Shown here in pieces: positions 1 through 64,000 of a stretch of 64,000 bases of DNA. The notes beneath the pieces were generated by a model. The model was not told where the DNA came from. It saw only the letters and a program-made list of their open reading frames with translations, and did no database searches. The position numbers and the translations under genes are program-made. The DNA is from an uncultured Alphaproteobacteria bacterium. GTDB taxonomy: Bacteria; Pseudomonadota; Alphaproteobacteria; RF32; CAG-239. The DNA is taken from the NCBI GenBank assembly GCA_944391505.1, contig CALXTV010000001.1:34651-98650 (forward strand), in the 5' to 3' direction. The stretch's first letter is position 1. The number at the start of each line of letters is the position of its first letter.

Positions 1-363
1 CGCAGGGTGCACACCGGTCTTGATGGCATAGTTTTCAGCCGGCAGCCCGAAAGCGTCAAAGCCCATCGGATACAAAACGTTAAAACCCTGCATGCGTTTT
101 TTGCGGGCAATTACGTCCAAAGCGGTATAAGAGCGCGGATGCCCTACATGCAAACCGGCACCGGACGGATACGGGAACTCGACCAGAGCGTAAAACTTCT
201 CTTTATTATGATCGATTTCAACCTTGTAAGCTTTCTCGTCGTCCCATATCTTCTGCCATTTTTTCTCAATGGTATGAAAATTGTATCTGTCTTCCAGCGC
301 CCATTCCTTGCGCCACTCTTCAAAACTTGCTTTGCCGTTGTATCTGGCGTTCTTTTCGGTCAT
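1..363 (-). CDS. leuS: Leucine--tRNA ligase, 5' part (runs off window edge)
   Basis: Manual translation from ATG at 363: ...[61 protein letters not shown]; class I HIGH-type motif HVGH. Not in the supplied ORF track. Confidence 0.95.
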
Positions 364-369
364 TTTTGT

Positions 370-840
370 TTATTCCTCTCTAGCCGCTAAATCTCTTCTG
401 TACAGTTTTCTGGCCTGGGTCAGGATCGCATTTTCAATCTCCCCGGACAATCTTTTGTCCGGAGTTTCGTTAACCCATGCACCGTCACGCAAAACGCGTT
501 TAAAAACAGCCACTTTCAGACAGTCGGCACGCAGATTGCGAGACAAAATATTGACGGTAATTTTGAACTGTTCGTTCTGAATGTCGTCCATCGCCGCCCA
601 ATCGGTAATAATCACCCCGCCGGCAGAATCCGCCGATGCCAGGGGCATAAAGGCCAATTTGCCGAGTGCCGCCTGCCACAAATACGGATTGACACCGACA
701 ATCTCCTCGACCGGCGCCTCTTTTTCAACTTCGGCGGCGGCATCGTCGGAAAACGGATTAAGAGATGACATCGACGGCAGTTGCGAACAACCGGAAACCA
801 TCAGCATTGCAGCGAGAACCGAGCTTAATTGCTTTCTCAT
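370..840 (-). CDS. DUF3576-like lipoprotein
   Basis: Lipobox-like VSGC; GVNPYLWQAAL...PLASADSAGGVIITDW motif; usual alphaproteobacterial position upstream of leuS. Confidence 0.8.
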   Translation of the reverse strand: MRKQLSSVLAAMLMVSGCSQLPSMSSLNPFSDDAAAEVEKEAPVEEIVGVNPYLWQAALGKLAFMPLASADSAGGVIITDWAAMDDIQNEQFKITVNILSRNLRADCLKVAVFKRVLRDGAWVNETPDKRLSGEIENAILTQARKLYRRDLAAREE

Positions 841-989
841 CGGACAAACCTTTCTCTCAAATTACCACATTGCACCCAAAGTATAATACTTTTCATGAAA
901 AGACAAGTCACTTACGCCATTTTCTCACTTGTAATTCATACGGCTTTTGCATAAGATAAGCAAAAATCACTTTTGATAAGGAACAGACG

Positions 990-2285
990 ATGTCAGCCCC
1001 CCGTCAAACCGCCGCCGAAATGCTTCAAAAAGTTCTGACCGAAAAGGCCTTTTTCAGCGAAGTTAAAAATGAAGCCGATTCGCTTGCGGGCAAAGATGCC
1101 GCTTTTGCCAATATGCTGGTTTTGACGGCATTGCGCCGGCTGGTCTTCATCAAAAAGGTTCTCAAACAATATGCCCGCAAAAAACTTCCGGAAAAAGCAG
1201 CTTTCGCCGAATTTGCCCTGTTGCTCGGCCTGACCGAAATTCTGTTTATGGAAACTCCGGATTATGCCGTCATCAACAGCTGGGTTGAAATAATCAAAAA
1301 AAGAACGGACAAATACGTTGCCGGATTCGCCAATGCCGTCCTCCGCAAAGCCTGTACCGATCGCGAAGAACTGAAAAGTCGCGATGCCGGCGAATTTTTC
1401 ACTTCCGAATTTTACCGGATTCTCAATCACGCCTACGGCAAAAGAACCGTTTCCCAAATACAGGCGGCCTCATTGCAGGAACCGGCGCTTGACCTTACGG
1501 TCAAAAGCGATCCGGCGGGCTGGGCACAAAAGCTCGGCGGTTTGCTGCTGCCGACCGGTTCCGTCAGACTGAAAAACGGCGGCCGCATTTCCGAAATCGA
1601 AGGATATGAAAGCGGCGGTTGGTGGGTTCAGGATGCGGCCGCGGCTCTGCCGGCCAAATGTCTCGGAGACATTTGCGGCCTGAAAATTCTGGATATGTGC
1701 GCCGCCCCCGGCGGCAAAACCGCCCAGCTCATCAACGGCGGCGCCGAGGTAACCTCTCTGGACATTTCCGAAACCCGGCTTAAGAAATTGCGTGACAATA
1801 TGGCGCGCCTGCATTTTCCGCTCCCGGAAACAATCTGTGCCGACGGCACAGACTATTTGCAAAATTATAAGGGAAAACCGTTTGACGCCATTCTCCTTGA
1901 TGCCCCCTGTTCGGCCACCGGAACCCTTCGTCGTCACCCGGAACTGGTCCACATCAAGACAACCGCAGACATTGAAAAACAAATTATCCTGCAGCAAAAA
2001 CTGCTCAATGCCGCTTCTTCGGCTCTCAATATCGGCGGCTTTCTGGTCTACTGCGTCTGCTCAATAGCCAAAGCGGAAGGAGAAGAACAAATAAAAAGTT
2101 TCTTGGAAAAGCACGACAATTTCAAACTTTGCAAACTTTCCCCCAAAAATATTTGCTGCTGCGAAGGTCCAGATATTTCCGAGATATTCACACCCGAAGG
2201 CTGTATCCGCACTTTGCCCTTTCATCTGGCGGACTGCGGCGGTCTCGATTCTTTTTTCATTGCCAAACTGCAAAAGGTTGCCTGA
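990..2285 (+). CDS. rsmB: 16S rRNA m5C967 methyltransferase RsmB/Sun (NusB-like N-terminus)
   Basis: WWVQDAAA, DMCAAPGGKT, LLDAPCSATGT and VYCVCS motifs. Confidence 0.9.
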   Translation: MSAPRQTAAEMLQKVLTEKAFFSEVKNEADSLAGKDAAFANMLVLTALRRLVFIKKVLKQYARKKLPEKAAFAEFALLLGLTEILFMETPDYAVINSWVEIIKKRTDKYVAGFANAVLRKACTDREELKSRDAGEFFTSEFYRILNHAYGKRTVSQIQAASLQEPALDLTVKSDPAGWAQKLGGLLLPTGSVRLKNGGRISEIEGYESGGWWVQDAAAALPAKCLGDICGLKILDMCAAPGGKTAQLINGGAEVTSLDISETRLKKLRDNMARLHFPLPETICADGTDYLQNYKGKPFDAILLDAPCSATGTLRRHPELVHIKTTADIEKQIILQQKLLNAASSALNIGGFLVYCVCSIAKAEGEEQIKSFLEKHDNFKLCKLSPKNICCCEGPDISEIFTPEGCIRTLPFHLADCGGLDSFFIAKLQKVA

Positions 2286-3287
2286 ATGTTTTTTCGTAAA
2301 GATATTTTTAATGCCAAACCCGCCTCTCTTGAGGCGGAAATCGACCACGAAACAACCGAGGAAGACGATGTTAAAAGCCTTCCTTCCGACACACGCCCGG
2401 TCTACATCATCGGCGACAACGCCCTCACCTGCTATCTGGCCGCCAAAATAACCGATGCCGGACACAATGTCATTGTCATTGCCGGCAAAGGAAACAATGT
2501 CAGCCTTTCAACCAACGGCATCAGCCTCAAAGAAGACAGCAGTCTCAAACTCAGCCGTTACAAATTTACAACCTCGTTCTGGATAAAGGAAGAACCGAAA
2601 CTGGTCATCATTACGGCCGACGCCGGACACATCAATTCTTCCCTCGCGGCCGTTTCAAAAACCAAAATTGGCGGCGCACCCGTTTTGTGTTTCACGCCGC
2701 TGAAAGACATCAATTATCTAGAAGCCGTGGTCGGCGGAAATCTTTTCCGCGCCTTTTTCGACGGTTATCTGCAGATGGAAAACCAACAGGTCTTTTTGTA
2801 TGGCCGCGCACCGCAAATCAAAATCTGCAAAAACATTAACTGGGAAAAAGAAAATCCGTTTCCTGAACTCTTCTCCTACACCGGACTGAATATAAGTTAT
2901 GAGACAGACACGTCCCTTTGCTATTGGGAGTTTTTTGCACCCTATGCCGTCGGTTCGCTTCTGGCTGCCCTCAACAACAAAAACCTCTTCGACATAACCA
3001 AAGACAAACAGCTGCGCGACCAAATTCCGCTGCTGATTGCCGAAACCGCCGAAATCGCCGCCGGCGAAGGCCTGGAGCTGAACAAAGACGCCCTGGTCAA
3101 AAAACTTTACGCCGTGCCGATGAACTACCGCTTTCCGCTTCAGGACGAAATCAACGGCAGCGGCTGCGGGGAGACCAACCTCATCAGCTCAGTTCTGATG
3201 AACGCCGCCCGCAGCGGCAAAACCCGTTTTATGGACAGCAGGCTAAATAAAATCCTCAAACAGATTTATAACTTAATCTTAGTATAA
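2286..3287 (+). CDS. Ketopantoate reductase (PanE/ApbA)-like protein, degenerate
   Basis: Rossmann-like start VYIIGDNALTCYLA and PanE-like C-terminal region; canonical GxGxxG not intact. Confidence 0.5.
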   Translation: MFFRKDIFNAKPASLEAEIDHETTEEDDVKSLPSDTRPVYIIGDNALTCYLAAKITDAGHNVIVIAGKGNNVSLSTNGISLKEDSSLKLSRYKFTTSFWIKEEPKLVIITADAGHINSSLAAVSKTKIGGAPVLCFTPLKDINYLEAVVGGNLFRAFFDGYLQMENQQVFLYGRAPQIKICKNINWEKENPFPELFSYTGLNISYETDTSLCYWEFFAPYAVGSLLAALNNKNLFDITKDKQLRDQIPLLIAETAEIAAGEGLELNKDALVKKLYAVPMNYRFPLQDEINGSGCGETNLISSVLMNAARSGKTRFMDSRLNKILKQIYNLILV

Positions 3288-3368
3288 AAACGCTTTCCCG
3301 GTTGAAGAAAAAGAAGAAACGGATTATAAAAGGGAATAACCGTTTCAATTATCAAAAAGGTCCGGGTT

Positions 3369-4439
3369 ATGGATTTTACATATCTTATCACGATTGCCGC
3401 TTTTCTGGTTTGTTTTCTTGCCGTCCTGATCGGGTTACGCCTGATCGTATCCGGACAAACGTCGTCGGCTCCCGTTTCCGGAAACAAATGGTACGGCGAT
3501 TCTTTCCTGCCGGTTCTGCTGACAACCGTTACGGCTTTCATTCTTCTGTTTGCCTTTTCCGGACCGGCTTATGACCAGATATATCCTCTGAACTGGACGG
3601 ATATGCTGCCCTCTCTGATATCAATGACAGGTATATATTTCGTTTCCCTGTTTGCCAAAACCTCCCGTCTGACTTTTCCTGTTCTCATTGCCGGCATCAT
3701 CTTATGTACGGCTTTTCTTCCCGCAGACTTCACACTTTTTCAAAACAATCTGCCGTTCTGGGGTGACCGCTTGTGCATTGTTATCCTCTGGACCGGATTT
3801 GCCTGGTGTTTCCGCTATATGAACGGTTTGGAGGGCGTTGCCGTACTGCAGGCAACCGGGCTGACCGGCGGCTTGGTCATACTTTTTGTCCTCGGCGGCC
3901 TTCCGTTTTTGTACGGAAATTTTGCCGCCGCCCTGCTCGGCGCCTTAACCGCGCTGCTCATCTACAACTGGTATCCGGCAAAACTCCTGCTCAAAGACAG
4001 TGCCTGTGTTTCGCTCGGCTTTTTGCTCGGCTGGCTGATAATTCTGTCTGGACGCGAAGGTACGGCCAGTTGCGCTTTAATCTATATCACGTATTATATT
4101 CTGGAAATATGCTGGGCCGTCGGTCGCAAATTACTCTCCAAAGAGGGAAGTCTTGTCGCCAACACGCTTTATGACCGCCTAAACGTATCCGGCCTTTCGC
4201 CGGCCGAAATCTGCCAAAACATCGGCAAGCTTATGATCATTTTGCTGATATTGGGCAGTTTTCAACTTTACGCGCCCAACAATTATTCTCTGCCGACGGC
4301 CGCCGTATTCATCACGCTTTGGTTCATGGGCAAACTGAACAACTGGCAGGAACCACCGCAAAGTTTCAAGGATTTAAATCGTGAAGTTCTTCGCGACATC
4401 AAAGAAAACGTGGAAGATATAAAAAAGATAATTCGCTAA
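3369..4439 (+). CDS. MraY/WecA-like (glycosyltransferase family 4) membrane protein, divergent
   Basis: About 10 hydrophobic segments; YMNGLEG and YNWYPAKLLLKDS resemble the NxxDGxDG and NxxPAKIFMGD motifs. Confidence 0.65.
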   Translation: MDFTYLITIAAFLVCFLAVLIGLRLIVSGQTSSAPVSGNKWYGDSFLPVLLTTVTAFILLFAFSGPAYDQIYPLNWTDMLPSLISMTGIYFVSLFAKTSRLTFPVLIAGIILCTAFLPADFTLFQNNLPFWGDRLCIVILWTGFAWCFRYMNGLEGVAVLQATGLTGGLVILFVLGGLPFLYGNFAAALLGALTALLIYNWYPAKLLLKDSACVSLGFLLGWLIILSGREGTASCALIYITYYILEICWAVGRKLLSKEGSLVANTLYDRLNVSGLSPAEICQNIGKLMIILLILGSFQLYAPNNYSLPTAAVFITLWFMGKLNNWQEPPQSFKDLNREVLRDIKENVEDIKKIIR

Positions 4440-4457
4440 AGGGACTTTTGCAAAAAA

Positions 4458-5816
4458 ATGGAACTTTTCGGCGCATTAAAAAAACTTTTTCAAAATTCCG
4501 GCGGCCGTTCTGCCGAAACAACCGGAACCGTTCCGGCCGCCATGCCGCGTTTCAAAATAAAAGTCATCGAATTCAGCGACAACGTCGAAGGCAGCAGTGG
4601 CGAAATAATTGCCCGGCAGCTGTCGGCCAGAGAAGGTATCGAAGTCGGCTATTTTGATGAACCATTTAACAAAAGCTTCCTTAATCTGGAAAGCCGGACA
4701 CTGTTCGACCTCATTGACAAAGGACAAGCCATTTTAGATAAGACCGGAGCCGACGTTTTGCTCTGGGGCTGTCGGGAAGGCAACCGCATCCGCCTTAACT
4801 TTCAGGTTCCCAGTCAGTACGAAGACGAAGAACTGACCTTTGTCTCTCTGATGGACAGCCTGTATATTCCGGCCAGACCGGAAAACGAAATTTACCCGGA
4901 GGCCGTTATCAGCCTCATCTACGGAGGGTTGCTCAGCGCTGTAAAGACTTCCGGCGCACAGGCAAAGATTTACAAGCGCTACCTGTTGAAAAAAATCATC
5001 GACCGATTGTCAAAAGACAATTCTGCCAAAACGCTTTCCATAGAATATATGCCTTATATCATGAATTTTTTGGGCATTATTTACTTCAGTTACGCCTTTG
5101 ACAAATCCGACGGACATGATTTCAAAATTGTCAAAGGCCTTTTTGATACAGCGGTCAAGCATCAGGATTTGATAACCTCGCCAATTCATCTGGGCTGCAT
5201 TTATAACCACCTCGGACAGCTTTATGATTGCGCCACACGCTATATGGAAAAAAATCCTGCCTCATATTTCAAAGGAGCCATTGAATATTATCGGCTGGCA
5301 CAAAAATACCTCGGCAAATACACCTACCCCTACGATTACGGCTATATTTCCTATAAGTTGTCCAAACTGTTCTTCAATTACTGGCGCCAAAAAGAAGATC
5401 TTCAGGCGCTTCGCGATGCCGTTTTTCAGCTTCGCGAAGCCGAAAAAATTTATACTTACGCTTTATTTCCGGAATTTTGGGCAGAGATTCAGGGACAACT
5501 CGGCTACCTTTTGTCGCTGCTTGGCTCGTTTACCAAAAGCGAAGACATTTCGGAACTGGCGATTACCAGCTATAAAAACCGCCAAAAAGTCATTACCGAG
5601 CGGCGCGACCCGCTGCTCTGGGCCGAATGTTCGGAAAACATCGGCAACATCTATTACCGCATTGGCAAAAACAAAGAGGATCGTGCAGCTTTGGAAGAAG
5701 CGCTTGAATATTTCCACGACGCCCTGTATATTTTCGAAAACGCCCAGCTTCCCGAACAAACAAAAAAACTTACGGCCGACATCGCCCGCACCAACCAAAG
5801 CATAAATCTGCTCTGA
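4458..5816 (+). CDS. TPR-like helical repeat protein
   Basis: C-terminal helical repeats (WAEIQGQLGYLL, WAECSENIGNIYY, ALEYFHDAL). Confidence 0.6.
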   Translation: MELFGALKKLFQNSGGRSAETTGTVPAAMPRFKIKVIEFSDNVEGSSGEIIARQLSAREGIEVGYFDEPFNKSFLNLESRTLFDLIDKGQAILDKTGADVLLWGCREGNRIRLNFQVPSQYEDEELTFVSLMDSLYIPARPENEIYPEAVISLIYGGLLSAVKTSGAQAKIYKRYLLKKIIDRLSKDNSAKTLSIEYMPYIMNFLGIIYFSYAFDKSDGHDFKIVKGLFDTAVKHQDLITSPIHLGCIYNHLGQLYDCATRYMEKNPASYFKGAIEYYRLAQKYLGKYTYPYDYGYISYKLSKLFFNYWRQKEDLQALRDAVFQLREAEKIYTYALFPEFWAEIQGQLGYLLSLLGSFTKSEDISELAITSYKNRQKVITERRDPLLWAECSENIGNIYYRIGKNKEDRAALEEALEYFHDALYIFENAQLPEQTKKLTADIARTNQSINLL

Positions 5817-5821
5817 GCACC

Positions 5822-6274
5822 TTATACCTTCCCTTTCGGCGAGGCCTCGTCCAATATAATTTTTTCACCATAAATTTCAATTTTATGCCCCTGCATTTTA
5901 TAACCGTACGCCGCCGCAATTTTTTCCAGCACAACATCTAGTTCATCTGCCGAAAACTCCGTAATTGCGCCGCTCCGAACGTCTATTATGTGGTGGTGAT
6001 GATGTTCCGTCTCCGAAACTCTTTCATAAGTCGCCTCCATATTCGGAAATTCGTGTTTTTCAATCAGTCCGAGCGCGCAAAGCAAATTCAGTGTACGATA
6101 TACTGTTGCCAACCCCAGAGTTCTGTCCTTTTTTCTGGCTCTGCTCAATATTTCGTCCACCGTCAAATGTCCCCGGGCTTTTTCCAATACCGAAAACAAT
6201 GCCAAACGCGAGGACGTCAGGCTGATTCCCCTTTCCCGAAATGTTTTTTCAAAAGCCGACATAAATTTATCCAT
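5822..6274 (-). CDS. fur: Fur-family transcriptional regulator (start 6274 or 6262)
   Basis: LTSSRLALF, HLTVDEI, LGLATVYRTLNLL and HHHHII motifs. Confidence 0.85.
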   Translation of the reverse strand: MDKFMSAFEKTFRERGISLTSSRLALFSVLEKARGHLTVDEILSRARKKDRTLGLATVYRTLNLLCALGLIEKHEFPNMEATYERVSETEHHHHHIIDVRSGAITEFSADELDVVLEKIAAAYGYKMQGHKIEIYGEKIILDEASPKGKV

Positions 6275-6282
6275 AAAAAAGA

Positions 6283-6311
6283 TTGACACAATGCAAAGAA
6301 AATTTTATAAA
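6283..6311 (+). promoter_or_regulatory. Sigma70-type promoter divergent from fur
   Basis: TTGACA (6283-6288), 17 bp, TATAAA (6306-6311). Confidence 0.7.
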
Positions 6312-6312
6312 T

Positions 6313-6349
6313 TTATTTATTGAGAAAGATTATCATTCTCAATAAATAA
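6313..6349. promoter_or_regulatory. Fur box within a 14-bp-arm palindrome
   Basis: Reverse complement of 6322-6340 is GAGAATGATAATCTTTCTC, 16/19 to the consensus GATAATGATAATCATTATC; arms TTATTTATTGAGAA / TTCTCAATAAATAA. Confidence 0.75.
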
Positions 6350-6426
6350 GTCAACACAAAAATTAAACATCAAATATAACTCCTGAAACGACAATACGGA
6401 ACCGGCAACATCGGTTCCGTATTTTT
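6318..6426 (+). ncRNA. Putative Fur-regulated small RNA (RyhB/PrrF-like functional analogue)
   Basis: Promoter and Fur box followed about 100 nt later by an intrinsic terminator, no sense ORF; contains anti-SD seed ATATAACTCCTGAAA (6374-6388). Confidence 0.5.
6393..6426 (+). terminator. Intrinsic terminator
   Basis: AATACGGAACCG-gcaacat-CGGTTCCGTATT followed by TTT. Confidence 0.7.
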
Positions 6427-6509
6427 CATCATACCTAAAACTTCTTGCTCATATCGCCAAACAAAGGTATCATCTTTTTGTTTAATATCGTCTCGCAGGA
6501 GAGTATAAA

Positions 6510-6854
6510 ATGCAGCATTGCATAGAACCCAACATCAAAATCGAAGACACCGGTTTTGGCTATACCATGTCCATCATCGGTGGCAAATATAAAATGATAA
6601 TTCTCTATTGGCTGGGCGAGTTCGGGGTCCTGCGACACAATGCGCTGTATCGGCTGATTGGCAAAATTTCTTTCAAAATGCTGAGTTCTACCTTAAAAGA
6701 ACTTGAAGCGGACGGTCTGATTCTCCGCAAAGTATACCCGCAAATGCCGCCCAAAGTCGAATACAGCCTGTCTGCCAAAGGAAAATCTCTGATACCGATG
6801 CTGTTCGAACTTTGTGATTGGGGAGACCAAAACCGTCCGAAAATTAAATCATAG
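6510..6854 (+). CDS. HxlR-family winged-helix regulator
   Basis: IIGGKYKMIILYWL...LSSTLKELEADGLILRKVYPQMPPKVEYSLS. Confidence 0.9.
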   Translation: MQHCIEPNIKIEDTGFGYTMSIIGGKYKMIILYWLGEFGVLRHNALYRLIGKISFKMLSSTLKELEADGLILRKVYPQMPPKVEYSLSAKGKSLIPMLFELCDWGDQNRPKIKS

Positions 6855-7403
6855 GGAAGCTCCTAAATCTTTTGCCTCAGACAAAGCCTTATGACCTTTA
6901 ATATCACCAATTTTAAACACGCCGCCGGCAATAACGCATCCGAGATTATCCCACCCCATTTGCGCAAGCAACGCATTAAAATAATCTTTAACCGGTTTTG
7001 CATTATCCAGCGTATCACCTTCGGCCGCCATTAACAAAAGACACCCTTTCTTCGGATTTTCATAATTTTCATTACATTCGGCGACGGCAAATAAACGGTC
7101 AAAGGCACATTTCAGTTGGCCTGAAATACTCCAATAATACATCGGCGAAGCCAAGACCAAAATATCGGCCGCAGCATATTCCGGATAAATTTTCTGCATA
7201 TCGTCTTTCTGCACACACGGACTGCTTTTGTCTTTACCGCCGCCAAAGCAACCCAAACAGCCATGAATATTCATTTTTTGCAAATCAAAACATTTTACTT
7301 CATGTCCCTTGCTTTGAGCTCCTTCCGTAAAGGCTTCAATTAAAGCCTTGGTATTGCCGTTTTGCCGCGGACTTCCGTTCAAAATCACGATTTTTTTAGT
7401 CAT
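6849..7403 (-). CDS. Flavodoxin-family / NADPH-dependent FMN reductase (iron-sulfur flavoprotein-like)
   Basis: LNGSPRQNGNT, CxGCxxC...C (CLGCFGG...CVQKDDM), ASPMYYWSISGQLK; start MTKK at 7403. Confidence 0.85.
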   Translation of the reverse strand: MTKKIVILNGSPRQNGNTKALIEAFTEGAQSKGHEVKCFDLQKMNIHGCLGCFGGGKDKSSPCVQKDDMQKIYPEYAAADILVLASPMYYWSISGQLKCAFDRLFAVAECNENYENPKKGCLLLMAAEGDTLDNAKPVKDYFNALLAQMGWDNLGCVIAGGVFKIGDIKGHKALSEAKDLGASL

Positions 7404-7550
7404 TGCTGCTCCTTTCGTCATAATCAAATCAAACCGTATATACCTTAATCCAAACTTCTCATTTCGCAATACTAACAATTTCGTATAATACTAACCTTTG
7501 AGTGAGTTATCCTAACCATAACAACACAATATCCATTAAATCGAGGGAGA

Positions 7551-10028
7551 CATTTAGCTTCCTTTCCAAATCAGATATGCTATACTTAGACACACAATCA
7601 GGCATCATTGAACCGGGTTATAGCTTCCTTTCCAAATCAGATATGCTATACTACTGCACAAATTCAGAATGTAGACGCCGATGTTATAGCTTCCTTTCCA
7701 AATCAGATATGCTATACTTTAAAAAAACCTTTCTACCTAATAGGGTTCGTTATAGCTTCCTTTCCAAATCAGATATGCTATACTACACTTAATACAGGCA
7801 TGCTCATCCCAATTGTTATAGCTTCCTTTCCAAATCAGATATGCTATACTAACACCATGAATGTGAACCGTGTTTGCATAGTTATAGCTTCCTTTCCAAA
7901 TCAGATATGCTATACTTTCGGGGTGCGGAAAAACCACAAAAGCCCGGTTATAGCTTCCTTTCCAAATCAGATATGCTATACTTCCGGAAGATTCAGCTTT
8001 GCAAGAAATTAAGTTATAGCTTCCTTTCCAAATCAGATATGCTATACTCTTTTGAATATTTTCCTTTGTAGTCTTTATGTTATAGCTTCCTTTCCAAATC
8101 AGATATGCTATACTTGGCCGGATTAAAAGCCATCATTGAAGCCAGTTATAGCTTCCTTTCCAAATCAGATATGCTATACTGTTATTGTCGGCATTTATGC
8201 TTACCAGTATGTTATAGCTTCCTTTCCAAATCAGATATGCTATACTACGTGTTTAGCTTGAACATGGGTCGCTTGCGTTATAGCTTCCTTTCCAAATCAG
8301 ATATGCTATACTCGGTTTTCGCCGCCGACCTGGTTAACTTCCGTTATAGCTTCCTTTCCAAATCAGATATGCTATACTGGTTCGGAAGTACGAAACACCA
8401 AATTATTTGTTATAGCTTCCTTTCCAAATCAGATATGCTATACTGGCACCACAGTCACATTTGACCCGACAGACGTTATAGCTTCCTTTCCAAATCAGAT
8501 ATGCTATACTAATGAGAACCGCAACGTTTGGCGCGGTGATGTTATAGCTTCCTTTCCAAATCAGATATGCTATACTAATCATCTTTTGGATTAAAAGAAT
8601 TAATGAGTTATAGCTTCCTTTCCAAATCAGATATGCTATACTTGTCAGTTCATCGTCACGAAATGGTCAGAAGTTATAGCTTCCTTTCCAAATCAGATAT
8701 GCTATACTGACAGAAGAATTTATGCCCGAACAGCGGCAGTTATAGCTTCCTTTCCAAATCAGATATGCTATACTAGCGCAAAAGTCTATTCAGATAATGA
8801 ATGGGTTATAGCTTCCTTTCCAAATCAGATATGCTATACTAGATCAATAAATACAGCCTGCCAAAACTCAGTTATAGCTTCCTTTCCAAATCAGATATGC
8901 TATACTTTTTTATCACAAAAGACCAGACATTAAAGAGTTATAGCTTCCTTTCCAAATCAGATATGCTATACTGGCACCACAGTCACATTTGACCCGACGG
9001 ATGTTATAGCTTCCTTTCCAAATCAGATATGCTATACTCAAATGAAACGTCTTATGGCTGCTGGTCTTGTTATAGCTTCCTTTCCAAATCAGATATGCTA
9101 TACTAAAATTGGTCGTATGCGTGGGATTACGTCTGTTATAGCTTCCTTTCCAAATCAGATATGCTATACTTCATTCATAAGTAATATTCAAACAGTTGGA
9201 GTTATAGCTTCCTTTCCAAATCAGATATGCTATACTCACATTATCACGCCATAATCTTTGGATGGAGTTATAGCTTCCTTTCCAAATCAGATATGCTATA
9301 CTCACATTATCACGCCATAATCTTTGGATGGAGTTATAGCTTCCTTTCCAAATCAGATATGCTATACTTACTCAGACAATGATTGGCTTACAAATCCTGT
9401 TATAGCTTCCTTTCCAAATCAGATATGCTATACTTCTCTTAGCTTCTCTTCCTTTTGGTACAGAGTTATAGCTTCCTTTCCAAATCAGATATGCTATACT
9501 AAAAAAAAGAGACTGGAGACTGTGGAAAACGTTATAGCTTCCTTTCCAAATCAGATATGCTATACTGAAAAATATGAAAATAATGAAATCATATTTGTTA
9601 TAGCTTCCTTTCCAAATCAGATATGCTATACTATCTGAAGAGAATATGTTAACCGGAATGTTGTTATAGCTTCCTTTCCAAATCAGATATGCTATACTAA
9701 CTTTCGGATGAATAATATGATTGGAGGAGTTATAGCTTCCTTTCCAAATCAGATATGCTATACTCAAGCTTTAGCAAACGCAATTTTGGAAGCAGTTATA
9801 GCTTCCTTTCCAAATCAGATATGCTATACTTGATATTCTGGTTCGACGATGCCTGTCTGTGTTATAGCTTCCTTTCCAAATCAGATATGCTATACTAAAA
9901 GTATATGAAAGAAACAAAGCAATTAAGTTATAGCTTCCTTTCCAAATCAGATATGCTATACTTAAAATTAAAGAAATTGAAAACCTCGGAAAGTTATAGC
10001 TTCCTTTCCAAATCAGATATGCTATACT
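7551..10028 (+). CRISPR. Type II-C CRISPR array: 38 repeats of 36 bp (GTTATAGCTTCCTTTCCAAATCAGATATGCTATACT), 37 spacers of 30 bp
   Basis: Strict 66-bp period checked from 7551 to 9993; first repeat degenerate (CATTTAGCTT...), so the cas-distal end is the old end; orientation from tracrRNA complementarity. Confidence 0.99.
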
Positions 10029-10036
10029 ACATACTA

Positions 10037-10073
10037 AATAACCTGTTGATTTCTCAACAGGTTATTCCTTTTT
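10037..10073 (+). terminator. Hairpin/terminator at the cas-proximal end of the array
   Basis: AATAACCTGTTGA-tttc-TCAACAGGTTATT then ccTTTTT. Confidence 0.7.
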
Positions 10074-10085
10074 CGAAGTACAAAA

Positions 10086-10415
10086 CTAAAGCAATAAAAG
10101 CTGCTTATCACCTATTTCTTCCTCTTTTTTTAAGGTTCCAACTAAAATTTCCATCGAGGTATATTGTTTTTCTGTTATCGTTAACATTCTAACGCTTCCT
10201 TCCTTTGGAATCAAGGATTTTAGCCGCTTTGCATGTTTATCCACATCATCTTGACCTTTACAAATTCGCGAATAAACAGATAATTGCAACATTATATATC
10301 CGTCTTTCACAAGGAAATTCCTAAAGCGACTCGCATTACGCCGGTCAGTTTTGGTCAACGTCGGAAGATCAAAAAACACAATCATTCGCATATATCGTTC
10401 TCCTCCGACAGCCAT
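10086..10415 (-). CDS. cas2: CRISPR-associated endoribonuclease Cas2
   Basis: MRMIVFFDLPT...FRNFLVKDGYIMLQLSVYSRI. Confidence 0.97.
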   Translation of the reverse strand: MAVGGERYMRMIVFFDLPTLTKTDRRNASRFRNFLVKDGYIMLQLSVYSRICKGQDDVDKHAKRLKSLIPKEGSVRMLTITEKQYTSMEILVGTLKKEEEIGDKQLLLL

Positions 10416-10427
10416 TTATCCACAGCC

Positions 10428-11330
10428 TCATTCAAAAAGCGGCAATTTTTTTAATATTGGTATCTGTAAACACTTAATATCTTTTTGCCTTATTGATTTT
10501 ACGAAACTAATTGCCAACAACTCACAGGCTTTTAAAAGACTGACTTCTTCGTTATTAAAAATGCAGTTTTGCATTAAACTGCCAACCAAATAATTTTTAT
10601 CCAAAGATGCCAGCTCTGTTTTACCAGCCATATTCATTTTACTTACCTGATAATCAATAAAAGGACGAAAAGGCTCCATTAAATCATCAACCAAATTAAA
10701 TTGGTTTAGTTTATTTGCATGATGAATACCAAAACAAGGTTGCAAACCCGAACCGACAACAGATCGGGCCATACAACCACGAATAATAGCATAACCATAA
10801 TTTAAAGCCGAATTACGAATATCCGTATCATCATTGCGATTAAAGTTTTCAAATAAACTTTTCCAATAGATACCTGCCGCAAAAGCCTCAGAATTTTTGG
10901 CGTCTCCTGATTGTACCTGTTTTGAGATTTCTCGTAACTTTGAAAAATTAACACAATTAAGAATCTCTAGACACATCGCCTGATTGTTAATTTTGGCTTT
11001 AACAATTTCCTGCCACAAACGTTTTTTCAAAGGCTCAGACACTCCAATCTGCAGCCAGGCAATTTCAGAATAGCGAGAATGATTATGAAAAGGAAAGAAC
11101 ACGCCTGAGGGCAAATGACTGCCATCACAAGTAAAAAGAACAATATCATATTCAGACAATTCTGAAAACAAATAGTTATTCAAAGAAATTTGTTTATTTT
11201 CCAAAATAAGAACCGAAATATCTTCCAGCGGAATTTTCAAACCATCTCCCTCCTGAGGCACATAAAGAAGCTGCTTATCTTTGATGCTCAACCGGCAGGG
11301 TTTAGTTATTTGAACAATCCGCCATCCCAT
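10428..11330 (-). CDS. cas1: CRISPR-associated endonuclease Cas1 (type II)
   Basis: NSALNYGYAIIRG...FGIHHAN..NQFNLVDDLMEPFRP. Confidence 0.97.
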   Translation of the reverse strand: MGWRIVQITKPCRLSIKDKQLLYVPQEGDGLKIPLEDISVLILENKQISLNNYLFSELSEYDIVLFTCDGSHLPSGVFFPFHNHSRYSEIAWLQIGVSEPLKKRLWQEIVKAKINNQAMCLEILNCVNFSKLREISKQVQSGDAKNSEAFAAGIYWKSLFENFNRNDDTDIRNSALNYGYAIIRGCMARSVVGSGLQPCFGIHHANKLNQFNLVDDLMEPFRPFIDYQVSKMNMAGKTELASLDKNYLVGSLMQNCIFNNEEVSLLKACELLAISFVKSIRQKDIKCLQIPILKKLPLFE

Positions 11331-11333
11331 AAG

Positions 11334-14330
11334 TCATCCTTTCTGTTGCCGCTCTTTACGCCTTTGAGCGTTAGATTTCATTAGAGTCAAAGGAAGCCTC
11401 ATTTCATGTTTGACTTCAGTTATATTTCCCAAGGGATCTACAGAATATTTTTGAAAAGATTCTTGAGTTTTTACTCCTATTCCCCTATATACCAACTCTC
11501 TATCATGAACTCTGATAGAAACTGCACCGGTAGCTCTATCTGTTCCTTTAAAATAGCCAAATATTTCCTTTTCTCCCTTTTTAACCTTGATCAAATCATC
11601 CATATAAAGACTAAACATAAAAGAAAAACTTTCATCAACAGGCAACCATTCATCCTCAAACTTCAACTGAACAATAGCTTTGTTTGGCAGTTCCTTGCCC
11701 ATATCAGATAAATAAATCGGCACAAGGTAAAACTCATCCTTGCCTTTTTTATTTTTTTTCACAAACACGTCTGTTCGCAACATTGCTCCATTGTTAGCCA
11801 ACCCGCCTCGGACTTTAACGCCTGATTTTATATCTTTTTCACTATAATTTTTATGCGAAGGATTTAGCGAACGAATTGTTTCTTGATGTACCTCACCCGT
11901 AGCGGTTTTTCGCGGCGGACGAGAAACAAATATTTCATTCAATGATTGTTCAACACTTTCTCTAAAACCATGCCACGGTTCCAAAAATTTATATTTAAGC
12001 GACTTATACCAAGCCTCGCCATTTTCTTTAGTCTGAGCAATTTGCCACTTATTTTCCCACAAAGACGAGACCGTCGACAAATATTTAACCATTCCCTGAG
12101 TTGCACACGCAATAACAATAGCGTCTTGTGCGTGATGCCTGTCACTTTCATTACGATCTTTTTTCAACCCCCAGCAATGACGCAGATATGACGTTAATGC
12201 CCCTGTCCGCATTTGCACCCTATTTTTGATATCCTTACGATTCGCCGTGCTGAAATCAAGACCATCTTCCAAATACTGTTTAATATACCGTGCAATATAA
12301 TTGTTGTCATTGGCATTTCTCTCTCTAAATTCCAATTCTCTATCATCAAAAGTCTTATTCAATAAGGCTTCTTTTTTCTTATTATTACGTAATAAACGAA
12401 CTCTCGCTTCAAATTCTTCCCAGGCGTTTTTATCTTGAATATATTCAAACGGTGTCTTATTTCCCTTCATCCTGTTCTCCGACGAAAGACATAACACCTT
12501 ATTATTAAAAGAATCATCTAAAGATCGAGAATATGGAATAATATGATCTACATCTAAATAGCCCTCTTCATCCAGACGACGCAGATCTATCGGCTTGCCG
12601 GAGTAAATACATTTTCCGTCCTGTTCCTGATACAAACGATATTTTAAGATATTTTTAGAAGTTCCGCTAATACTTTCCCTTTGAAGTTCCTCTTTTGCCT
12701 CTTGCTTTTCCTGCTCATTCTCCTTATTTTTATTAATAATTTTTCGCCTTTCTTCAAAATTCTTTTTTAAATCACGCCCAGTCTCAATATTGATCTGATC
12801 CGGAACACCAAATTGCCGCACCATTGCATTATAAACTTTTCGAAATTGCGCCACAGTGCGATTAACAACCGGAACCTTTGTTTGTTTTTCGGCAGGAATG
12901 ACACTCAACAAAATTCCCTTTTTTTCAACCAGTTTATCAGCACTTTTTCTAAAATCATATCCGGCCTTTTCACAAGCCTCATTATACTTCATCCCTTGCT
13001 TCATATAAGGAATAATTTTATATAAGGCTTTAAAAGATAAATTAATAAATTTATCAGTCACAAAAGAAGCAAACTTCTCAAGATATTTATCGGGAATTCC
13101 GATCTCCCTCAATTCTTTGATAATATTTTCATCATTTTTTTCACTGGCTATAACATTAACAACCTTATCCAACAGCGGAATATTCAAACTAATCTCACGC
13201 CACTCATCTTTTTCAAATAACGATTTTAATTTATGCCAGCCTTTCATTTCATAAAACACGACATCTTCAGGATTAATTTCTTTGACAGCGCCATCTTTGG
13301 TTCTTTTCTCTGTCCGGCTATAATCAACATCTGCGAATTGAATATTTTTTCCACCTAGAATCTTTTTGGAAATTGTCTGATATTTTACTTTTTGAGTATT
13401 ATAAAGCAGTTCTAATAAAGCATTTTTTTCTTCTAAAGACAAAAACCTTTTTTGACCATTTTCATAAACAGCCAAATTATTAATTTTCCCTAATGCTACA
13501 AAAATTTCAGAACTTGGAGCCTCTTTAGGCGCCCTTTTTTCCCCTTTTTCAAAGCTGCAGAAACCAACCATTTGGGCAATACTTCCCATAGGCTTATACC
13601 TGAAAGCTATCTTTTTAAAATCATTAAATAAATCCTCACTGAAAATACCGTATTGTTTTTGTTGCGCATAAATTAAATCTAGCTCTCGTTCAATTTCCGT
13701 CCTGGGAATTGAATTATTGTATACAGCCCTTACCCCTTTTGAATCTGTTTCCGTATAATTTCGTTTTTTTCCTGTTTTACCTGCTCTTTCAACAATAACT
13801 TGAGCCAAAGTTTTCCCGTCTGACAATAATTTTTTATTTTCATTAATTGCCTCAAGTACTTTTCCACCCTCAGCATCATATTTTTCTTCGGCTTTTCTGT
13901 AAGATTTAAAACCTCGATGCTTGGCCAAATGGGTTAAAACCCGCAAAAGCTCCTCTTTCGAAAGTTTTTCGGATATCCCTTTTACGCGCAAATCCCAAAC
14001 ATCTCCACCACACTGCCCAGCATAAAGAGCATTCAATTCATTCAAATCAGAAATCAAATGTTTGGCAACAAAGAGCCTTTTTATGCCTTCCATACGTCTT
14101 GCTTTACGCCGACATATGCGCCTTGCCAGACGTTTCTCCCGTCGCGGTGCAGCCAAAGAAGAACCATCTTTGGGATTCTCAGCAACCGGGAAACACCTGA
14201 CACCGGATTTTATAACCCTGCCTTCAACAACTTCTCCCGTTTCCGAATTAAAATATTCATTGTCAAATTCGACAACAGCCCAACCTATTGAGGCAATTCC
14301 CAAATCAAAACCAAAAATCTTTTTTTTCAT
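11334..14330 (-). CDS. cas9: Type II-C Cas9, 998 aa
   Basis: Ruv[14 protein letters not shown], Arg-rich bridge helix, [24 protein letters not shown], Ruv[15 protein letters not shown]; no csn2/cas4 in the locus. Confidence 0.99.
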
Positions 14331-14387
14331 TGCGCCATTCCCAAAATACTATTGACTTTAAGCTTATCAATTAATAGTATTTATGCA

Positions 14388-14497
14388 AGGAATTTTTTGG
14401 TTATGTATCTGATTTGGAAAGGAAGCTATAATAATCGAAAAATTTCGAGTGGGGCTCTGACGAACTGTTTTTTCAACAGATAGTCATCCCCTTTTTT
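14388..14497 (+). ncRNA. tracrRNA: tracrRNA
   Basis: 26-nt exact anti-repeat TATCTGATTTGGAAAGGAAGCTATAA (14406-14431), 3' stem-loop GGGG..TGAC..CTGTT/AACAG..GTCA.CCCC and T6 tail; TTGACT-18-TAGTAT upstream. 5' end approximate. Confidence 0.88.
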
Positions 14498-14513
14498 AGT
14501 AACCGAATTTCCG

Positions 14514-14749
14514 CGGATACGAAAAAAGACGCTGTTATCTAGCGTCTTTTTAATCAAAATGGCGGAGAGATAGGGATTACTCTGCGCTAAAGCTTGAGTT
14601 GCACAGGCACTCATCGGCTTTCCAAGCCGACCGGCGTACTCCCGTCCGCCTTTCGCTGGTAGTCGAACCCTATCTCTAGGGTTCAAATCCAACCTTCCTC
14701 ATCATTTACAACAAAACCCGCACAAGGCGGGCTTTGTTGTAAATGGCGG
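14514..14749. repeat. Left 236-bp direct repeat (island boundary; contains tRNA-Ser 3' fragments and two hairpins)
   Basis: Matches 34488-34723 at offset 19974 with one substitution (ttatctagcg vs ttatccagcg); ends in TGGCGG, the reverse complement of the tRNA 3' end. Confidence 0.97.
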
Positions 14750-14808
14750 TGTAGTAAACCTCAACGGTATTAAGCATACTAAATCAAAAACACTCCAATC
14801 CCAAATAA

Positions 14809-14935
14809 CAGGGAATCTACAGGGAATTTTATCTTGTTTCTCTCCCCTCATACCACCATATTTACCTTGAATTGCTTAGCTTACCAAAACATCTCTCCCT
14901 AAATTATCAGGGAATTTAAAATTAAATACAGGGAA
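14809..14935 (+). repeat. Four CAGGGAA motifs at the island left end (possible recombinase accessory sites)
   Basis: CAGGGAA at 14809, 14820, 14908 and 14929; inverted TCCCT at 14896. Confidence 0.5.
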
Positions 14936-15018
14936 AATTTACAATTAGGAATTGCTTTTTGCAAAGTACAATAGTAACAATATATATTATTGATTATTGA
15001 AAGAATTAGGAAACAAAA

Positions 15019-16778
15019 ATGAGTTTTCAAGCGCCTTTAACAATTAAAAAAGCCCTAGAAAGAATAGATAAGAGAGAACTATTACTACCTGCAATCCAAA
15101 GAGAATTTGTATGGAGTGCAGATGATATAGAATTATTATTTGATTCTTTAATGTGCGATTTTCCAATAAACTCATTCCTTTTCTGGAAGGTAGATAATGC
15201 TGAGAATAAAAATCAGTATAAATATTACCAATTTCTAACTAAATATATTGAATATTACCACGAAACTGCTGATTCTTTTAATACAAATGGAGTAAATGAC
15301 TTTTGTGCTGTACTGGATGGACAACAAAGACTAACAGCGCTATATCTTGGGCTAAAAGGATCTTATGCATATAAAAAACCTTATGCTCACTGGGATAATT
15401 TAGATAACTATCCAGAACGAAAATTATATTTAGATATCTGGAAAAAATATAAAGAATATACAGAAGAAGAACATAAAAATATTGCTGAATATGATGATGA
15501 AAGAGAATATGGCTTCTACTTTTTAACAGAACAAGAGTTTAATAACTTAGGTGGTTCCTCACGTTTCTTTAAAGTAGGAGACATTTTAACAGAAAATACA
15601 AAGATGTATCCTGTCTCATAAAAACATTAGAAGAACAGTTTCCCAACAACAAATTTGCTCATGATACCATAGCAAAGTTATATGAGATTATTTATAACAA
15701 ACCTTTAATCAACTATTATCTTGAAGAAACAGAAGATTATGATAAAGCACTAAAAATCTTTATAAGAACAAATAGCGGAGGAGAAAAATTATCTTTTTCA
15801 GATCTGCTAATATCTACAATTATTTCAACTTGGACTTCCGTTGATGCAAGAACAGAATTTAATAATTTAGAAAAAGAAATAAAAAACATGGGATTTTATA
15901 ATTTTTCGAAAGAATTCATTGTTCGATGCGCTCTCCTCGCTTATAGCAAAGATATAAAATTTAAAGTTAATAATTTATCTTCTGAATGTTTATTTCAATT
16001 TGAAAAAGAATGGAATTCTGAAGGAGGGTTAAAGGCTACAATTAAAGAAGCTTTTACATTATTAAAAAATTACGGCCATAATGATAATACAATTACATCA
16101 TACAATGCAATTGCCTTAATTGTTTATTATTTAAATCACTCTGGAAAAACCAAACAATTTTGTGATAAGGTGGCGTATAAACAAGATAGACTTATTATTT
16201 TAAAATGGCTAAATATTGTATTTCTAAAAAAGATATTTGGAGGCCAATCTGATTCAATTTTAAAAGAGATTCGTGATGTAATACAAAGATCTAAATCTCG
16301 TAACTTTCCTCTAGAAGAAATAAAAGAGAATCTAGAAGGAAAAAGAAAATCATTAAAAGTTGATAATGAATTTATAGAGAGCTTATTGTTTGAACAAAAG
16401 GAATCTAGATATGCCTTTCCAATTTTATCTTTACTATATGATGGTTCAGATTATAGAGCAACAAAGCACAAAGATCACCTTCACCCCGAATATTGCTTTA
16501 GCAAAAAAGAACTTAAGAAACTAAATCTGTCAGAGGATGACCTCAAATTCTATCAAGATAAAAATAACTGGAATAGCATTCTAAATCTTCAATTACTTTA
16601 TGGTAATGACAACGAAGCAAAAAATAAAAAATCTTTAAAAGAATGGATAGAAAAAAACAATATAAATTGTAAAGAACAGCTAATCCCTTCTAAATTTATC
16701 GATATTAAAGATTTTCGTAAATTTATTGAAGAACGCAAAAAAATCCTTACACAAAGGCTATTAAAAGCATTTGAATAA
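15019..16778 (+). pseudogene. DUF262 + DUF1524/HNH (GmrSD/SspE-like) nuclease with a single frameshift
   Basis: LPAIQREFVW and VLDGQQRLTAL in 15019-15621; the -1 frame continues KDVSC...IFIRTNSGGEKLSFSDLL into ORF 15888-16778 (HKDHLHP, NWNSILNLQLL); frames join near GAAAATAC at 15592-15599. Confidence 0.85.
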
Positions 16779-16788
16779 AAATATTTCT

Positions 16789-19218
16789 TTATGGTAAAAA
16801 CTTATTCAATTCGAATCTAAAAAAGTCATCCGAAGCATTTTTATATTCTAAAAATTTTTCATTATAAGTTAAATTTTTATATTCATCTATTGACAAATTA
16901 CATATTTGGTCATCTTTAACTAATTTATTTATAACATGCAAACTTAATCCCAATTTGCTTAAAGATAATATTAAAGGATCGTTTGTGCCATATACCAAAT
17001 CATTATAAAGTTGCTGAGATATAAGTTCATAATCTAACATTAACTGAAAAAACTTATTTAATTTAAAACTGATAAAGTCATCTTCTAACTTTATTTTTAT
17101 TATAGATAAATTAACTATATAAGAATAATTTTTCGACCTAAGATTGACATAGAAATTATTATAACCGGAAATATTACCTCTATCATCACATTCTCCATAA
17201 GATGACCCAACATATAGAAAAGGATTTGTACTTAATCTTTTAATGCGATATAAATATCTTGCCGTTAACGAAATTTTTTCTTTCAATGAAAGTTTTCGAT
17301 GTTTAACTATTAATTTATGATAATAATTTCTACTTATTTCATTATCCAAACGTTTAAATTCATCGTCTTTAATTAAAGCATTTAATTGACCGATAAAAAC
17401 ATAATTTAGCAAATCAAATACATATCTTTGATCAGAAAGAGTTCCATATCTTTCTTTATATCTACTAATTCTTAGCCAAATCTCAGAACATAAATCATTT
17501 GAAAGATTATAAATTGTATTCATGCTAAGCTTTAGCATATTTTGTTTAAGTAATAAAATATTATCGTCTGTCTCCTGAAATATAAAATTTTCATTATTAA
17601 TTATCTCTTCCAGTACTACTTTTTCTTCTATTTTTTTATTTTCAATATTAAAGTTATCTAGTAATGGATTTTGAATGTCATCCTGAAAATCAGACGTTTT
17701 TAAAAGTTTTATTTTATTTTCCATACTACAAGTACAAAATTCCCCATGATTTTCAACAAAATGCACCTTAGGCATCAATTTGGATAAATCATCAATAGAG
17801 TTTGTAAATACCATATTTAAACGATTAACTCGTCCTATTAAATTTATTAAAGAATTTTTATTTAAATTACGAGAATCTACTATAAACAATGAGTCAAAAG
17901 GTAAATTAATGCCTTCTAGTATCACATTATTTGCAATCAGGTATTTTATCTGCGGAATTCTATTAAACTTAAATTCCAAATAATCTTTTATATCATCCGG
18001 TAACTTTCCATGAATATAAATGATTCCTTTCTGCAAATACTTAGACACATAAAAATCTTTATGAACATGTTTATTAAGACTTTCAATAACCTGATGAATT
18101 TCAGGACAATCAATTTCTTGTGATATAGTTTCAAACAAAGTCTTCGCAAAATGTTCAATTTTACGAGGAGTATATAAATATATAAAATTTTTATCAGTAG
18201 CTTTATTTTCTATATATTGCAAATAACTTCCGTCAAAATGAGCATCTTTAATTAAAGCGTTAAAAAAACGGTTATAAATAAAAACATCTCCGTTATCTGC
18301 ATATTCGTATACTATAGGAACTTTAATATTGAAAGCTATTTTATACTCCCGTATTTCCTGATCTGATAAAGAAATGTTTTTACTATCTTGTACTAATGGC
18401 GATAAATATAACATTTTTGCACGATTATTTCTATGCTTTACTAACCTTATAAGCCTAGCTAATAAAATGCTTCTATCAGTATTTTCTAATAATTTATGAG
18501 CTTCATCCACATATAAAATATCAAAACACAAACTATTGTATTTTTCCAACAATCTTAAAGCTCTTTCTTGAGTAAATACTGAGATAAAACAATTGTCGCT
18601 TTCATTATACATTTCATCATGTATTAACACACGAATACGAGGGAATGCCTTTTTTATATTCCTATACGTCTGCATCAATAGTGATTTTGTAGGAACAATT
18701 ACAGCTATTTTACTATAAGTATTAATATGTTGTTTTATATGTTCTATAATAAGTTTACTTTTTCCAAAAGACGTTGGAGCAATATAACTTACATATGATT
18801 GATCCGTAGATAATAGCTCTTTTCTTGATATATTTTGTTCTTTTGTTTCGATAATACCGTCATTACCAAAAAAAGTCTCGGTAGCTACAGTTAAAGTTTC
18901 AGTAGTTATATCAGATATTATTCCCTTATTGTTTATAATAGCATTTGAGATTGGGTAAAATCCAAAATTTACAGATAAATCATATAATGGTTGCCAATCA
19001 TGAAATAAAATTGAATATTTTAATATAATAAAATATGCCAATTCAAAAGAAGTTTTATAACTTTTATCTTTTTGATATTGCTTTATTAAAACAATAGCTA
19101 AACTTAAAACAAACTGTTTTTCTGCATTATCTAAATGCTGAGATAGAAATAATTTATTTATAACATTTTGAATGGAGGAAATAGTTTTAAGATTTGATAT
19201 TTTTGTGGCTTCACTCAT
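16789..19218 (-). CDS. SF2 DEAD/DEAH helicase, Hachiman HamB-like
   Basis: APTSFGKS, VDEAH, IHGKLP, ILEGINLP, IGRVNR; overlaps the upstream nuclease gene by 8 bp. Confidence 0.7.
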   Translation of the reverse strand: MSEATKISNLKTISSIQNVINKLFLSQHLDNAEKQFVLSLAIVLIKQYQKDKSYKTSFELAYFIILKYSILFHDWQPLYDLSVNFGFYPISNAIINNKGIISDITTETLTVATETFFGNDGIIETKEQNISRKELLSTDQSYVSYIAPTSFGKSKLIIEHIKQHINTYSKIAVIVPTKSLLMQTYRNIKKAFPRIRVLIHDEMYNESDNCFISVFTQERALRLLEKYNSLCFDILYVDEAHKLLENTDRSILLARLIRLVKHRNNRAKMLYLSPLVQDSKNISLSDQEIREYKIAFNIKVPIVYEYADNGDVFIYNRFFNALIKDAHFDGSYLQYIENKATDKNFIYLYTPRKIEHFAKTLFETISQEIDCPEIHQVIESLNKHVHKDFYVSKYLQKGIIYIHGKLPDDIKDYLEFKFNRIPQIKYLIANNVILEGINLPFDSLFIVDSRNLNKNSLINLIGRVNRLNMVFTNSIDDLSKLMPKVHFVENHGEFCTCSMENKIKLLKTSDFQDDIQNPLLDNFNIENKKIEEKVVLEEIINNENFIFQETDDNILLLKQNMLKLSMNTIYNLSNDLCSEIWLRISRYKERYGTLSDQRYVFDLLNYVFIGQLNALIKDDEFKRLDNEISRNYYHKLIVKHRKLSLKEKISLTARYLYRIKRLSTNPFLYVGSSYGECDDRGNISGYNNFYVNLRSKNYSYIVNLSIIKIKLEDDFISFKLNKFFQLMLDYELISQQLYNDLVYGTNDPLILSLSKLGLSLHVINKLVKDDQICNLSIDEYKNLTYNEKFLEYKNASDDFFRFELNKFLP

Positions 19219-19963
19219 TCTCAGCTCCTAAATACTGCATAAACATTTCATAACTATTTTGAGTAACACAAATAACATGAATTTTTTTTCCTTGTAATAT
19301 AGAAATTCTCTTAATTGATTGTACTATTTCATCATGATTCTGTGGCGTCCAAACTCCATTCAAAAATATTGTTGCACTTGGTATAATGTTATTGTCATCA
19401 ATACTTTGATAACGATGATTGATAAAATCATCTGACAAACTTTTTAATCTATCTCTCAACTCTTTTTTAGTTCCTACTGCTCTTGCATGATTATATGCAT
19501 TCAACCAAGGATTATTACTCACTTCTGTAGTTATTTTTGCTTTGACGTCATTATACGCTTCTCTTATCTTAGAGGCATGCGTTATACCAGAAGTAGTTAT
19601 CAATCCAGATTTACTTTCCATAAACCAAAGATCATCTTCTATAGAATACAATCCATCGAATCCCTTTTTCAAAGAATTTTCCTCAAGATTAAAAAATAAA
19701 CACTCTTGTTTATAGCCTTTATATTTTAAATATAAATGTATAAAAAACTCCGCTATAGAGCCTATTATTTTGTTTTGATCTCCCCATCTTTCTATGCGGC
19801 CTTTTAAATCCAATTTTATGGTTGATAGATCTCCGTCTTCTCCAATACATATTTGATGAATATTTTCATCAATAAACTGTTTCAATTCCTCTGTAATAGT
19901 TTCAATATCAATTACACTTATTTCAATTTTATCGTCCACTGTTTGTGTAACATTAAATACCAT
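19211..19963 (-). CDS. PD-(D/E)xK nuclease, Hachiman HamA (DUF1837)-like
   Basis: IAEFFIH...KKGFDG...LWFMESKS; coupled to the helicase. Confidence 0.6.
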   Translation of the reverse strand: MVFNVTQTVDDKIEISVIDIETITEELKQFIDENIHQICIGEDGDLSTIKLDLKGRIERWGDQNKIIGSIAEFFIHLYLKYKGYKQECLFFNLEENSLKKGFDGLYSIEDDLWFMESKSGLITTSGITHASKIREAYNDVKAKITTEVSNNPWLNAYNHARAVGTKKELRDRLKSLSDDFINHRYQSIDDNNIIPSATIFLNGVWTPQNHDEIVQSIKRISILQGKKIHVICVTQNSYEMFMQYLGAENE

Positions 19964-19986
19964 TATTTCAAATTCCTTTAAACAAT

Positions 19987-20172
19987 TTAGTAATATTGCT
20001 CAATGTATTGATATACCTTATCTAAGACGTCTTTATCTTTTATTTTATATTTTATCCAGATGATACTACGTAAGGCTTTTTTGATCTCTTGTTTTCCGGT
20101 TGTTGTATCCTGCCAATCTGGAAAACGCACATATTTCACAATATCATCCATATTATTAATAATCCGTTCCAC
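19987..20172 (-). pseudogene. C-terminal remnant of a type I restriction subunit HsdR
   Basis: VERIINNMDDIVKYVRFPDWQDTTTGKQEIKKALR...YQYIEQYY* resembles the HsdR C-terminus; in-frame stop a few codons upstream. Confidence 0.65.
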
Positions 20173-20255
20173 ATTATCTTCGAAAAAATCTAAACCTCAA
20201 ATATTCTGCCCATTAGTAGGAATCCCTTAATGATGCCCCCATAAGAGAATGAAAC

Positions 20256-21260
20256 TTATTCAATTTCATTCATCTCTTCAAATAGATACGGAGCTACAGA
20301 GATTTCCTTTTGTTTTTCAACTTTTCTTTTAAATGCCTCTATATTTTTACTAATCTCCATAAGAGCTGAAACCCTACCAATCTGTAAAATAAGGATATTT
20401 CTTCCCTCTTCAGTTAACCACCTATGAAACTGAGCAATTCTTTTTCCATCTTTTTTTATATTCTTCTTATTAAGTTCTTCTTTTATATATCCGTGTTCTA
20501 TTGGCTCATACACATATTTATTTATAAAGTTTCCATAATACATCGGCCTTTTACGAGAAATAGTGATTCCGTTATTATAAAGACGATCTAGTTCAGCAAA
20601 AAAAGCATCCGGAAATGTTTTAATCCATTTTTGTAAACCTTCTTCAATATATTTTGCTAACAATATCCTTAATGCATCGTGTTTTCTGTCATATTGGTAA
20701 CCCGTTGCTTCGTCAATTAATGCATCTATACCAACTTGAGCAAAAGCCATTAATAGAATTTCAGATTTCTCTGCAAGTTTCTTTTGTGAAGCTGTTAATT
20801 GGTTGTCTCTACGTGCATTGAGATAAACTTCACACATTTTAGGTAATATACTAGCCAAATAACCTGTTTTTTCTATAGACCCATCAATATATGTGATTGG
20901 GGTGGCTTTCTCAATAACTTCTGAAGTTATATATTTTTCTAAGTTTTTTGCGGCCAAAAATGGAGGTATTTTTGTTCCTTCAATTTCGAGCCTTGAATTC
21001 ATACCTTTTCTAGTTCGATCAAAAGCATTAAATATAGATGTTGCGGTTAAAACTCTCCGACCATCATCTAATACAGCACAATCTATTTCCACATCGCCAA
21101 TAGGAAGCACTCCAGTATATAGAGTCTTAGGAAAATTGCTTTCATTAGTAGCACTTTTTTGCCATCTTGATTGTGCCGCTTTTACTGCTATCTCTCTACG
21201 TTGTTCTGATGATAATTTTTTTGCTCTAACCTTACCACCTTTAATTTGATTTACATTCAT
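20256..21260 (-). CDS. P63C domain protein
   Basis: KGGKVRAKKLSSEQRREIA N-terminus; GIDALIDEATGYQ; WIKTFP; RPMYYGNFINKYVYEP; FHRWLT. Confidence 0.8.
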   Translation of the reverse strand: MNVNQIKGGKVRAKKLSSEQRREIAVKAAQSRWQKSATNESNFPKTLYTGVLPIGDVEIDCAVLDDGRRVLTATSIFNAFDRTRKGMNSRLEIEGTKIPPFLAAKNLEKYITSEVIEKATPITYIDGSIEKTGYLASILPKMCEVYLNARRDNQLTASQKKLAEKSEILLMAFAQVGIDALIDEATGYQYDRKHDALRILLAKYIEEGLQKWIKTFPDAFFAELDRLYNNGITISRKRPMYYGNFINKYVYEPIEHGYIKEELNKKNIKKDGKRIAQFHRWLTEEGRNILILQIGRVSALMEISKNIEAFKRKVEKQKEISVAPYLFEEMNEIE

Positions 21261-21413
21261 ATTTATACCTCTTTTTTATGCTTGCTGATATTTTTTATAT
21301 TGCATGCTTGCTATAGAGTCAAGAATTTTTCTTTTAACTAATTTAATGATTGTGTTTTCAATAATCGCCAGTATAATTTCAATATATTAGTAAAAACAAC
21401 ATAGGAAATAGCT

Positions 21414-22127
21414 ATGACTGAGGCAGAAAAAAGAGAAATACTAGCAAAAGCAAAGGATTTTTTTAGAGAGAAAATTGTTGATAATCATAAAAGGAATACA
21501 GAAAGATTAGGTAAATTATCGGCTTTTCAACCGAATCCTTTTTTAGAAAAATATCTAGCAAACTTTGCTTTTGGTAATTGTAACGCTTCTAGCATAGCAA
21601 AGGCTCTAATATATCCTAGGGTTTTAGGAACATCAATAAATACTACATTCGGTACACAAATGCAGGCTTTTTGCAAAGATGTGCTTAGTGGTTTTGCATC
21701 CACTACTCCTGGTATAGATATTGAATTTATTGACCAAATAGATAATCGCCGCAAATATTGCCAAATAAAAGCTGGGCCTAACACCATTAATAATGATGAT
21801 ATTACAACTATTAAAAATCATTTTGAATCTATTCGTCGTATAGCCCGCACCAATGGTTTACGCGAATTTAATGCTGATATTGATTGTATTGTTGGTGTTT
21901 TTTATGGAAAAAGTGATGATTTATCACAAATGTATCGGACAATTGATCGTTCGCATCCAGTATATGTCGGCAAAGATTTTTGGCACCATTTAACCGGGGA
22001 TCCCAGCTTTTATGATGAATTAATAAATGAAATTGCGTCTATTGCAACAGAGGTCGATGGAACCGAATTATTAAATAATGCAATTAGGCAGCTATCTACA
22101 GAAATAGAAGAAAAATATAATCAATAA
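21414..22127 (+). CDS. Type II restriction endonuclease (PmeII-family-like)
   Basis: LIYPRVLGTSINTTFG, GIDIEFID, YCQIKAGPNTIN; directly upstream of a C5-MTase. Confidence 0.75.
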   Translation: MTEAEKREILAKAKDFFREKIVDNHKRNTERLGKLSAFQPNPFLEKYLANFAFGNCNASSIAKALIYPRVLGTSINTTFGTQMQAFCKDVLSGFASTTPGIDIEFIDQIDNRRKYCQIKAGPNTINNDDITTIKNHFESIRRIARTNGLREFNADIDCIVGVFYGKSDDLSQMYRTIDRSHPVYVGKDFWHHLTGDPSFYDELINEIASIATEVDGTELLNNAIRQLSTEIEEKYNQ

Positions 22128-22219
22128 CGATATTTTAACTTATCTACAGCTATCCTAATAACCCTTGCATATATGCAAGGGTTATTTTATTGTTCCTTTA
22201 TTGAATCAAGGAGTGTCTT

Positions 22220-23464
22220 ATGCAGTTATCTATTCATGAAGTTAGCCAAAAACTTAATCTTTCAATCGATACAATCAGAAGATGGGAGAAAAAAGGCCTG
22301 ATAAAAGCAGAAAGATCGGATAAAAACCATAGAATCTTTGATGAAGATGAAGTAAAAGTACTTCTAAAAAAATTAAACGACAAATCTGAAGCAGAATTTA
22401 AAGTATTAAAAAATGAAATACCCTCATCTTATACAGCAATAGAGTTGTTTGCCGGTGCAGGAGGGACAGCTCTAGGCTTCGAAAATGCTGGAATACACCA
22501 TGTACTTCTAAATGAATTTGATAAAAACTGCGTAGAAACCTTAAGAAATAACTTCCCTAAAGGCACAAATATTGTTCATGCTGATATACATAATGTCGAT
22601 TTTTCATCTTGGAAAGGTAAAGTTGATATCGTGCAAGCTGGTTTCCCTTGCCAAGCCTTTAGTTATGCGGGAAAAAGCATGGGGTTTGAAGACACACGAG
22701 GAACACTATTTTTTGAATTTGCAAGATGTGTTAAAGAAACAATGCCAAAGATTGCTGTTGGAGAAAATGTCAAAGGATTATTAAAACATGATAATGGCAG
22801 AACTCTTCAAACTATGATAAATACGCTAACAGAACTTGGTTATAATGTAAGATATAAGCTGTTAAGAGCGCAATATCTTGATGTTCCACAAAAAAGAGAA
22901 CGTTTAATTATAATAGGAATTAGAAAAGATTTAGATTTACCTTTCATTTTCCCTAAAGAAAAAAATTATACAGTCTCTTTAAGAGCTGCATTGAAAAATT
23001 GCCCAAAATCAGAAGGGCAAAGCTATCCAAAAAGAAAAGCTGAGATTCTTTCTCAGGTTCCAGAAGGTGGATATTGGAGAGATCTTCCAATAGAGTTACA
23101 AAAAGAATATATGAAAGGAAGTTTTTACCTTTCTGGAGGAAAAACTGGTATGGCAAGACGCCTTTCTTGGGATGAGCCAAGCCTAACCTTGACCTGTGCT
23201 CCTGCACAAAAACAAACAGAAAGATGTCATCCTGAAGAAACTCGACCATTAACTATTAGGGAATACGCCAGAATCCAGACATTCCCGGACACTTGGGAAT
23301 TTAAGGGATCTATGGGAGCTCAATACAAACAAATAGGGAATGCTGTACCAGTAAATTTAAGTTATCACATTGGCCGCTGTTTGATTGCTATGCTTGATAA
23401 AAACTATGATATTGAAGATGCTGTTATTGAAGATAATACAAGCCATTTATCTAAAGCTGCATAA
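22220..23464 (+). CDS. DNA (cytosine-5)-methyltransferase with N-terminal MerR-type HTH
   Basis: ELFAGAGG, GFPCQAFS, ENVKGL, PQKRER, RIQTFPD, KQIGNAVP; N-terminal SIDTIRRWEKKGLI. Confidence 0.95.
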   Translation: MQLSIHEVSQKLNLSIDTIRRWEKKGLIKAERSDKNHRIFDEDEVKVLLKKLNDKSEAEFKVLKNEIPSSYTAIELFAGAGGTALGFENAGIHHVLLNEFDKNCVETLRNNFPKGTNIVHADIHNVDFSSWKGKVDIVQAGFPCQAFSYAGKSMGFEDTRGTLFFEFARCVKETMPKIAVGENVKGLLKHDNGRTLQTMINTLTELGYNVRYKLLRAQYLDVPQKRERLIIIGIRKDLDLPFIFPKEKNYTVSLRAALKNCPKSEGQSYPKRKAEILSQVPEGGYWRDLPIELQKEYMKGSFYLSGGKTGMARRLSWDEPSLTLTCAPAQKQTERCHPEETRPLTIREYARIQTFPDTWEFKGSMGAQYKQIGNAVPVNLSYHIGRCLIAMLDKNYDIEDAVIEDNTSHLSKAA

Positions 23465-23589
23465 CTTTAAATATACAGATGCTTATGTGCAAAGAGATAA
23501 TTATCTACAAGTTAAAAAATATATTAATAAAGTAAGAAATATAGATCTTAATGCTTAAGCATCCAGAAAATAATAGAAAAATACTTGAG

Positions 23590-23910
23590 TTATTTCAAAA
23601 CTTCAATAAATTTGGATAAGGTATGAATTTGTTCATCCGAAAGGTGCCTAATATTTGCAATCAACAAGGACTCTTCAGCTGCACGTTTGGGGCTAATGTT
23701 GTCATCAACATTATCATCTAAAATCATGCTTAATCGGCAATTAAGAGCTTTTGTTATATCGACCAAGGTCTCAAAATGTGGATAATTGACACCTCTTTCT
23801 ATGTTTGATATAGCCTCAACAGAAACATCACATCGCTCAGCTAAAACTTCTTGTGTCATTTTAGCCGCTTGTCTAATAGCCTTAATTCTTAACCCGATCT
23901 TTTTCTTCAT
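23590..23910 (-). CDS. XRE/Cro-C1 HTH regulator
   Basis: IGLRIKAIRQAAKMTQEVLAERCDVSVEAISNIERG. Confidence 0.9.
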   Translation of the reverse strand: MKKKIGLRIKAIRQAAKMTQEVLAERCDVSVEAISNIERGVNYPHFETLVDITKALNCRLSMILDDNVDDNISPKRAAEESLLIANIRHLSDEQIHTLSKFIEVLK

Positions 23911-23960
23911 GTTTTACCCCATAATTAGAAGTTTAGCTTAAAGTTTTTGCTTGAAAGCGG

Positions 23961-24000
23961 AGTAAAACTTGTATAATTTTTATGTAATAGAAGTTTTACT
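23961..24000. promoter_or_regulatory. Putative operator flanking the -10 box of the operon promoter
   Basis: Perfect inverted repeat AGTAAAACTT (23961-23970) / AAGTTTTACT (23991-24000) around TATAAT (23972-23977). Confidence 0.6.
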
Positions 24001-24030
24001 TAATAAAATAAAAATCTATAGGCTAACATA

Positions 24031-24927
24031 ATGAAAAATCGAGCAATATCTGAAAAATTTTTTTATGAGTTTAAAAGCGGAAAGTATCAAAACATCCTAC
24101 AAACTGTAAAGCAAGACGATGATTTAATTATGTGCCTGCGAGGTGATTATATTACCATATATTATAAGAGTATGCGTATATTGGAAATATCCGAAAATGG
24201 CGAATATGATGTTGATAAAAACTACGGCATTATTCCTCCAAACGATAATACAAATTGGATAGAATATTTCAAAAATGCAAAATTTGCCTTGAGTTCCTAC
24301 AATAAAACTAAACAAATTAATAAACTTGAAAAGGAAGTTCAACAAGCGATTGTTAAAGAAAACAACACAAGCTCTATCTGCAATGAAACCGATTACTTTA
24401 TTATTGATATAGAATATACTCAGTCGGAATTTGATGGTAGATTTGATGCATTAGCTGTCTATTGGCCTAAAAACAAACGCAAAAACGGCCATGACCTACA
24501 ACTAGCGTTCATTGAAGTTAAAGCCGGCAATAATGCTATTGGAGGGACTTCCGGTATTGTAAAGCATTATGAATCGGTTATTGAATTTTTGAATAATCTT
24601 ACCAAGAATAATGAAAAAGAACAATTTATCCAAGATATTGAAAAAGTGATAGCTCAACAGCGAGACTTGGGATTATGGAATATTCCTCATAATAAACACG
24701 AAATAACTTTGTCTCGCTCAACCAAGCCTCAATTAATTTTTATTCTTGCCAACTATAATCAAAACTCAACAGTATTACGCAATGAATTAAATCTTTTTCC
24801 CAGTATTAACAAGAAATATAGTAATGAGCTTCCTTTTGAATTGAAATTTGCTACGTCATCTTTTGTCGGATATGGCTTATATAGTAACGGAATGATTACT
24901 ATAGATAATATATTAGATAAAAAATAA
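24031..24927 (+). CDS. Hypothetical protein with a PD-(D/E)xK-like nuclease motif
   Basis: EKEVQQ...IIDIEY...GRFDALAV...LAFIEVKAG. Confidence 0.6.
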   Translation: MKNRAISEKFFYEFKSGKYQNILQTVKQDDDLIMCLRGDYITIYYKSMRILEISENGEYDVDKNYGIIPPNDNTNWIEYFKNAKFALSSYNKTKQINKLEKEVQQAIVKENNTSSICNETDYFIIDIEYTQSEFDGRFDALAVYWPKNKRKNGHDLQLAFIEVKAGNNAIGGTSGIVKHYESVIEFLNNLTKNNEKEQFIQDIEKVIAQQRDLGLWNIPHNKHEITLSRSTKPQLIFILANYNQNSTVLRNELNLFPSINKKYSNELPFELKFATSSFVGYGLYSNGMITIDNILDKK

Positions 24928-24936
24928 GGAACTAAA

Positions 24937-26133
24937 ATGAAGGCATGTATTAGAAGAGGAGCAAACCAAATCGGAGGATCTGCTGTTGAAATTATAGCAG
25001 ATAATCAACAAAGGTTGATTATAGATATTGGGTTACCTCTTGATGCAGAGGAAAATACTCAAGACCTTCTTCCTCAAATTGACGGTCTTAAACATAAGAC
25101 ACCTGATTTGCTAGGTATCTTAATATCTCATCCCCATCAAGATCATTATGCCTTAGGATTACATATTGATAAAGACATCCCTGTTTTTATGAGCCATGCG
25201 ACATCAAAAATAATGGAAGTTGCCACACAGCATAATATTCCTGACGCATTTGTCTTTAGCAATATCAATATCTTTGAAAATCAAAAAAGTTTTAAAATCG
25301 GGAGCTTCAACATTACACCCTATTTGGTTGATCATTCGGCCTATGAGGCTTATGCTTTTTTAATTGAAGCTGACGGCAAACGTTTGTTTTACAGCGGAGA
25401 TTTTCGTGCACATGGTCGAAAATCCAAATTATTTGAATCATTCATTAAAAATCCTCCGCAACATATAGATACATTATTAATGGAAGGCTCTTGTTTAGGA
25501 CGAGATAAATCCGAGCAATACGAAAGTGAAACCGAGTTGGAAGAAAAGTTTTTTGATATATTTAAACAAACAAGGGGGATAAGCCTTATTCAAACATCTT
25601 CGCAAAACATTGATAGAATTGTTACCATCTACCGAGCATGCAAAAAAAGTAACCGCACATTGGTAATGTCTGGGTATACAGGACATATTCTGCAATGTTT
25701 AGAAAATTCACATTTACCAAATTTTACATGGCCGGATGTTAAAAAAATGAGCCAATCAGTTACAAGAAAACATGAAATATCTGTTGAAATGATAGAAAAG
25801 TCTCCCGATAAATACACAATCCTTTTGGGCGGCCAGATATTTAATATGCTAAAAAACAGTTTCCTTTTAAATAATGAAGCTTCATTTATTTATTCCATGT
25901 GGGATGGTTATAAAGAACTATATAAAGAGCGACTGGAACTAATTCAAAATAAAGGGGTTAATATGTTTGATATTCACACCTCAGGACATGCAGATATTCC
26001 AAGTCTTCAAAAATTTGCATCAGCTCTTAATCCTCATCAATTGGTTCCGATTCATACTTTTCTCCCACAAGAGTTCAAAAAGCTATTCAATAATGTAGTT
26101 ATTTATGAAGATAATCAAATATTTACAATATAA
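24937..26133 (+). CDS. MBL-fold metallo-hydrolase, beta-CASP / RNase J-like
   Basis: SHPHQDHY, VDHSAY, YSGDFRAHG, HTSGHA and PIHT motifs. Confidence 0.9.
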   Translation: MKACIRRGANQIGGSAVEIIADNQQRLIIDIGLPLDAEENTQDLLPQIDGLKHKTPDLLGILISHPHQDHYALGLHIDKDIPVFMSHATSKIMEVATQHNIPDAFVFSNINIFENQKSFKIGSFNITPYLVDHSAYEAYAFLIEADGKRLFYSGDFRAHGRKSKLFESFIKNPPQHIDTLLMEGSCLGRDKSEQYESETELEEKFFDIFKQTRGISLIQTSSQNIDRIVTIYRACKKSNRTLVMSGYTGHILQCLENSHLPNFTWPDVKKMSQSVTRKHEISVEMIEKSPDKYTILLGGQIFNMLKNSFLLNNEASFIYSMWDGYKELYKERLELIQNKGVNMFDIHTSGHADIPSLQKFASALNPHQLVPIHTFLPQEFKKLFNNVVIYEDNQIFTI

Positions 26134-26144
26134 GGACAAAGTAA

Positions 26145-26843
26145 ATGGATTTAAAAAACAACTTAGAACTTATAATCGGTGGTATTGCATCTACTGTCGC
26201 CATGGCCGCAATTATTTTTAGATTTGTCTTTTTTGAAATAGATTTAAGCACAACAGCTGATTTTATAAAAGACTTTTCAGAAATTATTGTATCGGTTTTA
26301 GTCTTTTTTGTTGCCGTTAAAAGTATCTTAAGCCAGAGTAAAAAAAAGGAAACTTTCAAAAAAGTTTTTGATGAAGAGCTTCAAGCATGGATGCAACGCA
26401 ATCGCCCACTGATTTCTAAAGAGAACCGTTTTCAGGTTGAAAATGCTGACAGATATTTTATTTTGTCGGATCATGATCACATTTTTGATATTGGAGAAGA
26501 TTTTCAAGACGACAAAAAGTATCAAAAAGGTGTGTTTGTTCAACTTCCCCACACATTTACAACTAATGATAAAATTATTTTCTTTATGAACAAAAGTACA
26601 TTTATGGCACGAGCCAAGGCTAAAGACAGTAATGTAGAGGCAGAAATAGATAAACTCATATATCGAACAGCAAATTGTATTAGTGCCAAATTTGGTAAAG
26701 AATTATTTGAGGCAAGTGGAGATCCCAAACATCATCAAATCCATGTTAAAATAAAGACCCGAGATCTTGATACACCTGAAGATGCTCGAACAATAATAAA
26801 AATGCTTGATTATGTAATGATTTTATACTTAGCAGCAGCTTAA
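26145..26843 (+). CDS. Hypothetical protein with two N-terminal TM helices
   Basis: Hydrophobic segments LIIGGIASTVAMAAIIFRFVFF and IIVSVLVFFVAV followed by a soluble domain. Confidence 0.7.
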   Translation: MDLKNNLELIIGGIASTVAMAAIIFRFVFFEIDLSTTADFIKDFSEIIVSVLVFFVAVKSILSQSKKKETFKKVFDEELQAWMQRNRPLISKENRFQVENADRYFILSDHDHIFDIGEDFQDDKKYQKGVFVQLPHTFTTNDKIIFFMNKSTFMARAKAKDSNVEAEIDKLIYRTANCISAKFGKELFEASGDPKHHQIHVKIKTRDLDTPEDARTIIKMLDYVMILYLAAA

Positions 26844-26872
26844 ACTTCAACTCAAACCGAAAGGAAAAAGAC

Positions 26873-27175
26873 ATGAGAAATTTTAAAATAGAAAGAACCG
26901 GAGTCGTTCGAGATGAAAGAGGAATGAAAGTTGGTACGGTTCAAAGAAATACCCTAAGAGATGCTAGAGGATCCCGCCTCGCAGAAATATCTGGAGATAG
27001 AATCAAGGATAGTCGAGGTTTAACTTTAGGAGAAATTAGCGGCTCAAGAATAAAAACGAGACGAGGAAATACAGTTATGGAAATTGATAAAATTCCTCTT
27101 GATTACGAAATGCCAGTTTCTCCGGCAATGGCCGCAGCAATCATGCATTTTTTTATCAAACCGATTTTTGATTAA
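26873..27175 (+). CDS. Small beta-repeat protein (beta-flower-like)
   Basis: About four ~15-aa repeats: VRDERGMKVGTVQ / LRDARGSRLAEIS / IKDSRGLTLGEIS / IKTRRGNTVMEID; SD GAAAGG. Confidence 0.6.
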   Translation: MRNFKIERTGVVRDERGMKVGTVQRNTLRDARGSRLAEISGDRIKDSRGLTLGEISGSRIKTRRGNTVMEIDKIPLDYEMPVSPAMAAAIMHFFIKPIFD

Positions 27176-27197
27176 AATTTCAGCTTAGTTATAATTG

Positions 27198-27227
27198 AAA
27201 ATGCCGAGTACTTACTCGGCATTTTTT
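27198..27227 (+). terminator. Intrinsic terminator ending the four-gene operon
   Basis: AAAATGCCGAGTA / TACTCGGCATTTT hairpin with T-run. Confidence 0.8.
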
Positions 27228-27341
27228 GTTATACAATGGAAAACAACGTATATAATATACATAAATACACTTAAATAAAAGTATTGACATTTATAATATA
27301 CTTTGATATACATAAGCACATAAGAAGGTAAGGAGGGCTCT

Positions 27342-27707
27342 ATGGCATTTGAAAAATTTATTATCCAAACCAAAAAAAACTTCCCAACTGCATCAATTTC
27401 AACGCTCGGAAGACTTAGCCTGAATGAGGCTGCAATCTCTGCTTTTGGCTTACAAACAAAAAACTTTGCAGAACTTTTTTACGATTCGGAAAAGGCGCTT
27501 ATTGGCATAAAATTTTTGAATTCAGAGACAGAAAACAGTCTAAAAGTCCAAAGACGTGACAACTCCGGTATGTTTTTATCGGTTAAAAGCTTCTTCAAAG
27601 CCTATCAGATTGACTACTCAACTACATATTTTTGTGAAGTATCACAAGATGAAAAGGATAAAGACTTTTTGATAATAAACTTAAACACCAAGACAGAAAG
27701 GAGATAG
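27342..27707 (+). CDS. Hypothetical protein
   Basis: 121-aa ORF with SD AGGAGG and upstream TTGACA-17-TATACA. Confidence 0.7.
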   Translation: MAFEKFIIQTKKNFPTASISTLGRLSLNEAAISAFGLQTKNFAELFYDSEKALIGIKFLNSETENSLKVQRRDNSGMFLSVKSFFKAYQIDYSTTYFCEVSQDEKDKDFLIINLNTKTERR

Positions 27708-27901
27708 ACCAATGAACTGTTGACAATAAAAAAAAGAGGTTAAGAAACCGCTATTTCCCAACCTCAGAAGAAATGTTAAAAATTAACATCTCCAATCAAG
27801 AGTTATCTTAACATTTCTCCGAATAAAATCAATCTTTTTTTACTTATACCATTTGCGGTTTAGGTACAAATTCATTTTTTCAATAAGAAAGGAGAAAGTT
27901 A

Positions 27902-29224
27902 ATGGACAATTCATTAATTATTGAAAATATAAACCTTACTTCGTTAAAAACATATCATAACAATGCCAAAGTACATAATGAAGAGCAGCTTCAAGCCTTA
28001 GCTTCGTCAATTAAACAATTTGGCTTTAATTCCCCCATTTTGATTGATGAGAAAAACGAAATCATTGCCGGGCATGGCCGATTAGAAGCTGCCAAAATTG
28101 TCGGATTGACAGAAGTTCCTGCCATCAGGCTAACTCATTTGTCTGAAGTTCAAAAACGTGCATACCGTCTTGCTGATAACAAAATTGCTGAAAAAGGCGG
28201 ATGGAATGAAGACATTCTCAAACTTGAACTTTCTGAGTTAGAAAGCATGTGTAATGATTTTGACATAACGATCACCGGTTTTAGTTCTGTCGAGTTAGAT
28301 GTGTTGCTTGATGATACCGGCAATTCACATAAAATTGATAAGCAGCTTAACACTGATCCTTTTGTTCCTGAAAATGAAATAATTACGCAGCCAGGAGATA
28401 TTTGGCACCTTGGCAATCATCGGATTATCTGCGGCAATTCTCAAGATGAAGAAACCTTCTCAAAATTGATGCAAACTCAAAAAGCAAAGATGGTTTTGCA
28501 AGATCCTCCTTTTAATGTTGCCATTAACGGACATGTTTGCGGAAGCGGCAAAACCAAGCATAAAGAATTTGCTTTTGCCTCTGGTGAAATGACTGATGAT
28601 CAATTTATCAAATTTTTAGAAACAAACTTCAGACTTTGCGCCTCTTTTTCACAAGAAGGCTCTCTTCACTATAACTTTATGGACTGGCGACATATTCTTC
28701 ATATATCGGTTGCAGGAAAAAATGTTTTTGACTCATTGATTAACCTTTGTGTGTGGAACAAAGGAACTGGCGGCATGGGAAGTCTATTCCGTTCAGGATA
28801 TGAACTGTGTTTTATTTTCAAAAAAGGAAATAAAAGTCACACTAATAATGTTGAGCTTGGCAAAAATGGTCGCTACCGAACAAATGTTTGGAATTATCCC
28901 GGAGTAAATAGTTTTGGTCGTCATCGACAAGACTTAAAAATGCATCCGACAGTAAAACCCGTAGAAATGCTTTATGATGCTATTTTAGATGTAACCAAGC
29001 GTGGTGATTTAGTTTTAGATTCGTTTTTAGGTTCTGGCTCAAGTTTAATTGCTGCCGAGAAAGCACACAGGATCTGCTATGGCATTGAATGCGAGATGCT
29101 TTATATCGATACCACAATCAGACGTTTTCAAAATATCTTCAAGATTGATGCTGTCCGTGAAAAAGACGGTAAGACATACAATCAATTATTGGAAGAACTA
29201 AAATCAGGAGACACTCATGACTAA
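27902..29224 (+). CDS. ParB/Srx N-terminal domain fused to an N4/N6 DNA methyltransferase
   Basis: SIKQFGFNSPILIDE..IIAGHGRLEAA; QDPPFN; HPTVKP; VLDSFLGSGS. Confidence 0.92.
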   Translation: MDNSLIIENINLTSLKTYHNNAKVHNEEQLQALASSIKQFGFNSPILIDEKNEIIAGHGRLEAAKIVGLTEVPAIRLTHLSEVQKRAYRLADNKIAEKGGWNEDILKLELSELESMCNDFDITITGFSSVELDVLLDDTGNSHKIDKQLNTDPFVPENEIITQPGDIWHLGNHRIICGNSQDEETFSKLMQTQKAKMVLQDPPFNVAINGHVCGSGKTKHKEFAFASGEMTDDQFIKFLETNFRLCASFSQEGSLHYNFMDWRHILHISVAGKNVFDSLINLCVWNKGTGGMGSLFRSGYELCFIFKKGNKSHTNNVELGKNGRYRTNVWNYPGVNSFGRHRQDLKMHPTVKPVEMLYDAILDVTKRGDLVLDSFLGSGSSLIAAEKAHRICYGIECEMLYIDTTIRRFQNIFKIDAVREKDGKTYNQLLEELKSGDTHD

Positions 29225-29603
29225 TAAGACTTATGATGTTGGCTATTGCAATCCACCACAACATTCCCGCTTTCAGAAAGGGAAAAGCGGCAATCCTTCG
29301 GGGCGCCCTAAGTACAGCCGAAATACGTATAAGCTATTGGAAGATATTTTGGAGCAGAAGGTTTCAATCGTCCAAGATGGTAAGCAAATCAAAATTTCAA
29401 AAAAGGTAGCGATTCTTTTGCAGGCAGTCAATTCTGCGGTTAAAGGCGATACAAAAGCCATCCGCGATTTATTTCCTCATTTGTTGGCTGTCGATGCCAG
29501 ACAAGAAGAGAAAGAACAAAAAAGAGCTTCACTTAAAGCTGATGATTTAAGCATAATTAATAATTTTTTGCAAAATAAGGAGACCGAAAATGGTGAACTT
29601 TAA
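29217..29603 (+). CDS. DUF5681 protein (possible small-terminase analogue)
   Basis: YDVGYCNPPQHSRFQKGKSGNPSGRPK. Confidence 0.75.
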   Translation: MTNKTYDVGYCNPPQHSRFQKGKSGNPSGRPKYSRNTYKLLEDILEQKVSIVQDGKQIKISKKVAILLQAVNSAVKGDTKAIRDLFPHLLAVDARQEEKEQKRASLKADDLSIINNFLQNKETENGEL

Positions 29604-30087
29604 TCTAAACAAAACAAAATCAATACTTTTTTTAGAACAAATAAGTCACAATGCTTCTTCTCCGAAGCAACTACTGCAAAATCTTGCAAAAGATTTCCGG
29701 TCGTTGAGTTCAGAAGAACAAAAAGATTTTCAGCAATTATTGCTTGATATGCTTGATAAAACTTGCAGTTTGAAAAAGATAAAAATTGCTCAGGATGCCG
29801 AAAGTAAAGTAAAAAGACCTGAATTTCCTAAAGACATTTTTGAAAAATTGCTTTGGGAATTACAAGACAAACCATCTGAATATATTGAACCTCGGCTGGA
29901 GATGATGCGAGCTTGTCTTTCTTTTCCATCGGGCAAACAATCTAAAACAGCATCAAGCGCCATTCAAGAAATGAAGTTGAGCTTATCTCACAAAGGTTTT
30001 TCATTAGCTAAAAAACGCAACGTCTTCTTAAGATGTTTGTACGAAACATTTTTACTTCAGGAGCTGTACAATGATATCGATGAATAA
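29590..30087 (+). CDS. Hypothetical protein
   Basis: 165-aa ORF overlapping both neighbours. Confidence 0.6.
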   Translation: MVNFNLNKTKSILFLEQISHNASSPKQLLQNLAKDFRSLSSEEQKDFQQLLLDMLDKTCSLKKIKIAQDAESKVKRPEFPKDIFEKLLWELQDKPSEYIEPRLEMMRACLSFPSGKQSKTASSAIQEMKLSLSHKGFSLAKKRNVFLRCLYETFLLQELYNDIDE

Positions 30088-31597
30088 CCAAGACTTGCTT
30101 AAGGCCATTTTACGTTCAGATCTAAAATCATTTGTCACAAAAGTGTTTTTTGATGTATCACCCTCGGCTCAATATCTTGATAATTGGCATATTGATCTTA
30201 TTTGCCAAGAATTAGCACAAATGATAAATGGTCAAGAAACGCGTTTAATAATTAACATTCCACCACGATATTTAAAATCCATAATCTGTTCGGTTGCGCT
30301 TCCGGCTTTTATTTTAGGACATAATCCGCAAAGCTCTATTATCTGCGTAAGTTATTCGGATGATTTGGCGGCAAAACATGCTAATGATTGTCGCAGAATA
30401 ATTACCTCACAATGGTATCAAGAGCTATTTCCCGAAACAGTGTTAAGCAGCAATAAAAAATCAACATCAGATTTTGAAACTACTAAAGGAGGTGGAAGAT
30501 TTTCTACCTCCATAAACGGCACATTAACCGGACGAGGAGCTGATTGGATTATAATTGACGACCCCATAAAACCGACAGATGCAATGTCAGATAATATCAG
30601 AGATAAAGTTAACGACTGGTACCGATCAACACTATATTCCCGTCTCAACAATAAAGTTGAAGGAAAAATCATTCTGATTATGCAGCGCTTACATGAAAAT
30701 GACATGACCGGATTTTTGCTTGAAAGCGATAAAAAGTTTAAACTCATCAAACTCCCCGTCATTGCGGAAGAAGACGAAACATGGATTTTAAAAAATCAAT
30801 TTACACAAACAACGCTTACAATCGAGCGACATCCTGGAGATCTTTTGCATCCACAGAGAGAAAACCTTGAAACGATTAAAGAATTGCAAGATTCTTTAGG
30901 CGAATTTGCCTTTGCAGGGCAATACCAACAAAATCCCGTTCCCCAAAGTGGTGGAATGGTAAAAAAGGACTGGATGTACTTTTATAATGAGCTGCCAGCA
31001 TTAAAGCAAATCATTTTGTCTTGGGATACGGCAAGTAAAGATGGCTTTGACAATGCATATTCTGCATACGTCTTACTTGGTGTTGATTACAACCGCAAAT
31101 ATTATTTGATAGAAGCTAATCGCTATCGGCTCAATTTTCCAGAACTAGTAAAAACAGTAGATAGAATGAATGATCAATGTATTGATTTATTTAAGCAAAA
31201 GCCGGATATCCTTATTGAAGATGCCACATCCGGGACACAACTTATCCAAGTTTTAAGAGGAGAATATGGTCTATCTCCACATGCAATCAGAGCCGAGCAA
31301 GACAAAATTTCACGTATGCAAGCGGTATCTCTAGCAATAGAGCAACAAAGACTGTTATTTCCTAATCAAGCCGGAATATGGTATCAAACTTTTGAAAAAG
31401 AGCTTTTAACATTTCCAAAATCAAGATTTAAGGATCAATGTGATGCCTTGAGTCAAGCAGTGTGCTTTTTATCTTCAGAGATACAAAATCCGCAAATCAA
31501 ACCATATATAGCCACCGGCAATCATTTTTACACTAGTGGACATCGATCAACCTATAAAGTACATCCTATGCGAGATCCAAGGAAACTAAGACATTAA
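30071..31597 (+). CDS. terL: Phage terminase large subunit
   Basis: IINIPPRYLKS, GRGADWIIIDDP, FAGQYQQNP, SWDTA, KDQCDALSQ. Confidence 0.9.
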   Translation: MISMNNQDLLKAILRSDLKSFVTKVFFDVSPSAQYLDNWHIDLICQELAQMINGQETRLIINIPPRYLKSIICSVALPAFILGHNPQSSIICVSYSDDLAAKHANDCRRIITSQWYQELFPETVLSSNKKSTSDFETTKGGGRFSTSINGTLTGRGADWIIIDDPIKPTDAMSDNIRDKVNDWYRSTLYSRLNNKVEGKIILIMQRLHENDMTGFLLESDKKFKLIKLPVIAEEDETWILKNQFTQTTLTIERHPGDLLHPQRENLETIKELQDSLGEFAFAGQYQQNPVPQSGGMVKKDWMYFYNELPALKQIILSWDTASKDGFDNAYSAYVLLGVDYNRKYYLIEANRYRLNFPELVKTVDRMNDQCIDLFKQKPDILIEDATSGTQLIQVLRGEYGLSPHAIRAEQDKISRMQAVSLAIEQQRLLFPNQAGIWYQTFEKELLTFPKSRFKDQCDALSQAVCFLSSEIQNPQIKPYIATGNHFYTSGHRSTYKVHPMRDPRKLRH

Positions 31598-31653
31598 TAA
31601 AACTTGACTTAAGACAATGAAAGAGCCTTCATGCAACAATATGGAGGCTCTTA

Positions 31654-31911
31654 ATGTATAAAAAACCGCCTATAGCACACCAATTTCAAAAAGGAAAATC
31701 TGGAAATCCGAATGGTCGACCCAAAATCTCCGATTCGGCACTATTTGATTTGACTTCCTTGTTTTTGCAAGCGTTACTGTTAGCAAGGAACAAAGATAAA
31801 AGTTCCCGAGACAAATTAAGCAAAATAAGGGAGATTTTGTATGAAAAGGAAAATTCATCTACCCAAAAACATCGAAGAGCTAAAAAAATTATCACAAAAA
31901 AAGCAGGCTGA
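31654..31911 (+). CDS. Second, short DUF5681-motif protein
   Basis: KPPIAHQFQKGKSGNPNGRPK; SD GGAGG. Confidence 0.6.
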   Translation: MYKKPPIAHQFQKGKSGNPNGRPKISDSALFDLTSLFLQALLLARNKDKSSRDKLSKIREILYEKENSSTQKHRRAKKIITKKAG

Positions 31912-32293
31912 GCTTTGGGAGCGTTATGTAAACAGCCCTTACAATCACCAGCTTAGAGCATTGTGGTATTATATTGCTTGCGAAAATGCCAATCTTAAGA
32001 TTGAACGCAAACACCTAATTAAGTTAGAAAAATATGCTGAAAACCCTGATGAATGTATGATTAAGGTATACAAAACCAAATATAACCTTCATCCGGGAAC
32101 AGAAATTACTAAAACCTTCCGCAACCATCAATACAAAGTTATTATAAATGAAGCAAATGATTTTATTTTTGAGGGCAAACATTATAAAACTCTATCGGCG
32201 GTTGCCAAAGAAATATGTGGAATAAAAGTATCAGGCTATGACTTCTTTGGCTTAAACAACAAACGAGCATTAAAGGAGGCAACACATGACTAG
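31841..32293 (+). CDS. DUF2924 protein
   Basis: PGTEITKTFR...FIFEGKHYKTLSAVAKEICGIKVSGYDFFGL; directly upstream of the recombinase. Confidence 0.8.
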   Translation: MKRKIHLPKNIEELKKLSQKKQAELWERYVNSPYNHQLRALWYYIACENANLKIERKHLIKLEKYAENPDECMIKVYKTKYNLHPGTEITKTFRNHQYKVIINEANDFIFEGKHYKTLSAVAKEICGIKVSGYDFFGLNNKRALKEATHD

Positions 32294-33917
32294 AATAAAT
32301 TGTGCCGTCTATGTTCGTAAATCTACCGAAAAAGGATTGGAGCTTGAGTTTAATTCATTGCATAATCAAGAAGAAGCATGCCGAAGCTATATATTATCAC
32401 AAGCCTTTAACAACTGGGAATATTTCAAAACTTATACCGACGGCGGCATTTCCGGTGGCACTATGGAACGTCCGGCCTTAAAACAAATGCTTGAAGATAT
32501 TCGACATGGATTAATACAGACAGTGGTGGTTTATAAAGTCGACCGTTTATCCCGCTCAATTATGGACTTCCATAATATGATGAAAGAATTTGATAAATAT
32601 GGTTGCAGCTTTGTTTCAATTACTCAAGCCTTTGACACGTCGACTTCCATGGGCAAGCTAACGCTAAACATGCTGCTATCATTTGCTCAATTTGAGCGAG
32701 AGGTGTCTTCGGAACGTGTCCGTGATAAAATCCGTGCCAGTAAAGCCAAAGGCCTATGGACTGGAGGAATACCTAAACTAGGTTATGATATTATAGATAA
32801 AAAACTGGTCATTAATCCCGTCGAAGCCGAACAGGTGCATAGCATTTTTGAAGACTATCTGCAATGTAGCTCGCTGGCGGAGCTTGAGAAATTTGCTGAA
32901 ATAAAAGGTTTCAAACATAAAAGCTGGATAACCAACAAGGGGGAACAGAGAGGCGGAAAACCTTTTAAAATATCCGCGCTCCACCGCTTGCTGCATGAAA
33001 AATTATACCTCGGCATGATTGAGAACAAACGCACCGGACAAGCATTTAAAGGACAGCATGAAGCTATCATATCAAAAGATCTGTGGGAAAAGGTACAAAA
33101 CAAGCTCAAAGAAAATGACAACAGCTCTAATCATACAAGGAACAGAAACAATAATCTGCTGACTGGAAAACTGTTTGATGCTAACGGCACAATTTTTACC
33201 AATCAGGCCAACAGTAAAAAGAAAGCTACCAAACGACATTACTATTCTATTAAGGGTTTGTTCCTACCCACGGAGCAAATTGATAAGCTCGCTAAAGATG
33301 CCATTATTGAGATTCTTAACGGCAATCTCAATGGCTTAAACAAAGACAGCGCAATGGCTTTAAAACTGATAAACTTCAACGATATGGACTATTTCGCGCA
33401 ACGCAATTTTATCCGCAACTTCATCAATAAAATCATCTATCAAAAAGATCTCTTAACCTTCTTCTTTAATACCGATCCGATAATCCTCTCGGCCTATACC
33501 GGCGATTCGCTGAATGAAAGCAACAACCCGCTGGAAGTTATTGCTGATAATACCAACAACCAAATCATCTATGAAAAACAGGTCATCATCAACCGAGGGC
33601 TGTCAAGCAATGTCTACAACGCCGGAAAGGTCGGACTGATGAGCATCAATGACAACAACCGCCTGATCGTCAGAGCCTTTGCCTATGCATGGAAATTTAA
33701 GAAACTATATGAAAAAGGCATCCGGATGGAAGACATCATGAAACAGGAGAAAATGACCAAGCGTACAATTTACAAATATCTCAACCTTGCTTATCTCTCG
33801 CCAAGAATAGTCAATCAACTTCTCTCCGGAACACTAACCATCAATCTGCAAACTCTTTTCGATATCGCCTCTAAAAACCTAAGCTTTGAAGAACAGGAAA
33901 AAGAAATATTTCAGTGA
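32286..33917 (+). CDS. Large serine recombinase (resolvase + recombinase domains)
   Basis: CAVYVRKST, DGGISGGTMERPAL, VYKVDRLSRS, FAQFEREVSSER. Confidence 0.95.
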   Translation: MTRINCAVYVRKSTEKGLELEFNSLHNQEEACRSYILSQAFNNWEYFKTYTDGGISGGTMERPALKQMLEDIRHGLIQTVVVYKVDRLSRSIMDFHNMMKEFDKYGCSFVSITQAFDTSTSMGKLTLNMLLSFAQFEREVSSERVRDKIRASKAKGLWTGGIPKLGYDIIDKKLVINPVEAEQVHSIFEDYLQCSSLAELEKFAEIKGFKHKSWITNKGEQRGGKPFKISALHRLLHEKLYLGMIENKRTGQAFKGQHEAIISKDLWEKVQNKLKENDNSSNHTRNRNNNLLTGKLFDANGTIFTNQANSKKKATKRHYYSIKGLFLPTEQIDKLAKDAIIEILNGNLNGLNKDSAMALKLINFNDMDYFAQRNFIRNFINKIIYQKDLLTFFFNTDPIILSAYTGDSLNESNNPLEVIADNTNNQIIYEKQVIINRGLSSNVYNAGKVGLMSINDNNRLIVRAFAYAWKFKKLYEKGIRMEDIMKQEKMTKRTIYKYLNLAYLSPRIVNQLLSGTLTINLQTLFDIASKNLSFEEQEKEIFQ

Positions 33918-34354
33918 TTAAGTTTATACAAAACTATCTTATTTATAATATAAAAAATTTCCCAAGATAAATCATTATAAAGCATCAAAAGTGTGTCATT
34001 TTCGTAGAATGGATAAAAAATACCTTCTTTTTCAAATCCCAAAGAAAATACATCAGCATGCATCAATAAGTTTCTTATTTTTCTTACACTCAAATTTTCA
34101 TTATTAAGAAAATCAAATTCCTTTCCATCTATAATATTTTGGGTAAACAATGTTTGTAGAACATTGTAAAACTTCATATCATAATTCTCAATAACTGATT
34201 TCGATACATTTTCAAATACATTAAATAAAACATTTAAGCAAGCTATTCCTTGACCTTCTTTATACAGAATTTCACACGTTTGTAAAGATTGAGCGTAATA
34301 GTGAGAATATTGCCAAACATTATCTATTATAGCATTTTTATCTACTCCTTGCAT
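33911..34354 (-). CDS. Hypothetical protein with a HEPN-like RxxxxH motif
   Basis: RKIRNLLMH; N-terminal helix with NVFENVSK. Confidence 0.55.
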   Translation of the reverse strand: MQGVDKNAIIDNVWQYSHYYAQSLQTCEILYKEGQGIACLNVLFNVFENVSKSVIENYDMKFYNVLQTLFTQNIIDGKEFDFLNNENLSVRKIRNLLMHADVFSLGFEKEGIFYPFYENDTLLMLYNDLSWEIFYIINKIVLYKLNH

Positions 34355-34487
34355 ATTTTCCTCTCAAGTGACTCTCCCAAAATCGGCAATGTATGTAACT
34401 GCCGGAAATTTTGCACTTTCCAACATAAAACGAGCTTACCATAGTCATTTCGGCAAAGTCAACCGCCGACAAAGCCAGCGTTTCCGC

Positions 34488-34723
34488 CGGATACGAAAAA
34501 AGACGCTGTTATCCAGCGTCTTTTTAATCAAAATGGCGGAGAGATAGGGATTACTCTGCGCTAAAGCTTGAGTTGCACAGGCACTCATCGGCTTTCCAAG
34601 CCGACCGGCGTACTCCCGTCCGCCTTTCGCTGGTAGTCGAACCCTATCTCTAGGGTTCAAATCCAACCTTCCTCATCATTTACAACAAAACCCGCACAAG
34701 GCGGGCTTTGTTGTAAATGGCGG
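34488..34723. repeat. Right 236-bp direct repeat, overlapping the tRNA-Ser 3' end
   Basis: Copy of 14514-14749. Confidence 0.97.
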
Positions 34724-34809
34724 AGAGATAGGGATTCGAACCCTAGGTACCCCGATAGGAGTACAATTGATTTCGAGTCAACCGCATTCGACCACTCTGC
34801 CATCTCTCC
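34718..34809 (-). tRNA. tRNA-Ser(CGA)
   Basis: GGAGAGATGGCAGAGTGGTCGAATGCGGTTGACT-CGA-AATCAATTG...GGGTTCGAATCCCTATCTCTCCGCCA; long variable arm, encoded CCA. Confidence 0.97.
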
Positions 34810-34899
34810 ACAGTCGACTACACCTTAATAAAATCAAATCAAATAATTTGCAAGTCAAATTTCACGGTTTTGAAATTTTTTTGGCCTCAATGCACAAAT

Positions 34900-35499
34900 T
34901 CAATCAAACACCTTAACCCGCATATCCAAAGGCAAATAAGTTTTGGCCTCTGCCGCGGCACCGATGCTGCCAAACGGCATCTGAGCCCTCAGCCGCCAAC
35001 TTTTCGGCAACAACCATTCTTCGCGAACTTTATCATCAATCAACGGATTATAATGCTGCAAACTGGCGCCGACATTTTGTTCAGCCAATGCCGTCCAGAC
35101 CATATATTGCAAAATGCCGTTTGCCTGTTCGGCCCAAACCGGAAAATTATCGGCATATAACGGGAATTTTGCCTGTAAATCCGCCGTTATCTGATCATCA
35201 ATAAAAAACAAAACCGTTCCGTAACCGGCCGCAAACGAATTCATTTTCTCCTCCGTTTTGCCAAAGGCCTCTGCCGGAACTTTCGTTTTCAACACATCTT
35301 TAACAATATTCCAGAGTTTATGATGATTTTCGCCCAAAAGAACAACAACCCGTCCCGACTGAGAATTAAACGCCGTCGGACAATTCTTAACCATATTCTC
35401 AACCAGTCGGACAATCTCTCCGTCCGCCAAAACTTTATTTTTTCCCAAATTATAAATCGACCGGCGTTTTTCAGCCAAATGCAGAAATTTTTCTTCCAT
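34900..35499 (-). CDS. Nitroreductase-family protein (Frm2-like)
   Basis: KRRSIYNLG, PTAFNSQSGR, GASLQHYNP, LRAQMPFG. Confidence 0.88.
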   Translation of the reverse strand: MEEKFLHLAEKRRSIYNLGKNKVLADGEIVRLVENMVKNCPTAFNSQSGRVVVLLGENHHKLWNIVKDVLKTKVPAEAFGKTEEKMNSFAAGYGTVLFFIDDQITADLQAKFPLYADNFPVWAEQANGILQYMVWTALAEQNVGASLQHYNPLIDDKVREEWLLPKSWRLRAQMPFGSIGAAAEAKTYLPLDMRVKVFD

Positions 35500-35532
35500 A
35501 ACCGCCTCCCTAAACAACTCGTTTTTTCATAT

Positions 35533-36972
35533 TTAATTATTAATTCTTATGCCTTCAAGCATTTGATATTCAAACAAAGCAAAGTTGTCCGTCATTCCGC
35601 TCACATGGTCAACGATAAGATGAACCCTGAGCCACCATTCCAGAACATCGGCACCATATTTTTCAACGGCCCGGACATCATTCAGCCAGTCCTGAAGCTG
35701 ATATTGATAGCTCTGAATACATCTTTTGGACAACCGGTTAAACAAATGCTTTTCATACGCAAGCCCTTTAACCGTTTTTCCTTCAACAAAAGACGCGAAA
35801 TCTTCCCGCGACAGTCTCAACAGACGCGAAAAATATCTGTTAAGCAAACCGGTAATAACCGAAAATCCGGAAAGTTCTATACTTTCCGCTTCTTCCGACT
35901 GATAAATATACTTGGCGGAAAAAGTTTTAATCACATCCAAAACACGTCCAATCGGCATATCTTTGGTAATCAGCTCATCTGCCGTTCCGCTGCAAAACTC
36001 CTCGTATCTGGCAACAAATTCCGCTGCCGCAGCGTCCACCGCTTTGTGACTGATATCAATGCAGACACCCGCACCAAAACCTTTATCTTTATCTTTTTCT
36101 GCTCGTAAACCGGCAACCGGAATTTCTTCATTACCATAACGCTCTTGCCAAATGTGCTGAAATGATGCCAAAAATTCTTCCGGCGAAACAATTTTCTTTT
36201 TTACGGCATCGGACACATCGCTCAAACAATACGATATATCGTCTGCTGCTTCCATAATATATGTCAGCGGATAACGCCGTCCTTTTTCCCAACCGGCCAA
36301 CTTGCAGGCCTTTTCAATCAAAGGCTCTTCCGTCTTAAAATAACCGGCCTTTTTCTTAATTTTCTGCCCGCCGGTCGGCTCTCCCGGTGCCCGGGCATAT
36401 TTAACCGCGGCCAACAACGAAGGAATAGTCAAATTCAGTGCAAATTCATCTTTTTCGCAATGCAGCCGGCTGATAATTCTGATTCCTTGGGGATTCCCGT
36501 CAAATTCATAAAAATCCGCCAGTAACGGTGTCGCTTTCTTCACATCAATACAAGCTTCTCCGGCATATATCGGCAGCAAATCCTTTGCCCATTTAATCAA
36601 AGCGGCTTCACCGAAGTGCCCGAACGGCGGATTGCCGATATCGTGCATCAGACAGGCGTTTTCAACAACCGCCGGAATTTCGACGGCGTTTTCCGCGCTT
36701 ATTTTTCCGTCGGCCCATAACTGCCGTGCTATCCGGCTGGCCAGAATTTTTCCGACATCGGCCACTTCAAGCGAATGAGACAGCCGAGAACGCACGCTTG
36801 AATTAAGTTCCAAAGAAAAAACCTGTGCCTTTTGCTGCAACCGCCGAAAAGACGATGAATAAATTATCCGCGATTTATCGCTGAAAAACTCTTCCAACGG
36901 AACACGGCCGCAGATATCCGACTTCCTGAGCCTTACCGGTATCAATATCCGGTCAAACAAATTTTCTGTCAT
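35533..36972 (-). CDS. dgt: Deoxyguanosinetriphosphate triphosphohydrolase (HD domain dGTPase)
   Basis: RRLQQKAQVF, RSRLSHSLEV, HDIGNPPFGHFGE, FDGNPQG, EAADDISY. Confidence 0.9.
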   Translation of the reverse strand: MTENLFDRILIPVRLRKSDICGRVPLEEFFSDKSRIIYSSSFRRLQQKAQVFSLELNSSVRSRLSHSLEVADVGKILASRIARQLWADGKISAENAVEIPAVVENACLMHDIGNPPFGHFGEAALIKWAKDLLPIYAGEACIDVKKATPLLADFYEFDGNPQGIRIISRLHCEKDEFALNLTIPSLLAAVKYARAPGEPTGGQKIKKKAGYFKTEEPLIEKACKLAGWEKGRRYPLTYIMEAADDISYCLSDVSDAVKKKIVSPEEFLASFQHIWQERYGNEEIPVAGLRAEKDKDKGFGAGVCIDISHKAVDAAAAEFVARYEEFCSGTADELITKDMPIGRVLDVIKTFSAKYIYQSEEAESIELSGFSVITGLLNRYFSRLLRLSREDFASFVEGKTVKGLAYEKHLFNRLSKRCIQSYQYQLQDWLNDVRAVEKYGADVLEWWLRVHLIVDHVSGMTDNFALFEYQMLEGIRINN

Positions 36973-37205
36973 TAACTTTCTCTCATTTTTATAACCTGAT
37001 TATTAATTTATAACAGAAAAATAAAATCTGATAACAATTAATTGGCAGTTTTTCGCCCTTTCAAGCGCCCGGCGATAAAATATTTATAAAACGAGTGACC
37101 ACAGCGAGTTGGTAAATGTCAATGAACCTGCGAGCCAGACAGAGATTTGAAAAATCCCTTTGCTTTAAAGCATAAAAAGGCCTTGTTTTTACAAGGCCTT
37201 GAAAA

Positions 37206-37280
37206 TGGAGCGGGCAAAGGGATTTGAACCCTCGACATCAACCTTGGCAAGGTTGCGCTCTACCCCTGAGCTATACCCGC
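37206..37280 (-). tRNA. tRNA-Gly(GCC)
   Basis: GCGGGTATAGCTCAGGGGTAGAGCGCAACCTT-GCC-AAGGTTGATGTCGAGGGTTCAAATCCCTTTGCCCGCTCCA. Confidence 0.97.
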
Positions 37281-37377
37281 ATTTTGTAGAACGAAATATT
37301 AATTATCATATCCGAAGAAAAATGCAAGCCCTAATTTCAATTTTTTTTCATTTTTTCACAACAGCGGGGTTAAACAC

Positions 37378-37806
37378 CTAAATAACCTCATATTTCCTGG
37401 CATAAAAAAACAAAAAAACCATTCCGGCCAAACGACACAGCCAGATAGCCGCCCGACTGCCGCGAAACCGCATGCCGTTGGCACCGTGATTAACAAACAA
37501 AAACTCCGCCAATGCCCAAAATGACGTTATCAACAGCGGAATATAAAACATATAAAAGGAAATCAAGGTCAAAAAAAGCTGTATACCGCCGCGTTTATAA
37601 TATCCGGCATAGAAATTATGCAACCCGATAACACCGGTAAAATACGCCAGCAACAGATAGATCAGACCGTTTCTGCTGCGCGCCTCCTCTTTCCGGTCAC
37701 TCACCAGCCGCCGCGTCATTTGGCGATAATAGGTTTTGTATTGTTCCTCGCTTAAAATTCCCCGCGCCCGCAGTGCTTTAAGTTCTTCCAGATTCTCAAA
37801 ATCCAT
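37378..37806 (-). CDS. SHOCT + TM2/NINE membrane protein
   Basis: LEELKALRARGILSEEQY; LLAYFTGVIGLHNFYAG. Confidence 0.75.
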   Translation of the reverse strand: MDFENLEELKALRARGILSEEQYKTYYRQMTRRLVSDRKEEARSRNGLIYLLLAYFTGVIGLHNFYAGYYKRGGIQLFLTLISFYMFYIPLLITSFWALAEFLFVNHGANGMRFRGSRAAIWLCRLAGMVFLFFYARKYEVI

Positions 37807-37911
37807 TTCCGGTTCCTCTTTTTCTCCAGCATAAACTCTCCGGATTAATATTTTATAAAAAAAGAGCCCTTAACTAAGGACTCTTTTTTCGGACTTACCT
37901 TTTGCCGGATT

Positions 37912-39564
<1,653 letters not shown>

Positions 39565-39589
39565 TTATCTTCCTTTTCTTTGACAACTG

Positions 39590-39880
39590 TTATTCTTCAA
39601 CGACAGCCAGAATATCTGACTCTTTCATAATCAACCGGTCTTCACCGTTCAGCTTGACTTCGGTGCCGCCCCATTTGGCAAACAGAACCTTGTCGCCGAC
39701 CTTAACACACATCGGAATAATTTTTCCGTCTTCGGTGCGGGCTCCGTCACCGACGGCTTCGACAATACCTTCGCTCGGTTTCTCTTTTGCCGTATCCGGA
39801 ATAATGATACCGCCGGAAGTCTTTGTCAGTTCATCCAGTCTTTTGACGACGACACGATCATGTAACGGTTTGATTTTCAT
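39590..39880 (-). CDS. groS: Co-chaperonin GroES
   Basis: KPLHDRVVV...[13 protein letters not shown]. Confidence 0.99.
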
Positions 39881-40092
39881 AATTTTTTCAGCTCCTTCAA
39901 TAGATTGGTTTAAGCAGAATTAAAAATTTCTAGTACTTTAGTTAGTGTTTCGTCAAAGCATTGTCAAGCGCGGAAGCAAAAAAAATCCGCCCGGCTTTGC
40001 AATTTGTTTTTGACAAAAAAAGCCAAATATTCTAATAATAAAGTTCCTATTTATATTATCATGAATATATTAACTTCAAAATTTTCAGAAAT

Positions 40093-40458
40093 ATGAACAA
40101 GCAAGACTTAAAAAAACAGCTTTTGAATGTTGTCGGTCCGATTGATTTTTCCGAAACGCCGTTCGCGCTTTTGCAAAAATTTACTCTGGCCGAAAAAGAC
40201 GAGACATTGCGGCGATATCTTCAGGCGCTGCAGGAGGAAGTTGAAACGGGTTATTCCGTTCACAAACCCAGTAACAAACTGCATGAGGCAGAACATGACA
40301 TGCTCTGCTGGCTCATACAGATTTACTTAAATAACGAAACTCAGCCCGTCTTCAAACGATACCTGACCGTTGTCTGCCTGTTTCCAGACTGCGTCGTGGA
40401 CATGAAGCTACTGCTGAGCATACTGGATTACTATGACATATTTAACAAAAAATTTTAA
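40093..40458 (+). CDS. Hypothetical protein
   Basis: 121-aa ORF, no recognised motif. Confidence 0.6.
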   Translation: MNKQDLKKQLLNVVGPIDFSETPFALLQKFTLAEKDETLRRYLQALQEEVETGYSVHKPSNKLHEAEHDMLCWLIQIYLNNETQPVFKRYLTVVCLFPDCVVDMKLLLSILDYYDIFNKKF

Positions 40459-40463
40459 AAGTT

Positions 40464-41003
40464 ATGGAAAATCAGAACATCCGCAAGCGGGTTTTTAAAA
40501 GTCTCGGCAATTTGCACTACACTGCCGACGTATATAAAATTTTCGCCAGTGAGCAAAAATATCACAATCGCGGATATGAGAAATTCTGGCGGCGGCTGAA
40601 AAAAGACAATCAGCTGATAATCGAACTGCTGTTCAGACCGCAGTTGCACAGCAAATTGAGCGGAGGAACATACAAAACGCTCGTTTATGCCTTTGCCAAG
40701 GCTTATTACGAACGAACCAACATTCCGACGCTCAAAGCATATGCCGATGCCCTGGTCGTCAAATATCAGACAGGTTATGATTCTTTTGCCAACATTGTCA
40801 AACAAAGGGAAAAAGCTCTCATAAACCACATCCTTGACGAAATCAGAGTTTCCGATATGTGCAACGACAAAAAAACGCAGGTCTTCATGCGGCAGGCAAT
40901 GACTCTTTTGGTAATCTCCTCAAAAATGAAATATGATGAGGAAACCGAACAAATTATAGATTATCTGCTTGACGAATTTGAAGAAGGCCGTGCCCAAATG
41001 TAA
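40464..41003 (+). CDS. Hypothetical protein
   Basis: 179-aa ORF, 5 bp after the previous gene, followed by a terminator. Confidence 0.65.
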   Translation: MENQNIRKRVFKSLGNLHYTADVYKIFASEQKYHNRGYEKFWRRLKKDNQLIIELLFRPQLHSKLSGGTYKTLVYAFAKAYYERTNIPTLKAYADALVVKYQTGYDSFANIVKQREKALINHILDEIRVSDMCNDKKTQVFMRQAMTLLVISSKMKYDEETEQIIDYLLDEFEEGRAQM

Positions 41004-41020
41004 AATTTCTGAACACCAAA

Positions 41021-41060
41021 AACGCCTCCCGCTTTTAAGCCGGAGGCGTTGCTTTTATTT
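41021..41060 (+). terminator. Intrinsic terminator
   Basis: AACGCCTCC..GCTT/AAGC..GGAGGCGTT then gcTTTTATTT. Confidence 0.7.
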
Positions 41061-41099
41061 ATAGGTTTCTGTGCTAGACGCCCATTATACAAACTTTTA

Positions 41100-41477
41100 C
41101 AAAAACCTCGGAGAACGAGGGAAATAATAAGGATTTAGGGAAAATAAAGCGGAATGTACATATTAGTACATGAGCATTTATTTTACCCGCTAATCCTGTA
41201 TTAGTTCCCCGCTATACGAGGTTTTCAAAAACCTCGGAGAACGAGGTGTATAGTAAGATTTAAGAGTGAAAAAAGCGGAGCATACATAAACGTATGTGAG
41301 CATTTATTTTACCCGCTAATCCTGTATTAGTTCCCCGCTATACGAGGTTTTCAAAAACCTCGGAGAACGAGGTGTATAGTAAGATTTAAGAGTGAAAAAA
41401 GCGGAGCATACATAAACGTATGTGAGCATTTTTTCAGCTCGCAAAATCTGTACTAGACACCCGTTATACGAGGTTTT
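41100..41477. repeat. Three tandem 126-bp palindromic units (RPE/REP-like)
   Basis: Units start at 41100, 41226 and 41352; each begins CAAAAACCTCG, ends CGAGGTTTT, with central hairpin GTACATATTAGTAC or CATACATAAACGTATG followed by TGAGCAT. Confidence 0.85.
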
Positions 41478-42192
41478 AAAGGCGGGACTTAAGATTAAAC
41501 GCCCTCTTCACAACCTCTGCAACGACACTCATCAGGAACGAAATGGAAATAAGAAACGAGATGAAGACAAACGAAACAAAGAACAGCCACGAATGGGGGA
41601 AAACCGCCATGACCGGACGCGCAATGTTCGAAGCCCAGCCGTCCAGAGTCACAACCTGCAACAGAGCAAACAGCGAAGACCCGAGATTGGAAAACTCGAT
41701 AAAGACGTCACCGAACAGACAAACGGCCATAATTGCAAAAACATAAACAAAAACCGCCATCACCAACAACATGGCCATAAAGTTCGGCAGCAGCGCGATA
41801 AAGATGTTAATCATCTGCTTAAGCCGCGTAAATTTGTTGACATAACGCAGCAGACGAAACAGACGAAACGTCCTGAGAATGATAAAATAGCTGGCAAAAG
41901 GAACCGACGAAATCACAATTACCGTAAAATCGAACACATTCCAACCCGACTTGAAGAACTTTTTGCCGAAAGCAAAAATCTTCATAATCATTTCGATAAT
42001 AAAGATGGCCATAAACAGACGGTCAAGAATAAACAAGCCGCCGTCAAAGAAAAGATTCATCTCTTCCGAAGTCATCAAACCCAGAATAACCGCGTCCATA
42101 CAAATCAGAGACATGATCAGGAAGTCAAAATTTTTGCCTTCCACCAGTTTTTTCACTCTGCGTCTGTCGGTTTCAACTGCACTTTTCTTCAT
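41476..42192 (-). CDS. Bacterial voltage-gated Na+/Ca2+ channel (BacNav family)
   Basis: WNVFDF, S4 LRTFRLFRLLR, filter TLDGWAS. Confidence 0.88.
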   Translation of the reverse strand: MKKSAVETDRRRVKKLVEGKNFDFLIMSLICMDAVILGLMTSEEMNLFFDGGLFILDRLFMAIFIIEMIMKIFAFGKKFFKSGWNVFDFTVIVISSVPFASYFIILRTFRLFRLLRYVNKFTRLKQMINIFIALLPNFMAMLLVMAVFVYVFAIMAVCLFGDVFIEFSNLGSSLFALLQVVTLDGWASNIARPVMAVFPHSWLFFVSFVFISFLISISFLMSVVAEVVKRAFNLKSRL

Positions 42193-42232
42193 GGTCAATA
42201 TCCTCAAAAATTTATCTGTTTTTCATTTTAGC

Positions 42233-42913
42233 CTAGAAAAAGTAAAAAGCAATCATTATTGCGGCAACCGTAATTGCCGGGCCGAAAGCACCGACCCGCA
42301 TCCGACGAAACAAAGCATACAGCACAAACAACAGGCTGGCCAGAATCATCGTATAAATTACCAGCTCCATACCCAGCCAGGCACCCAGCGCGGCCAACAA
42401 CTTAATATCGCCGCCGCCGAAAGCGTCTTTGTTTTTCCAAACCAGAAACGCACTGGCAATTACCGGCAGCATATACCCGGTTACGGCGCCGAGCACGCTC
42501 TCGGGCGGAATAACCCACTGACTGACAAAAACCGAATAGGCAAAACCGGCAATCAGCAGCGGCACGGTCAGAATATCCGGCAGCAGCATCATGCGGTTGT
42601 CGATTTCGGTTAAGAGCAGCAGCGTCCAAATCAACCCCAGATACCAGACGATATAAACGTCGCTGAAACGCTCTGCAGCCAGATAGCTGATTGCCGCGGC
42701 AACGATTCCCCAGCCGATGCTGCGCATGCGATACTTGGTCATCAGCCGTCGGTATGACGGATTTCCGGAACGTTTGGCGCGCGAAACGCTGCGAACCGGC
42801 CGGAGGATTCGATAAAGCGCATACGCCGGGGTTGCCGGCATAAACTTGCTGAAACGCCGGGCCAGATAAGGGATAAGAAGGCCGAAGACAAGGCCGTAAG
42901 CCGCATAAATCAT
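42233..42913 (-). CDS. Prepilin peptidase (A24 family), C-terminal-type
   Basis: EIDNRMMLLPD, FGGGDIKLLAALGAWLG, AFGPAI. Confidence 0.85.
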   Translation of the reverse strand: MIYAAYGLVFGLLIPYLARRFSKFMPATPAYALYRILRPVRSVSRAKRSGNPSYRRLMTKYRMRSIGWGIVAAAISYLAAERFSDVYIVWYLGLIWTLLLLTEIDNRMMLLPDILTVPLLIAGFAYSVFVSQWVIPPESVLGAVTGYMLPVIASAFLVWKNKDAFGGGDIKLLAALGAWLGMELVIYTMILASLLFVLYALFRRMRVGAFGPAITVAAIMIAFYFF

Positions 42914-43048
42914 TGCAATATTCCTGTTTGTTACGCTACCCGGAGCATAGCGTCAAAAGATTAAAATCAATTTAATGACCGAATATTAATTGCAAAATAG
43001 TTTTTTGCCTTTATAATCAGTCCTGCCATAAGAATGGTTAGACTTGTG

Positions 43049-43201
43049 GCGGAGCCTTCAAGCTCCTTATAGAGAACCGATTATATAACCTCCATCTATG
43101 GAGGATGACGCGAAATAAGCCGCTTTTGCGGACGAATAAGCGTGCTGTCTCTATACAGTTTGAAGCTCCTCCGCTCTCATTTTGAGAGCGGTTTTGTTTT
43201 T
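43049..43201 (+). promoter_or_regulatory. Structured leader / putative attenuator
   Basis: Long-range stem whose 3' strand overlaps terminator CCGCTCTC-atttt-GAGAGCGG-TTTTGTTTTT; promoter TTGCAA-16-TATAAT at 42990-43017. Confidence 0.55.
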
Positions 43202-43227
43202 AACAAAACCTTTTAACGGAGGAAGTT

Positions 43228-43461
43228 ATGGAACACGAAATCAGAAAACAGAATTTGCAACAACTGCGTTTAGAGTACGGCGAAAGTTTCCGCCGGGCTC
43301 TGGCAGAGCAGGGGCTGACGCCGGAAGAATTCAGCGAACAAAGCAAAATACCGCTGACCGTTGTCGAAGATCATTTAAGCGGTAAATTGCGCTTTCTCGG
43401 CGAAGTAAACAATATTTGTTTCCGCCTGAACAAGCGTCTGAAAGTGGAACTGGTTGACTGA
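43228..43461 (+). CDS. Small XRE-like HTH protein
   Basis: GESFRRALAEQGLTPEEFSEQSKIPLTVVEDHLSG; SD GGAGG; bidirectional terminator at about 43471-43497. Confidence 0.65.
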   Translation: MEHEIRKQNLQQLRLEYGESFRRALAEQGLTPEEFSEQSKIPLTVVEDHLSGKLRFLGEVNNICFRLNKRLKVELVD

Positions 43462-43507
43462 ACATTTCAAAAAAAAGCTCCCCGAAGGGAGCTTTTTCCG
43501 ATTAAAG

Positions 43508-45346
43508 TTAAAACGACTTGAGAATATATTCGCTCATCTTCTCGCTGTAAAAAGACGGGTCGCTGATACATTCGCCCTCGGCAATTTTCGCCTGATCCAA
43601 CAGCAGCCGCGACACTTCTTCGACTTTCGGCTTCAATGCCTCGTCACCCATGGCTTCCGCCAGTTTGATAATCAGCGGATGATACGGATTCAGCTCCAGA
43701 ATTCGCGTGCTGGCAAAAGCCGTTTGTTGCTGATGGTTGCGCATCAAACGTTCCAGATGAATGCTCATCTGCCCGGCTTCAACCGTCAGGCTGACCGGCG
43801 ATTTGGTCAGTTTGTCGGTGGTCGTAACCTTGCCGACTTCGTTCTTAAACATTTCGCCGAGCAAATCGGTCAGCTTTTTCAAATTGCCTTCTTCCGCCTT
43901 TTTGCCCTCACGCTTAAACGACAGGTCGACATCTGCCTGCGAAATATGTTTAACCGCAAAAGTCTTGTATGTTCCGAGCGTCTGCGTCCAGAACTCGTCA
44001 ATCGGATCGGTCAGCAGCAAAACCTCCAGCCCTTTTTCCTTAAAGGCTTCCAACTGCGGATTATTGACCAGCGTCTTGACGTCGTCACCGGTAATGTAAT
44101 AAATCGCTTTTTGTTCCGGTTTGGCACGGCCGATATAATCGTCAAGCGAAGTCAGTTTTTCAATGTCGTTGGTCGAAACAAAGCGCGACAACGCGGCAAT
44201 TTCTTCGCGATTGGCAAAATCTTCGTAAATGCCTTCCTTAAAGGCAATGCCGAAAGCATCCCAGAATTTTTTGTAGTCATCATAATCTTTGCTGCGTTTT
44301 TTCAACTCCTTGAGAATTCTGGAAACCGTTCCCTGCCGGATTTTGGCAATCAGCGGCGACTGTTGCAGCATCTCGCGGGAAATGTTCAGCGGCAGATCCG
44401 ACGAGTCGATAATGCCGCGCACAAAACGCAGATACGACGGCAGCAGCTCTTCAACCTTTTCAGAAATAAACACGCGGTTGACATAAAGCTTCAGCCCCTG
44501 CTTGCGATCCGGTTGAAACAGATCATACGGCGCCGTTCCGGGAATATAAAGCAGTCCGGTATATTCAATACTGCCCTCAGCCTTGAAATGCAGCGTCATC
44601 CACGGGTCGTCAAAATTCTTGGAAACATGATGATAAAATTCCTTATATTGTTCCGGCGTAATCTCGGCCTTGTTGCGCGTCCACAAAGCCGAAGCGCTGT
44701 TAACTGTTTCTTCGCCGGCCTTGCCCAGACACAGCACAATCGGATAATTGATATGGTCGGAATACGTACGGATAATCTGCCGCAGATAAATGCTGTCGGT
44801 ATAGTTTTTCTCGTCTTTTTTCAAAAACAGCTTGATTTCCGTACCGTTTGTTTTCTTCTCCGCCTCACGGATTTCAAAGCCGTCCACACCGTTGGAAACC
44901 CAGAACCAGGCTTTGTCCTCGCCGGCGCGCCGGGTCAGAATTTCAACCTTGTCGGCCACCATAAACGCCGAATAAAACCCGACGCCGAACTGTCCGATTA
45001 AGTCCACTGCCGAACCGTTGTCGGAAGCGTTTTTCACAAAATCGGCAGTGCCTGATTTGGCAATCGTGCCCAGATGGTTAATCAAATCGTCACGGTTCAT
45101 GCCGATTCCGTTATCGGCAACCGTCAGCGTGTTTTTCTCCGCATCCGGCGTAATCCATATCTTCATCTCGCCGGATTCCTTGGCAATGTCCGGATGTGTC
45201 AGCGCCATATATTTCAGTTTGTCGCAGGCATCGCTGGCATTCGAAATCAATTCGCGTAAAAAAATCTGCTTTTCCGAATACAGCGAATTAACCACGATAT
45301 CGAGCATTTTACTGACATCGGCCTGAAAATTCATCTTATCGCTCAT
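43508..45346 (-). CDS. htpG: Chaperone HtpG (Hsp90)
   Basis: FLRELISNASDA, DNGIGM, GQFGVGFYS, LPLNISRE; start MSDK at 45346. Confidence 0.98.
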   Translation of the reverse strand: MSDKMNFQADVSKMLDIVVNSLYSEKQIFLRELISNASDACDKLKYMALTHPDIAKESGEMKIWITPDAEKNTLTVADNGIGMNRDDLINHLGTIAKSGTADFVKNASDNGSAVDLIGQFGVGFYSAFMVADKVEILTRRAGEDKAWFWVSNGVDGFEIREAEKKTNGTEIKLFLKKDEKNYTDSIYLRQIIRTYSDHINYPIVLCLGKAGEETVNSASALWTRNKAEITPEQYKEFYHHVSKNFDDPWMTLHFKAEGSIEYTGLLYIPGTAPYDLFQPDRKQGLKLYVNRVFISEKVEELLPSYLRFVRGIIDSSDLPLNISREMLQQSPLIAKIRQGTVSRILKELKKRSKDYDDYKKFWDAFGIAFKEGIYEDFANREEIAALSRFVSTNDIEKLTSLDDYIGRAKPEQKAIYYITGDDVKTLVNNPQLEAFKEKGLEVLLLTDPIDEFWTQTLGTYKTFAVKHISQADVDLSFKREGKKAEEGNLKKLTDLLGEMFKNEVGKVTTTDKLTKSPVSLTVEAGQMSIHLERLMRNHQQQTAFASTRILELNPYHPLIIKLAEAMGDEALKPKVEEVSRLLLDQAKIAEGECISDPSFYSEKMSEYILKSF

Positions 45347-45520
45347 TATTTTTCTCCCGAACAATATTTTTTCTGATTTAACCAATATATGGGAAGCAGA
45401 GCACCGTTTCGCAAGTTTGCCGGCGCAAAAAAATCCCCCTGCCGACTTTTTTACTTGCATTTCGGGATAAAATTGCTAAATTGAAGCCGATGTTTACAAT
45501 TAATTTTTAGGAGTTATATC

Positions 45521-45760
45521 ATGGTTTCTGTTGTTAGTGACGCTTGCGTCAAATGCAAATCCTGCGTAGACGTTTGCCCGGTAGACGCTTTCCATGAAGG
45601 CGAAACCCAGCTGGTTATTGATCCCGATACCTGCATCAGCTGCGGCGTGTGCATTTCCGAATGCCCGCAGGAAGCAATCGCTCCCGATGACGAAGCCGAC
45701 GAAAAATGGGTTAAATTCAACGCCGAAAACGCCGCCAACTGGCCGAACGCTAACGAATAA
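45521..45760 (+). CDS. fdxA: Dicluster (7Fe/8Fe) ferredoxin
   Basis: [12 protein letters not shown] and [12 protein letters not shown]. Confidence 0.88.
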
Positions 45761-45883
45761 TCCGTTTGTCGGAACAATTTGTTGAAAAAGGCCTTTGTTC
45801 AAAGGTCTTTTTTTTATTTGCCCTCTTGCTTGTTTGCCCAAAGCATATTAAAACTTCTCTAAAACAACTGAAATTAGGATAAC

Positions 45884-46903
45884 ATGATGAACAAAGATTC
45901 TATTCTTTATGACGTCGTCGGCATCGGCAATGCCATTGTCGACGTTCTGGCCAAAGTCGGCGACGGTTTTCTCAAAGAACGTGACCTGCACAAAGGCGGC
46001 ATGACACTGGTTGAAGCGGCCGACGCCGGCAAAATCTATGCGGATCTTATCCCCGAGCGCGAAGTTTCCGGCGGTTCGGCGGCCAATACCGTTTCCGGCC
46101 TTGCTTCCCTGGGTTCCGACTGCGCTTTCATCGGCAAAGTCCATGACGACGAACTCGGACAGGAATTTCAGCGCAACATCGGCGCCGCCGGCATCGACTT
46201 CTTTACCAAACCGCTGACCGAGGGTCCTTCCACCGGCCGCAGCATTGTTCTGGTCACTCCGGACGCCGAACGCTCCATGTTTACCTACCTCGGCGCTTCC
46301 AAACGACTGACTTCCGACGACATTGACGAAGAAACCATCGGCGCCGCAAAAATCACCTATCTGGAAGGCTACCTTTGGGACGAAGGCTCAGCCAAGGAAG
46401 CCGTCATCAAAGCCTGCGAACTGGCGCATAAACACAACCGCAAAGTTGCTTTCAGCCTGTCGGATAAATCCTGCATTTTGCGCAATCGGGACGAAATCAT
46501 CAATTTGATAAAAGACCATGTCGACATTCTTTTCGGCAACGAAGAAGAACTCAAAACCCTCTTTGCCGAAGACGATTTCTACAAAGCGCTCGATTTGGTC
46601 AAACCGCTGGTCGAGATTGCCGCCATAACCCGCAACGCCAAAGGTTCGGTCGTTGTCAACGGTCGTGTCAAAATCTTTGTCGAAGCGGAAAAGGTCGATG
46701 ACGTCGTCGATTCGACCGGAGCCGGCGATTTGTACGCCGCAGGTTTTCTGTATGGCGTCACACAAGAGCGCAGCCTTGGTACCTGCGCCATGATTGGCGG
46801 CATCTGTGCGGCTGAAATCATCAGCCACTACGGTGCCCGGCCGGAGGTTTCGCTTCGCGGTTTTGTCCGCAACCGCCTCCGCCAATACGGTAAAAGAGCT
46901 TAA
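45884..46903 (+). CDS. PfkB-family kinase (adenosine kinase-like)
   Basis: GGSAANT; DSTGAGDLYAAGFL. Confidence 0.92.
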   Translation: MMNKDSILYDVVGIGNAIVDVLAKVGDGFLKERDLHKGGMTLVEAADAGKIYADLIPEREVSGGSAANTVSGLASLGSDCAFIGKVHDDELGQEFQRNIGAAGIDFFTKPLTEGPSTGRSIVLVTPDAERSMFTYLGASKRLTSDDIDEETIGAAKITYLEGYLWDEGSAKEAVIKACELAHKHNRKVAFSLSDKSCILRNRDEIINLIKDHVDILFGNEEELKTLFAEDDFYKALDLVKPLVEIAAITRNAKGSVVVNGRVKIFVEAEKVDDVVDSTGAGDLYAAGFLYGVTQERSLGTCAMIGGICAAEIISHYGARPEVSLRGFVRNRLRQYGKRA

Positions 46904-47131
46904 AATCCCACGGGGAGAAAAATGGCCAACTTTTCAATCAGATACCGCACTAATCTCTTGAATTTTAATTTTAAAGCGGTATTGTAGGGCGAATTTGATT
47001 ACTGCCGGAATTTTAAAGTACACATTTTTCTCCAGACAACGGCTCCGATAAACGGAACCCGGCAATGTGTACAAGGCGGTACATGGGCGGTCAGGCTCAT
47101 GACACGACCAGTTTTTAGGAAAGAAATAAAG

Positions 47132-48949
47132 ATGAAAAGAAGAAATATCGCCATTATTGCCCACGTCGACCACGGCAAAACCACTTTGGTTGATGGCCTC
47201 CTGAAACAGAGTGGTACCTTCCGCGAAAACCAGAAAGTCGAAACCTGCGTCATGGACAGCAACGACCTGGAAAGGGAACGCGGCATTACCATTCTGTCCA
47301 AATGCACTTCCGTCCAATGGAAAGATACGCATATTAATATTGTCGACACTCCGGGTCACGCGGACTTCGGCGGTGAGGTCGAGCGCATTATGTCCATGGT
47401 CGACGGCGTCGTCCTGCTCGTCGATTCTTCGGAAGGCCCGATGCCGCAAACCAAATTTGTTCTCGGCAAGGCCTTAAAAGTCGGTCTCAAGCCGATTGTC
47501 GTCATCAACAAGGCCGATAAGCCCGATGCCCGCGTCGATGAAGTCTTAAACGAAGTTTTCGATCTGTTTGTCAGCCTCAACGCCAGCGATGAGCAACTTG
47601 ACTTTCCTGTTCTCTATGCCTCGGGACGCAACGGCTGGGCAGTTAAAGACATGAACGACGAAAAGAAAGACCTCTCGCCGCTGTTTGAACTGATTCTGTC
47701 TTATGTTCCGGAACCCGTCTGTGAACCGGACAAACCGTTTTCCATGCTGGCCACCACGCTGGAAGCAGACAAATTCATCGGACGTATTCTGACCGGAAAA
47801 ATCCATTCCGGCAGTCTGAAAGTAAATGATTCGGTCAAAGTCATCAACGAACAGGGCGAAGTCGAACGCACCCGCATTACCAAAATTCTGGCCTATGAAG
47901 GGCTCAACCGCGTCAGCAAAGAAGAAGCCCATGCCGGAGACATTGTCGCCGTTGCCGGTATTGTCAAAGGAACGGTTGCCGACACCATCTGTGCACCGGA
48001 AGTAACCGAGGCCATACACGCGCAGCCGATTGATCCGCCGACCCTGGCCATGACTTTCTCGGTCAACGATTCGCCCTTGGCCGGACGCGAAGGCGACAAA
48101 GTTACCTCCCGCATGATTTGGGATCGCCTTTGCAAAGAAGCCGAGGGAAACATTGCCCTGCGCATATCCAAAACCGATTCGACCGATTCTTTCGAAGTTG
48201 CCGGCCGCGGCGAACTTCAGCTCGGCGTATTGATTGAAACCATGCGCCGCGAGGGCTTCGAACTTTCCATCTCCCGCCCGCGCGTACTGATGAAAAAAGA
48301 CGAAAACGGACAACTGCTGGAACCGGTTGAAGAAGTAGTCGTTGATGTTGATGAAGAATTTTCCGGCGTTGTTGTCGAAAAACTCGGCCAGAAACGTGCC
48401 GAACTGATTGAGATGATTCCCTCTCAGGTCGGTAACAAAGTGCGCCTGATTTTCCATGCACCGTCCCGCGGCCTCATCGGCTATCACTCCGAATTTTTAA
48501 CGGATACGCGCGGCACCGGCGTCATGAACCGCAGTTTTTACGCCTATGAACCGTACAAAGGAGACATCGACGCCCGTCGCAACGGCGTGCTCATTTCCAG
48601 CGAAGCCGGTACAGCCGTCGCCTATTCTCTCTGGAAACTTCAGGATCGCGGCCCGATGTTCATTGACGCCGGCGTTCCGGTATATGTCGGCATGATTATC
48701 GGCGAACATACCAAGTCCAACGATTTGGAGGTCAACCCGACCAAGGCCAAACAACTGACCAATATCCGCGCCGCCGGCAAAGACGAGGCGATTGATTTGG
48801 TTCCGCCACGCAAACTCACGCTGGAACAGGGATTGTCCTACATTCAGGCTGACGAACTTTTGGAAGTAACGCCGAAAACCATCCGCCTGCGCAAACGGAT
48901 TCTCGACCCAATTGCCCGCAAACGCGCCAAACCGGACATAGCTTCTTAA
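47132..48949 (+). CDS. typA: Translational GTPase TypA/BipA
   Basis: [27 protein letters not shown]. Confidence 0.98.
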
Positions 48950-49056
48950 ATTAAACAAAAACAGCCTGATTTTATCAGGCTGTTTTTGTACAAAAAAATA
49001 AGCCCCGCATTCCGCGGATCTTAAAAACTTTCCGAAGAAGATGAGTCTGACAGTGG

Positions 49057-49428
49057 TTAACCTCTCTGCACCTCCGCTTCTTTGCTGAATGACATTTCTT
49101 TAACTTTACGTCTGTCATGCTCGGCCATTTTGTCAATATCTCCGGCCTCCAGACCTTTGACAATTCTCAGGCTCTCCGGAACCGGCGACTTGCTCTTCTC
49201 GTCATTATAAGGATTATGCTCTCCGGCCGGAAATCTGTCCATAACATTTCCCCAAACTTTGTTAACACGAGCAATAAAATATTCGCCGCGTTCAGCTCTT
49301 TTGCCGACGGCTTTTCCATCTTCCTGAAGCACAGTTGTTCCGACATGCTCCACCATCTTATTGATAAAGCGTTTTCTGTAAACTTTCTCTTTTGCCCTTT
49401 CGGCTTTTTCTTTTAACTCAGACATCAA
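49057..49428 (-). CDS. Hypothetical protein
   Basis: 123-aa ORF with SD AGGAG. Confidence 0.6.
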   Translation of the reverse strand: MMSELKEKAERAKEKVYRKRFINKMVEHVGTTVLQEDGKAVGKRAERGEYFIARVNKVWGNVMDRFPAGEHNPYNDEKSKSPVPESLRIVKGLEAGDIDKMAEHDRRKVKEMSFSKEAEVQRG

Positions 49429-49616
49429 TCTTCTCCTAAAATTTCTTCCGTTCTTTTTGTCTATTATCGCAATTTAAACCCATTTTGTCAACAATAAACT
49501 TGTCGGAAACTGCACAATATAAATAGATTATTAGCTATTTATACAATATACTATCGGCAAATCAATAAAATTGTCTTAACAAATAACAGTTTTTTAGAAA
49601 AAATCGACGGAAAAAT

Positions 49617-51212
49617 ATGTCACTGTTCAAATCAATCGCCGCCTTCGGAGGCTTTACGCTTATCAGCCGTATCACCGGTTTTGTCAGAGATATGGTGCTT
49701 GCCAATGTGCTTGGTGCCGGCGCCGTCTCCGACGCTTTTTTCGTCGCTTTCAAACTGCCCAACTTCTTCCGCAGCCTTTTCGGCGAAGGCGCTTTCACAA
49801 CCGCCTTTGTTCCGATGCTTTCGCAAAAACTGGCCGTCGGCGAACGAGAAAACGGCATCAAATTTGCCGCACAGGCCATTTCCGTCCTGGTATTTTTCCT
49901 GACTCTGTTCATTATCCTGATGGAAATATTCATGCCGGCCGTTGTCGTTGTTCTGGCCCCGGGATTCGCCGAAAACGGCGGCAAGGTTGAACTGGCCGTT
50001 GTGCTCTCGCGTATAACCTTTCCTTTTCTGTTGTTTGTTTCCATTGTCTCTTTTCAATCCGGCATTCTCAATTCCCTCGGCCGCTTTGCCGCACCGGCCG
50101 CCTCTCCGGTAATTCTCAACCTGATGATGGCTGTTTCGGCTTTTCTGTTTGCGCCTTTTGGTCTTTCTCCGGCACACGGCATTGCCGTCGGCGTCACGGT
50201 TGCCGGTTTTCTCGAAATACTCTGGCTAAGCCGCTTCCTGCACAAAGAAGGTGTCTTCATACGCCCTCACCTGAATATCCCTAGGCTGATTCGCGAACCG
50301 GAAATTAAAACGCTCTTCCGCCGCATAGCCCCGGGAATGCTCGGAGCCGGCGTTTATCAAATTAACATGTTCGTTGACACTGTCCTGGTCTCACTGGTCG
50401 GAACCGGCGCCATTTCCTGGCTCTATTACGCCAACCGCATGCAGCAGCTTCCCCTGGGAGTTGTCGGCGCAGCCATCGGTGTCGCGTTGCTGCCGATACT
50501 TTCCCGCCAGTTAAAAACGGGCAACGCGGAAGAAGCCCGTCAAACGCAGGATAAGGCCGTCGAATACGGCGTTTTGTTGTCCCTTCCCGCCGCCGTTATG
50601 CTGGTTATTCTTGCCGAGCCGATTATTAACATTCTCTTTCAGCACGGCAAGTTCGGTACCGCTGATACCCTGATGACGGCCAGAGCGCTGATAGCCTACG
50701 CCGTCGGTTTGCCGCTTTATGTCATCGTCAAAGCTCTGGCACCAAACTTTTTTGCCCGCGGCGACACCAAAACCCCGGTCAAATATTCTGTTGTTGTCCT
50801 TATTGCCAATCTTTTGTTTGCCCTGCTTCTGATGCGTCCGTTCGGGCATGTCGGCATTGCCGCCGCCACCACGTTGGCCGCCGTCATTTCACTTTGGCAA
50901 TATGTTCGCGGTCTCCAAAAACGCGGTTACTGGACTTTTTCTCCGAAACTGATAAAAAAAATATTGCTGATTGCCTTGTCTTCGCTGTTGATGGGAATTA
51001 TAATGCTTGGTGTTCAGGCCGGCATTAATCATTGTACGGGAGATTGGCTGACGCTTCCGCTCCTGCCCAAAATGGCTGTTCTGGTACTTTTGGGACTGAC
51101 GGGACTTGCCGGTTTTCTGCTTTTCGCAAAACTGACCCGGGTACTGGATATCGGCGAAATATTAAAAACGCTAAAAAACAAAAGGAAACAAGATGTCAAA
51201 ACTTCAGCTTAA
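49617..51212 (+). CDS. murJ: Lipid II flippase MurJ
   Basis: SRITGFVRD, FKLPNFFRSLFGEGAF, YYANRMQQLPLG. Confidence 0.97.
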   Translation: MSLFKSIAAFGGFTLISRITGFVRDMVLANVLGAGAVSDAFFVAFKLPNFFRSLFGEGAFTTAFVPMLSQKLAVGERENGIKFAAQAISVLVFFLTLFIILMEIFMPAVVVVLAPGFAENGGKVELAVVLSRITFPFLLFVSIVSFQSGILNSLGRFAAPAASPVILNLMMAVSAFLFAPFGLSPAHGIAVGVTVAGFLEILWLSRFLHKEGVFIRPHLNIPRLIREPEIKTLFRRIAPGMLGAGVYQINMFVDTVLVSLVGTGAISWLYYANRMQQLPLGVVGAAIGVALLPILSRQLKTGNAEEARQTQDKAVEYGVLLSLPAAVMLVILAEPIINILFQHGKFGTADTLMTARALIAYAVGLPLYVIVKALAPNFFARGDTKTPVKYSVVVLIANLLFALLLMRPFGHVGIAAATTLAAVISLWQYVRGLQKRGYWTFSPKLIKKILLIALSSLLMGIIMLGVQAGINHCTGDWLTLPLLPKMAVLVLLGLTGLAGFLLFAKLTRVLDIGEILKTLKNKRKQDVKTSA

Positions 51213-52230
51213 GGATTTGCCGGCGCGAATAAAAACTCTTTTCAGGCAAAAGATTTCGCCCCGTCTTGCCCGGCTTCCGGACTATCTGATTTTGTTTGTC
51301 AGTTCCTGGTGGCACATTATTCTGATTGCCTTGGCCGCCCTCATTTTTCTTTATTATCCGATCGGCGGCATGATGGTCAGCAAAATAGATACCGATACCT
51401 CTTACGAAATAAAAGAGCCCGAAACCGGACAATCAGCGGCCGTAGACATGATGGCTTTCATCATCAACCGGGAAGTCAACGAAAAAATGTGGACGCCGAA
51501 CCTGCCCTTCTTTTTCCCATCCTATTTTCTCGATAATATGCCGGCCTTTCAACTCGGTATGTTCGATTCTCTGGCCAAATTTTCCGCCGTCATGGCTCGC
51601 CAAAACGGAAAACTCGTCATCAACGGCGATTCGCCGCACCACTTGCAGGAGGCTGCCGAATTGCTCAAATATCCGGGAACAATCTGGATGTTTTCGCCCG
51701 CCAACAGGCTGCGTCCCGTTCCTTCGGCCAACACCCAATACCGGAAAGCGCGCAAACACCTGATAAAATTCAATGCGTCGCTGGCCGGCGGCAGCGAAAT
51801 TTGGTATAAGAGCCCCGAAGAATTATCCCGCCTGCTTTCCTCGGCAGGCAACGATCTCTGGCAAACGGCCTCCCGGCGGCTTGAACGGCAAATCCGCGAA
51901 AACAGCGCCGATTTCATAGACAACAAAGCCGATGATGTTTTTTACTACGGACAGGGCAAAGCCTATGCCTATTACCTGCTGTTTAACGCACTCGGCAGAG
52001 ACTATAAGGAAATCATTGTCAAAAAAGATGCTTACAGCATTTGGACGTCTATGCTCAAAGCCTTGGAAGACGCATCAAAAATCAACCCTTCCGTTATCAG
52101 AAACGGCCGTCTTGACAGCTTTGGCGCGCCCAACCATCTTGCCGCGTTGGGCTTCTACATTCTGAAAGCCCAGACACTGATGAACCGGATTAACGACAAA
52201 ATAAACATCTCCTCACCAAACAAGGAATAA
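51193..52230 (+). CDS. DUF2333 family protein
   Basis: WTPNLPFFFPSYFLDNMPAFQLG; ADDVFY; alphaproteobacterial family. Confidence 0.75.
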   Translation: MSKLQLKDLPARIKTLFRQKISPRLARLPDYLILFVSSWWHIILIALAALIFLYYPIGGMMVSKIDTDTSYEIKEPETGQSAAVDMMAFIINREVNEKMWTPNLPFFFPSYFLDNMPAFQLGMFDSLAKFSAVMARQNGKLVINGDSPHHLQEAAELLKYPGTIWMFSPANRLRPVPSANTQYRKARKHLIKFNASLAGGSEIWYKSPEELSRLLSSAGNDLWQTASRRLERQIRENSADFIDNKADDVFYYGQGKAYAYYLLFNALGRDYKEIIVKKDAYSIWTSMLKALEDASKINPSVIRNGRLDSFGAPNHLAALGFYILKAQTLMNRINDKINISSPNKE

Positions 52231-52233
52231 CCC

Positions 52234-52779
52234 ATGCTCATTGAAACTCAGACTACTCCCGATTCCAACGTCATCAACTTTTTTCCGGCCGAAAAAGTTA
52301 TGCGTTCCGGCACCGCCGAATTTATCGATGCCAAATCCCTGCGCCGCTCCCCGCTGGCCGAAGCCATTTTTGACATTGGCGGCATCAAATCGGTTTTTCT
52401 GACCTCGGACATGGTTTCGGTTACAAAAGAAGACAATGCCTCCTGGGACGATCTCAAACCGCAGATACTCGCGGAAATCATGGACTTCTTTGCCACAGGC
52501 GAACAGGCTGTCGTCGAAAATCCGACAGACCGCAGCCCCGAAAACATCATTCGCGAAATCACCAGCCTGATAAATGCCCGCATTCGTCCGGCCATTCGTC
52601 AGGACGGCGGCGATATCGTCTTCAAAAAATTTGCAAACGGCGTTGTTTATGTCGAACTGCAGGGAAACTGCAAAGGCTGTCCCTATGCTTTGGTCACCTT
52701 GAAAGAAGGTGTTGAAAAAATTCTCAAAACCTATATTCCCGAAGTCAAATCCGTCGAGAACTACGATAAAGATGCTTAA
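52234..52779 (+). CDS. nfuA: NifU/NfuA Fe-S scaffold
   Basis: IETQTTP, IRPAIRQDGGDI, GNCKGCP. Confidence 0.9.
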   Translation: MLIETQTTPDSNVINFFPAEKVMRSGTAEFIDAKSLRRSPLAEAIFDIGGIKSVFLTSDMVSVTKEDNASWDDLKPQILAEIMDFFATGEQAVVENPTDRSPENIIREITSLINARIRPAIRQDGGDIVFKKFANGVVYVELQGNCKGCPYALVTLKEGVEKILKTYIPEVKSVENYDKDA

Positions 52780-53712
52780 ATGAAAAATATTTTCCTCCGG
52801 TTATATCTGCTCGCTTTTCTTCTGACCGCTTCCGCCGCGGCCAAGGCCGAAATCGATCTCCGCCCGGACGGACTTTACCTGACCGATGTTACAGTCGCCC
52901 AGCTTGAAAAACAATATGAGTTGTACGAATATAAAGACTACATTTATATGCCGGATTGGATTTATCCGCCGATTTTTCTGACCAATCTGCCGACGGATTT
53001 CAATCAAATCTCCGACGCAAATCAGCGCAACAAACTGTTTTTGCAAATACTCGGTCCGCTGGCACTGAAACTAAGCGAAGAACAAAAAGAAGAACGGCTG
53101 GCAATCCGCGAACTGCGTGCCGCTTTCCTGGAAGGTGCCGACCTCACTCCCGAACAGGAAAAGTTCGTTGAAGAAAAGGCCGTCAAATATGATATATTTA
53201 CCCGCATGAAAGGCCGTCGGCGCTATGACATTCTGCTCAAACAATTGGAACTTAAAGCCGATGTTATTCCTCCCTCCTTGCTGATGGCCGCAGCGGCTAT
53301 CGAAAGCGATTGGGGAACCAACCGTATTGTCCGCGAAGGAAATTCTCTTTACAAAGAACTTGATTGGTACACGGACAAAGGACTGAAACCAGAAGACGAC
53401 AAACAAGATCAAAGCTACCGTTACAAAACGTTCCCCAGCCTTTATGATTCCATGAAATCTTATGCGCTGCATTTAAACAGCAACGTCAACTATGAACAAA
53501 TGCGCTCCTACCGTGCGGCCATCGAATATCGTGAAAAACCGGTCTTCGGACGAGCTCTGGCACACACCATGCTCTTCGGCACCAACCTTAAAAACTTTGC
53601 CGGTCTGTTGGATTATACCATAACTTTTTACGAGCTGACAAACTTCGATGAAGCAGAACTCGGCTTTGTAAAGCTTCCGAAAAGCGAAGACAAAAAAATA
53701 AAAAAAATTTGA
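52780..53712 (+). CDS. Glucosaminidase-domain protein (Bax-like)
   Basis: IPPSLLMAAAAIESDWGT; signal peptide. Confidence 0.75.
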   Translation: MKNIFLRLYLLAFLLTASAAAKAEIDLRPDGLYLTDVTVAQLEKQYELYEYKDYIYMPDWIYPPIFLTNLPTDFNQISDANQRNKLFLQILGPLALKLSEEQKEERLAIRELRAAFLEGADLTPEQEKFVEEKAVKYDIFTRMKGRRRYDILLKQLELKADVIPPSLLMAAAAIESDWGTNRIVREGNSLYKELDWYTDKGLKPEDDKQDQSYRYKTFPSLYDSMKSYALHLNSNVNYEQMRSYRAAIEYREKPVFGRALAHTMLFGTNLKNFAGLLDYTITFYELTNFDEAELGFVKLPKSEDKKIKKI

Positions 53713-53824
53713 CTAAATACAAAGACCGCGTATTATATAGTAGATTTGTAACAAAAAATTAATAAGGTTTTTGTACAATAATACATTATCATAAGAGATA
53801 TGATAACCAGATGCAGGTTGCCCC

Positions 53825-54931
53825 ATGGATAAGAACGTCTTAACCTCAAATGACATAAAACTTTTATCCCAGAACCTCTCCGTAGAAAACAAAGGCAATA
53901 CGGCCCGTAAAGTTACGGCCTATTACGAAGGCGGCCAAATTACTGAAAAAGGCCTCAAACTGGCCGAAGATATTTTCCGCATCATGGTTGAGGATATTGA
54001 AGTCAAAGTCCGCGAAATTCTTTCCGACAGCCTGAAAAACTGCAAAAGCATTCCCCGCGACATTGCTTTCAAACTGATAAACGATCAGGCCAGCGTTGCC
54101 GTTCCGTTCATCAAACACTATGCCAACCTGACCCGGGAAGATCTGATTAGCATTCTCGAAATGCAGAATATTGACAAGCAAAAAGCCGTTGCCCAGCGTC
54201 AAAACCTTTCCGAAGACATCTCACAGTATATCGTCGACAAATGCCCCGAAGAAGTGGTTGGCACCCTTATTTCGAACGATTCAGCCAAAATTATGGAAAG
54301 CACATATACCAGTATTGTGCAAAAATATTCGGAAAGCGACAATATCAAAAAACGGCTGGTTTATCGTGCCGAACTTCCGGTAACGGTCATAGAGAAAATT
54401 GTCAACTACCTTTCCGAAGAACTGCAACAGCACTTGATTGTATCGCACAACCTGCCTGACGACATCGCCACGGACATCATCGAACAGGTCAAAGAAAAAG
54501 CCACTCTAAAAATTTCCGAAGAATACAGCTCGGACAAACAAATTGAAGAGCTTGTGCATCAATTATATACCGCCAACCGCCTGACGCCGACTTTAGTCGT
54601 GCGCGCCATCTGCATGGGTGATTTGAAATTTTTTGAATATGCGCTGGTTTACTTGTCCAATACACCGATTACCGAAGTTCGTAAAATCTTATACAATACC
54701 CAGCTTGATTTCATGATTCGCAACCTGCTGCGCAAGGCTTTTATACCAAAGAGTATGTTTCCGGCCGTTTTCAGCGCGCTTAATGTCATCAAAGACATTC
54801 GCTTTGACTGCCGTCGCTCTGACCGCAGTTCGTTTATTCATAAAGTCATTGAGCGTATCCTCACTTTCGGTAGCGCCGGCGAAGATCTCAGCGAAGCGGA
54901 CGTTAATTATCTGATTTCCCGCATCAGCTGA
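53825..54931 (+). CDS. DUF2336 protein
   Basis: EVKVREILSDSLK...VAVPFIKH...AVAQRQNL pattern. Confidence 0.8.
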   Translation: MDKNVLTSNDIKLLSQNLSVENKGNTARKVTAYYEGGQITEKGLKLAEDIFRIMVEDIEVKVREILSDSLKNCKSIPRDIAFKLINDQASVAVPFIKHYANLTREDLISILEMQNIDKQKAVAQRQNLSEDISQYIVDKCPEEVVGTLISNDSAKIMESTYTSIVQKYSESDNIKKRLVYRAELPVTVIEKIVNYLSEELQQHLIVSHNLPDDIATDIIEQVKEKATLKISEEYSSDKQIEELVHQLYTANRLTPTLVVRAICMGDLKFFEYALVYLSNTPITEVRKILYNTQLDFMIRNLLRKAFIPKSMFPAVFSALNVIKDIRFDCRRSDRSSFIHKVIERILTFGSAGEDLSEADVNYLISRIS

Positions 54932-55028
54932 CATATCTTTGCTAAGATGTGCACGTTTTGCAAAAATTCTTGATTATATCGAGCCCCTGTCTATATAATA
55001 TGATAATTAATTAGCAGAGGAAAAAATT

Positions 55029-56708
55029 TTGGCCGCCAACGCAGACATTCTGCCCGATTTGTTAAAACTGAACGATCTTCTCATTTCCGAGAAAGATTTT
55101 ACCGTTGTTATTGAAAACATTATGGAAACGGCCGCTAACATATGCAATGCGGACTGCGGCTTTTTCTATACCCTCAACGATGACAATTTTCTCAGTCTGG
55201 ACTACAGTTTTAACCGCTCACAGCGTTTGTCGCTGCGCGGCTCTGATAATCTGACCTTTTTCCAAACCGTATACCTGCCAGAACGCAAAAACAAAACACC
55301 AAAATCTCTGGTTGAAAATTGCTATTTTAATAATGAAATTGTCAACACCGCCAACTTATACGGCACGCCTGATTTGGACAATACTTTCTTCATTACCTAC
55401 GACGAAGCGAATTCCTATCGGACAATTTCTGTTCTCACACTGCCGATTATCAGTCGCAAAGAAAACATCGTCGGCATTGCCCAATTTGTCAATCCGCAGG
55501 ATTACAACGGTAAAACCGTTGTTTTTACGTCCGAAATGCAAAAGACAATCCAGTCGGTTCTTTCTCTGGCCGGCCTGATACTTGAAAACCGGCGGATGAA
55601 TGAAGCCTACGGACAACTCCTCGAATCATTTATTGAAGTCCTGGCCCGTGCCATAGATGCCAAATCACCCTACACCGGGGCCCATTGCCAGCGCGTCCCC
55701 GTTATCGCCCGCATGCTGGCCACCGCCGCAGTTCAGGAAGACAGCGGCCCGTTGCGCAATTTTGAAATGACCCCGGAAGACTGGTATGCCCTGCATATTG
55801 CCTCCTGGCTGCATGATTGCGGCAAGGTCACGACGCCGGAATATATTGTTGACAAAGCCACCAAGCTGGAAACCATTTACAACCGCATTCACGAAATCCG
55901 CGACCGTTTTGAAATTTTACGCCGCGATGCTCATATCGAATACCTTAAAAAACGTTTGAACAACGTCGATAAACAGGAAAATCTCCAAGCCGAATTTGTC
56001 AGCAAAGTCAAACAGCTTGAAAACGACTTTGCTTTCATTGCCGATTGCAACATCGGCGACGCACCTCTGACAGATGAGGACATTCAACGTCTGGAGCAGC
56101 TTTCCAAAATAAAATTCATTCGCTACTTCAACCGTATGCTCGGCCTGTCCTGGGCCGAACGCGACAATGTCCGGTGGCCGGAGCTTTACGAACGTCCGAG
56201 CTGGGAAAACCTGCTCCAAAACCGTGACGACCACATTTTCGGCCAATATAATCGCGGCGAGCTTTACAATCTCGAAATCAGGCAGGGAACCATCAACAAA
56301 GAGGAGCGCGAAAAAATTAACGAACATATTGTCGTAACAATAGATATGCTCAAAGCGCTTCCTTTTCCCAAAGAATTGTCTAAGGTTGTCGAATATGCTG
56401 GCGCCCATCACGAACGCGTCGACGGCAAAGGCTATCCAAACGGGTTGACCGGCGATGAGATGTCCGTCCCGGCCAAAATCATGGCCATAGCCGACATCTT
56501 TGAAGCGCTGACCGCCAACGACCGCCCGTATAAAGAACCCAAAAAGCTTTCCGAAGTCCTGCGCATTATGCAGGAAATGAAAAATACCGGCCACATTGAC
56601 CCTGACTTGTACAAAGTTTTCATTACCAGTAAGGTTTATATGGATTATGCCGAACAATATATTTCGCCACAACAGATTGACGAAATAAATCCGGACGACT
56701 ATCTCTGA
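55029..56708 (+). CDS. GAF + HD-GYP c-di-GMP phosphodiesterase
   Basis: DAKSPYTGAHCQRV, WLHDCGK, HHERVDGKGYP, ADIFEALT. Confidence 0.92.
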   Translation: MAANADILPDLLKLNDLLISEKDFTVVIENIMETAANICNADCGFFYTLNDDNFLSLDYSFNRSQRLSLRGSDNLTFFQTVYLPERKNKTPKSLVENCYFNNEIVNTANLYGTPDLDNTFFITYDEANSYRTISVLTLPIISRKENIVGIAQFVNPQDYNGKTVVFTSEMQKTIQSVLSLAGLILENRRMNEAYGQLLESFIEVLARAIDAKSPYTGAHCQRVPVIARMLATAAVQEDSGPLRNFEMTPEDWYALHIASWLHDCGKVTTPEYIVDKATKLETIYNRIHEIRDRFEILRRDAHIEYLKKRLNNVDKQENLQAEFVSKVKQLENDFAFIADCNIGDAPLTDEDIQRLEQLSKIKFIRYFNRMLGLSWAERDNVRWPELYERPSWENLLQNRDDHIFGQYNRGELYNLEIRQGTINKEEREKINEHIVVTIDMLKALPFPKELSKVVEYAGAHHERVDGKGYPNGLTGDEMSVPAKIMAIADIFEALTANDRPYKEPKKLSEVLRIMQEMKNTGHIDPDLYKVFITSKVYMDYAEQYISPQQIDEINPDDYL

Positions 56709-56729
56709 GAAAAACAAACAAGGATTAAA

Positions 56730-57455
56730 ATGAGTTTAGACATAGAAACAATCTTGTGCCGCGCCGGCTATATGAATAACTATTCATATTTGCTGACCGA
56801 CCGCGAAACCGGAATTTCCGCCATTGTTGACCCCTCGGAAGCGGAACCCGTAATTGCCCGCTGCAACGAGCTCGGTCACAAACCGTCATATATCCTCAAC
56901 ACGCACCATCATTTTGACCACACCGAAGCAAACCTTGAAATCAAGAACTATTATCAGGCCAACGTCATTGGCGCCGAATACGACAAAAACCGGATTCCCG
57001 GAATTGACGAAACCGTTTCCGACGGTCAGTTCTGGATGCTTGGAAAAAGCAAGGCCGAAATTATCCGCGTTGACGGACACACCATCGGTCACATTCTCTG
57101 GTATTTTCCGAACGACAAGGCTCTCTTTACCGGCGACACGCTGTTTAATCTCTGTATTGGCGGTTTATTTGAGGGAAGCGCCGAAGAAATGTTCTCTTCT
57201 CTGAACAAAATTAAAAATCTGCCGGGTGATACGCTGTTTTACCCCGGCCACGAATATACCCTGCAAAGCCTGCCTTTCGCTCTTCACCTTAACTTGAACA
57301 ACCCGATTCTCCAAAATTACATTACTGAAGCGCAGAAGCGCCTTCGCCGCGGACTGCCGGCCGGCCCGATTGCCCTTAACACAGAAAAGCAATGCAATCC
57401 TTACCTCATGGCCCAAACCTTAACGGAATTCAAACAACTGCTCAATCGGGAATAA
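56730..57455 (+). CDS. gloB: Hydroxyacylglutathione hydrolase (glyoxalase II)
   Basis: THHHFDH, GHTIGH, FTGDTLF, PGHEYT. Confidence 0.93.
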   Translation: MSLDIETILCRAGYMNNYSYLLTDRETGISAIVDPSEAEPVIARCNELGHKPSYILNTHHHFDHTEANLEIKNYYQANVIGAEYDKNRIPGIDETVSDGQFWMLGKSKAEIIRVDGHTIGHILWYFPNDKALFTGDTLFNLCIGGLFEGSAEEMFSSLNKIKNLPGDTLFYPGHEYTLQSLPFALHLNLNNPILQNYITEAQKRLRRGLPAGPIALNTEKQCNPYLMAQTLTEFKQLLNRE

Positions 57456-57521
57456 AAAATTAGACAAAAAACTTTTTTTGTGCTATATTACTTTCATACT
57501 TGGATTTGAGGAGGAAGCAGC

Positions 57522-59075
57522 ATGCCGCCAAAAAAAGAAGAATGGGAAGTCAGATTTGAAGAATACCGCAATACGCTTATTTCTCTGGGGGCAAGAATAA
57601 AAAACGAAAAAGCCCTGAAAATGGCATTCAAGATTTACGGTGAAGAAAGAATGCCGGCACGCATCTATCAAAACTGCGTTGAAGAACCCGCAGCAACAAA
57701 ATCTCCGACAAAAGAAGCAACTGACAAAAGAAAGACATCAGCGGCGGAACAGCCTTCATCCAAGCCCCAACCCAAAGATAAAAAACAAACAACGTTCAAT
57801 AGTTTTGAAGATCTGGCAGGTCTTCCGCGCGACGAAATTGTCTCCGAACATACCGAAGCAACCCCCAAAACAGAAGAAAACAAAGAAAAAAAACCGCGCA
57901 AGACACAACACGAACGCTTTGAGGAATATAAAAAACGGCTTCAGGAAAAAGGTTTTACGATTAATGACGAGGCCGGCCTGTGGGAAACTTTCCGTTCAAT
58001 TCGCGGACATCTGAGCAATGAACAGATCCGTAACTTTGTAACGCCACCCGAACGCAATCCCCGCAGCACGACCAAAGACCCCAGGGATTCTGAACGCAGA
58101 AACGACAGAAAAACAGAAAAGACATCCCGCCCGAATAACCGGGAGAACTCTGCTTCTGCCCCCAAGACACCGGAAAACAGTCAGAAAAAAGAAACTGTCG
58201 ACAAGCCAACCCCGCCCAAACAGCAAAGTCCGGACAAAACACCTTTTGAAGAATACCGCAAAAATCTTTTGGATCAGGGTTATGAAATAACCAACCTCAA
58301 TACGCTGGCCAGATTATATGTCAAAGGAAAAGGCTTCATTGCTCCGGAAGAATTGTCAAAACTGGTACATAAAAAAGAAGAACGGCCGCAGGCGGAAATC
58401 AACAATATGCTTGTTCCCGTTGCCAAAGAGGAATCGTTACCCGCCGTCATCGAAGCTTCTTTCGCCGACAGATGGGTTAAGCCTCTCAAAGAATACTGCC
58501 AAAAGGATTTGGACGGAAACGGACAGCCCAAACGTACGGTTACGGCCGTAAAAGCAGATAAAAATTCGGTCGTCATTGATGTTGTTCCCGCCGAGTCCTA
58601 TGCTGCAGAAAATCCGCAAGACGCCGGTGTGCGCTACAGCTTTGAAAAAAGTGACCGCCGCGGCAGCGTCAAGGTAAACATGGGCGCCAAAGACGGAGGC
58701 ACGCCGGACTATGAATATTTCAGAATGATGATGGAAGCCAACCGCAGAAACGGCATCAAAATCATTTCATTCAAAGACATCAAAACCGAAGAATTTCGCG
58801 ACAAATTGCTTGCCGCCGCATTGGAATTTGACATGAAAGTCAAAGGCGCGCCGGAAAAAATAAATGTCAATGCGCCTTACCTGAAATCGTTGCCTAATAA
58901 AGTCAAAATCAAGCTCGGCATCTACAACGGCGACATTACCCCGGGCAAAAACGTTGAACAAATCAAAGAAAGCCTGCAGAAAAAACAAGCTGCCGGAGAC
59001 AAAGAACAAAAAACCACACGGGCAAAACCGATGCTGGCGCTTCCTGCACGTATTCCGCCCCGCGAAATGGACTGA
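57522..59075 (+). CDS. Hypothetical protein with three internal FEEY repeats and a low-complexity linker
   Basis: FEEYRNTLISLG / FEEYKKRLQEKG / FEEYRKNLLDQG. Confidence 0.7.
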   Translation: MPPKKEEWEVRFEEYRNTLISLGARIKNEKALKMAFKIYGEERMPARIYQNCVEEPAATKSPTKEATDKRKTSAAEQPSSKPQPKDKKQTTFNSFEDLAGLPRDEIVSEHTEATPKTEENKEKKPRKTQHERFEEYKKRLQEKGFTINDEAGLWETFRSIRGHLSNEQIRNFVTPPERNPRSTTKDPRDSERRNDRKTEKTSRPNNRENSASAPKTPENSQKKETVDKPTPPKQQSPDKTPFEEYRKNLLDQGYEITNLNTLARLYVKGKGFIAPEELSKLVHKKEERPQAEINNMLVPVAKEESLPAVIEASFADRWVKPLKEYCQKDLDGNGQPKRTVTAVKADKNSVVIDVVPAESYAAENPQDAGVRYSFEKSDRRGSVKVNMGAKDGGTPDYEYFRMMMEANRRNGIKIISFKDIKTEEFRDKLLAAALEFDMKVKGAPEKINVNAPYLKSLPNKVKIKLGIYNGDITPGKNVEQIKESLQKKQAAGDKEQKTTRAKPMLALPARIPPREMD

Positions 59076-59092
59076 CCTCTCGTTGTGCGGGT

Positions 59093-60193
59093 TTAATCCT
59101 TGCCGAGCGGAACGTTTCGGTTAATATGTACGCAAAGAATAATTCCGAAAGAAGCCATAATTGAGAGCATAACCGTACCGCCGTAGGAAATCAGCGGCAG
59201 CGGAATACCGACCACCGGCAACAGTCCCAAAACCATTGCAATATTGATGAACACATACATAAAATAGTTTGTCGCCAAACCGATGGCCAACAGCTTGCCG
59301 AAATAACTCGTGCTTTTAAGCGCAAAAGAGTAACTGTAGGCCAATATCAGCATATTCAAAACCACGACCAGAACCGCGCCGACCATACCGAATTCCTCGG
59401 ACAACATCGTAAAAATAAAATCGGTATGCTTTTCCGGCAAAAAGTTCAAATGACTCTGAGAGCCCTTCAAAAAACCCTTGCCGAAAACACCGCCGGATCC
59501 CAACGCAATTTTTGATTGGATAATATGATATCCGGCGCCCAGCGGATCCCGTTCCGGGTTCAAAAAAGTCAGCACGCGATTCTGCTGATAATCATGCAGA
59601 AAATGCCAGGCAAATGGAATGGTTATCACGCCGCCGATAAAAACAACGACAAATTTCCAAATCTGCACGCCGACCACAAAGAAGACCGCCGCCGTTGTAA
59701 AAATAAGCATCAACGCCGTTCCCAAATCCGGCTGCAAAATAATCAGAAACGCCGGGAAAACGGCCATCAGCAACGGCGGAATAATCCCGCGCACGCTTTC
59801 AATGCTCTGCAGGGAGGATGTGTGAAAATAGCGTGCTAAAACAAGTACCATGGCAATCTTCATAAACTCTGACGGCTGCAGTTTAATAAACCCAAGATTA
59901 ATCCAGCGGGTTGCACCCATGCCCGTATGTCCGGCAATTTCCACCACAACCAGCAAAATCAACGTCAGAAAATAAAAAACATAGGCATAACGCAAAAGCA
60001 GCTTAATATCCGTCAAGGCCAAAACAATCATAACCGCAAAGCCCATACCGAAACGTATCAGCTGATTAATCGCCCAGGGCTTCCAGTTGCCGTTGGCCGC
60101 CGAATAAAGCATAATAACACCGATGGCCGCCAGAATTACAATAAACAAAACATACGAAAAACTGATATTGTAAAGTTTTTCGCGAATTGTCAT
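59093..60193 (-). CDS. rodA: Rod shape-determining protein RodA
   Basis: GATRWI, LQPSEFMK, QPDLGTA, LPEKHTDFIF, SYGGT. Confidence 0.97.
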   Translation of the reverse strand: MTIREKLYNISFSYVLFIVILAAIGVIMLYSAANGNWKPWAINQLIRFGMGFAVMIVLALTDIKLLLRYAYVFYFLTLILLVVVEIAGHTGMGATRWINLGFIKLQPSEFMKIAMVLVLARYFHTSSLQSIESVRGIIPPLLMAVFPAFLIILQPDLGTALMLIFTTAAVFFVVGVQIWKFVVVFIGGVITIPFAWHFLHDYQQNRVLTFLNPERDPLGAGYHIIQSKIALGSGGVFGKGFLKGSQSHLNFLPEKHTDFIFTMLSEEFGMVGAVLVVVLNMLILAYSYSFALKSTSYFGKLLAIGLATNYFMYVFINIAMVLGLLPVVGIPLPLISYGGTVMLSIMASFGIILCVHINRNVPLGKD

Positions 60194-60246
60194 GCTCTGA
60201 TTTCTGAAACTCGTTTCATAAGGCTTATACATATCCAAACCTGCTC

Positions 60247-62070
60247 CTAATGAATTTCTTCCCGGGTGGGATCCAGCATAACCGCTTCCTTGAGAATTTT
60301 ACCGGCCAGCGGAGCGGCAACCGAAGATCCGCCGCCGCCGTGTTCAACCAATACGGCCACGGCATATTTCGGATTATCGTGTGGCGCATAGCCCACAAAC
60401 AATGCATGATTGCGCAGCCTCCAGGGAAGCTCACTTTCTTTTTTTATGCCTTCGCGCCGTTCTTTCATGGTAATCCGGCGAACCTGCGTCGTTCCCGTTT
60501 TGCCGCCCATTCTCTCGCCGTGATAATCAAACTGCGAGCGCCATGCGGTGCCGCCCGGCTTGTTAACGACAGCATACATGCCTTCTTTGACCAATTCAAG
60601 ATTGGCCGGAGAAACATCAATCTTTTTGATTTTATTTTTCTCTTTGTCCGAAACTTTAAGAAACGTCGGTTTGATTTCGTAACCGCCGTTAACCAGACGC
60701 GCCGTCATGGTTGCAAGCTGCAGAGGCGTCGTCAGAATATATCCCTGTCCGATGCCGGAAATCAGGCTTTCGCCTTGCTGCCAGGGTTCGCCGAACCGTT
60801 TGAGTTTCCATTCCTTATCCGGAATCAATCCGGCCTTTTCGTTTTCCAGCCCGACGTTAATTTTAGAGCCAAGCCCAAATCTGCGAGCCATGTCGGCAAT
60901 TTTTTCAATACCAAGCTTCTGCGCCGTTTCATAAAAGAAGATATCGCAGGAATGCTGCAAAGCCTCGACAACATTAAGATGCCCGTGCCCTTCTTTTTTC
61001 CAGCAATGAAAGGCATGATTACCCAAAAACATTTTGCCGGCACAATAGGTACGGGTCTCCGGCTTAATAATTCCGGCCTCCAGAGCAGCCAGTGCCACAA
61101 TCATTTTGAATGTCGATCCCGGCGAATATTGCCCGGAAATCGCTTTGTCAGTCAGCGGATTCCTTTCATTATGCAACAAGGCATTCCAATCTTTGGTGCT
61201 CAAGCCCTGCGTCATCATATTCGGATCAAAAGACGGCGCCGAAACAAAAGCCAGTATCTCGCCGGTATGAACGTCAAGCAAAACCGCCGCACCGCTCTCT
61301 TCCCCAAAAAGCTCAAAAGCTTTCTGCTGCAGGCGTGAATCTATCGTCAACTGCACGTCTTTGCCCGGAATACCGTCCACACGCTCGATTTCTTTCATAA
61401 TTCGCCCGTAAGCGTTTACCTCCAGCTTAAGGTTTCCGCTCTCTCCGCGTAAATCTTTCTCCAGATATTTTTCGATTCCCGACTTGCCGATTTTAAAACC
61501 CGGAACTTCCAACAGCGGATCATCTTTAACATCTTTATCGGAAACCGAAGAAACATACCCCAGAATATGCGCCATGGCCGCACCGAAAGGATAATAGCGG
61601 GTCAACCCCTCATCAATAACGATTCCAGGCAAATCCGGCGCGTTGAGCTGAATTTTGGAAACCTCCTCCCACGACAGATTATCGCGGATTTTAATCGGAA
61701 CAAAACTGCGATTACGCTTCAAATCTTTTTTTATTCGCTCTTCCTCGGCTGCACTCAACGGCATAATTTTTTTGAAAGCATCCAGTGTTTCCTGAACATT
61801 AGGTGCCTGCTCGGCAACAATCAGTGCCTGAAAATTCTGCTGATTACTGGCAATTGTTACCCCGTTTCGATCATAAATAATTCCCCGCGGCGGCACCAGC
61901 AACCGGGTTGAAATCCGGTTTTCGTCAGCCAGCGTTTTATAACGGTCTGCCTGATAAACCTGCAGGTAATACAGCCGAACGATAATAACCATCAACAGCA
62001 AAAACTTTATCAGCGCCATAATCAGCGAGCGCCGGATAAGAACTTTTCCTTTATCGTTGTCGCGGTTCAT
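60247..62070 (-). CDS. mrdA: Penicillin-binding protein 2
   Basis: SPGSTFK, SCD, KTGT motifs. Confidence 0.97.
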   Translation of the reverse strand: MNRDNDKGKVLIRRSLIMALIKFLLLMVIIVRLYYLQVYQADRYKTLADENRISTRLLVPPRGIIYDRNGVTIASNQQNFQALIVAEQAPNVQETLDAFKKIMPLSAAEEERIKKDLKRNRSFVPIKIRDNLSWEEVSKIQLNAPDLPGIVIDEGLTRYYPFGAAMAHILGYVSSVSDKDVKDDPLLEVPGFKIGKSGIEKYLEKDLRGESGNLKLEVNAYGRIMKEIERVDGIPGKDVQLTIDSRLQQKAFELFGEESGAAVLLDVHTGEILAFVSAPSFDPNMMTQGLSTKDWNALLHNERNPLTDKAISGQYSPGSTFKMIVALAALEAGIIKPETRTYCAGKMFLGNHAFHCWKKEGHGHLNVVEALQHSCDIFFYETAQKLGIEKIADMARRFGLGSKINVGLENEKAGLIPDKEWKLKRFGEPWQQGESLISGIGQGYILTTPLQLATMTARLVNGGYEIKPTFLKVSDKEKNKIKKIDVSPANLELVKEGMYAVVNKPGGTAWRSQFDYHGERMGGKTGTTQVRRITMKERREGIKKESELPWRLRNHALFVGYAPHDNPKYAVAVLVEHGGGGSSVAAPLAGKILKEAVMLDPTREEIH

Positions 62071-62071
62071 G

Positions 62072-62590
62072 TCATTCCTCGTCCGTCATCAGCCGGTTCT
62101 GCACAAATGCGTTAAGCAGGCTCAAAATCGGATAAACCGCCGCCGTTACCAGATAACTGAACATAACCGTCGCCAGCGGCAGAAAATGGCTGTAATAAAC
62201 CGAAACCAGCAGCCAGCGGCTTAAAAACGTTACCAGCGACAGCAAGGCAAAACCATACCAGATAATGATAAAAGGCTTGGCGTTAAAAAAACGGGAAAGA
62301 TTCGTTACCAGCACATACATAACCAGCAGGGCAAAAATATTTGAACCAAACGGTGCCGAACTGATAATGTCTTCCGTCAATCCCAAAAAATAAACCGACA
62401 GCAGATTAAAAACATCAGGACGATATAAAAGCCAGAAATAAACGCATATCATGCCTGCCGCCGGCCGAATATTGTTGGAAACAGGCAAATTAAACGGAAC
62501 ATAGGAAACAAGCAGCAGCAACAGCGAAAACAGCAAAGGCAGCAGCCGCTGAAGATACAAGGTCAGAGTTTCGCCCCATTCGTCATTCAT
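62072..62590 (-). CDS. mreD: Rod shape-determining protein MreD
   Basis: Hydrophobic protein with WLLYRP motif, between mreC and mrdA. Confidence 0.88.
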   Translation of the reverse strand: MNDEWGETLTLYLQRLLPLLFSLLLLLVSYVPFNLPVSNNIRPAAGMICVYFWLLYRPDVFNLLSVYFLGLTEDIISSAPFGSNIFALLVMYVLVTNLSRFFNAKPFIIIWYGFALLSLVTFLSRWLLVSVYYSHFLPLATVMFSYLVTAAVYPILSLLNAFVQNRLMTDEE

Positions 62591-63459
62591 TCGCCAGCCT
62601 CTTCCGCGGCCGTTTCGACAGATGTCCCGTCATCTAAGCCGTAATCAATGATTTTCACATATTCCAAACGGTCAAGATTACCGAAAGTCTCGATTTTAAC
62701 ACTGTTTTTTTCAATGGAGCTTATTTTCCCGACCGGCAGACCCGGCGGAAAAACACCGGCCACGCCGGAAGTAATAATCCGATCCCCGACCGTCAGTTTT
62801 GCCGAAAGCGGAATAAATATCATCTTCGGCACACTTGTATTATCTCCGGACAAAATGCCGCGGACACGGGTTCTCTCAACCATAACCGGAATTTTCGAGT
62901 TAATGTCGGTAATCAGAATAATTTTAGAATACATTTCTCCCGGCCTGTCGACACGCCCGATAACCCCGTTGTCACTCATAACGACCTGCCCTTTTTTCAC
63001 GCCGCTGTTTCGTCCCGTATAAGCAATAATCGAATGAGAAAAAGCATCTCCTTCTTCGGCAATAACTCTTGCTGTTACAAACTTGGCATTCGGCGGCGGC
63101 GTATAATTCAAAAGCCGGGACAACAGCTTGTTTTCAATCTCCAAAGCCCGCGCCTTATCGCTGATAACCTGCAGCCGACTGTTCTCCGAACGCAGTTTCT
63201 GGTTATCATCATATATTTTGCTCAAATCCCGAAAATAGTCAAAAACGCCGGCCAGGGTTCGAGCCGGAACCACCAATACGTCAATCAGCGGACTGACGAC
63301 GTCCGTCGCCATAGATGAAGTTTTTTCGATTATAACCGTATCGGTCTTGTTAACCAGCATCATTATAAAGGCCGAAAGAAACAAAATCACGATAGCAAAC
63401 TTTTTGGCCAAAAGTCTGATCTGACTAAGCTGTATAAATAAGACCTTGCGACGCTTCAT
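62587..63459 (-). CDS. mreC: Rod shape-determining protein MreC
   Basis: ILITDINSKIPV, GDRIITSG..GVFPPGLPVG. Confidence 0.95.
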   Translation of the reverse strand: MKRRKVLFIQLSQIRLLAKKFAIVILFLSAFIMMLVNKTDTVIIEKTSSMATDVVSPLIDVLVVPARTLAGVFDYFRDLSKIYDDNQKLRSENSRLQVISDKARALEIENKLLSRLLNYTPPPNAKFVTARVIAEEGDAFSHSIIAYTGRNSGVKKGQVVMSDNGVIGRVDRPGEMYSKIILITDINSKIPVMVERTRVRGILSGDNTSVPKMIFIPLSAKLTVGDRIITSGVAGVFPPGLPVGKISSIEKNSVKIETFGNLDRLEYVKIIDYGLDDGTSVETAAEEAGE

Positions 63460-63591
63460 CTGCTTTATCCGGTTAACGATATAAGAACCCGGATGGCAGA
63501 CCTCAGAAAAACTTTAAAAGCAGAAAATCGACACCCGGAAGCGTCCGTTTCTCATCTGCAAAGCTCTGACAATCTGCCATCCGAGTTCGGA

Positions 63592-64000
<409 letters not shown>

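What the first reader, a model, noticed from the sequence alone, without database searches (positions are those of the whole stretch)
42990..43461. Switch-like RNA leader controlling a small HTH gene
After a promoter, 43049-43174 folds into a long stem (GCGGAG/CTCCGC, TTCAAGCT/AGTTTGAA, TATAGAGA/TCTCTATA) capped by two hairpins (CCTCCAT/ATGGAGG, CCGC/GCGG). Its 3' CCGC is also the 5' arm of a terminator (43171-43201). A local hairpin GGAGC-cttcaa-GCTCC (43051-43066) competes for the 5' strand. These are mutually exclusive terminator and antiterminator folds. It matches no riboswitch I recognise and could instead be an independent ~170-nt sRNA.
Basis: partly seen in the sequence, partly recalled or inferred. 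Interest (0 to 1): 0.6.

Follow-up and report, generated by a model that had tools for sequence, protein, structure and literature searches.

The report
Multicopy two-state RNA leader, sRNA-Xcc1-like
The flagged stretch is one of 16 dispersed copies in this small gut bacterial genome of a roughly 175-base structured RNA, a distant and longer relative of the known small RNA sRNA-Xcc1, which sits in front of a tiny DNA-binding regulator gene and looks built to hide or expose that gene's ribosome-binding site.

Summary
The fold is far better than chance (z = -5.5).

- **Multicopy.** The RNA is not a one-off. A promoter-RNA-terminator-small XRE HTH gene module occurs 16 times in this 1.74 Mb genome. 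It was found in 122 of 151 genomes of the family (uncultured gut Alphaproteobacteria), up to 21 or more per genome, sometimes as tandem RNA arrays.
- **Insertion polymorphism.** The module is missing from the same pilD/htpG site in four congeners.
- **Long-range fold.** Covariation strongly supports it (39 of 48 pairs show double changes).
- **Relation to a known family.** The 3' 85 nt resemble Rfam sRNA-Xcc1 (RF02221) below threshold: 18 bits here, 21-38 bits in sister subtypes, cut-off 53.
- **Two exclusive pairings.** A G-rich strand (43099-43105) pairs either with a C-strand (hairpin P4) or with the C-rich anti-SD segment (43167-43173). Both pairings covary.
- **Cis action.** The anti-SD segment also matches the downstream ribosome-binding site. 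That match co-varies across subtypes that precede other genes (outer-membrane proteins, lipoproteins).

I read it as a cis-acting, two-state leader that is also released as an sRNA. The trigger is unknown. Other copies were noted earlier in this scan but not followed up.

The parts
42986..43497 (+). Whole repeated module: promoter, RNA, terminator T1, small HTH gene, terminator T2.
   Evidence: Homology between the 16 copies starts within 5 nt of the -35 box and ends just after the HTH gene and its terminator; the flanks are unrelated. The module is absent from the orthologous pilD/htpG spacer in G001, G004, G005 and G006.
42990..43017 (+). Sigma-70-type promoter TTGCAA-16-TATAAT.
   Evidence: A promoter of this kind lies directly upstream of 96 of 100 copies.
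43023..43052 (+). P1, the 5' hairpin (CUGCCAU / GUGGCGG).
   Evidence: 7 pairs, 4 with double changes, 97.6% paired.
43051..43066 (+). SD-like GGAG, the 5' strand of P2, and a local CUCC. This local hairpin is an alternative to P2.
   Evidence: It reads GGAG/CUCC in about 70 copies, GGUG/CAUC in 27 and GGUG/CACC in 1, and is always complementary.
43057..43075 (+). 5' strands of the long-range helices P2 (43057-64) and P3 (43068-75).
   Evidence: 7 of 8 pairs in each helix carry double changes.
43089..43094 (+). C-strand, the 5' arm of hairpin P4.
   Evidence: It covaries with the G-strand: cognate -9.8 against -8.6 kcal/mol, permutation p < 2e-4.
43099..43105 (+). G-strand UGGAGGA. It is both the 3' arm of P4 and the 5' strand of the sRNA-Xcc1-like outer helix.
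43108..43143 (+). P5/P6 hairpin with the conserved internal loop GAAAUAAG / ACGAAUAA.
   Evidence: The loop motif is shared with the sRNA-Xcc1 consensus and is invariant across subtypes.
43144..43164 (+). 3' strands of P3 and P2. Alternatively this stretch forms the local hairpin GCUGU/ACAGU (43144-48 / 43155-59), which is hairpin 2 of the Xcc1-like fold.
43165..43174 (+). C-rich anti-SD segment GCUCCUCCGC. Its partners are the G-strand, the downstream SD, or the 5' GGAG, and it overlaps the first 4 nt of the terminator stem.
43171..43201 (+). Intrinsic terminator T1: a 9-bp stem and a UUUUGUUUUU tract.
   Evidence: The stem covaries: 7 of 7 pairs carry double changes.
43202..43210 (+). A-box AACAAAACC, complementary to GGUUUUGUU of the U-tract.
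   Evidence: The compensated variant GGUUUC/GAAACC occurs in L063 and L075. The hairpin appears in the read-through MFE.
43217..43223 (+). Ribosome-binding site CGGAGGA of the HTH gene, complementary to UCCUCCG (43167-73).
43228..43461 (+). 77-aa XRE-type helix-turn-helix protein gene.
   Evidence: A family profile hits C.BclI at E = 4e-10. AlphaFold2 gives pLDDT 95.8. Foldseek's best matches are C.BclI, ClgR and HipB.
43470..43497 (.). Bidirectional terminator hairpin T2, shared with convergent htpG (43508-45460, minus strand).

Best explanation
Window 43024-43201 encodes a ~177-nt structured RNA. It is a divergent, full-length member of the superfamily whose 3' domain Rfam knows as sRNA-Xcc1.

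A strong promoter drives it and an intrinsic terminator ends most transcripts, so it accumulates as a small RNA. Read-through is the only way to transcribe the 77-aa XRE HTH gene 27 nt downstream, so it is also that gene's leader.

The C-rich segment just before the terminator (43165-43174) is an anti-ribosome-binding-site sequence.
- **Fold A, the long-range fold (P2, P3, P4).** The G-strand 43099-43105 is locked in hairpin P4. The C-rich segment is therefore free, the terminator forms, and in read-through RNA the segment clamps the RBS (43217-43223): OFF.
- **Fold B, the sRNA-Xcc1-like fold.** The G-strand pairs with the C-rich segment and with the first 3 nt of the terminator stem. This frees the RBS and weakens the terminator: ON.

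**Shown:** both helices and the RBS match are conserved through compensatory changes.
**Inferred:** which state gives which output.
**Unknown:** what shifts the balance (a ligand, a protein, or RNase cleavage in the P4 loop).

The whole 0.5-kb module is a gained-and-lost, multiplying unit.
For: **Real structured RNA.** z = -5.5. 22 of 48 pairs are compensatory among 15 paralogues. On 42 homologues, 39 of 48 pairs carry double changes and 96.5% of cells pair.

**Multicopy and widespread.**
- 16 copies in the own genome.
- 122 of 151 genomes and 20 of 23 genera of the family.
- The second family of the order and four other families of the class.

**Linked to the gene.**
- 82 of 100 copies are followed by an HTH gene and 9 by another RNA copy.
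- 15 of 16 members of this HTH subfamily in the genome are RNA-linked.

**Cis logic.** The anti-SD and SD flanks co-vary.
- AACUCC/GGAGUU against AGCUCC/GGAGCU.
- AACUUCC/GGAAGUU before outer-membrane-protein genes.
- GAACAUCC/GGAUGUUC before a lipoprotein gene in this same genome.
- 12 bp in L083.
- Cognate helices average 8.0 bp against 6.0 bp for non-cognate pairs.
- The read-through MFE shows the clamp in the window copy and in 38 of 84 copies.

**Two-state core.**
- 97 of 99 copies have at least 6 contiguous bp between the G-strand and the anti-SD segment, in more than 30 sequence versions. These include GGAGGAG/CUCCUCC, GGUGGAG/CUCCACC, GGCGGAG/CUCCGCC and GAGGGAG/CUCCCUC.
- Cognate pairs give -14.0 against -11.7 kcal/mol, p < 2e-4.
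- The same G-strand covaries with the P4 5' arm.

**Relation to sRNA-Xcc1.**
- RF02221 hits the 3' domain over model positions 1-87 in every subtype.
- My model R1 detects RF02221-positive loci L150 and L154 in return.
- In 9 of 13 RF02221-hit loci the upstream ~110 nt is strongly complementary to the P3/P2 3' strands (z <= -2.8), and in 7 the long-range P2/P3 fold forms in the MFE.
Against: - There is no expression data, so the transcript ends, termination efficiency and any processing are all inferred.
- Fold A is predicted to be 16 kcal/mol more stable than Fold B in the full RNA. Fold B therefore needs an unidentified helper, or loss of the 5' half.
- The RF02221 score of the window copy is only 18.4 bits (E = 2.1) against a 53-bit cut-off.
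- Pairing of the 5' GGAG with the anti-SD segment shows no covariation and is broken (U.U) in 28 copies.
- Within the HTH-linked types alone, the cognate versus non-cognate SD/anti-SD energy difference is small (p = 0.07). Any strong SD would pair with CUCC.
- The permutation tests ignore relatedness between copies.
- Tandem arrays in which each copy has its own promoter and terminator fit a trans-acting sRNA as well as they fit a leader.
Confidence: 0.6

Rival explanations
1. It is chiefly an independent trans-acting small RNA, as sRNA-Xcc1 was described. Its exposed C-rich segment would mask ribosome-binding sites of mRNAs elsewhere. The HTH gene would be only a neighbour, or the RNA's transcriptional regulator.
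For: - It has its own strong promoter and terminator.
- Tandem arrays of 2-4 complete promoter-RNA-terminator units occur.
- A few copies have no HTH gene (L073, L120).
- sRNA-Xcc1 was validated by Northern blot as an 88-nt sRNA (PMC2996969), and Xylella has seven copies (PMC12189769).
- Anti-SD sRNAs are common in Alphaproteobacteria (cuckoo RNAs, PMC4615179).
Against: - 91 of 96 resolvable copies lead directly or through an array into an HTH gene that starts about 25-40 nt after the terminator and has no promoter of its own.
- The anti-SD flank co-varies with the RBS flank of whichever gene lies downstream, across gene classes. Cis or cognate action explains this most simply.
Confidence: 0.2
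2. It is a classical ligand-binding riboswitch. The GCGGAG/CUCCGC antiterminator would compete with the terminator.
For: - The core looks like an aptamer: a three-way junction with invariant junction and internal-loop bases and variable, covarying stems.
- In the window copy the nascent-RNA MFE pairs GUGG (43046-49) with CCGC (43171-74).
- The antiterminator helix has more double-change cells than shuffles give (20 against 9.9, 0 of 500 shuffles).
Against: - 35-41% of cells are unpaired at two of the six antiterminator positions.
- Only 23 of 97 copies show an antiterminator in the nascent MFE.
- The terminated state is 11 kcal/mol more stable than the antiterminated one.
- The downstream genes (XRE regulators, outer-membrane proteins, lipoproteins, a methyltransferase) share no pathway that would point to a ligand.
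- No Rfam riboswitch matches.
Confidence: 0.1
3. It is a selfish or addiction-type module. The RNA would restrain translation of a potentially harmful small DNA-binding protein, as in a type I toxin-antitoxin pair, and this would explain the spread and turnover.
For: - sRNA-Xcc1 lies upstream of the toxin gene symE in integron cassettes (bioRxiv 10.1101/2025.06.18.660453) and upstream of an ORF6N gene in APSE phages (10.1101/2020.03.17.996009).
- The module is present or absent at the same site among congeners.
- Copy number ranges from 0 to at least 21 between related genomes.
- One copy has a truncated HTH gene (C2:53382).
Against: - XRE HTH proteins of this size are normally regulators or antitoxins, not toxins.
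- Sister subtypes precede ordinary envelope-protein genes.
- No match in phage, plasmid or viral collections.
- No transposase, inverted ends or target duplication were seen.
Confidence: 0.07
4. It is a non-functional dispersed repeat (MITE- or REP-like) that merely folds because of inverted repeats.
For: - It is multicopy with sharply bounded homology.
- Copies often lie at contig ends.
- 14 of 16 copies sit next to the terminator of a convergent gene.
Against: - Copies are 71-95% identical, yet pairing is kept by compensatory changes in every helix.
- The promoter, terminator and RBS geometry are conserved across 20 genera and beyond.
- Each unit carries an intact gene.
Confidence: 0.03

Closest known systems
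sRNA-Xcc1 (Rfam RF02221; Xanthomonas campestris, 88 nt)
   Same: - The 3' 85 nt (43098-43182) align to the whole 87-position model. So do all sister subtypes, at 21-38.5 bits.
- The architecture is the same: a G-rich/C-rich outer helix enclosing a hairpin with an AAUA...GAAUA internal loop and a second short hairpin.
- Both lie upstream of small genes and both are multicopy or tandem (PMC12189769; bioRxiv 10.1101/2025.06.18.660453).
- Scores form a continuum from 70 down to 28 bits in 27 of 151 genomes of the class.
   Different: - The scores are far below the 53-bit cut-off.
- This RNA is twice as long. Its 5' half pairs with, and so dismantles, the Xcc1 fold. A matching upstream strand is also present at 9 of 13 RF02221-hit loci tested, but the Rfam model does not include it.
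- It has its own terminator after the outer helix.
- It is chromosomal and dispersed, not in integrons, plasmids or phages.
- The downstream gene is an XRE HTH gene.
Translational riboswitch/attenuator expression platforms (anti-SD and anti-anti-SD strands plus an intrinsic terminator)
   Same: - A C-rich strand can pair with the RBS or with an upstream G-rich mimic.
- The terminator overlaps the switching strand.
- The core is structured and conserved.
   Different: - No ligand or sensed signal is known.
- The downstream genes are not a metabolic set.
- Every unit brings its own promoter.
- There are 16 to 21 or more copies per 1.7 Mb genome.
Cuckoo / CcsR / alpha-r14 (NfeR1) anti-SD sRNAs of Alphaproteobacteria (PMC4615179, PMC8034643, PMC10746234)
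   Same: - Alphaproteobacterial.
- Multicopy, and clustered in up to 9 copies.
- They carry CCUCC-type anti-SD motifs.
   Different: - Those RNAs are 2-4 simple hairpins with CCUCCUCCC in the loops, and they act in trans.
- Here the anti-SD is a 3' strand with alternative partners inside a 175-nt multi-helix fold, tied to the gene immediately downstream.
- No Rfam hit to those families.
Phage P1 c4 / P4 CI-type leader-derived antisense RNAs; type III toxin-antitoxin layout (promoter, RNA, terminator, protein gene)
   Same: - The RNA is made from the same promoter as the gene it masks.
- A terminator sets the RNA:protein ratio.
- The RNA could act on sibling copies in trans.
   Different: - No sequence or structural relation.
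- The protein here is an HTH regulator, not an antirepressor or a nuclease.
- This comparison rests on my own knowledge and was not tested here.
Restriction-modification controller (C) proteins, ClgR, HipB (for the downstream protein)
   Same: - A 77-aa single XRE domain. The family profile gives E = 4e-10 to C.BclI.
- TM-score 0.70 and rmsd 1.5 A to 2b5a.
- The C-terminal strand-like K-x-I-x-I-x-L-x-D tail resembles that of HipB.
   Different: - No restriction-modification or HipA partner gene is adjacent.
- The window's own copy has no significant Pfam hit.

Membership tests
sRNA-Xcc1 (RF02221) | Covariance-model score at or above the Rfam gathering score (53 bits). | tested here: not met
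   The window copy scores 18.4 bits, E = 2.1. HTH-linked relatives score 21-30.5 bits. Sister subtypes score 30.8-38.5 bits.
sRNA-Xcc1 (RF02221) | Fold: an outer G/C-rich helix enclosing hairpin 1 (with the AAUA...GAAUA internal loop) and hairpin 2. | tested here: met
   The isolated 3' domain folds this way. The alignments cover model positions 1-87. The outer helix covaries.
sRNA-Xcc1 (RF02221) | Reciprocal detection and a continuum of intermediates. | tested here: met
   R1 finds RF02221-positive loci L150 and L154 at E = 2e-4 to 5e-4. RF02221 scores run continuously from 70 to 28 bits in the class.
sRNA-Xcc1 (RF02221) | Carried on integron cassettes, transposons, plasmids or phages. | tested here: not met
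   No match in the phage, plasmid or IMG/VR collections. The copies sit among housekeeping genes.
Ligand-binding riboswitch with terminator/antiterminator | A conserved, mutually exclusive terminator and antiterminator. | tested here: inconclusive
   81.6% paired against 80.3% in shuffles, with some excess of double changes but 35-41% unpaired at two positions. 23 of 97 copies show it in the nascent MFE. It is present in the window copy.
Ligand-binding riboswitch with terminator/antiterminator | A specific ligand and a coherent regulon. | not testable with these tools
   The downstream genes are XRE regulators, outer-membrane proteins, lipoproteins and a pilin. No pathway signal emerges.
6S RNA | A match to RF00013, or a long duplex with a central bubble. 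| tested here: not met
   No Rfam hit even at E <= 10. The fold is a three-way junction.
Cuckoo / CcsR anti-SD sRNAs | 2-4 adjacent hairpins with CCUCCUCCC in each loop (PMC4615179). | tested here: not met
   The consensus structure places the C-rich motifs in stems or in a 3' strand. No Rfam hit.
MITE / REP-type repeat | Terminal inverted repeats, target-site duplication, no gene. | tested here: not met
   The unit carries a promoter and an intact gene. No inverted ends or duplication appear at the filled versus empty site.
XRE / Cro-C1 HTH (downstream protein) | An HTH_3-type domain by sequence and by fold. | tested here: met
   The paralogue in L024 scores 24.4 bits on HTH_3 against a 23-bit cut-off. 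The family profile gives E = 4e-10 to C.BclI. AlphaFold2 gives pLDDT 95.8 with four helices. Foldseek top hits are all XRE proteins. The window copy alone is below the Pfam cut-offs.

The most novel reading that the evidence does not exclude
The family known as sRNA-Xcc1 is only the 3' half of a portable, bistable ~180-nt expression cassette: promoter, 5' 'unlocking' strands, Xcc1 domain, anti-RBS strand, terminator. This cassette travels with small genes. In uncultured gut Alphaproteobacteria it has multiplied to 16-21 or more copies per 1.2-1.9 Mb genome, where it gates a whole family of XRE regulators as well as envelope-protein genes. The two folds would be toggled by a signal not yet known: a new ligand, a protein, or RNase processing in the P4 loop that releases the 88-nt form.
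Probability: 0.35. Interest if true: 0.75.

Novelty: new variant of a known kind. Interest (0 to 1): 0.62.

Why it matters
- **A poorly understood family gets a testable mechanism.** sRNA-Xcc1 is in Rfam and has been linked to virulence regulators, integron cassettes and toxin genes. Its mechanism is not described in any of the papers I could read. This locus and its roughly 800 relatives supply the comparative evidence: a longer transcript, two exclusive folds that both covary, and an anti-RBS strand matched to the gene downstream.
- **A large lineage-specific expansion.** A small-genome gut lineage with no cultured model spends about 1% of its genes on one RNA-gated regulator family.
- **A new class of regulator if a trigger is found.** Such a trigger would define a widespread regulatory RNA class on both chromosomes and mobile elements.

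Tried and rejected
- **Rfam.** Nothing at gathering thresholds on the whole window. At E <= 10 there was no 6S, riboswitch, T-box, CsrB/Rsm or alpha-r family; the only consistent hit was sub-threshold RF02221.
- **Small ORFs inside the RNA.** The frames are not conserved. One paralogue, for example, reads ATG GCA TGA.
- **Extended SD pairing into the variable part of P2.** The contiguous extension is no better than for non-cognate pairs (2.28 against 2.27 nt, p = 0.48).
- **P2a (GGAGN:NCUCC).** No covariation.
- **HTH-specific operators.** Neither the promoter spacer nor the post-terminator palindrome fits. Both are invariant across five diverged HTH groups, and the palindrome's spacing varies between genera. 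This fits an RNA hairpin better than a protein-binding site.
- **Phage, plasmid and viral collections.** No match.
- **Profile search of the HTH family against 1.8 billion proteins.** It returned only generic XRE repeats and was uninformative.
- **Literature searches.** None found a paper on this RNA in RF32/CAG-239-type bacteria.
- **Chen et al. 2011 (the sRNA-Xcc1 paper).** It could not be read.
- **Not run.** No complex prediction was attempted.
- **Unpublished genome.** The tally of 27 of 151 genomes includes one unpublished genome (G216, two weak matches).
Full report
**1. Observation**

- A TTGCAA-16-TATAAT promoter at 42990-43017, and a 9-bp terminator stem with a U-run at 43171-43201.
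- Between them, a fold of -62 kcal/mol against -39.8 +/- 4 for shuffles (z = -5.5).

In the MFE the basal stem uses GGAGC/GCUCC, so the long stem and the terminator coexist. No Rfam family reaches its threshold anywhere near the site.

**2. It is a repeated module**

BLAST and a covariance model find 16 copies in the window's own 1.74 Mb genome, at 71-95% identity.
- Homology begins within 5 nt of the -35 box and ends just after a small gene and its terminator. The flanks are unrelated.
- Each unit consists of a promoter, a ~175-nt RNA, terminator T1, a 75-110-aa gene and terminator T2.
- 14 of 16 units sit in front of a convergent gene.
- At the window's site the module is present in the closest relative (G002). 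It is absent from the 100-bp pilD/htpG spacer in four other species of the genus.

Record titles of matching contigs name uncultured gut Alphaproteobacteria, for example Candidatus Scatocola faecigallinarum. Model R1 gave these counts:
- 122 of 151 genomes and 20 of 23 genera of the family;
- the second family of the order;
- weaker matches in four other families of the class.

Counts per genome reach the scoring cap (17-21), so they are lower bounds. Tandem arrays of 2-4 complete promoter-RNA-terminator units occur. A promoter lies upstream of 96 of 100 copies. Nothing matches in phage, plasmid or viral collections.

**3. The structure is real**
- Among 15 paralogues, 22 of 48 predicted pairs show compensatory changes.
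- On 42 homologues from many genera, 96.5% of cells pair and 39 of 48 pairs have double changes. With slid partners, 38-48% pair and 18-21 pairs have double changes.

The alignment was fitted to the model, which inflates these figures somewhat. The margin is large enough that this does not change the conclusion.

The consensus is P1, then long-range helices P2 and P3 closing a three-way junction. Hairpin P4 (CCUCC/GGAGG) and the P5/P6 arm branch from that junction. The P5/P6 internal loop (GAAAUAAG / CGAAUAA) is nearly invariant.

**4. The downstream gene**

The proteins fall into at least five diverged groups but align end to end.
- The family profile matches XRE proteins: C.BclI at E = 4e-10, also DdrO, HipB and C.AhdI.
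- The window's protein folds with pLDDT 95.8 and superposes on C.BclI, ClgR and HipB.
- In this genome, 15 of 16 members of the subfamily are RNA-linked.
- Of 100 RNA copies from more than 40 genomes, 82 precede such a gene, 9 precede another RNA copy, 4 are cut by contig ends and 5 have none.

The gene starts 25-40 nt after T1 and has no promoter of its own. Read-through is therefore its only evident source of transcription.

**5. Evidence for cis action**

The C-rich segment between P2 and T1 is complementary to the ribosome-binding site, and the flanks change together.
- AACUCC with GGAGUU in about 48 copies, none of them with CU.
- AGCUCC with GGAGCU in 10 of about 22 copies.

The stronger evidence comes from divergent subtypes of the same RNA that precede other genes.

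| Subtype | Downstream gene | Anti-SD / SD |
|---|---|---|
| Genus g10 | outer-membrane beta-barrel proteins | AACUUCC / GGAAGUU |
| Own genome, C11:21615-21835 | lipoprotein | GAACAUCC / GGAUGUUC |
| L082, another family | TM2-domain protein | AACAUCC / GGAUGUU |
| L083, another family | signal-peptide (secreted) protein | UUUUCGAACAUC / GGUGUUCGAAAA (12 bp) |

Cognate helices average 8.0 bp against 6.0 bp for non-cognate pairs. In the read-through MFE of the window copy, the anti-SD:SD helix closes around the terminator hairpin and a second hairpin. That second hairpin forms between the U-tract (GGUUUUGUU) and a conserved A-box (AACAAAACC). The same clamp appears in 38 of 84 copies. The A-box variant GAAACC accompanies a GGUUUC tract in L063 and L075.

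**6. Relation to sRNA-Xcc1, and the two-state core**

RF02221 hits the 3' domain of every subtype over its whole 87 positions, always below the 53-bit cut-off.
- The window copy scores 18.4 bits.
- Sister subtypes score 30.8-38.5 bits.
- 8 of 20 HTH-linked loci score 21-30.5 bits.

In the class, RF02221 scores run continuously from 70 to 28 bits in 27 of 151 genomes. R1 detects two of those loci in return.

In the Xcc1 fold, the G-strand that forms the 3' arm of P4 (43099-43105) pairs instead with the anti-SD segment (43167-43173). The 3' strand of P3 becomes a local hairpin. The isolated 3' domain of the window RNA folds exactly this way.
- 97 of 99 copies can form at least 6 contiguous pairs here, in more than 30 sequence versions.
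- The variable middle base takes all four Watson-Crick states: GGAGGAG/CUCCUCC, GGUGGAG/CUCCACC, GGCGGAG/CUCCGCC and GGGGGAG/CUCCCCC.
- Cognate pairs are 2.3 kcal/mol better than non-cognate pairs (p < 2e-4; relatedness is not corrected for).
- The same G-strand covaries with the P4 5' arm.

The 3' flank of the anti-SD segment follows the G-strand, and its 5' flank follows the SD. Both competing helices therefore appear to be under selection.

Most loci with RF02221 hits also carry an upstream partner for the P3/P2 3' strands, of the form GGAG-[P2 5']-CUCC-[P3 5']. In 9 of 13 loci the upstream ~110 nt is strongly complementary (z <= -2.8), and in 7 the long-range fold forms in the MFE. The Rfam model thus seems to describe only half of the element.

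The literature I could read agrees with this picture.
- An 88-nt sRNA validated by Northern blot (PMC2996969).
- Located upstream of symE in integron cassettes (bioRxiv 10.1101/2025.06.18.660453).
- Seven copies in Xylella, five of them about 385 nt apart (PMC12189769).
- Located upstream of an ORF6N gene in APSE phage (10.1101/2020.03.17.996009).

**7.

GCGGAG/CUCCGC can pair. In the window copy the nascent-RNA MFE shows a related antiterminator, GUGG:CCGC. Family-wide the helix is weak, and only 23 of 97 copies show one in the nascent MFE. The terminated state is 11 kcal/mol more stable. Fold B overlaps the terminator stem by only 3 nt. Any effect on termination is therefore uncertain.

**8. 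Open points**
- Fold A is 16 kcal/mol more stable than Fold B, and nothing here identifies what would favour B.
- The local GGAG...CUCC hairpin (GGUG...CAUC in the second type) is always complementary, but its role is unexplained.
- How the module moves is unknown.
- Three other copies were noted by first readers in this scan (two in this genome, one in another). None had a follow-up.

Noticed in passing
window 41096-41477: A 126-bp unit repeated three times in tandem (87% matches), lying between a 179-aa ORF and the ion-channel gene. Related stretches lie near two other RNA-HTH modules (the C8 and C1:187180 flanks).
   Followed up: partly
L140:1056-1290 (own genome, C11:21615-21849): A divergent subtype of the same RNA, with its own promoter and terminator. 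It precedes a lipoprotein gene (MKRILIIMIAVLYMSGC...), and its RBS GGAUGUUC matches the RNA's GAACAUCC. It scores 33.6 bits on RF02221.
   Followed up: partly
L027:3034-3290 (own genome, C2:53382-53650): An RNA copy whose HTH gene is reduced to a 14-codon remnant by an internal deletion.
   Followed up: no
L025:2719-3231 (own genome, C1:186898-187410, minus strand): A degenerate copy. The RNA loses its 3' strands and terminator after P5, and runs into an HTH gene with a 33-aa N-terminal extension.
   Followed up: no
own genome, C5:76648-76947 (minus strand): The only member of the HTH subfamily (60.8 bits on the family profile) with no RNA upstream.
   Followed up: no
L067:770-1945, L060:1255-2195, L076, L123, L012: Tandem arrays of 2-4 complete promoter-RNA-terminator units, period about 245 nt, ending in one HTH gene. 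In L067 the array mixes the two RNA types (GGUG and GGAG).
   Followed up: partly
L143 (G039:C1:749745-751817): Three bona fide sRNA-Xcc1 copies (56-58 bits) spaced 994 nt apart, each followed by a 104-aa gene of unknown function. This is the same modular layout, in another alphaproteobacterial family.
   Followed up: no
window 41476-42207 (minus strand) and 42233-42913 (minus strand): A single-domain voltage-gated-type ion channel (Pfam Ion_trans, E = 1.6e-31) next to a prepilin peptidase (Peptidase_A24). Both are ordinary genes flanking the module.
   Followed up: no
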